A stretch of DNA of 4,860 nucleotides from IMG/VR virus record IMGVR_UViG_2690316267_000015. One strand, 5' to 3'. The position numbers and the translations under genes were made by a program. Under the pieces are notes generated by a model, which was given only the letters and a program-made list of their open reading frames with translations, had not been told where the DNA came from and made no database searches. How positions within the stretch are numbered: position 1 is the stretch's first letter; every line of letters starts with the position of its first letter. Of this stretch, positions 1-4,860 are shown one piece after another. Source of the DNA: a virus (lineage: Duplodnaviria; Heunggongvirae; Uroviricota; Caudoviricetes).

Positions 1-44
1 TATAATAAACTTACTTTTTTATCATTTTTCCACTTTAACAACAT
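1..44 (-). CDS. Possible 5' end of a divergently transcribed gene running off the left edge (reads MLLKWKNDKKVSLL...)
   Basis: ATG at 44..42 on the - strand, preceded by GTGGAG (Shine-Dalgarno-like) 4 nt upstream. The frame is open to the window edge. Only ~14 codons are visible, so this is weak. Confidence 0.2.
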   Translation of the reverse strand, partial: MLLKWKNDKKVSLL

Positions 45-316
45 TTTGCTCCACTTTTCCACGACCAAACAACTTGAAATCTGGTTAAAATAACACGCAA
101 CACTATTCTTCTTCCTTGAGTCCGCCCGGAACTCGAAAAACAAACCGAGTTAAAGCCATTTTTCACAAAATCGATTTTGGGTCTCACCAAAGTTACGGGG
201 TTGCATACGCATTCGTTTATTTTCGAACGTGTACATACAAATATGCACAAAAATAATCAAAATTATTTTCTGAGATGCATTATGATATGAAAACCAATTT
301 CGTATAGAGTCTCACT

Positions 317-907
317 ATGTCTCGAATTTTTGCTTACTGTCGGATATCAACGCTGGATCAGACCACCGAAAATCAACGCCGGGAAATCGAAAGTGCAGGT
401 TTTAAAATCAAACCTCAGCAAATAATCGAAGAACACATTAGCGGCTCAGCAGCAACCAGTGAGCGTCCTGGTTTTAACCGGTTGCTTGCTCGCCTGAAAT
501 GTGGTGATCAATTGATTGTGACAAAACTGGATCGCCTTGGTTGTAATGCAATGGATATCAGGAAAACAGTGGAACAACTGACCGAAACAGGTATCAGAGT
601 GCATTGCTTAGCATTGGGGGGCATTGACCTGACCAGTCCAACAGGAAAAATGATGATGCACGTAATTTCAGCAGTCGCTGAATTTGAACGAGACCTTTTA
701 CTTGAACGCACTCATTCCGGGATAGTAAGAGCCCGCGGCGCAGGGAAACGTTTTGGTCGACCACCTGTGTTAAATGAAGAACAGAAACAGGTGGTATTCG
801 AACGAATTAAGTCAGGTGTAAGTATAAGTGCCATTGCCCGGGAATTCAAAACCTCGCGGCAAACCATTTTAAGAGCCAAAGCAAAACTTCAGACACCTGA
901 CATATAA
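317..907 (+). CDS. pinQ: Serine-recombinase DNA invertase, Pin/Hin/Gin/Cin family (196 aa)
   Basis: The 196-aa ORF begins [15 protein letters not shown], with the catalytic serine in the conserved R-I-S-T-x-D-Q motif. It has a resolvase-type catalytic domain and a C-terminal helix-turn-helix ([17 protein letters not shown]). I recognise it as the PinQ/PinR type of E. coli cryptic prophages. The symbol pinQ rather than pinR is chosen from the neighbouring genes. Confidence 0.95.
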
Positions 908-1004
908 AAAATAATCTCGGTGTGAGATGCTTTACGTCTTCCAAGCCCCCTTCCTTGCCGTAAATGGAGAGATACATCTAATTATAGAATTTATATGTTT
1001 TACC

Positions 1005-1580
1005 CTACGGCAGTGCTGGCCATTCAATATCCGGTGCAGTTGATGTATCAACACGGTTCAGCAACACCCGATACTTTTTCCAGGCTTCCAGCAACAAGGT
1101 TTCTTCCTCCGTTGCGATCTCCAGATCCACAGCATCCTGAAGCGGCGCTATATGCTCACTGGCTATCTGCATCAGGCTGTTTTTTGTTTCTTCCGCCTCC
1201 CGGATCCGGAACAGTTTTTCTGCTTCCGTATCCTTCACCCAGGCTGTGCCGTTCCACTTCTGATATTCCCCTCCCGGCGATAACCAGGTAACATTTTCCG
1301 GTAACGGACCGAGTTCAGAAATAAATAACGCGTCGCCGGAAGCCACGTCATAAACCGTTTTACCCCGATGATCTTCAACGAGATGCCACGATGCCTCATC
1401 ACTGTTGAAAACAGCCACGAAGCCTGCCGGAATATCTGGCGGTGCAATATCGGTACTGTTTGCTGGCAGACCTGTATGAGGCGGAATATATGCGTCACCT
1501 TCACCAATAAATTCATTAGTTCCGGCCAGCAGATTATAAATTTTTATGGTCCGTGCTTGTTCACTCATTCTGAATGCCAT
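1005..1580 (-). CDS. tfaQ: Tail fibre assembly protein (191 aa)
   Basis: The 191-aa ORF ([24 protein letters not shown]...) is recognised as the lambdoid Tfa family. GAGG lies about 9 nt upstream of the ATG. The start overlaps the stop of the upstream stf fragment as TAATG (1578-1582), a classic stf-tfa translational coupling. Confidence 0.92.
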
Positions 1581-1888
1581 TATGCAAGCCTCACAATATA
1601 GTTAAATGCGATGTTTTTGACGGTGTTTTCCGCGTTACCAGCAGCGTTAACGGTGATGGTATGTCCATGTGAACCAATCGCAACGGAGTGCGTATGAGCA
1701 CCAATACCGACAGTATGTGCGTGTGCACCTGCGCTTGCAGCAGTACCCGATACAGAGTGCGTATGAGCGCCTGCAGAAGAAGTGTTAACACTGTATTTAG
1801 AATAATCAGGTGATCCACTTCCCGGAGCACCACTGGAACCACCTGAAACAAATGTCATCGAATGGGTATGTGCACCGGCTGTCCCCAT
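1580..1888 (-). pseudogene. stfQ: Side tail fibre protein, C-terminal fragment only (102 codons from an internal ATG)
   Basis: The translation contains five GAHTHS-like His-box repeats ([35 protein letters not shown]) and ends ...[26 protein letters not shown], typical of lambdoid Stf and T4 gp37-like fibre tips. Upstream of the ATG at 1888 this frame is out-of-frame J sequence, so the N-terminal about 90 percent of a normal Stf is absent. Confidence 0.8.
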
Positions 1889-3222
1889 GCATTTACCGCC
1901 CGGACTGTCAGCCTGTAATTTCCCAGCGCCAGCTGCGTGAAGCGATATGTGGTTTCCGTCGTCCGGGCCGTGCTGACCAACCGCTCACTGCCGTCGTCCG
2001 CTGCCACGGTCAGGCGAAGCATAAAGCTCACCCCCTTCACCACCTTCGGCGTGTCCCAGCGCGCCAGCACCTGGTATTCCCCGCTGTCTGCGGTGACTTC
2101 TGCGGTCAGGTGCTGAACTGCTGGCGGCGTGACACCATTCACCGTGCCGCTCTGGTCACCGTCAAAGTGCGCCCCGTTATCCACGATGGCTTCTTTCTCC
2201 GGTACATGCTGCACGGCAGTGATGGCATACGTACCGTCATCGTTCTCACGGATACTCACACAGCGGAACAGGCGCTGACGCAGCGTCGGCAGCTTCAGCC
2301 CCCACACGCTGTACTCGGCAACGCCGTCAGGAACCCGGCTCACTTTCACCTTCACGCCGTCGGTGACGGACTGGACCTCCACGCTCACCGGATTACCCTG
2401 CCCGTCAACCAGGCTTATCAGCGTGGTGCCGGAGGATGGCAGCGTGATTTCACGGTCGAGCGTCAGTGTCCGCGTCTGGCTGTTCACCGCCAGCACGCGC
2501 CCGCCGATGCTGATCCCCGCATAGTCATCATCACAGATTTCAATGACATCACCTGGTACATGGCGAAGCCCTTCGGCACCCACGCTGAAGTCCACGGTCT
2601 GCGTTTCCAGCAGTTCCGTTTTAATCAGCCACAGCCCGGCTCGGTGCGCCTGCCCCCGCCTGGTACAGCCAAAGGCATCCATCTTCGTGACGTTACGACC
2701 GTAACGGGCAATGGCCTGCGTGTCCTCCACAAGCTCTGTCGCCGTCTCCCAGCCGTTATCCGGGTCAATCCAGTTCACCTCAACGGCATTATGGCGGTCC
2801 TTCAGGGCGCTGAAGCTGTAGCGGAACGGCGCGCCATCATCCGGCATCACCACATTACTGCGGTTATAGGTCCACACCTTATCTGATGGTCGGTCCTGCA
2901 CGAACGTCAGCGTCTGCCCGTTCCATACCGGCATACAGCGCATCGCCGAGCAGAAATCACTGAGAACATCCCACGCCTTACGCTGTGTGGTCAGCCAGGC
3001 ATTACAGGTGATGCGCGGCTCCGTGCCGCCAAAACCGTCCGGCACCGACTGGTCGCAACACTGGCCGATGACATACAGCGCCCATTTATCCACATCTGCC
3101 GCACCAAGACGTTTACCCATGCCGTAGCGCGGGTGGCTGGAGATCTGTCTCGCTGGCCTGCCGCAGTTCTTCAACTTCCCGGCGCAGCTTTTCGTTCTCA
3201 ATTTCAGCATCCCTTTCGGCAT
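1855..3222 (-). pseudogene. Lambda J-like host specificity (central tail fibre) protein, internal fragment
   Basis: From roughly 3141 down to 1879 the translation (...YGMGKRLGAADVDKWALYVIGQCCDQ...GQTLTFVQDRPSDKVWTYNRSNVVMPDDGAPFRYSFSALKDRHNAVEVNWIDPDNGWETATELVEDTQAIARYGRNVTKMDAFGC...RAVNAWGQ) matches the middle third of lambda gpJ as I recall it. The ATG at 3222 lies inside Nu1-derived DNA and has no convincing Shine-Dalgarno sequence. The J C-terminal receptor-binding region and N-terminal region are missing. Confidence 0.8.
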
Positions 3223-3370
3223 ACCATTTTATGACGGCGGCAGAATCATAAAGCACCTCATTACCCTTGCCACCGCCTCGCAGAACGGGCATTCCCTGTT
3301 CCTGCCAGTTCTGAATGGTACGGATACTCGCACCGAAAATGTCAGCCAGCTGCTTTTTGTTGACTTCCAT
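3113..3370 (-). pseudogene. nohQ: Terminase small subunit Nu1 homolog, N-terminal DNA-binding fragment (Nu1 residues about 1-79, then out-of-frame tail)
   Basis: MEVNKKQLADIFGASIRTIQNWQEQGMPVLRGGGKGNEVLYDSAAVIKWYAERDAEIENEKLRREVEELRQASE is near-identical to the lambda gpNu1 N-terminus as I recall it. Homology stops near 3134; the remaining 6 codons (PALRHG) are not Nu1. The ATG sits about 189 bp from cosN, as in lambda. Confidence 0.85.
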
Positions 3371-3390
3371 TGTTCATTCCACGGACAAAA

Positions 3391-3595
3391 ACAGAGAAAG
3401 GAAACGACAAAGGCCAAAAAGCCCGCTTTCAGCACCTGTCGTTTCCTTTCTTTTCAGGGGGTATTTTAAATAAAAACATTAAGTTACGACGAAGAAGAAC
3501 GGAAACACCTTAAACCGGAAAATTTTCATAAATAGCGAAAACCCGCGAGGTCGCCGCCCCGTAACCTGTCGGATCACCGGAAAGGACCCGTAAAG
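3391..3595 (-). other. cos: Lambda-type cohesive end site (cos): cosB with R1, I1, R2, R3, then cosN, then the cosQ-side flank
   Basis: On the - strand the sequence reads GGGCGGCGACCTCGCGGGTTTTCGCTATTTATGAAAATTTTCCGGTTTAAGG..., which is the lambda left end as I recall it. R-site-like 16-mers lie at 3391-3406 (R1, - orientation), 3440-3455 (CGTTTCCTTTCTTTTC, R2, + orientation) and 3492-3507 (R3, - orientation, one mismatch to lambda). An AT-rich IHF-like stretch lies at 3461-3485. The right-end flank CGTAACCTGTCGGATCACCGGAAAGGACCCG (3560-3590) matches the lambda right end. Confidence 0.85.
3548..3559. other. cosN: cosN 12-nt cohesive-end sequence (AGGTCGCCGCCC on +, GGGCGGCGACCT on -)
   Basis: Exact match to the lambda 12-nt 5' overhang sequence, with lambda-identical flanks on both sides. 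Confidence 0.85.
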
Positions 3596-3758
3596 TGATA
3601 ATGATTATCATCTACATATCACAACGTGCGTGGAGGCCATCAAACCACGTCAAATAATCAATTATGACGCAGGTATCGTATTAATTGATCTGCATCAACT
3701 TAACGTAAAAACAACTTCAGACAATACAAATCAGCGACACTGAATACGGGGCAACCTC

Positions 3759-3992
3759 ATGTCTACGAAGAACAGAACCCGCAGAACAACAACCCGCAAC
3801 ATCCGCTTTCCTAACCAAATGATTGAACAAATTAACATCGCTCTTGAGCAAAAAGGGTCCGGGAATTTCTCAGCCTGGGTCATTGAAGCCTGCCGCCGGA
3901 GACTGTGCTCAGAAAAAAGAGTTTCTTCTGAAGCAAACAAAGAAAAGAGTGACATTACTGAATTGCTCAGAAAACAGGTCAGACCAGATTGA
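3759..3992 (+). CDS. ynfO: Small basic protein with predicted ribbon-helix-helix DNA-binding fold (77 aa), ynfO-like
   Basis: 77-aa ORF with GGGG 8 nt upstream of the ATG. It has a basic N-terminal arm (KNRTRRTTTRN), then RNIRFP (beta strand, compare Arc FNLRWP), NQMIEQINIALEQKG (helix A ending in Gly), SGNFS turn and AWVIEACRRRL (helix B). This is the Arc/Mnt/CopG pattern. A charged C-terminal tail of about 30 aa follows. Confidence 0.85.
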   Translation: MSTKNRTRRTTTRNIRFPNQMIEQINIALEQKGSGNFSAWVIEACRRRLCSEKRVSSEANKEKSDITELLRKQVRPD

Positions 3993-4049
3993 AGCAATTT
4001 AGATAATCGTGCAGACTACGCCCCCTCATATCACATGGAAGGTTTATCT

Positions 4050-4460
4050 ATGGATCAGGTAGTCATTTTTAAACAAATATTTGATAAAGTTCGAAACGAT
4101 TTAAACTATCAATGGTTTTATTCTGAGCTAAAACATCACAATGTCTCACATTACATTTACTATTTAGCCACAGAGAATGTTCATATTGTATTAAAAAATG
4201 ATAATACAGTGTTATTAAAGGGCCTAAAAAACATTGTGTCTGTCAAATTTTCAAAGGATAGGCATCTTATAGAAACGACCTCTAATAAGCTGAAATCCAG
4301 AGAGATCACATTTCAGGAATACAGAAGAAACCTTGCTAAAGCAGGAGTTTTTCGGTGGGTTACAAATATCCACGAACAAAAAAGATATTACTATACCTTT
4401 GATAATTCATTACTATTTACTGAAAGCATCCAGAAAACTACACAGATCTTACCACGCTAA
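4050..4460 (+). CDS. ydfO: ydfO/ybcV-family protein (DUF1398 as I recall), 136 aa; an alternative in-frame start at 4035 would give 141 aa
   Basis: The ORF track gives 4035..4460. The second ATG at 4050 has a better Shine-Dalgarno sequence (GGAAGG at 4037-4042, 7-nt spacer) and yields [14 protein letters not shown]..., matching the ydfO-type start I recall. The gene is very AT-rich, far below the J fragment in GC. Confidence 0.85.
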
Positions 4461-4468
4461 ACCATAAC

Positions 4469-4497
4469 GTCCGGCTTCTCTCACTCCTGAGCCGGAC
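4469..4497. terminator. Perfect 8-bp GC-rich hairpin (GTCCGGCT, 13-nt loop, AGCCGGAC) between convergent ydfO and the gns-like gene; candidate terminator
   Basis: The stem arms are exact reverse complements and the hairpin lies 9 nt after the ydfO stop. The T-tract after it on the + strand is weak (TGCATTGGTTT), so intrinsic terminator activity is uncertain. Confidence 0.45.
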
Positions 4498-4563
4498 TGC
4501 ATTGGTTTAATAAAAACCATCAACAATTGTGATTTAGATATTCGGAACCATTCAAATATAACA

Positions 4564-4585
4564 AAACCCCGTAAAAACGAGGTTT
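4564..4585 (-). terminator. Rho-independent terminator for the gns-like gene
   Basis: The - strand RNA reads AAACCUCG-UUUUUA-CGGGGUUU followed by UUUUGUUAUAUUU. That is an 8-bp stem with one G-U pair and a U-tract, about 25 nt downstream of the stop at 4612. The + strand version has a C-A mismatch, so it is asymmetric. Confidence 0.6.
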
Positions 4586-4611
4586 ATGGATAAATTTTAT
4601 TATTGAATACA

Positions 4612-4794
4612 TCAGATTAAATTAATCTTGACATCATAGCTTTCAAGACCCGTCATTTTTTCCCGTGCGGTAAACTGAATACTGGTAACTTCTTTCCCGG
4701 TCTTTTTCTTAAGTTCAATAATTTTTTTTGTTATATATTCAGAAATATCTGCTTCTGCTTTTGTTTTTAAGGAAGGTGCGAATAAGCAGGTCAT
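4612..4794 (-). CDS. gnsB: Gns-family protein (GnsA/GnsB-like), 60 aa from the ATG at 4794; the frame stays open upstream to the window edge
   Basis: The C-terminal two thirds (ISEYITKKIIELKKKTGKEVTSIQFTAREKMTGLESYDVKINLI) closely resemble GnsA/GnsB as I recall them (…KNTGKEVSEIRFTAREKMTGLESYDVKIKIM). GGGAAG lies just upstream of the ATG at 4794. The ORF-track version (4612..4860) begins at a GTG at the window edge, so the true start is uncertain. Confidence 0.75.
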   Translation of the reverse strand: MTCLFAPSLKTKAEADISEYITKKIIELKKKTGKEVTSIQFTAREKMTGLESYDVKINLI

Positions 4795-4860
4795 TTCTTC
4801 CCAAGCTGACTCGCTGATTAAAATTTCTCGGATCTGGGCCGATTTTTTTCCCGCAAACAC

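Follow-up and report, generated by a model that had tools for sequence, protein, structure and literature searches.

We asked why a gene named after the Pin DNA invertase lies beside tail-fibre genes at a prophage locus where no segment for it to invert is seen. The whole stretch of DNA that was analysed, 4,860 nucleotides and here called the window, comes from the E. coli Qin prophage, of which it forms the tail-fibre end, and the gene in question, a 196-aa open reading frame at positions 317–907 on the plus strand, is the already known E. coli prophage gene pinQ, annotated under that name in E. coli genomes. Its product is a small serine recombinase with a catalytic domain (Pfam Resolvase, 3.6e-36) and a C-terminal helix-turn-helix (Pfam HTH_7, 3.8e-11), which aligned over its full length to the Gin structures 4m6f and 3uj3. 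The reading frame was intact, as a preliminary description of this DNA had stated. Since a catalytic domain together with a C-terminal helix-turn-helix is common to all resolvases, the fold as such does not discriminate between an invertase and a resolvase.

Search for an invertible segment at the tail-fibre locus

In agreement with the preliminary description, the window was found to hold one tfa gene and one fibre tip. These are tfaQ, a tail-fibre assembly gene at 1005–1580 on the minus strand (Pfam Caudo_TAP and genome annotation), and a C-terminal fragment of the side tail fibre, the stfQ remnant, at 1580–1888 on the minus strand (Pfam Phage_fiber repeat; partial tail fibre protein according to the genome annotation), which has been fused with a J fragment through prophage deletion. 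Both are neighbours of the element around pinQ that is described below, with tfaQ lying outside of it.

The crossover sites of Din-family invertases form an inverted pair of about 26 bp with an AAACC-NN-GGTTT core, one of the two being placed just upstream of the 5′ end of the recombinase gene. Within the window, no long inverted-repeat pair flanking tfa and the fibre tip was found, the 16-mer of the e14 pix site gave 0 matches within 3 mismatches, and the AAACCNNGGTTT core gave 2 matches compared to 3.0 expected, neither of them near pin, tfa or stf. Related intact prophage and phage loci also showed no inverted pair of crossover sites. As positive controls, pix was found 55–80 bp upstream of pinE in e14, and the repeats flanking the G segment were found in D108. 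The earlier statement that a pair of sites of the gix, hix or pix type is lacking here was thus confirmed. The recombinational enhancer of Din-family systems comprises two Fis sites within the 5′ coding part of the gene, spaced by about 48 bp. A crude scan with a degenerate Fis motif, for pairs spaced 46–50 bp apart, gave none in pinQ, one in gin and none in pinE, and because this last control failed the scan does not discriminate.

Could pinQ nonetheless be what is left of a fibre switch of the Mu, P1 or e14 type after deletion of the crossover sites and of the second copies of tip and tfa? The stf and tfa neighbours would suit such an origin, as would the heavy deletion of the Qin prophage, where only fragments of J, stf and nu1 remain, and the presence of extra tfa fragments beyond pin in some related prophages. 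Those extra fragments, however, flank a methyltransferase gene also in prophages that have no pin. Moreover, the intact prophages and the free phage Turner carry a full-length stf-tfa pair in a single-copy layout, with no alternative fibre tip and no inverted site pair at these loci, and with pin convergent on tfa, an arrangement also seen in the handful of annotated related prophage and phage loci that were viewed (L001, L002, L003 and L123–L125). When the transposon repeats and the 5-bp duplication that bracket pinQ are added to this, together with its identity of 36–41% to Din invertases (see below), we find an origin as a fibre switch hardly credible.

Relationship of PinQ to transposon resolvases

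At the protein level, PinQ was 83–84% identical to the TnpR resolvase of a 3815-bp transposon, both proteins having 196 residues, and the identity at the DNA level was 83%. The corresponding values were 36% with Gin, 38–41% with PinE and 33% with gamma-delta resolvase. With Gin and PinE being 77% identical to each other, and Gin and gamma-delta resolvase 40%, the identity of PinQ to the Din invertases falls in the same range as that seen between either PinQ or Gin and gamma-delta resolvase. In the locus that carried the transposon (L004), the PinQ homolog is encoded divergently from a 994-aa Tn3-family transposase (NCBIfam transpos_Tn3, NF033527, 1193 bits), in a unit with an inverted repeat of 53 nt at either end (96% complementarity between the two), and the TnpR protein P0014 adjoins that tnpA in seven of eight places with at least four different flanking contexts. 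The tnpA of a Shewanella copy (L014) was 84% identical, and TnpR-type homologs were also found beside a Tn3-family transposase in a Photorhabdus remnant and on Enterobacter and Klebsiella plasmids. Judged by these comparisons, the closest relatives of PinQ are transposon resolvases. A resolvase adjoining Tn5403 has already been called ‘pinR’ in the plasmid literature (PMC13253593), and it is upon plasmid papers placing ‘pinR’ beside Tn5403 that our naming of the intact element as Tn5403-like rests.

With members of the Din family (Gin of Mu and D108, Cin of P1, Pin of e14 and Hin of Salmonella), PinQ shares the architecture of a small serine recombinase, a GRPP arm motif resembling that of Gin, the C-terminal helix-turn-helix and a phage-borne location beside tail-fibre genes. 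It differs from them, apart from the low identity and the lack of crossover sites, in having its nearest relatives on transposons and in its recognition helix, which is unlike those of Gin (VALSTLYKK) and PinE (VGVSTLYKR); the helix-turn-helix of PinQ is instead nearly identical to that of the transposon TnpR. The orientation of the gene also differs: it is the 3′ end of pinQ that faces tfa, while in gin and pinE a crossover site lies about 55–80 bp from the 5′ end. The label of an invertase, as used in the preliminary description, could therefore not be upheld.

Probable remains of a Tn3-family transposon around pinQ

In its intact form, the element measures 3,815 bp and consists of an inverted repeat (IR) of the 38-bp type starting with GGGG, tnpA, res, a divergent tnpR and a second IR. 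In the window, the top two matches to this transposon IR were located at 906–950 on the minus strand and 117–163 on the plus strand, thus being inverted with regard to each other and bracketing pinQ. The first of these, a degenerate right repeat (IR-R′), agreed with the transposon IR at 32 of 41 positions and was the best match in the window, with a score of 42 that none of 300 whole-window shuffles reached. It overlaps the stop codon of pinQ, as in the intact copies, and its outer end is GGGG on the minus strand, a placement of the end that requires a 3-bp deletion found just inside. The second, a degenerate left repeat (IR-L′) in which the outer GGGG has decayed to TGAG, was the best plus-strand match in the window and agreed at 30 of 44 positions with a local score of 28. 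Dinucleotide shuffling of the 316 nt upstream of pinQ gave this score in 5 of 2000 cases; over the whole window, where 17 of 300 shuffles reached it, IR-L′ taken alone is marginal.

When the ends were set at the GGGG termini as in the intact copies, the sequence TTCCT was found next to both repeats, at 112–116 on the left side and as a perfect 5-bp match at 951–955 on the right, a pair that is kept in 72 of 83 related loci. With the same definition of the ends, two independent insertions of the intact 3,815-bp unit were each flanked by a perfect 5-bp duplication (TAATA in one, AAGTA in the other). The stop codon of tfaQ is 54 bp away from the right IR, and it is in this spacer that a TTTACG...CGTAAA motif had been noted earlier as loosely resembling a crossover site. 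The motif is indeed present, with TTTACG at 931–936, CGTAAA at 959–964 and CTTCCAAGCCCCCTTCCTTG at 938–957, and it is the outer end of the right IR together with the target duplication, the 6-bp palindrome TTTACG/CGTAAA being trivial by itself. The spacer showed no terminator and no unusual fold (z = −1.3).

A pre-insertion site, using the two flanks joined by a single TTCCT as query, was not found at a query coverage of at least 80% in 5,426 E. coli genomes, and no left IR further upstream was seen when three related prophage or phage loci were searched for inverted repeats. The window contains no tnpA. A tblastn search with TnpA over the loci fetched to that point gave strong matches only in the plasmid, Shewanella and Photorhabdus loci, with weak matches in a Mycoavidus locus (L015) and an Oxalobacteraceae locus (L017). 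Two partial matches (H163 and H165) considered as intermediates were rejected, being truncations involving IS1 and IS3. The edges of the insertion were also sought by comparing prophages with and without pin, where the indel turned out to be a 1.7-kb block (ynfT-ydfK-pin) that exceeds the relic and was thus uninformative with regard to its edges.

Between tnpA and tnpR, six transposon copies contain three conserved dyads (half-site TGTCCGAAA / TTTCGGACA), and the region upstream of pinQ aligned to these intergenic regions. Homology between the window and the plasmid copy extends from about 237 to 946, that is, past the stop codon and into the right IR, and positions 237–310 aligned to res sites II and III with half-sites, predicted from sequence, that matched at 6/9, 7/9 and 8/9 positions. 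Alignment and half-site scan together placed a putative res site II vestige at 244–275 on the plus strand (TGCACAAAA, 14 nt, TTTCTGAGA), with the same spacing as in the transposon (TGTCCGAAA, 14 nt, TTTCGGACA) and half-sites matching at 6/9 and 7/9 positions, and a putative right half of site III at 298–306 on the same strand (TTTCGTATA compared to TTTCGTACA). Half-sites II-L and III-L have degenerated. Located between sites II and III, a −10-like hexamer TATGAT at 281–286 (plus strand; TATAAT in the transposon copies) is likely to be the tnpR promoter according to the alignment; a promoter consensus scan did not call it. For site I, the same two approaches gave a weak candidate for the right half-site at 221–229 (plus strand; TTTCGAACG compared to TTTCGTACA), with the left half not recognisable in the window alignment and with clear homology starting only at 237 upon stricter scoring. 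As strict local alignment gave no clear transposon homology in 164–236, the deletion junction and res site I cannot be defined. It should be noted that a scan for TGTCCGAAA allowing up to 2 mismatches gave 10 matches compared to 17 expected and is not significant alone, so that only those positions that agree with the alignment are meaningful.

From these findings we consider it likely that 117–950 is an 834-bp, transposase-less remnant of a Tn5403-like Tn3-family transposon, with pinQ being its orphan resolvase gene. Since that region would be such a relic, and since the motif in the spacer is the right IR with the target duplication, the locus probably never had an invertible segment of the Din type; as a resolvase gene left over from a transposon, pinQ would have nothing to invert.

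The relic shares with the Tn5403-like plasmid transposons, which carry only tnpA and tnpR, a resolvase stop codon overlapping a GGGG-terminated IR, putative res-like dyads with a −10-like box upstream of the resolvase gene, and the 5-bp target duplication. It differs from them in having no transposase gene, in the loss of res site I, in a Cys replacing an essential Arg (see below), in its degenerate IRs (68% identity to the consensus for IR-L′ and 78% for IR-R′) and in residing in a lambdoid prophage, whereas those transposons are found on enterobacterial plasmids. With TIMEs, as described in PMC4133298, it has in common the Tn3-type IRs around a short element without tnpA and a 5-bp duplication, but TIMEs are gene-free and a few hundred bp in size whereas the relic has an intact tnpR and part of res. 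To judge from their decay, the IRs of the relic are probably no longer suited for mobilisation.

In the order of events that we infer, one copy of the transposon would have inserted between ydfK and tfa in an ancestral lambdoid phage, thereby duplicating TTCCT, and a later internal deletion would have removed tnpA together with the crossover half of res. The remainder would comprise IR-L′ and IR-R′ and, between them, tnpR preceded by parts of res sites II and III, which include its promoter. That tnpR would be the gene now named either pinQ or pinR, and the ancestral role of its product would have been to resolve cointegrates at res and to repress its own promoter. Such a descent of pinQ and pinR from a Tn3-family tnpR would explain why resolvases of plasmid transposons become automatically annotated as ‘pinR’, and an origin as a relic would correct the annotation of pinQ and pinR in E. 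coli K-12 as Pin-like invertases.

The active site of PinQ and inversion of the e14 P segment

The codon for the catalytic serine, Ser11 (TCA, 347–349, plus strand), is intact as seen by alignment to Gin and gamma-delta resolvase, and this residue was invariant in 120 homologs. Compared to the catalytic constellation of Tn3 resolvase (Y6, R8, S10, D67, R68 and R71), PinQ has Y7, R9, S11, D72 and R73, while the equivalent of R71, which is the second Arg of the DRLGR motif in Gin, gamma-delta and Tn3 resolvase, is Cys76 (TGT, 542–544, plus strand; CGT in the transposon copies). The constellation is thereby incomplete and the catalytic motif not intact, contrary to what had been stated earlier. 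In an alignment of 121 sequences (the query and the 120 homologs), 115 had Arg as residue 76, and Cys was confined to E. coli prophage clusters. All transposon copies have Arg at this position and 88 of the 89 intact prophage or phage copies have Cys, which was also seen in phage Turner and in one divergent prophage allele; Cys76 is thus specific to the prophage lineage. In Tn3 resolvase, the R71A and R71K substitutions abolished recombination and lowered cleavage about 1000-fold (PMC2794168). In the literature on serine recombinases we found no measured effect of a Cys at the R71 position, but because Cys76 replaces an essential active-site arginine we would expect strand cleavage by PinQ to be severely impaired.

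The pinQ reading frame was intact in 89 of 106 sampled copies, as counted with a naive offset method that may have misread some indels as breaks, and dN/dS was 0.16–0.38. PinQ is thus not drifting freely, which suggests that it still has some role. Since its helix-turn-helix is nearly unchanged from that of the transposon TnpR, the protein may have been kept mainly for DNA binding, in which case its probable targets would be the res vestiges that precede pinQ and, possibly, the res sites of incoming related transposons.

A conserved reading frame with dN/dS below 1 would also be found if PinQ were a working resolvase with a functional res, serving to resolve multimeric phage or prophage genomes or cointegrates of co-resident transposons. 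The retained spacing in the parts of res sites II and III would agree with this, as would mosaic alleles (L123 and L125) that derive from recombination of the prophage gene with plasmid-borne transposon copies. However, the left half of site I, and hence the crossover site, is unrecognisable, II-L and III-L have degenerated, and Cys76 is found at the position of an essential Arg; moreover, lambdoid phages are not known to need a resolvase. We thus regard a working resolvase as very improbable.

The preliminary description had also suggested that PinQ might either act in trans on an invertible element elsewhere or be a relic. With regard to the former, a peer-reviewed 2025 study on phage defence (PMC12529663) reports that T2 survivors overproducing PinQ carried an inverted 1797-bp P segment of e14, that inversion of this segment as determined by qPCR was 30% in the wild type and 88% with pCA24N-pinQ, that the effect was lost in strains with deletions of stfP, stfE or e14, and that deletion of pinQ gave higher sensitivity to phage T2. 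In the model proposed there, the flip of the P segment yields a chimeric StfE2 that blocks T2 adsorption. These data, together with the intact pinQ frame under purifying selection and the Gin-like GRPP arm motif, favour PinQ being an active invertase without a site of its own, acting in trans on the pix sites of the P segment. According to the same study, however, a pinE single mutant had its P segment locked in spite of intact pinQ and pinR, and the overproduction of PinQ appears to be reported there only in pinE+ backgrounds. A reversible invertase should furthermore approach a 50:50 distribution, so that a value of 88% would rather suggest selection or an indirect effect. Whole Qin and Rac prophages were compared in that study by BLAST to E. 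coli genomes, with inversions seen only in e14.

Several of the properties described above also speak against such an action in trans. By its 83% identity PinQ groups with the TnpR proteins, compared to an identity of only 41% with PinE; neither Gin nor PinE has a recognition helix like that of PinQ; the sites of the TnpR clade, being of the TGTCCGAAA type, differ from pix; and Cys76 is located where mutation of the Arg abolishes recombination by Tn3 resolvase. In the nearest genome, 99.9% identical to the window, icd and iraM are adjacent and e14 is absent from the icd site. Finally, the relic was found in 2,731 of 5,426 E. coli genomes, compared to at least 170 that had the block of e14 P segment and pinE (coverage of at least 80%); the latter count is a minimum, as a match is split wherever the copy is inverted. 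The present data are thus in poor agreement with PinQ inverting the e14 P segment in trans, which we hold to be unlikely. Both suggestions in the preliminary description had some support, action in trans from the published results on the e14 P segment (PMC12529663) and a relic from the transposon IRs, the duplication and the res vestiges, whereas the premise behind them, of an invertase of the Gin, Cin or Pin type beside a fibre segment, was wrong.

An origin as an orphan resolvase, the lack of a cognate segment and the presence of Cys76 would change both the function to be expected of PinQ and the controls called for with regard to the 2025 phage-defence model (PMC12529663). In scope, our results correct an annotation and question a mechanism, with no major question being opened. 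We tentatively propose, as a possibility somewhat short of an even chance, that PinQ and PinR, which occur in about half of E. coli genomes including that of K-12, descend from a transposon resolvase but are catalytically dead, and were retained for their ability to bind DNA. They might, for instance, repress or act as decoys at the res sites of incoming Tn5403-like transposons, or regulate prophage genes nearby. On this view, the PinQ-dependent inversion reported for the e14 P segment would be the work of PinE, and the part played by PinQ would be only an indirect one or a matter of selection.

Gene order and crossover sites

Among 5,426 complete E. coli genomes, the best megablast match to the window was the Qin prophage of strain SCPM-O-B-12142 (100% coverage, 99.9% identity), while the match to K-12 MG1655 was split in two pieces with 70% coverage. 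Annotation and Pfam were concordant on the gene order across the window, with pinQ (317-907, +), a named gene annotated long since, followed by tfaQ (1005-1580, -), a C-terminal side-tail-fibre fragment (1580-1888, -), an internal fragment of the tail-tip protein J (-) and a truncated nu1/nohA (3113-3370, -), the remaining genes being ynfO, ydfO and a GnsB-like gene. In the annotation of the nearest genome, the cold-shock gene ydfK lies immediately left of the window. This gene order bore out the preliminary description in that only one tfa and one fibre tip are present, and its failure to find a convincing gix/hix-like pair was also confirmed, as no inverted-repeat pair was found around tfa and the fibre tip. 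The pix sequence of the e14 prophage had no match with up to three mismatches in the window, and the AAACC-NN-GGTTT core of gix/hix/pix type had two matches there versus 3.0 expected, neither of them near pin. In both control elements the 5' end of the recombinase gene adjoins the invertible segment, with a pix site 55-80 bp upstream of the start codon of pinE (the e14 pin) and, in D108, a G segment with an annotated repeat at each end and gin beginning 55 bp past the right repeat. Unlike pinE and gin, pinQ has its 3' end towards tfa. The spacer sequence quoted earlier was found in the window, and no terminator or unusual fold was found at the 6-bp palindrome of the pin-tfa spacer.

The intact pinQ frame encodes a small serine recombinase of 196 aa with Resolvase and HTH_7 domains (Pfam). 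Identity of the protein was 36% with Gin, 38-41% with PinE and 33% with gamma-delta resolvase; between Gin and PinE it is 77%. A database search gave thousands of homologs at 77-85% identity, many plasmid-borne, from Enterobacterales, Shewanella and further genera. The name pinQ is a misnaming through weak similarity to Pin, and the framing of the gene as an orphan Din-type invertase was not supported. What survives at this locus is the resolvase gene of a Tn3-family transposon that inserted here and decayed.

A transposon relic around pinQ

On the E. coli plasmid pOkiPb01709_1, a PinQ homolog (84% protein and 83% DNA identity) lies divergent from a Tn3-family transposase of 994 aa (NCBIfam transpos_Tn3, 1193 bits), with the tnpA-tnpR pair bounded by 53-nt inverted repeats (IRs) that are 96% complementary and start with GGGGTCCGCTTGGAAAACGGAAAATATCCCACGCTAAG. 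The identical TnpR adjoins the same transposase in seven of the eight places examined, with at least four different flanking contexts, and in a Shewanella genome a tnpA of 84% identity lies beside a tnpR of 77% identity, again with this IR; variants of the transposon were also found on Enterobacter and Klebsiella IncN and IncFIB plasmids. Because perfect 5-bp duplications (TAATA and AAGTA) flank the 3,815-bp unit in two independent insertions, it is a real, mobile Tn3-family transposon, carrying tnpA, res and tnpR only. Plasmid papers label this arrangement 'Tn5403-pinR' (PMC13253593). Tn5403 has been described as a cryptic member of the Tn3 family whose insertion gives 5-bp duplications. We call the element Tn5403-like, a name set by these descriptions and not by a reference sequence.

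The window is homologous to the plasmid transposon from about 237 to 946, past the reading frame, across its stop codon and into the right IR. The transposon IR was scanned against the whole window on both strands, with significance determined by dinucleotide shuffles. This gave a degenerate right repeat, IR-R', at 906-950 (-; 32 of 41 positions identical), with a score of 42 that was reached by 0/300 window shuffles. The second of the two best matches in the window was the left repeat, IR-L', at 117-163 (+; 30/44 identical), whose score of 28 was reached by 5/2000 shuffles of the 316-nt upstream region and by 17/300 shuffles of the whole window. The two repeats are in inverted orientation with pinQ between them. 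With the element ends defined as in intact copies, by the terminal GGGG, TTCCT is found outside both ends (112-116 and 951-955), a pair kept in 72 of 83 related loci; the terminal GGGG has decayed to TGAG in IR-L', and the alignment of IR-R' requires a 3-bp deletion just inside its GGGG. Since these ends map there, CTTCCAAGCCCCCTTCCTTG, earlier thought to resemble a crossover site loosely, consists of the outermost part of IR-R' and then the target duplication.

In the stretch that separates tnpA from tnpR, six copies of the transposon have three dyads in common, with half-sites TGTCCGAAA and TTTCGGACA, which we take to be similar to the res half-sites of gamma-delta and Tn3, and a TATAAT box lies between the second and third dyads. 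The window aligns to dyads two and three with the same spacing and degraded half-sites, namely TGCACAAAA (244-252), TTTCTGAGA (267-275) and TTTCGTATA (298-306), with TATGAT (281-286) as the counterpart of the TATAAT box. Of the first dyad, the expected crossover site, there is a possible right half only (221-229). No transposase sequence was found in the window or in the related prophages examined, and together with the IR, res and tnpR findings this identifies 117-950 as a relic of 834 bp that lacks the transposase. Its layout, as read from these alignments, is IR-L', res vestiges, tnpR and IR-R'. The presence of the relic at ≥80% coverage in 2,731 of the 5,426 genomes, mostly at >99% identity, and also in the free phage Turner, with no pre-insertion 'empty site' among those genomes, points to one old insertion that spread with lambdoid phages.

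Position 76 and the proposed action in trans

The reading frame and catalytic motif had both been described as intact, which holds for the frame but not for the motif: KLDRLG-R reads KLDRLG-C in PinQ, with Cys76 encoded by TGT at 542-544, as aligned to the structures of Gin and gamma-delta resolvase. Of 121 aligned sequences (the query and 120 homologs), 115 have Arg at position 76, and Cys76 is confined among them to E. coli prophage clusters; of the intact copies from phages or prophages, 88 of 89 have Cys. This substitution is old within the lineage, since a divergent prophage allele (L124, 84% protein identity) also has Cys76. Arg76 alleles in prophage context are few and mosaic (L123 5001-5591 and L125 38-628), with flanks, IRs and 3' end of prophage type and an interior identical to the plasmid transposon tnpR, which indicates gene conversion behind Arg76 and implies that the chromosomal relic has undergone homologous exchange with transposons on plasmids.

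The equivalent residue of Sin, Arg-69, is a proposed general acid. That of Tn3 resolvase, R71, is one of six residues whose mutation abolishes recombination, with zero in vivo resolution and an approximately 1000-fold lower cleavage rate for R71A and R71K (PMC2794168). All catalytic residues other than position 76 are present in PinQ, and its HTH shows only small differences from that of the transposon TnpR. With dN/dS of 0.38 versus the divergent Cys allele (dS 0.22) and 0.16 versus the transposon gene, PinQ is under constraint, weaker than that on its ancestor. We infer from these comparisons that catalysis would be badly impaired with DNA binding kept; binding would likely be to the remnants of res that cover the pinQ promoter, with res sites of incoming related transposons as a further possible target.

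The preliminary description had guessed that pinQ is a relic or acts in trans. Its observation was real and both guesses are partly true, the first as a decayed transposon and the second in matching a published model that should be taken seriously. As reported in that study (Kirigo et al., NAR 2025, PMC12529663), PinQ overproduction protected against phage T2, survivors had the e14 P segment (its pix-bounded invertible fibre segment) inverted, inversion rose from 30% to 88%, and the effect depended on stfP, stfE and e14. Against PinQ as the catalyst, the same paper states that the P segment was locked in a pinE mutant despite pinQ and pinR; PinQ appears to have been overproduced in pinE+ cells only, catalytic residues are not discussed and the word 'arginine' is absent from the text. 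A simple reversible invertase would moreover be expected to give about 50:50 instead of 88%, and the sites of the PinQ clade are of res type, unlike pix. In the genome nearest to the window icd directly adjoins iraM, with no e14 at that place, and a block of e14 comprising pinE and a portion of the P segment was found at ≥80% coverage in at least 170 genomes, a lower bound as inverted copies split the match, versus 2,731 for the relic. Direct catalysis of P-segment inversion by PinQ in trans hence appears improbable to us. The pinQ gene and the absence of a local target were already known, whereas the literature searched held no mention of the transposon origin or the Cys76 substitution, whose relevance is chiefly to annotation and to a new test of the 2025 model.

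Neighbouring and related elements

Between 1855 and 3222 (-), prophage deletions have joined three fragments: the start of nu1 (~81 codons), an internal part of J with Phage-tail_3 and Ig_J domains, and the end of the side tail fibre (~100 codons). The junctions lie near 1880 and 3113-3140, and the J fragment of this strain is ~1.2 kb longer than that of K-12. The fibre tip fragment (1683-1876, -) has three copies of a 20-nt unit encoding a GxHxH-type 'Phage_fiber' repeat. Upstream of the truncated nu1/nohA, window 3370-3570 (-) presumably resembles a lambda-type cos region, with what we take to be a cosN-like sequence, GGGGCGGCGACCTCGCGGGTTTTCGCTATTTATGAAAATTTTCCGG, as the reverse complement of 3515-3560. 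A repeat search gave a perfect 15-bp inverted repeat at 3395-3409 and 3437-3451 (AGAAAGGAAACGACA / TGTCGTTTCCTTTCT), which we assume to be similar to the terminase-binding repeats of cosB; if so, a packaging site would have been kept by the prophage despite the broken terminase gene. Window 4612-4860 and L001 10612-11898 cover the GnsB-like toxin gene at the right window edge and, just beyond that edge in the nearest genome, an ISKpn26 (IS5-like) insertion.

Lambdoid prophages with or without pin carry a class I SAM-dependent methyltransferase gene with tfa C-terminal fragments on both sides (L002 6234-7260, L121 2930-4113), and those with pin have a 1.7-kb ynfT-ydfK-pin block between this unit and a full-length tfa. 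In a K-12-like chromosome (CP178308.1; L007 and L013), the Rac (pinR) and Qin (pinQ) copies of the relic lie ~200 kb apart in opposite orientation, and would be a substrate for a large inversion if recombinase and sites were active. The IS4321 group targets terminal IRs of Tn21-subgroup transposons, and at L119 427-1431 an IS4321-family, IS110-like element has taken the place of the outer IR sequence at the exact left end of a related transposon of the Tn3 family. The transposon has left another, independent relic without transposase on a colicin/microcin plasmid contig (L114 6001-6637). This relic has the TnpR identical to that of the plasmid transposon (P0014) and then an intact right IR, with neither left IR nor tnpA, and adjoins a PemK/MazE toxin-antitoxin pair.

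Follow-up and report, generated by a model that had tools for sequence, protein, structure and literature searches.

This locus raises the question of whether a stump of the lambda terminase gene Nu1, cut off after its DNA-binding domain and joined to the middle of the tail gene J, still serves a function, and how the deletion that created it came about. A sequence-only reading of the window (the whole stretch of 4,860 nucleotides analysed here) had left two options for the encoded polypeptide, (i) a decoy or exclusion function against incoming lambda-like phages and (ii) an inert remnant.

We determined the origin of the window by comparison with complete bacterial genomes. All 4,860 bases match E. 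coli SCPM-O-B-12142 at 99.9% identity, and the window belongs to the cryptic lambdoid prophage Qin. In that genome, ydfJ is followed by ynfT, ydfK, pinQ and tfaQ and then by tail fibre, J and terminase small subunit pseudogenes; beyond the Nu1 stump (Nu1′), the order continues with ynfO, ydfO, gnsB and ynfN, then cspI, rzpQ, rrrQ and essD, and relBE. Comparison of the annotated loci shows that this gene order is collinear with K-12 MG1655, where the region bears the feature label 'cryptic prophage Qin', and Qin membership is thereby borne out. An IS5-family element lies between the late genes and Nu1′ in SCPM-O-B-12142, and the last 89 bases of the window are the end of this insertion sequence. 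The PGAP annotation of the same genome calls Nu1′, the J fragment (J′) and the side-tail-fibre fragment (stf′) pseudogenes, all three. Nu1′ is therefore already known, as a PGAP-annotated pseudogene in a well-known cryptic prophage. The late-gene remnants and the junction are located as follows:

3113–3370, minus strand: Nu1′ ORF, 85 aa (ORF translation, blastn, BLASTP, Pfam PF07471, PDB, PGAP)

3134–3136, minus strand: deletion junction, CCA microhomology (3-nt overlap of two blastn alignments, comparison of the parental sequences)

1875–3136, minus strand: J′ fragment, lambda J residues 282–700 (blastn, BLASTP, Pfam, PGAP)

1580–1878, minus strand: stf′, C-terminal side-tail-fibre fragment with GAHTHS repeats (translations, PGAP, blastn, Pfam)

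Nu1′ consists of codons 1–79 of lambda Nu1 (3134–3370), six out-of-frame codons (PALRHG) and a TAA stop at 3113–3115. On the minus strand, window positions 3134–3559 align to lambda 1–427 at 98.1% identity (blastn, NC_001416); since Nu1 starts at lambda 191, lambda 427 is the final base of codon 79. The homology had been placed from codon 1 to about codon 79, ending near 3134, and the lambda alignment gives exactly codons 1–79 with its edge at 3134. At the protein level, residues 1–79 are the same as in gpNu1 except for A75T (BLASTP, E=2e-57), and the three coding differences from lambda comprise two synonymous changes and one non-synonymous change. Lambda 138–315 matches base for base, which leaves the native ribosome-binding region, the start codon and codons 1–41 unaltered, in agreement with the proposal that the gene keeps its own start and ribosome-binding region.

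The J homology resumes immediately. Window 1875–3136 (minus strand) aligns to lambda 16347–17608 at 92.6% identity (blastn, NC_001416) and, J starting at lambda 15505, J′ spans codons 282–700; the J-frame ORF is 95% identical to gpJ 281–700 (BLASTP). The pairwise alignments to lambda Nu1 and J, which had been suggested as a check, fix the exact junction at the trinucleotide CCA (3134–3136), shared between Nu1 codon 79 (CCA) and J codons 281/282 (acC CAc). Across the junction the Nu1 frame reads CAG CCA / CCC GCG CTA CGG CAT GGG TAA and the J frame CAC CCG CGC TAC GGC ATG; the two frames differ and the fusion is therefore out of frame. The sequence-only reading was right to place J in another frame but had its homology start near 3141, whereas it begins at 3136. 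J′ lacks the N-terminal 281 and the C-terminal 432 residues, so that, with 282–700 of 1132 residues kept, it is not a full-length gpJ. It retains the Pfam domains Phage-tail_3 and Ig_J, and PGAP labels it as a pseudogene, 'host specificity protein J, missing N- and C-terminus'. A candidate internal ATG at 3120–3118 overlaps the Nu1′ stop (ATGGGTAA), its frame ending at the stop at 1855–1857, and some gene callers predict a 421-aa ORF at J′.

That the locus is a deletion scar is evident from these alignments: the Nu1 and J homologies meet, and lambda 428–16346, equivalent to 15,919 bp, is missing between them. Neither the window nor the 28.9-kb SCPM-O-B-12142 locus shows homology to gene A; J codon 282 directly follows Nu1′. 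A second junction lies at 1875–1878, where J breaks off at about codon 701 and continues into the last ~100 codons of the side tail fibre. This J′/stf′ scar is common to NCTC9040 and FDAARGOS_1337 and is older than the Nu1′/J′ junction. Inverted repeats marking a Pin-invertible segment were not found in window positions 880–2000.

The size of the gap does not imply that it arose at once. We compared the window with three sister alleles of the Nu1 scar:

K-12: Nu1 (lambda 1–719) fused to side-tail-fibre sequence (nohA, 189 aa; stfQ)

NCTC9040: Nu1 ~1–700 (1–703 by blastn) joined to lambda 2177–3470 (A′-W-B′) and then to J 16136–17608

FDAARGOS_1337 Qin: Nu1 1–699 joined to J 16135–17608, with a Nu1 ORF of 191 aa

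Window positions 1–3136 match FDAARGOS_1337 Qin at 99.9% identity and positions 3134–4771 at 99.8%, and the sole difference at the junction is that 477 bp, spanning the older junction (3603–4079 of the compared FDAARGOS_1337 locus), are absent from the window. As these extra 477 bp extend the lambda Nu1 match up to 699 and the lambda J match back to 16135 without a break, they are ancestral and the window allele is derived. By sequence, the direct precursor is the Nu1(~699)::J(~16135) fusion type. The same out-of-frame joining of Nu1 to J occurs in Qin of FDAARGOS_1337, in E. coli B REL606, in E. coli C and in ATCC 8739; this older fusion keeps 170 Nu1 codons, in a 191-aa ORF annotated as an intact 'terminase small subunit', and 71 more J codons than the window allele. 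In REL606 it lies in a DLP12-like prophage with flanks that diverge by ~4%.

Allele counts were made across 5426 complete genomes. Of these, 25 carry the window allele as one uninterrupted collinear match, all 100% identical over 201 nt, and from this uniformity and low number we take its junction to be young; NCTC10973 and SCPM-O-B-12142 are examples of strains with the allele. The older Nu1(~699)::J(~16135) junction occurs in 64 complete genomes which, together with the divergent flanks in REL606, indicates that it is old. The K-12-type junction is found in 371. The window junction is most parsimoniously read, from the sequences compared, as a secondary 477-bp microhomology-mediated deletion inside an already dead fusion. 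A single deletion of 16–17 kb was considered and rejected in favour of sequential deletions on comparison of the FDAARGOS_1337, NCTC9040 and K-12 scars. The claim of one deletion of a 17-kb class is accordingly not upheld: the lambda-equivalent loss is 15.9 kb, and the window is separated from the older fusion by a step of 477 bp.

The explanation that we favour, with high confidence, is a compound deletion scar in the Qin late region that left a pseudogene remnant, most probably without a selected function. An ancestor would already have lacked the genes for packaging and for the head, and most of those for the tail, owing to the fusion of Nu1 (lambda ~699) to J (lambda ~16135). A further 477 bp would then have been lost by an illegitimate, CCA microhomology-mediated deletion, which would have taken out the old junction together with Nu1 codons 80–170 and J codons ~211–281, leaving Nu1 codons 1–79 out of frame with J codons 282–700. 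The 85-aa ORF would survive only because this deletion is recent and because the 5′ end of the gene is untouched. IS insertions are seen in the lineage of the window allele and, taken together with the several scars at the Qin locus, they point to ongoing neutral decay.

The closest known relative is K-12 nohA (b1548, Qin), which shares with the window the prophage, the locus, the cos site and the flanking genes ynfO, ydfO, gnsB, pinQ and tfaQ. The DNA is 97.9–99.3% identical on both sides, and both loci hold a Nu1 remnant without the terminase large subunit. They differ in that K-12 NohA keeps Nu1 codons 1–176, fused to stfQ, whereas the window allele keeps 79, fused to a J fragment that K-12 does not have. 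The nohD/nohB locus of DLP12 likewise has a Nu1 homologue beside a cryptic cos. No functional literature on nohA or Qin was found in our search, nohA being mentioned only in SNP tables. One such table contains the reciprocal changes NohA R48K/R70L and NohD K48R/L70T, which look like paralogue cross-mapping or gene conversion.

Directly upstream of Nu1′, a cognate lambda-type cos region (cosN and the cosB R sites) is present and near intact:

3395–3507, minus strand: cosB, compared with lambda (R3 contact segment after PMC9026076, architecture after PMC4669245)

3395–3406: R1, same as lambda

3440–3451: R2, inverted, same as lambda

3496–3507: R3, TGTTTCCGTTCT, with one change, C53T

3548–3559, minus strand: cosN cohesive-end sequence GGGCGGCGACCT, same as lambda

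3548–3763, minus strand: cosN and its left flank, the 204 bp to the left being identical to lambda 48299–48502

There is no mismatch to lambda from 48299 through to 52, and cosQ presumably lies in the 204-bp stretch left of cosN, as on the lambda map. The segment of R3 thought to be contacted is bp 55–63 (PMC9026076), and C53T falls outside it. The IHF-site region between R3 and R2 carries A73G, and cosB further differs from lambda by a 1-nt deletion at lambda 137 and by C151T.

This degree of conservation brings up a different reading of the locus, namely that the DNA matters and not the protein: cosQ-cosN-cosB would be a live terminase substrate or sink, with Nu1′ as a bystander, and as a substrate would lead to cutting of the chromosome and to packaging of the adjoining host DNA in one direction, towards pinQ/ydfK. 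Besides cosN, R1, R2 and the left flank, all the same as in lambda, and R3, altered only at bp 53, there is precedent for it: lambda terminase reportedly cuts the K-12 chromosome at the cos sites of nohA (Qin) and nohB (DLP12) (Kotani et al. 1992, Nucleic Acids Res). However, no second correctly oriented cos lies within a head-length in the 28.9-kb locus, and mature transducing particles are for this reason not expected; the three cosB changes A73G, the deletion at 137 and C151T also count against it, and it is silent on the Nu1′ ORF itself. We therefore regard this reading as unlikely.

The position of the R sites bears on a further possibility. Nu1′ (start 3370) and ynfO (start 3759) are separated by a divergent region of 388 bp that contains R1–R3, and Nu1′ could in principle be a small MerR-like winged-helix regulator that binds the R sites and modulates ynfO-ydfO or itself. 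The domain does resemble MerR-type and regulator winged helix-turn-helix (wHTH) proteins (PMC6739421; mad1 profile match, see below). Yet the R sites are 250–360 bp away from the ynfO start, and lambda itself shares the arrangement, with a YnfO homologue adjoining cos. There is no known regulation of this kind. The missing promoter signal and the weak specific binding described below count here too, and we consider a regulatory role extremely improbable.

We assessed the retained and missing parts of the protein against Pfam, PDB and published work on the lambda small terminase subunit (gpNu1, TerS). PF07471 (Phage_Nu1) is matched at profile positions 1–81 of 164 (E=1.4e-48), the rest being absent; the N-terminal winged helix-turn-helix DNA-binding and dimerisation domain (DBD) of the family is thus present, and PGAP labels the ORF 'terminase small subunit, incomplete, missing C-terminus'. 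The identification of the 79 retained residues with the winged-helix DNA-binding domain holds up against structures: Nu1′ is 100% identical over residues 1–68 to 1J9I, the NMR structure of the DNA-binding domain (gpNu1 1–68), and is the same as chain B of 6HN7 (lambda TerS 1–98 in complex with RppC) up to residue 79 except for A75T. In gpNu1, the recognition helix comprises residues 17–24, the wing residues 31–39 and the tight DBD dimer contacts residues 11–13 and 43–51 (PMC6739421, PMC9026076); all of these fall inside the retained 79 residues, of which 1–74 are the same as in lambda. Residues 80–181 are missing, that is, the central self-association region, called the oligomerization domain by Murialdo and Feiss (PMC9026076), and the C-terminal TerL-binding domain; TerS binds TerL through its C-terminal ~40 residues (PMC9026076). 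With neither the oligomerisation nor the TerL-binding domain left, and with TerL itself gone, Nu1′ cannot be a terminase subunit. Compared with lambda gpNu1, the stump thus shares the wHTH, the wing, the dimer interface, the native start and the adjacent R sites, whereas residues 80–181, gene A and the head genes are found only in lambda.

The ORF is intact, and the domain that it keeps is one able to fold and dimerise alone (1J9I, 6HN7); transcription of the region, for instance through read-through of the Qin late operon or trans-activation by the Q protein of an infecting lambdoid phage, could therefore yield a stable product. Nu1(1–79), once made, might poison an incoming terminase by forming DBD heterodimers with full-length Nu1 or by occupying R sites. 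This reading, which we judge very unlikely, draws on the retained recognition helix, wing and DBD dimer contacts, on the finding that TerS 1–98 is a soluble dimer (PMC6739421) and on the precedent of Rpp, a protein of phage-inducible chromosomal islands (PICIs) that blocks lambda packaging by heterodimerising with the TerS DBD (PMC6739421, 6HN7). Rpp of E. coli PICIs (e.g. EcCICFT073) mimics the TerS DBD and heterodimerises with it (PMC6739421), and Nu1′ is that DBD itself. The two differ in an additional C-terminal coiled-coil of Rpp, through which the heterodimer exceeds the TerS homodimer in stability; Nu1′ ends six residues past codon 79. Rpp diverts terminase to the cosB of its own island, which differs from that of the helper phage; the cosB beside Nu1′ is of lambda type. 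Finally, Rpp is a selected and expressed gene, and Nu1′ does not show these traits. An inhibitor of the Rpp type is thought to require molar excess over TerS as well as the stabilising coiled-coil, and Nu1′ has neither (PMC9026076). Lambda TerS binds R sites weakly (Murialdo and Feiss, PMC9026076), and a TerS fragment with the DBD hardly discriminates between specific and non-specific DNA, binding the two about equally (PMC9026076), which makes such a fragment a poor competitor for cosB. Our literature search for gpNu1 truncation constructs returned nothing relevant.

The expression signals also argue against interference. A consensus scan of the minus strand detected no sigma-70-like promoter upstream of Nu1′, the only match lying inside the ORF; terminator-like hairpins are located upstream at 4585–4564 and 3799–3779, behind which Nu1′ occupies its late-operon place, and in SCPM-O-B-12142 the IS5-family insertion lies upstream as well. 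To be transcribed, Nu1′ would need read-through from the Qin late promoter, which is distant, and expression is probably low. The truncation point is accounted for by chance microhomology, and sister alleles truncated elsewhere, at about 170 codons, are commoner. A selection test on codons 1–79 has no power because there are just three coding differences from lambda.

We also searched for signs of a defence function with PADLOC. Nu1′ matches the 60-position mad1 wHTH profile (E=3.8e-12), a match that was rejected as a sign of defence and that lends interference no weight: it is generic, full-length lambda Nu1 and K-12 NohA scoring the same. In MADS systems, mad1 is an accessory component resembling a regulator, and deleting it changes little; the mandatory components mad6, mad7 and mad8 were not found nearby, nor was any other mad gene, and five other window proteins (J′, YnfO, YdfO, PinQ and TfaQ) gave zero PADLOC matches.

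The identical 85-aa sequence recurs widely in public assemblies, with at least 1000 contigs carrying it (2226 index blocks), and has a Qin context at every place read. This frequency is compatible with selective retention and does not require it; it would equally be expected if a neutral allele were specific to one common E. coli lineage. A decoy or exclusion function is physically possible but speculative, and we give it very little credence. Its most specific form is just as improbable: the stump would be made on lambdoid infection (e.g. by trans-activation of the Qin late operon), would be dominant-negative with incoming Nu1 and would exclude phages with a lambda-type cosB. Of the two options in the sequence-only reading, the inert alternative is the better supported, and Nu1′ is most likely an inert decay product.

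If the stump did interfere with lambda packaging, this would be a simple instance of a truncated phage gene taking on a role in defence; the exclusion reading, if true, would describe a defence born of gene decay, with a target analogous to that of PICI Rpp. As it stands, the window adds one further allele to the known Qin decay series, which matters little as such. At least four different scars are documented at this one locus in public E. coli genomes, and the modest worth of the finding lies in how cleanly it illustrates a prophage late region being eroded step by step through microhomology.

At the 3′ end of Nu1′, the 85-aa open reading frame that retains the first 79 codons of lambda Nu1, the stop codon and an ATG in the J reading frame overlap on the minus strand as ATGGGTAA (window 3113-3121):

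3120-3118, minus strand, ATG in the J frame
3115-3113, minus strand, TAA stop codon of Nu1′

A stop/ATG overlap of this type is the layout classically associated with translational coupling. In several public annotations, a 421-aa ORF starts at this ATG; it comprises J residues 285-700 and five foreign residues. At the other end of J′, the retained J fragment, the window contains a second clean deletion junction (1875-1878), where J homology ends at 1875 and homology to the GAHTHS-repeat C-terminus of a tail fibre extends to 1878. This junction is common to the Qin prophages of NCTC9040 and FDAARGOS_1337 and absent from K-12. The neighbouring pinQ (317-907), encoding a serine invertase of the Pin/Gin type, is intact, and a scan of the tail-fibre region beside it (880-2000) found no remaining inverted repeats of at least 14 nt. 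PinQ appears to be an invertase without its former invertible segment.

Comparison with other E. coli prophages concerned the older fusion junction, Nu1(699)::J(16135) in lambda coordinates. In NCTC9040, 1287 bp of A′-W-B′ DNA corresponding to lambda 2177-3470 (locus L004, 6346-7632) lie 0-2 nt from the exact site at which Nu1 and J are joined directly in other genomes, such as FDAARGOS_1337 (locus L005, 3808-3814), and the flanks of this block are 99.9-100% identical between the two strains. The coincidence of the block endpoints with the direct junction is explained by neither deletion nor insertion. A loose motif (GATACC, GGTATCC and GCTACCC) is common to the three sites. The same junction also occurs at a different prophage locus in E. 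coli B REL606 (551-554 kb; locus L006, 5241-5816 and 2465-5311), with flanks diverged by ~4% and a J that runs on to its C-terminus. This locus is a DLP12-like prophage (ylcI, iss/bor, rzpD, rrrD, essD and an IS1-split porin). The shared junction suggests exchange between the late regions of Qin and DLP12, or their common descent.

For NohA and NohD of E. coli, R48K/R70L and K48R/L70T, respectively, have been listed as ‘mutations’ after phage exposure (PMC11297538, Table 2). These changes are near-reciprocal, and exactly so at residue 48, where both lambda and the window have K and K-12 NohA has R. The pattern resembles cross-mapping between paralogues, or gene conversion, more than it does independent mutation.

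Relative to lambda, the cosB region (window 3371-3559) carries five differences: C53T, at which the R3 core begins; A73G, in the IHF-site region that separates R3 from R2; T102C; C151T; and a 1-nt deletion at lambda 137. On the complementary strand beside cos, lambda itself contains an open frame of 64 codons (48109-48303, minus strand) that has no entry in the NC_001416 feature table used; over residues 1-49 it matches YnfO of the window (DUF3950, 3759-3992) exactly.

Over its final 89 bases (4772-4860), the window diverges from almost all other genomes, whose alignments end at 4771. This stretch starts with GGAAGGTGCGAATAAG, which we take to be an IS5-family terminal repeat. In the source strain, an IS5-like transposase gene of the ISKpn26 family lies just past the window end (locus L001, 16772-17967), the element having entered gnsB at its 5′ end. 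Some genomes of the lineage with the 85-aa ORF carry further IS1 insertions, one of which truncates ynfO close to cos, and a disruption inside J′:

Locus L011 (GCA_040813535.1), 1065-1762 and 2846-3543, and locus L010, 4251-6129: further IS1 insertions and J′ disruption

These additional events show that decay of the region is still continuing within this lineage.

Follow-up and report, generated by a model that had tools for sequence, protein, structure and literature searches.

Can a defective prophage that has kept a cos site but lost its terminase and head genes still be packaged by another phage? This question is raised by the 4,860-nucleotide stretch of viral DNA analysed here (the window; IMG/VR record IMGVR_UViG_2690316267_000015). 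A sequence-only reading had described an apparently intact lambda-type cos site at positions 3391-3610 and had proposed that a superinfecting phage with a lambda-specificity terminase could cut and package the element in trans, which would provide a route for hitch-hiking or transduction. The comparisons reported below favour, with a probability that we put at about 70%, a more modest role, in which the site is a sequence-intact cos of lambda packaging specificity that persists as a passive cis-acting relic and does not bring about transfer of the element itself.

The Qin prophage and its deletions

When the window was compared with E. coli chromosomes, the best match to its full 4860 bp was NZ_CP144928.1, with 99.9% identity. 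The prophage in this chromosome spans ~25.7 kb, with a truncated ydfJ at one border and int/xis and rspB at the opposite border. Its genes are arranged in the order ydfK, pinQ, tfaQ, a tail-fibre remnant, a J remnant, a terminase small-subunit remnant, ynfO and ydfO, and beyond ydfO lie a gnsB-like gene, cspI, lysis genes, a Q-like ydfT and relBE. The chromosomal site (ydfJ'-rspB) and the gene order of the 'cryptic prophage Qin' of K-12 MG1655 are the same as those of the window's prophage. The window's element is the defective lambdoid prophage Qin of E. coli. Both the integrase and the excisionase are annotated as intact in the Qin of NZ_CP144928.1 (L001 43097-44663); the intQ of K-12 is a pseudogene.

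Pfam matches in the window were to Resolvase at 317-907 (pinQ), Caudo_TAP at 1005-1580 (tfaQ), Phage-tail_3 and Ig_J in the ORF at 1855-3222 (the J fragment), DUF3950 at 3759-3992 on the plus strand (ynfO, which is also annotated) and DUF1398 at 4035-4460 (ydfO). Using blastn against the lambda genome (NC_001416), window 1015-1729 was aligned to lambda 22538-21824 (tfa and the end of stf, 93.8% identity), 1875-3136 to lambda 17608-16347 (internal J, minus strand, 92.6%), 3134-3559 to lambda 427-1 (the start of Nu1, cosB and cosN, minus strand, 98.1%), 3560-3921 to lambda 48502-48141 (the lambda right end with cosQ, overlapping the start of ynfO, minus strand, 98.1%) and 3976-4479 to lambda 47527-47023 (the ydfO region, 84%).

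The pinQ gene is apparently intact, with Pfam matches to Resolvase and HTH_7. Inverted repeats of 14 bp or more that might be PinQ crossover sites were not found around tfaQ and the tail-fibre remnant (window 1-2100), and PinQ appears to be an invertase that is left without its former invertible segment. At the other end, the final ~90 bases of the window match in full a single genome, in which ISKpn26 (IS5-like) is located just past the window end (region compared: window 4612-4860; L001 24612-25898). The gnsB-like ORF adjoins ISKpn26 and encodes 82 aa in the window, and is thereby longer than the 174-nt gnsB of K-12.

The terminase small-subunit remnant, a truncated Nu1 of the nohA type (noh stands for 'Nu one homolog'), is located at 3113..3370 on the minus strand. 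It encodes gpNu1 residues 1-79 followed by six unrelated residues and a stop, in agreement with the earlier placement of the truncation at about codon 79. BLASTP showed that residues 1-79, which hold the winged-HTH DNA-binding domain, are those of lambda gpNu1 except for A75T. The Pfam Phage_Nu1 match covers positions 1-81 of 164 (E 1.4e-48), and the annotation of NZ_CP144928.1 lists the remnant as a pseudogene of the terminase small subunit. At the deletion junction (3134..3136, a 3-bp overlap of the blastn segments), lambda bp 427 in Nu1 is joined to lambda bp 16347 in J. The head genes are indeed absent, as had been proposed: lambda 428-16346 is missing. This segment extends from the remainder of Nu1 through genes A to I (A, W, B, every head gene and most tail genes) into the start of J.

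Three Qin deletion states were compared (window 1875-3136/3134-3370; L004 3000-9600; L003 3300-7600). The window's Qin retains lambda 1-427 and 16347-17608, the Qin of NCTC9040 retains lambda 1-703, 2177-3470 and 16136-17608, and the Qin of K-12 retains lambda 1-719, joined to stf. The J junction at lambda 17608 is common to the window and NCTC9040, and judging by these breakpoints the window's Qin seems to have arisen from an NCTC9040-like form by further deletion. All three states have kept cos and no less than 427 bp of Nu1, with the gpNu1 DNA-binding domain. This retention could be due to the location of cos where the decaying left arm ends, or to selection. Qin is a clear illustration of a prophage that decays step by step while cos is spared.

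Subsites and alleles of the retained cos

Aligned with lambda, the minus strand of window 3391-3610 is a full lambda-specificity cos, comprising cosQ, cosN, I2, R3, I1, R2 and R1. The 7-bp packaging-termination element cosQ, GGGTCCT, is located at 3583..3589 on the minus strand and is identical to that of lambda, whose coordinates we take to be 48473-48479 (Wieczorek and Feiss 2001). It sits within the block gcgggtcctttccgg, which is invariant in 11/11 aligned cos regions, and the 200 bp upstream of cosN, including this block, are the same as in lambda without a difference. The 7-bp cosQ is known to be highly conserved (PMC4669245). The sole change among 21 sequences was observed in a prophage of E. 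coli strain 103605 (L016), in which cosQ is GGATCCT instead of GGGTCCT. This substitution might harm packaging termination, and it indicates that the constraint on cosQ is not absolute.

The 12-nt cohesive-end site cosN, GGGCGGCGACCT, is located at 3548..3559 on the minus strand as an exact match, and is the one match in the window when up to one mismatch is allowed (0.01 expected by chance). Its flanks are those of lambda, with the flanking CG pairs conserved, and the nicks are expected between 3560 and 3559 on the top strand and between 3548 and 3547 on the bottom strand. cosN is identical in 21/21 aligned phage and prophage cos sites, and in phage DE3 these 12 bases carry the cos site annotation. 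The bent spacer between cosN and cosB, I2 (lambda bp ~18-49), is located at 3511..3542 on the minus strand and is identical to lambda. Across lambda bp 1-52 the window has no insertion, deletion or substitution, and the cosN-to-R3 spacing is unaltered. Both the sequence of I2 and the spacing between cosN and cosB are essential (PMC4856287).

The R-site core GTTTCCNTTCT was found exactly three times in the window, compared to 0.01 expected, at 3395-3405 (R1, minus strand), 3441-3451 (R2, plus strand) and 3496-3506 (R3, minus strand), which is the lambda arrangement with R2 inverted. R3 (AGGTGTTTCCGTTCTT; lambda bp 50-65), the critical site for TerS (gpNu1), occupies 3495..3510 on the minus strand and differs from lambda by C53T. 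R2 (CTGTCGTTTCCTTTCT), the TerS site inverted relative to R3 and R1, occupies 3436..3451 on the plus strand; it is an exact 16-mer and is invariant in 21/21 aligned sequences. R1 (TTGTCGTTTCCTTTCT), an accessory TerS site, occupies 3395..3410 on the minus strand, and its 16-mer has one mismatch, at the first base. The mismatch count against lambda is zero for cosN and R2 and one each for R3 and R1. Searching with the full R 16-mer at up to three mismatches recovers R1 and R2 only, and R3 was located by the core pattern. Between R3 and R2 lies the AT-rich IHF-bending segment I1 (3452..3494, minus strand), with near-consensus IHF matches at 3469-3481 and 3474-3486. The IHF consensus WATCAANNNNTTR at up to two mismatches has 56 matches in the AT-rich window compared to 53.5 expected, which is not above chance, and I1 was therefore assigned by homology to the I1 of lambda and by its identity to that of several deposited phages.

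Collectively, these results bear out the anatomy given by the sequence-only reading, namely a 12-nt cosN with lambda-identical flanks, three R sites in the lambda arrangement, an AT-rich segment between R3 and R2, and the lambda right-end flank. The direction of packaging that it proposed, toward decreasing coordinates, is also the one predicted here, because cosB and Nu1 are located on that side. Given this direction, the J fragment (lambda 16347-17608) would be the first DNA to enter a head.

The cos region is 98% identical to that of phage lambda. Between cosN and the end of cosB there are five single-base differences from reference lambda: bp 53 (C>T), inside the R3 16-mer; bp 73 (A>G) and bp 103 (T>C), in or around I1; bp 138 (A>G), between R2 and R1; and bp 151 (C>T), the first base of R1. 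Reference lambda (NC_001416; L013) also has an extra G at bp 138/139, between R2 and R1, that is missing from 20/20 other aligned cos regions, including that of the lambda-derived DE3. All five variant alleles, the R1 first-base allele among them, co-occur in phages 2H10 and phiSTEC1575-Stx2k, and over cosN-cosB the window is 1 nt apart from 2H10, at a position where it has the lambda allele. T53 in R3 is common to phages 2H10, phiSTEC1575-Stx2k, Lambda_4B5, PhiR29_1 and Stx1_112808, and the G at bp 73 and the C at bp 103 are the majority alleles among the sampled phages and prophages. The segment of R3 contacted by gpNu1 was mapped by NMR to bp 55-63, and the functional base pairs are 56, 58 and 59 (PMC9026076, PMC4669245). 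These positions are all unchanged in the window, and C53T is located outside them, near the predicted minor-groove wing contact. From its occurrence in deposited phage genomes, C53T is presumably neutral. By sequence, the window's lambda-specificity cos has no recognisable defect.

These data bear on whether the site is an inert fossil that is left uncut in vivo, either because of C53T in R3 and the R1 changes or because a single copy is outcompeted by phage DNA. C53T alters a position occupied by C in each of the three lambda R sites, in the R site that is most critical (PMC9026076); the nested deletions of Qin show continuing decay, and the cosQ substitution in the strain 103605 copy shows that constraint is not absolute. 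However, the same alleles are carried by five deposited phage genomes, the R3 contact positions are intact, and recombinant junctions cluster at the cos of the sister prophage DLP12, which is consistent with activity (PMC3945230). We therefore regard an inert fossil as unlikely.

The cos alleles are mosaic (window 3391-3620 compared with L002-L023). The window combines a lambda-type cosQ side with a 2H10-type cosB side, and other strains have other combinations of cosQ and cosB alleles that switch at or near cosN. The cosB alleles of K-12 Qin, A54, G144 and G176, are common to BL21 DLP12. Their recurrence in BL21 DLP12 and in other strains ruled out that these three changes are private decay mutations of K-12 Qin. 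On this allele comparison, the mosaic pattern suggests recombination or gene conversion at cos.

Predicted behaviour of the cos relic

Since Qin is without terminase, portal and head genes, its cos would be idle unless a phage with a lambda-specificity terminase grows in the cell. Following the established lambda pathway, on which the steps given here are modelled (PMC4856287, PMC4669245), gpNu1 dimers and IHF would assemble on R3-I1-R2, with R1 as an accessory, and gpA would nick cosN at the two positions given above. Terminase would then remain on the cosB end (Complex I) and feed DNA into a prohead toward decreasing coordinates. From the state of its subsites, the Qin cos would probably be cut in trans by such a terminase. 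The predicted outcome is a double-strand break in the chromosome, more recombination around cos between Qin and the infecting lambdoid phage and, at most, rare, tail-less one-ended particles with host DNA (ydfI, marRAB, lsr), because a headful from the Qin cos includes no other cos, and the larger part of Qin is located beyond the cut. The mosaic cos alleles are consistent with such recombination. The simplest account of why cos is still intact is that it is small, that it recombines now and then with incoming lambdoid phages, and that it borders the decaying left arm.

One headful from the Qin cos would comprise ydfI, dcp, dgcZ, eamA, marRAB, sad, glsB and the lsr operon, and would extend roughly to hipBA. 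A filamentous-phage-like cluster is located ~49-55 kb downstream of cos, past a lambda headful (NZ_CP144928.1 2272510-2278347; L024 25765-31602), with genes for a replication protein II/X, a major coat protein, an attachment protein, a Zot-domain protein and a secretin.

Could the retained cos instead allow a helper phage to transfer the defective prophage, or markers adjacent to it, as for a cosmid, a PICI or a satellite? The sequence-intact cos, the apparently intact int and xis at the far end of Qin in NZ_CP144928.1, and the movement of natural cos-bearing islands by lambda (PMC6092414) speak for such transfer. Against it, the bulk of Qin is on the unpackaged side of cos: ~4.5 kb of the ~25.7-kb Qin of NZ_CP144928.1 is on the packaged side, and the cosQ side holds ynfO, ydfO, the lysis genes, Q, relBE and int/xis. 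A passive-prophage or cosmid-like segment would require a second cos in the same orientation ~37-51 kb downstream, and neither a second cosN (up to one mismatch) nor a cosQ-cosN signature was found within 56.8 kb downstream of cos in NZ_CP144928.1. Cos terminases require a second cos for the terminal cut, and protruding uncut DNA blocks tail joining (PMC6687093). Lambda transfer of natural cos-bearing islands depends on their excision and replication into concatemers (PMC6092414), and the annotation of NZ_CP144928.1 shows neither a replication initiator nor a primase within the ~25.7-kb Qin. An excised Qin monomer of ~25.7 kb would be ~53% of lambda length and a dimer ~106%. A 25.7-kb monomer is too small for a lambda head, and monomer and dimer fall beyond the packaging range or at its limit.

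The gene content also differs from that of a PICI. Like a PICI, Qin has its own int/xis, annotated as intact, but no rpp is located beside a non-phage cosB; the cosB is of the phage type, its neighbour is the truncated Nu1, and the annotation lists no other PICI features. A PICI or satellite identity for Qin was rejected on this gene content. Overall, helper-dependent transfer appears quite improbable, and hitch-hiking by Qin is not credible because of the ~4.5-kb packaged side, the lack of a second cos and the lack of an annotated replication module. Of the trans-packaging route first proposed, the intact cos and the plausibility of its cutting stand, but the hitch-hiking of the element does not.

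A broader proposal, that the intact cos sites of Qin/DLP12-type prophages are functional launch pads or selected recombination hubs or decoys, is very unlikely; if launch pads were real, one-way packaging of ydfI, marRAB, lsr and hipBA while a lambdoid phage grows in the cell would be a cos-phage counterpart of lateral transduction. Least probable, and barely tenable, is a selected function of cos together with the gpNu1 DNA-binding domain, as a terminase decoy, an abortive-infection trigger or a recombination hub from which Qin genes escape into new phages: cosQ, cosN, I2, the R3 core and R2 show little or no variation among the sampled defective and intact copies, a conservation that could be caused by selection rather than neutrality, 3/3 Qin deletion states keep cos and at least 427 bp of Nu1 with its DNA-binding domain, and the module is in ~85% of E. 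coli genomes, but a single chromosomal copy would be a negligible decoy against hundreds of phage genomes, the 85-aa Nu1 fragment is a product predicted from sequence, and recent common ancestry with gene conversion from infecting phages, as seen in the mosaic alleles, explains the conservation equally well.

Prevalence and relation to known systems

The 220-bp cos segment was found in 4592/5426 complete E. coli genomes (~85%), at 8772 places and with a median of two per genome. An intact cos in Qin is thus not unusual. The wider Nu1'-cos-ynfO-ydfO module has matches in 4700 genomes, in which it is annotated as nohA-ynfO-ydfO (Qin type) or nohD-ylcI-ybcV (DLP12 type). Fisher and Feiss are said to have reported in Virology in 1980 that lambda cos mutants revert via recombination with a defective K-12 prophage. 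The cos of DLP12 has been described as part of a 3.5-kb lambda-like patch, centred on cos, where recombination with lambda takes place (PMC545071), and as a hotspot of recombination with lambda, with 10/19 junctions adjoining cos (PMC3945230). To prevent recombination, the Feiss laboratory avoids hosts with defective prophage material and uses E. coli C for plating, as it has very little defective lambda-like prophage and no lambda cosN (PMC4669245). Our literature search found explicit accounts of the DLP12 cos and none naming a Qin cos. A cos relic of the Qin/DLP12 class is already known and ordinary, and is present in most E. coli genomes. Strains with the Qin cos are a concern for lambda genetics and for cos-based packaging, where recombination and rescue of cos or lysis modules are possible. 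The practical value is otherwise small, and a new question would arise only if one-ended packaging moved host genes at a useful frequency.

Among known systems, the particles predicted here are closest to the one-ended 'docL' particles of unexcised lambda prophages, which arise by cos-initiated one-way packaging and are defective and rare. They were reportedly described by Little and Gottesman in 1971 and by Sternberg and Weisberg in 1975. No demonstration of docL-type particles for Qin was found in the literature. Passive prophages, chromosomal segments with a cos site at either end, are packaged by a helper terminase acting in trans: as proposed for Qin, the terminase cuts a cos in the chromosome, and packaging proceeds one way from cosB (PMC4669245). 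They need a second cos at a genome-length distance, whereas Qin has none within 56.8 kb downstream. PICIs such as EcCICFT073 and SaPIbov5 are, like Qin, non-autonomous chromosomal elements with a helper-type cosN that need a helper terminase. P4 is a further cos-packaged satellite. PICIs excise, form concatemers and redirect TerS via their own cosB and Rpp (PMC6092414, PMC9026076). In contrast, the cosB of Qin is that of the phage itself, genes for replication or for redirecting TerS are not annotated, and Qin is mostly on the wrong side of cos.

The relic that we favour, intact in sequence and passive, is most similar to cos sites of lambda and of the K-12 prophages. With lambda it shares the subsites and their order, orientation and spacing, and cosQ, cosN, I2, R2 and the R3 contact bases are identical. 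Lambda differs by the five cosB bases and the extra G, and the Qin cos is located in a chromosome without its cognate terminase, portal and head genes. The DLP12 of K-12 (nohD), whose cos has been described (PMC545071, PMC3945230), shares the Nu1'-cos-ynfO/ylcI-ydfO/ybcV module with the window. The Qin of K-12 (nohA) is the same element at the same chromosomal site, and differs from the window's copy in its deletion (lambda 1-719 joined to stf, compared to lambda 1-427 joined to the J fragment) and in its cosB, which carries A54, G144 and G176 in K-12 and is of the 2H10 type in the window.

Follow-up and report, generated by a model that had tools for sequence, protein, structure and literature searches.

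The locus raises the question of why a perfect 15-bp palindrome lies next to the packaging-termination signal of a lambda-type cos site, and whether it serves a host regulator, the cos site itself or the accessory genes beyond it. An earlier note on this DNA had read the palindrome as a Fur box. That reading was correct but had already been published, since the palindrome is the 'nohA' Fur site of prophage Qin. Taking all of the evidence together, we consider it likely that the palindrome forms the centre of a true Fe-Fur operator of high affinity, the published nohA site, which is inherited within the lambda-type cos module and provides an iron-dependent block in live phages, the copy in Qin being a relic.

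The palindrome and its place in the cos region

The window (the whole stretch of 4,860 nucleotides analysed here) is a Qin-type cryptic lambdoid prophage of Escherichia coli. It is 99.9% identical to an annotated chromosomal segment with the gene order pinQ, tfaQ, tail-fibre and J fragments, truncated terminase small subunit, ynfO, ydfO and a gnsB-like gene. An intact lambda-type cos lies between the truncated nohA and ynfO, and positions 3560-3758 were 100% identical by BLAST to lambda 48502-48304, the final base of the lambda right arm being window position 3560. The features to which the text refers are as follows.

3113-3370, minus strand: truncated terminase small-subunit gene (N-terminal 85 aa of nohA/Nu1), an open reading frame annotated as a pseudogene
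3371-3547, minus strand: cosB-type region, from cosN to the nohA start, with 98.7% identity to the cos of HK630 and DE3
3548-3559, minus strand: cosN cohesive-end sequence, AGGTCGCCGCCC as written in the window and GGGCGGCGACCT on the minus strand, matching both lambda ends
3583-3589, minus strand: cosQ, GGGTCCT, the 7-bp packaging-termination signal; phage 434 has this 7-mer annotated as cosQ
3591-3618, no strand: extended Fur operator, with a 16/19 consensus match, A-rich and T-rich flanks and, about 6 bp toward ynfO, a weaker site that overlaps
3596-3610, no strand: core 7-1-7 palindrome, TGATAATgATTATCA, the 'nohA' Fur box of prophage Qin, equivalent to lambda bp 48466-48452
3759-3992, plus strand: ynfO (DUF3950, YlcI/YnfO family), reading away from cos
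4050-4460, plus strand: ydfO (DUF1398)

The product of the truncated nohA matched Pfam Phage_Nu1 (1.4e-48) over profile positions 1-81 of 164. Within window positions 1855-3370, nohA ends after 85 codons and is fused to a fragment of the gene for host-specificity protein J; the Qin prophage of K-12 differs from the window there, having a 189-aa nohA adjoining stfQ. The cosB-type region contained inverted R-type repeats at 3395-3409 and 3437-3451, as well as an I1-type match to the IHF consensus at 3469-3481, the R-site and I1 assignments being based on established lambda cos anatomy (PMC4669245).

What the earlier note had said about the sequence of the palindrome was accurate. Positions 3596-3610 read TGATAATGATTATCA, a perfect inverted repeat in which the arms, TGATAAT and ATTATCA, are 100% complementary around one central base, and the match to the 7-1-7 Fur-box unit TGATAATNATTATCA was 14 out of 14. 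An exact match to this unit occurred in none of 200 dinucleotide-preserving shuffles of the window (0/200), and when up to three mismatches were allowed the shuffle mean was 0.25. The claimed agreement at 15 of 19 positions with the 19-bp consensus GATAATGATAATCATTATC held on the plus strand, at both 3597-3615 and 3591-3609; the best alignment was on the minus strand at 3597-3615, with 16/19, and the rest of the window reached no more than 14/19. One 14/19 match, AATAATCAAAATTATTTTC, was at 252-270, where 8-nt arms (AAAATAAT and ATTATTTT) lie about 50 bp upstream of the pinQ start.

The geometry was also as described. The distance from the right-arm end to the start of the palindrome is 36 bp, where about 40 bp from the cos nick on the right-end side had been given, and the palindrome ends 149 bp before the ATG of the ynfO-like gene at 3759, where the estimate had been about 150 bp. 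The remark that lambda has the same sequence near its right end was correct as well, the palindrome being lambda 48452-48466. In the window, the gap between palindrome and cosQ is 6 bp.

Several other readings of the sequence were rejected. No match to the IHF consensus WATCAANNNNTTR with one mismatch or fewer overlapped 3596-3610, and the palindrome was therefore not taken as an IHF site. When folded as a hairpin it gave an all-A/T stem of 6 pairs (-2.4 kcal/mol, z = -1.4), and a terminator scan did not report it; a hairpin, cruciform or intrinsic terminator was dismissed because the stem is weak and all A/T. Nor did we accept the T run before cosQ as a terminator tail, since it is better explained as a T-rich flank mirroring the A-rich flank on the other side. 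An overlapping sigma-70 promoter was also rejected: no sigma-70-like promoter was found on either strand over 3371-3800, and on manual inspection the -10-like hexamers inside the palindrome were not accompanied by an acceptable -35.

Fur binding and gene expression at the nohA site and in CFT073

The Qin prophage of K-12 MG1655 is identical to the window over 3508-3758, and the centre of the palindrome lies 233 bp upstream of the nohA start in that genome. Chen et al. (2007) reported a 22.3-bit Fur site at K-12 1634624, i.e., at -233 of nohA, together with a second, overlapping site of 12.6 bits that is 6 bp from the first, and found that a nohA oligonucleotide was gel-shifted by 150 nM Fur (PMC2189734). 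According to the account given in that paper, the nohA fragment was first recovered by Vassinova and Kozyrev (2000) in an in vivo selection for Fur sites. In the genome-wide ranking for K-12, nohB (the DLP12 copy) was third with 25.3 bits and nohA about tenth (PMC2189734, Table 4), although the 22.3-bit score of nohA is partly circular, because the site was included in the refined 24-site training set after having been predicted by an 11-site model. Both the Fur matrix and the Fur gel shift that had been suggested as checks were already in print and positive, the former as a published information score among the ten highest K-12 Fur clusters and the latter on a nohA site identical to the window (PMC2189734). 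The earlier note had left the choice between Fur and another regulator, and Fur is borne out by the 14/14 unit match, the published gel shift and the in vivo selection.

The DLP12 twin of the site, 'nohB/nohD', reads TGATAATTATTATCA and lies 6 bp from the DLP12 cosQ. The entry of nohB among Fur-regulated genes reportedly traces to the Fur titration assay of Stojiljkovic et al. in 1994. In a published list, nohB is one of the Fur-regulated genes without relation to iron uptake (PMC9062578).

At the K-12 locus, the FNR ChIP-seq study of Myers et al. has a summit at 1634625, filed among Fur-bound sites (PMC3688515); this coordinate is the centre of the palindrome, at about 3603 in the window. An FNR site was rejected here, as the palindrome reads TGAT-N7-ATCA rather than TTGAT-N4-ATCAA, and we took the peak to represent protein occupancy of uncertain identity. 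Ten 'FNR' peaks coincide with Fur sites in the same study (PMC3688515), a coincidence that suggests either antibody cross-reaction or co-occupancy. The list of Fur ChIP-exo peaks for MG1655 contained none at the cos of Qin or DLP12, and no peak in W3110 was assigned to nohD, ynfO, ydfO or ylcI (PMC10164565). The missing K-12 peak may be due in part to the discarding of multi-mapping reads, the Qin and DLP12 copies being about 95% alike. The text of the Fur ChIP-seq paper of Beauchene et al. (2015) does not mention the genes of this locus.

We also looked at expression in published RNA-seq data for fur mutants (PMC10164565). In iron-replete MG1655, the ratio of the Δfur mutant to wild type was unchanged (log2 values) for nohA (-0.29, p = 0.62), ydfO (-0.05, p = 0.97) and the DLP12 gene nohD (-0.14). 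In the W3110 Δfur mutant nohA did not change significantly, while ynfO fell by 5.1 log2 units (-5.1, p = 0.01) and ydfO by 2.05 (-2.05, p = 2e-5); ybcV and ybcW were also down, not up. The comparison genes fepA and entC rose by 6-10 log2 units in Δfur. The decreases of ynfO and ydfO in W3110 are the opposite of derepression. The comparison of fur mutant and wild type revealed no derepression of ydfO in MG1655 or of ynfO and ydfO in W3110, and the suggestion that a regulator bound to the palindrome affects expression of these moron genes was not supported at this locus, in view of the lack of a promoter-like site within 3371-3800, the flat response of ydfO in MG1655 and the downward response of both genes in W3110. 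Given that nohA is truncated and that there is no promoter, the Qin copy is most likely a functionally silent relic, still able to bind Fur but without measurable output.

A prophage of strain CFT073 carries a copy that Fur occupies in vivo. The Fur ChIP-exo peak P53 (1424699-1424711; PMC10164565), observed in iron-replete conditions only, sits on TGATAATTATTCTCG (1424694-1424708), a variant with two mismatches that ends 5 bp before cosQ at 1424714. The upstream context in this prophage is unrelated to that of the window, and terminase genes follow cosQ. The CFT073 peak shows that it is for Fur that the element has been conserved. In the CFT073 Δfur mutant, C_RS07340 (+2.33 log2), the TerL gene C_RS07355 (+1.34) and C_RS07370 (+2.13) were up-regulated, although more frequent spontaneous induction of the prophage in the fur mutant, and not direct derepression, could account for this. 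The same prophage has a gene for a TonB family protein (L246, CFT073 1423654-1423980), which reads toward cos and lies some 700 bp ahead of the palindrome that Fur occupies.

Conservation beside cosQ and distribution among phages and satellites

We scanned IMG/VR and the GTDB genomes for cosQ-N20-ACG-GGGCGGCG. Once chance hits and contaminating lambda DNA had been removed, the cos sites were grouped by the sequence farther upstream. Most matches in GTDB were due either to chance, in G+C-rich genomes, or to contamination with lambda at contig ends, and as a filter we required TT(T/C)C after cosQ. Exact lambda right-end sequence was seen at or near contig ends in assemblies of Oceanobacillus, a Pseudomonadales MAG, Leeuwenhoekiella, Neobacillus and Shewanella (L143, L154, L187, L191 and L198), with a coverage of about 1x in three of them and non-lambda bases after ...GACCT in three; these are most likely contamination with lambda DNA.

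With up to three mismatches allowed, 20 of 29 unrelated upstream contexts had the palindrome 3-8 bp ahead of cosQ, where the background of the same loci predicted 0.2, and the enrichment beside cosQ across independent contexts was about 100-fold. Conservation across lambdoid cos regions, which had been proposed as a check, was thus strong. Examples of these contexts are ...GTTGCAAC TGATAACCATTATCA TTTTCTC GGGTCCT and ...CTGTAAG TGATAATTATTCTCG TTTTC GGGTCCT. Phage phi80 has a perfect copy 5 bp before cosQ, and N15 has CGATAACTATTATCG, with three mismatches, overlapping the stop codon of gene 59. A second scan, of cos sites with diverged cohesive ends, gave the same pattern. The arms were conserved among contexts and the central base was variable. 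The flanks, conserved across 27 contexts, consisted of TTT toward cosQ and of A-rich sequence (ATGYAAn) away from it, where the ATGYAA forms a third hexamer-like block ahead of the palindrome. Conserved arms, a variable centre and symmetric flanks fit an extended Fur operator.

The hosts of palindrome-bearing cos sites belonged to Escherichia, Shigella, Citrobacter, Kluyvera, Buttiauxella and Trabulsiella, and megablast matched a 161-bp segment comprising cos plus the palindrome in 4449 of the 5426 complete genomes of E. coli (~82%). In a Buttiauxella MAG (L213), two identical copies of GATAATCATTATCAT, 40 bp apart, were noted 60 bp before cosQ.

Retention of the palindrome varied with what follows cos. 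Of the 41 contexts in which a gpA-type TerL lies downstream, 31 had the palindrome, compared with just 1 of the 10 that lack such a gene (Fisher p = 2.4e-4); ten TerL-encoding contexts were also without the box. In the main TerL-less contexts cos is followed only by a Nu1-like small subunit (Pfam Phage_Nu1, 2e-23). Phage-inducible chromosomal islands (PICIs), which are packaged by the lambda-like terminase of a helper (PMC9026076), have this cos-rpp layout, and in these PICI-type elements a G+C-rich terminator hairpin occupies the position of the palindrome. Since the palindrome is missing from PICI-type and from some phage cos sites, we infer that it does not belong to the minimal packaging signal and that the element is accessory, being selected in autonomous phages and dispensable for cutting. 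The earlier idea that the palindrome is part of cos architecture was consequently upheld in one respect, in that it is a conserved neighbour of cosQ, but not in another, because cos sites without it exist in satellites and in some phages. The palindrome is not named in the cos literature that we consulted (PMC4669245, PMC9026076, PMC4856287).

Some other arrangements came to light in the scans. Satellite-like elements (L011, at 4162-4199 on the plus strand and 4720-4757 on the minus strand, and also L041, L043 and L079) have two facing lambda-type cosQ-cosN sites, 560-810 bp apart, one of which comes after a terminator hairpin, with the other abutting a small gene beginning MTEAEILGL. From 8526 onward, contig L062 has a lambda-like cosQ and cosN, then three ORFs that on visual inspection resemble those for an HNH endonuclease, for a small terminase and for a large terminase not of the gpA type, and no gpA-type TerL was found after this cos; if this interpretation holds, terminases of another family use the same cos motif. 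In a Hyphomicrobiales MAG (L159) and in Ruegeria arenilitoris (L224), a motif resembling cosQ-N20-cosN, GGGTCCTTCCC...TATACGGGGCGGCGAGGG, is followed by a homologue of the gpA-type terminase (E = 4e-18 and 1.5e-25, respectively). Neither locus has a Fur-like box. Judged by motif and homology, lambda-type cos may extend to alphaproteobacterial prophages.

Possible functions of the site and comparison with known systems

If the palindrome is the core of a Fe-Fur operator, Fur dimers would recognise the two TGATAAT arms, and the weaker overlapping site 6 bp away would extend the operator. Fur typically covers about 30 bp, and a footprint of that size around position 3603 would extend to cosQ; a packaging motor arriving from the ynfO side would meet the box just before cosQ. 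In live prophages, Fe-Fur probably marks the boundary at which the accessory genes of the right arm meet the cos-terminase operon, and would there block or repress, in an iron-dependent manner, transcription running into cos and the terminase genes. Alternatively, Fe-Fur might modulate access to cosQ, or termination there, which we rank as less likely than a barrier to transcription.

A related but unlikely reading is that Fe-Fur, bound 0-8 bp before cosQ, is a host-factor component of lambda-type cos, either as an obstacle just ahead of cosQ that slows the translocating terminase and so tunes termination, or as a guard of the right end, which is injected first. Were this the case, packaging, or the silencing of the terminase operon in lysogens, would respond to iron, and the retention of the palindrome in 31 of 41 contexts versus 1 of 10 would reflect a need of autonomous phages that is not shared by satellites.

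We doubt that the palindrome is instead the operator of a divergent ynfO-ydfO accessory operon, whether regulated by Fur or autoregulated by YnfO. All 61 sequences with a ynfO homologue (61/61) did carry the palindrome, both ynfO and ydfO responded to loss of Fur in W3110, and DLP12 has the same arrangement of cos, palindrome and then ylcI. However, the direction of the W3110 response is opposite to that expected of Fur repression, ydfO was flat in MG1655, and the palindrome is 149 bp upstream of the ynfO ATG in a region with no promoter-like site. Moreover, 35 palindrome-bearing sequences, representing about 20 distinct contexts, had no ynfO homologue, and N15, phi80 and several prophages have a long gene, directed toward cos, whose end falls at or within the palindrome. 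Contexts of this kind led us to reject dependence on ynfO, and the sole constant neighbour of the palindrome is cosQ. Closer to ynfO, 70-100 bp upstream of it, there is a different inverted repeat (3657-3669 and 3677-3689) with 13-nt arms, ATCAATTATGACG and CGTATTAATTGAT, that are 85% complementary and 7 nt apart; its left arm and upstream flank (CAAATAATCAATTATGACGC) are present in lambda and DLP12. This repeat at 3657-3689 could be the real control element of ynfO, YnfO having, from its sequence, the look of a small DNA-binding protein. In phi80, a 'putative Fur-regulated protein' encoded about 900 bp before cos proved not to be a YbcW homologue and had no NCBIfam match, and this lead was dropped.

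That the palindrome is a working sub-site of cos, used by terminase or together with cosQ and needed for efficient packaging termination, with an incidental likeness to a Fur box, appears improbable. PICI-type cos sites, and at least ten TerL-encoding contexts, keep cosQ and cosN without the palindrome, even though PICIs are packaged by the helper terminase (PMC9026076). Its placement, fixed at 3-8 bp ahead of cosQ in 20 of the 29 unrelated contexts, would fit such a role, as would the fact that the BLAST homology of diverged phages (N15, HK225, mEp237 and Stx1 phages) stops at its outer edge. It is also included in the 238-bp fragment (lambda 48446-182) that the Feiss laboratory used as a complete cos (PMC4856287), and in phi80 it falls inside a span annotated 'cosQ; aka R4 region'. 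Against this, cosQ was described by the same laboratory as an element of 7 bp (PMC4669245), and the spacing of palindrome and cosQ differs among contexts by 5 bp, about half a helical turn, which is ill-suited to a stereospecific contact. In addition, the palindrome is an exact match to the Fur consensus, and Fur binds the sequence in vitro and a variant of it in vivo.

Lambda replicates to about 100 or more copies per cell, and the sites on replicating phage genomes might act as decoys that titrate Fur and derepress host iron uptake, to the benefit of the phage. Such a role is highly improbable. Fur is present at thousands of molecules per cell, of which some 100 single sites should titrate little, and we know of no data linking lambda infection to derepression of the Fur regulon. 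A decoy would also leave the fixed position beside cosQ unexplained, although the site or its DLP12 twin was indeed found by in vivo selection or titration on cloned fragments (PMC2189734, PMC9062578). Finally, a functionless AT-rich palindrome arising by chance, to which the 59% A+T over 3561-3758 and the weakness of the single-stranded hairpin might point, is in practice refuted by the shuffles, the enrichment beside cosQ and the experimental evidence for Fur binding.

As an entry in the Fur regulon the site is already known at textbook level, and its rediscovery adds nothing; its conserved, phage-specific pairing with cosQ seems undiscussed in the available literature. The 'nohA/nohB' Fur sites are the DNA adjoining lambda cosQ, which links two literatures, on Fur and on cos, between which we found no mutual citation. 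If Fur acts there, the best-studied DNA packaging site gains an iron-sensing input; if it has no role, the sites represent widespread 'orphan' Fur binding, which maps of the regulon should leave out of account.

The 'nohA' site of K-12 is the same DNA as the palindrome in the window, but the Qin of the window strain carries a different deletion (nohA of 85 aa, fused to a J fragment). Chen et al. (2007) treated the site as an element of the nohA promoter, and phage, prophage, lambda, cos and packaging all go unmentioned in their paper (PMC2189734). Classical Fur operators (fhuA, fepA-fes, entC, ryhB) share with the palindrome the 7-1-7 unit and the 19-bp consensus, as well as a second site that overlaps the first at an offset of 6 bp, and their information scores are similar. 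They differ from it in that they overlap -35/-10 elements and are derepressed by 5-10 log2 units in Δfur, whereas the palindrome has no overlapping promoter, no derepression in K-12 and no ChIP-exo peak in MG1655. Like the known sub-sites of lambda cos (cosQ, cosN, I2, and cosB with R3, I1, R2 and R1), the palindrome is locked to its position relative to cosQ, and it is kept in lambda, 434, phi80, N15, DLP12 and Qin. Unlike them, it fits the consensus of a host regulator, and neither a terminase R sequence nor an IHF site.

A further comparison is provided by a Zur-type 7-1-7 box, TGTTATATTGTAACA, which lies about 24-38 bp before cosQ in L281 and in some 20 IMG/VR contigs with the same context, a variant, TGTTATATTATAACA, being a perfect match. 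This box fronts a divergent gene, whose product may resemble the lysozyme inhibitor PliG (YcgK). In E. coli, pliG (ycgK) is regulated by Zur. Both the Zur-like box, a 'moron' operator, and the palindrome are boxes for metalloregulators of the Fur family within about 40 bp of a prophage cosQ. The Zur-like box, however, belongs to the promoter region of one specific divergent gene and is confined to that context, whereas the Fur box is found in the same place whatever the upstream gene.

Follow-up and report, generated by a model that had tools for sequence, protein, structure and literature searches.

Two small genes, ynfO and ydfO, lie side by side next to cos in a Qin-type lambdoid prophage, and the question they raise is whether they work as a pair or are two separate modules that happen to be neighbours. 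The DNA analysed here (the window, 4,860 nucleotides in full) is the end of such a prophage. The initial annotation described a conserved two-gene module with the architecture of a toxin-antitoxin or repressor-effector pair. Our analysis leans towards another reading, in which YnfO would be a solo-type ribbon-helix-helix (RHH) regulator expressed in the lysogen and ydfO an independent cargo gene beside it, and in which the two do not form a toxin-antitoxin system.

The locus beside cos

The features of the locus, with their positions in the window, are as follows.

3113-3370: N-terminal fragment of Nu1
3548-3559, no strand assigned: cosN cohesive-end 12-mer AGGTCGCCGCCC, read from the sequence as the reverse complement of the lambda left end
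about 3583-3589, no strand assigned: cosQ packaging-termination subsite, placed by position
3596-3610, no strand assigned: Fur box, a perfect 7-1-7 palindrome TGATAATGATTATCA (1 match; 0 of 200 shuffles)
3685-3698, no strand assigned: perfect FNR consensus TTGATctgcATCAA, 74 nt upstream of the ynfO ATG
3759-3992, plus strand: ynfO ORF, 77 aa
3759-3908, plus strand: N-terminal domain of ynfO, aa 1-50, the DUF3950 core (profiles, alignments, AF2 model)
3909-3992, plus strand: tail of ynfO, aa 51-77 and the stop codon (alignments, AF2)
3972-3988, no strand assigned: PdhR-box-like palindrome AACAGGTCAGACCAGAT, overlapping the last ynfO codons (alignment)
4037-4042, plus strand: ribosome-binding site GGAAGG of ydfO, 7 nt before the ATG (sequence)
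4050-4460, plus strand: ydfO ORF, 136 aa, begun at the second ATG
4469-4497, plus strand: hairpin after ydfO (dG -21.9 kcal/mol, z -5.1, 0 of 200 shuffles)

The cosN 12-mer marks the end of the phage genome, and the part of the window to its right is the phage right arm; similarity to the right end of lambda begins at 3560. The cosQ subsite was located using the annotation of phage 434 (L169 24-30), transferred through the alignment. Both genes run against the late operon (Nu1 and the lysis genes) and lie between the lysis genes and cos, with a spacer of 57 nt between them. The ORF coordinates, the strand, the spacer, the separate ribosome-binding site of ydfO, the adjacency to cos and the moron position all stand as first described. 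The lysis-terminase interval is a hot spot for morons in general. Of the 5,426 complete E. coli genomes, 2,632 contain the whole block (at least 80% coverage), as do 19 phage records.

Both ORFs are genuine genes known from E. coli prophages, and chance ORFs are excluded. YnfO belongs to the Pfam family DUF3950 (PF13132; E 2.7e-21, 75.6 bits against a cut-off of 25) and also matches the NCBIfam model YlcI_YnfO_N (NF041551; E 3.3e-9, 36.6 bits against a cut-off of 30). YdfO is a member of DUF1398 (PF07166; E 2.5e-46, 157 bits against a cut-off of 22) and covers positions 1-119 of the 119 in the model. As the initial annotation had it, neither family has an established function. About 70% of the complete E. 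coli genomes carry ynfO, often more than once, and lambda has a DUF3950 copy as well, an ORF that is absent from its reference annotation. The N-terminal domain consists, in this order, of a basic arm, an IRFP strand, helix A, a G-S-G-N turn and helix B with the motif NFSAWVIEAC. It is under purifying selection, with a non-synonymous to synonymous ratio of 0.12 in polymorphism data (p 3e-5), and the ORF, with its motifs, persists in YnfO homologues of 30-50% identity from other genera and other contexts.

The fold of YnfO and the sites upstream of its gene

YnfO had been credited with a textbook RHH signature, and the order of secondary structures of an RHH protein (strand, helix A, Gly turn and helix B within ~45 residues) is indeed present, the strand-helix-turn-helix pattern being kept in the homologues at 30-50% identity. 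In the AF2 model, a single chain with a mean pLDDT of 70, helix A covers residues 19-32, the GSGN turn 33-36, and helix B begins at residue 37. The basic arm is disordered and the IRFP segment is extended, as expected when an obligate dimer is modelled as a monomer. At least 45 of the top 50 Foldseek matches in the PDB are RHH proteins, including Arc, CopG, NikR, ParD, MazE9-N, AmrZ, PutA, TacA and AtaR, the best E-value being 0.6 and no match being individually significant. The named Foldseek matches in BFVD are also mostly RHH proteins (best E 0.4). Using hhalign, Arc and NikR-N were aligned in the correct register with P ~0.04, against P of at least 0.29 for five non-RHH controls; sequence and profile searches with YnfO against the PDB sequences found no RHH protein. 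The helices and the nearly uniform set of fold matches make the RHH signature a plausible reading, but a statistically unproven one. Most likely, judging by these models, the N-terminal domain forms an RHH dimer that would bind DNA through the basic arm and the beta-ribbon, and YnfO would act as a transcriptional regulator.

The closest likeness is to Arc and Mnt, the immI repressors of phage P22. These are small phage proteins of the same build (basic arm, beta-strand, helix A, Gly turn, helix B), and the NIRFP..G..NFSAWV of YnfO is in register with the NLRWP..G..VNSEIY of Arc, which is among the top fold matches. The mnt gene lies within the late region of P22 and antisense to it, as ynfO does in its prophage, and Mnt has a C-terminal helix, to which the C-terminal helical extension of the 77-aa YnfO allele may be compared. 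YnfO differs from both repressors in that it has no significant sequence or profile similarity to them, and its gene does not diverge from the promoter of an antirepressor: Ant, KilA-N or AntA genes, where nearby, are convergent.

As a regulator, YnfO would be expressed in the quiescent prophage, which the antisense, solo placement of the gene in phages and satellites suggests, and in lambda-cos-type phages its gene stands downstream of host Fur and FNR sites. Both sites are located between cos and ynfO, and both have been attributed to nohA in the literature (PMC2189734, PMC1802558). The Fur box is 163 nt upstream of the ynfO ATG, a position (-163) kept in all lambda-cos-type loci, and it is the published 'nohA -233' Fur site, supported by gel shift and in vivo selection (PMC2189734). 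FNR was found at 'nohA/ydfO' and 'nohB' by ChIP-chip and EMSA, and a lacZ fusion directed towards nohA was weak and FNR-insensitive (PMC1802558). The geometry of the FNR site would fit a class II promoter pointing toward ynfO, with a -10-like GACAAT at 3720-3725, and the Fur box is ~125 nt upstream of the putative ynfO start site; a promoter scan of the region detected no consensus promoter at threshold.

The sequence AACCCGCA occurs twice as a direct repeat within the ynfO coding region; as a candidate operator it was dropped, since the Stx-type allele does not keep it. One point against the regulator reading is that it is hard to see what a solo autoregulator would be for.

Pairing, tail classes and the ydfO cassette

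DUF3950 is found in 153 phage records and DUF1398 in 43, with ~72% of the DUF3950 records having no DUF1398. The E. coli genomes contain 8,362 places with the ynfO N-terminal domain versus 3,875 ydfO-like places. Among 232 non-redundant viral loci, DUF1398 occurs only after the 77-aa tail class, where it follows at +58 in 88 of 90 loci and which is the only class to show this arrangement; the ~140 loci with other tails carry a solo gene whose next gene is convergent. None of the 39 DUF3950 loci outside Escherichia, most of which are in satellites (integrase/AlpA/primase/antirepressor islands), has a DUF1398 within 4 kb. In the Stx/YYZ-type phages the DUF3950 gene stands alone at a distance of 42 nt from HNH, and in phage 434 nothing but bor follows ylcI. 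DUF1398 is also found alone, as ycgX and in a Salmonella copy. The conserved pairing across prophages proposed initially did not survive this neighbourhood check, as the two families co-occur in only one E. coli lambda-like mosaic lineage; a lack of co-occurrence beyond this locus had been named in advance as a refutation. A first IMG/VR scan recovered near-identical loci only.

Two kinds of database entries were set aside. The DUF3950-DUF1398 fusion P0235 (233 aa, 761 members), and also P0122, is a gene-calling artefact with TGA read as Trp; the ynfO and ydfO ORFs share a frame in this allele by chance, and do not in ev099. The copies of DUF3950 and DUF1398 reported from Staphylococcus, Bacillus, Streptomyces, a spider and others are contamination by lambda control DNA.

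The ydfO gene itself has the features of a moron. Its GC content is 31% against 47% for the window, in keeping with the AT-richness first described, and it has its own upstream DNA, ribosome-binding site and hairpin in addition to its antisense orientation to the late operon. The GGAAGG site is conserved in lambda and ev099, and two observations favour the 136-aa start: in lambda the ATG further upstream is out of frame, and the RefSeq annotation has 411 nt. A non-synonymous to synonymous ratio of 0.31 (polymorphism) indicates purifying selection. The hairpin is situated between the convergent ydfO and gnsB-like genes and is possibly a terminator; it is not followed by a U-tract on the plus strand. 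The best reading of ydfO is an independently acquired cargo (moron) cassette. It resembles the lambda morons bor and lom in its AT-richness, its orientation against the late operon and its place between cos and the lysis genes, and in lambda the DUF1398 gene belongs to one leftward series with bor; YdfO differs from Bor in that we could read no predicted lipoprotein signal in its sequence. A PdhR SELEX site has been given for the palindrome at the ydfO cassette, and deletion of pdhR lowers ybcV mRNA 10-fold (PMC7660256). Under microaerobic conditions ybcV and ybcW go up about 3-fold, which counts with the Fur and FNR sites as evidence of wiring to the host.

The resistance to oxidative stress attributed to overexpression of YdfO is a mis-citation: Wang et al. 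2010 cover YfdK, YfdO and YfdS of CPS-53, and ydfO is nowhere mentioned there. The labels 'head protein' and 'envelope protein' given to DUF1398 in databases are without support.

The junctions of the block are mosaic. Homology to Stx-type phages covers exactly 3759-3899, from the ATG to codon 47, and the lambda type and the Stx type have the coding block alone in common and no common flanking site. Homology to lambda stops at ynfO codon 54 and restarts at the GGTCAGACC palindrome, and in the alignment the PdhR-box-like palindrome marks the 5' boundary of the DUF1398 cassette common with lambda. In place of the Qin-type tail, lambda has a 613-bp insertion that separates the DUF3950 gene from the DUF1398 gene. 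We suppose that recombination in the Qin/ev099 lineage joined the ydfO cassette to ynfO at its 3' end, a junction that may have given rise to the 77-aa tail allele. The charged tail of ~30 aa noted initially is a property of this allele class and not of DUF3950, the tails of which are hypervariable and often only 5-15 aa long. Within its class the 77-aa tail seems weakly constrained, with a non-synonymous to synonymous ratio of 0.21 (p 0.02) that comes from 9 changes only.

The tail carries the argument for a regulator-effector pair, in which the C-terminal helix of the Qin-type YnfO would contact YdfO as a co-repressor, an anti-repressor or a partner protein, both genes being transcribed together as a single unit. 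A specific interaction between the two proteins would also predict the co-segregation of tail and ydfO and the constraint on the tail. In the AF2 model helix B runs on through the tail to residue 73, which resembles the C-terminal helix of Mnt, and a sequence scan found no terminator between ynfO and ydfO. However, the tail, the spacer and ydfO are one recombination block, so that co-segregation is expected without any interaction, and ydfO comes with regulatory DNA of its own upstream. Lambda and DLP12, moreover, retain an intact DUF1398 gene (79% identical) despite the absence of the Qin-type tail. We consider such a pair unlikely; a looser reading, with YnfO as a repressor that may regulate ydfO as its cargo, is possible.

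Alternative readings: packaging, toxin-antitoxin function and the DUF3950 family

Still less probable, in our estimate, is a role for DUF3950 in packaging or in helper-satellite conflict, exerted by binding near cos or the packaging genes or by pairing with TerS domains. The DUF3950 gene of lambdoid phages is always directly before the packaging module, be it Nu1-type or HNH/Terminase_2-type. Satellites carry a DUF3950 gene alone and in antisense, with the integrase on one side and the primase operon on the other, and genuine ORFs (P0208, P0190) in integrase-primase satellites have DUF3950 fused to the N-terminal HTH of Terminase_2. One fusion-bearing satellite adjoins the HNH-terS genes of a prophage with a DUF3950 gene of its own (L400), and a viral scan with P0208 as the query gave no match. 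These fusions hint at a family role in packaging specificity, in conflict between helper and satellite or between prophages. They parallel Rpp of the PICIs in that a satellite encodes a TerS-like DNA-binding domain joined to a dimerising module, a likeness limited to the P0208/P0190 chimeras; the YnfO of the window, unlike these, has no TerS-like domain. Rpp was also considered as a relative of YnfO and rejected: it is a winged-HTH protein with a coiled coil that targets lambda Nu1, and DUF3950 is unrelated to it. Against the packaging role, the satellite DUF3950 gene adjoins the integrase and is ~4 kb away from the satellite's terS. The lack of a flanking site common to the lambda and Stx types and the general attraction of the lysis-terminase region for morons speak in the same direction, and the minimal cos function of lambda is not known to require a DUF3950 gene. 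It is likewise doubtful, if conceivable, that DUF3950 represents an unrecognised and widespread class of solo antisense RHH proteins of lambda-like phages and satellites, linked to packaging or conflict and wired to Fur and FNR in the lambda type.

A type II toxin-antitoxin or abortive-infection pair, with YnfO as the RHH antitoxin and YdfO as the toxin, we regard as very improbable. The arrangement of a small RHH-like protein upstream of a slightly larger one on the same strand does recall the RHH antitoxins (ParD, CcdA, RelB-like, TacA/AtaR), which have an N-terminal domain followed by a tail and a same-strand second gene downstream; ParD, TacA, AtaR and MazE9 are among the fold matches, and the tail co-segregates with ydfO. 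YnfO differs from them in that its partner is not conserved, most members of its family lacking the pair, and in that its family's tails vary too much for a conserved toxin-neutralising C-terminus, though the tail is constrained within the Qin class. Solitary DUF1398 genes exist, lambda and DLP12 keep theirs without the tail, and DUF1398 is no known toxin fold or family; neither YnfO nor YdfO matched any PADLOC defence model or toxin family. YdfO is identical at all but two of 136 positions to PDB 2HH8, an NMR structure for which the protein was made alone as a 149-residue tagged construct, and it is thus probably tolerated by the cell. The 57-nt spacer and the separate ribosome-binding site and upstream regulatory DNA of ydfO also count against such a pair, and the claim of an obligate two-component module is not supported.

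That the 5' block of ynfO is merely a DNA-level recombination linker, its ORF having no protein function, might be suggested by the mosaic junctions on both of its sides, and is the least credible alternative, being contradicted by the selection on the N-terminal domain and by the distant homologues that keep the ORF and its motifs.

These results flag several problems in the databases, namely the misleading labels of DUF1398, the false fusion proteins and the false taxonomic distribution, and they remove as unsupported a tempting toxin-antitoxin annotation of ynfO and ydfO. If the reading of two separate modules is true, then a gene carried by so large a part of the complete E. coli genomes is a small RHH regulator. 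Were the Fur and FNR sites assigned to the leftward ylcI-(ybcV)-bor unit instead of the packaging pseudogenes nohA and nohB, one might expect the serum-resistance cassette of lambda to respond to iron and oxygen.

Genes at the end of a Qin-type prophage

One end of a Qin-type lambdoid prophage of E. coli makes up the window, in which ynfO and then ydfO lie to the right of cos.

Features of the window (coordinates, strand, description)
317-907, +, pinQ invertase
1005-1580, -, tfaQ
1580-1888, -, tail-fibre fragment
1855-3222, -, J-type tail-tip fragment (455 aa), abutting the Nu1 piece out of frame
3113-3370, -, terminase Nu1, first ~81 residues only
3548-3559, cosN 12-mer
about 3583-3589, cosQ
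3596-3610, perfect 7-1-7 Fur box between cosQ and ynfO (0 of 200 shuffles)
3685-3698, perfect FNR consensus between cosQ and ynfO
3759-3992, +, ynfO
3972-3988, PdhR-box-like palindrome AGGTCAGACC, overlapping the last ynfO codons, at the 5' boundary of the DUF1398 cassette shared with lambda
4050-4460, +, ydfO
4612-4860 (to the window edge), -, gnsB-like ORF, convergent

By megablast, many E. coli chromosomes carry the block 3400-4620 at 99.8% identity, and RefSeq names its two genes there ynfO (YlcI/YnfO family) and ydfO (DUF1398). The Nu1 and tail-tip pieces meet at a deletion joint, the entire head and tail region being gone; the FORC 064 chromosome has a different joint and a full-length nohA. 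The GnsA/GnsB-family ORF that converges on ydfO is extended at its N terminus compared with GnsB (57 aa), and a near-identical genome has it annotated as frameshifted. The Pfam label of its family is 'toxin of a toxin-antitoxin system'.

Both ynfO and ydfO are real genes; they are known and already have names, but are uncharacterised. YnfO is matched by Pfam DUF3950 (E 2.7e-21) and by NCBIfam YlcI_YnfO_N; YdfO falls in DUF1398 (E 2.5e-46), and all but 2 of its 136 positions agree with PDB 2HH8, an NMR structure from structural genomics without assigned function. The non-synonymous/synonymous ratios are 0.12 for the ynfO N-domain (p 3e-5) and 0.21 for its tail (p 0.02, on nine changes only) across 25 alleles, and 0.31 for ydfO (p 5e-8, 23 alleles). 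The coordinates, lengths, 57-nt spacer and ribosome-binding site given in the initial annotation were all correct, as was the AT-richness of ydfO (GC 31% versus 47% in the window).

DUF3950 is a narrow family: among 1.84 billion representatives it forms 120 clusters at 50% identity, and with contaminating lambda DNA removed it is restricted to Enterobacterales and Pasteurellaceae. The apparent wider taxonomic range of DUF3950 and DUF1398 is false, reflecting lambda control DNA in genome records. Such DNA was found in more than 30 species-representative genomes, with hosts including Streptomyces, Cohnella, Flavobacterium, Staphylococcus and Synechocystis, and in several non-enteric 'plasmids' of about 3.5 kb or 48.5 kb. 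An apparent DUF3950-DUF1398 fusion (P0235, a database cluster of 761 proteins, and P0122) was also rejected: ynfO and ydfO share one frame in the window allele, and on short contigs the gene callers read the ynfO TGA stop as Trp.

Several other records need correction. The reference lambda record (NC_001416.1, region 46300-48502) has nothing annotated between lambdap79 and the right end and so lacks a 64-aa YlcI/YnfO-family ORF at 48109-48303, complement (200-394 in the right-end extract L001), which other lambda-like RefSeq records do annotate. The lambda DUF1398 gene, lambdap78 (L001 928-1461), seems to be annotated too long: its GTG start gives 177 aa, against 136 aa from the conserved start. 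Nothing visible supports calling DUF1398 proteins 'head protein', as PHROG 413 and RefSeq do, or 'putative envelope protein'. In the Pasteurella phage or satellite Pmp7, a clear 59-aa DUF3950 ORF (locus L170, 4853-5029, +) is unannotated; the antisense CDS that encloses it, of 224 aa and labelled 'transcriptional repressor', is without a Pfam match and may be spurious.

The association of ynfO with ydfO

The two genes had been described as a conserved two-gene module, and this holds only within one mosaic lineage. The C-terminal tail of DUF3950 proteins is hypervariable, often of just 5-15 residues, and is not a feature of the family. A set of 232 non-redundant IMG/VR loci includes 90 of the 77-aa tail class, CSEKRVS[SP]EANKEKSDITELLRKQ[VI]RPD, and 88 of these carry DUF1398 at +58; the roughly 140 other loci, in at least 10 other tail classes, carry it in none. 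The next gene is convergent in almost all of these ~140 loci, so that the DUF3950 gene stands alone there. DUF1398 was likewise absent within 4 kb of all 39 non-Escherichia DUF3950 loci, which include Salmonella, Serratia, Klebsiella, Xenorhabdus, Pectobacterium and Tatumella. DUF3950 occurs in 153 phage records and DUF1398 in 43, all lambda-like; complete E. coli genomes hold the ynfO N-domain at 8,362 places in 3,785 genomes and ydfO-like sequences at 3,875 places in 3,019 genomes.

The window is homologous to Stx/YYZ-2008-type phages over exactly 3759-3899, a stretch that starts at the ATG and ends at codon 47. Their DUF3950 gene is a solo 75-aa ORF, divergent from and 42 nt away from an HNH endonuclease gene belonging to an HK97-type HNH-TerS-TerL module. 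Which upstream partner is present, Nu1 with cos or HNH, is independent of the tail class. Because the Stx-type homology stops at codon 47 and the flanks assort in this way, the conserved unit is the 150-bp block coding for the N-domain, between two recombination junctions.

Lambda is 98% identical to the window over 3560-3921 and then breaks at a 613-bp insertion bearing the antisense lambdap79; homology returns at 3976, in the palindrome, and continues through ydfO at 84%. The palindrome is a PdhR SELEX site reported inside ynfO-ydfO, and pdhR deletion lowers ybcV mRNA 10-fold (PMC7660256). The resumption of homology there indicates that upstream DNA, a ribosome-binding site and a start codon all come with the DUF1398 cassette itself. 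Beyond ydfO is a strong hairpin (dG -21.9 kcal/mol, z -5.1) with no U-tract.

The best model is that ynfO encodes a solo-type, putative ribbon-helix-helix (RHH) regulator, which would be expressed from the prophage, and that ydfO is a presumably independent DUF1398 moron adjoining it. A looser relation, with YnfO as regulator and YdfO as cargo, may still hold, since the tail is inherited together with ydfO and seems constrained; the tail, spacer and ydfO form a single recombination block, however, and co-segregation would be expected anyway. The toxin-antitoxin pair suggested initially, with YnfO as antitoxin and YdfO as toxin, is unlikely and such an obligate pairing is not supported: the partner gene is not conserved, DUF1398 genes occur alone (E. 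coli ycgX, next to bluR, and a homologue in Salmonella near sopE2, both without DUF3950), DUF1398 persists where the tail is lost (lambda and DLP12 have an intact, 79% identical gene without the Qin-type tail), no toxin or defence model matches either protein, the genes are 57 nt apart with ydfO having its own signals, and YdfO was made alone for NMR as a 149-residue tagged construct, suggesting that it is tolerated. Phage 434 has ylcI followed by a bor-like gene only. A published protective effect of YdfO overexpression against oxidative stress (PMC4077768) proved to be a confusion with YfdO of prophage CPS-53 (PMC3105296), and this mis-cited line on harmlessness was left out of the argument; a second paper also misprints ydfO for the intended yfdO.

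The fold of YnfO and the upstream sites

YnfO probably has an RHH fold, as proposed initially, on the strength of its motifs, its AF2 model and the bias of its structural matches, none of which is individually significant. Conserved among homologues of 30-50% identity are the motifs [KR]xIRFP, which follows a basic arm, and NFSAWVxEAC, with a helix and a short turn between the two. The AF2 model built on the alignment of these homologues (mean pLDDT 70, core about 80) has an extended N-terminal segment; helix A spans 19-32 and helix B starts at 37 after a GSGN turn, the shape to be expected of an RHH monomer missing its partner strand. Foldseek gave no significant match in the PDB (best E 0.6), and at least 45 of the best 50 matches are RHH proteins, e.g. 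Arc, CopG, NikR, ParD, MazE9-N, VapB, NikA, TacA, KacA, CdbA, PutA, AtaR and AmrZ; a viral structure library behaved in the same way. When a 108-sequence DUF3950 core alignment was compared by hhalign with single, manually entered sequences, Arc (P 0.042, NLRWP aligned on IRFP) and NikR-N (P 0.036) came ahead of five non-RHH controls (P at least 0.29). A profile search of PDB sequences with YnfO returned zero RHH proteins.

The Fur and FNR sites, at -163 and -74 from the ATG, are fixed in lambda, 434, ev099, DLP12 and Qin and absent from Stx-type loci. Fur binding was reported by gel shift and in vivo selection as 'nohA -233' and 'nohB -133' (PMC2189734), and FNR binding by ChIP-chip and EMSA as 'nohA/ydfO' and 'nohB', with a weak, FNR-insensitive nohA-directed lacZ fusion (PMC1802558). 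In a phage, transcription of Nu1 comes from the late promoter and crosses cos, so a unit read leftward (ylcI, ybcV, bor) is a natural target instead. The sites that the literature assigns to nohA/nohB may serve the leftward ylcI/ynfO unit, which in lambda includes bor. A -10-like GACAAT at 3720-3725 would put the FNR site near -41.5 and the start at about 3732; a leftward-facing CATAAT (3666-3661) is also present, so the candidate promoter could face either way. Both ybcV and ybcW are reported to rise about 3-fold under microaerobic conditions.

Satellites and terminase fusions

Many non-Escherichia DUF3950 loci have integrases, AlpA, P4/D5-type primases and AntA/Rha antirepressors as neighbours, which is the make-up of phage satellites, and YlcI/YnfO proteins are listed for capsid-forming PICIs in a 2026 survey. 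In Stx phages and satellites, DUF3950 genes often have an antirepressor-type gene (Ant, KilA-N, AntA, Rha) within 1-2 kb (L168 4212-4781; L004 1254-1775; L400 9323-9820; L056 4569-5372). This recalls the Arc/Mnt-ant arrangement of P22, although the genes here are convergent rather than divergent.

Two family members, P0208 and P0190, are genuine ORFs in which DUF3950 is fused to the N-terminal HTH of a Terminase_2 small terminase, and their genes are located in integrase-primase satellites (DUF3950 or fusion genes at L400 4590-4772, 5001-5363 and 8576-8776, and at L403 4714-5103). The L400 satellite has a second, solo DUF3950 gene besides the fusion and adjoins the HNH-terS genes of a lambdoid prophage, which has its own DUF3950 gene next to HNH; the arrangement fits the published 'helper-embedded satellite' configuration. 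The fusion recalls the Rpp proteins and could be an Rpp-like packaging factor, although Rpp is an unrelated winged-HTH protein. The fusions, the L400 setting and the resemblance to Rpp together point to a possible role of DUF3950 in packaging specificity or in phage-satellite conflict.
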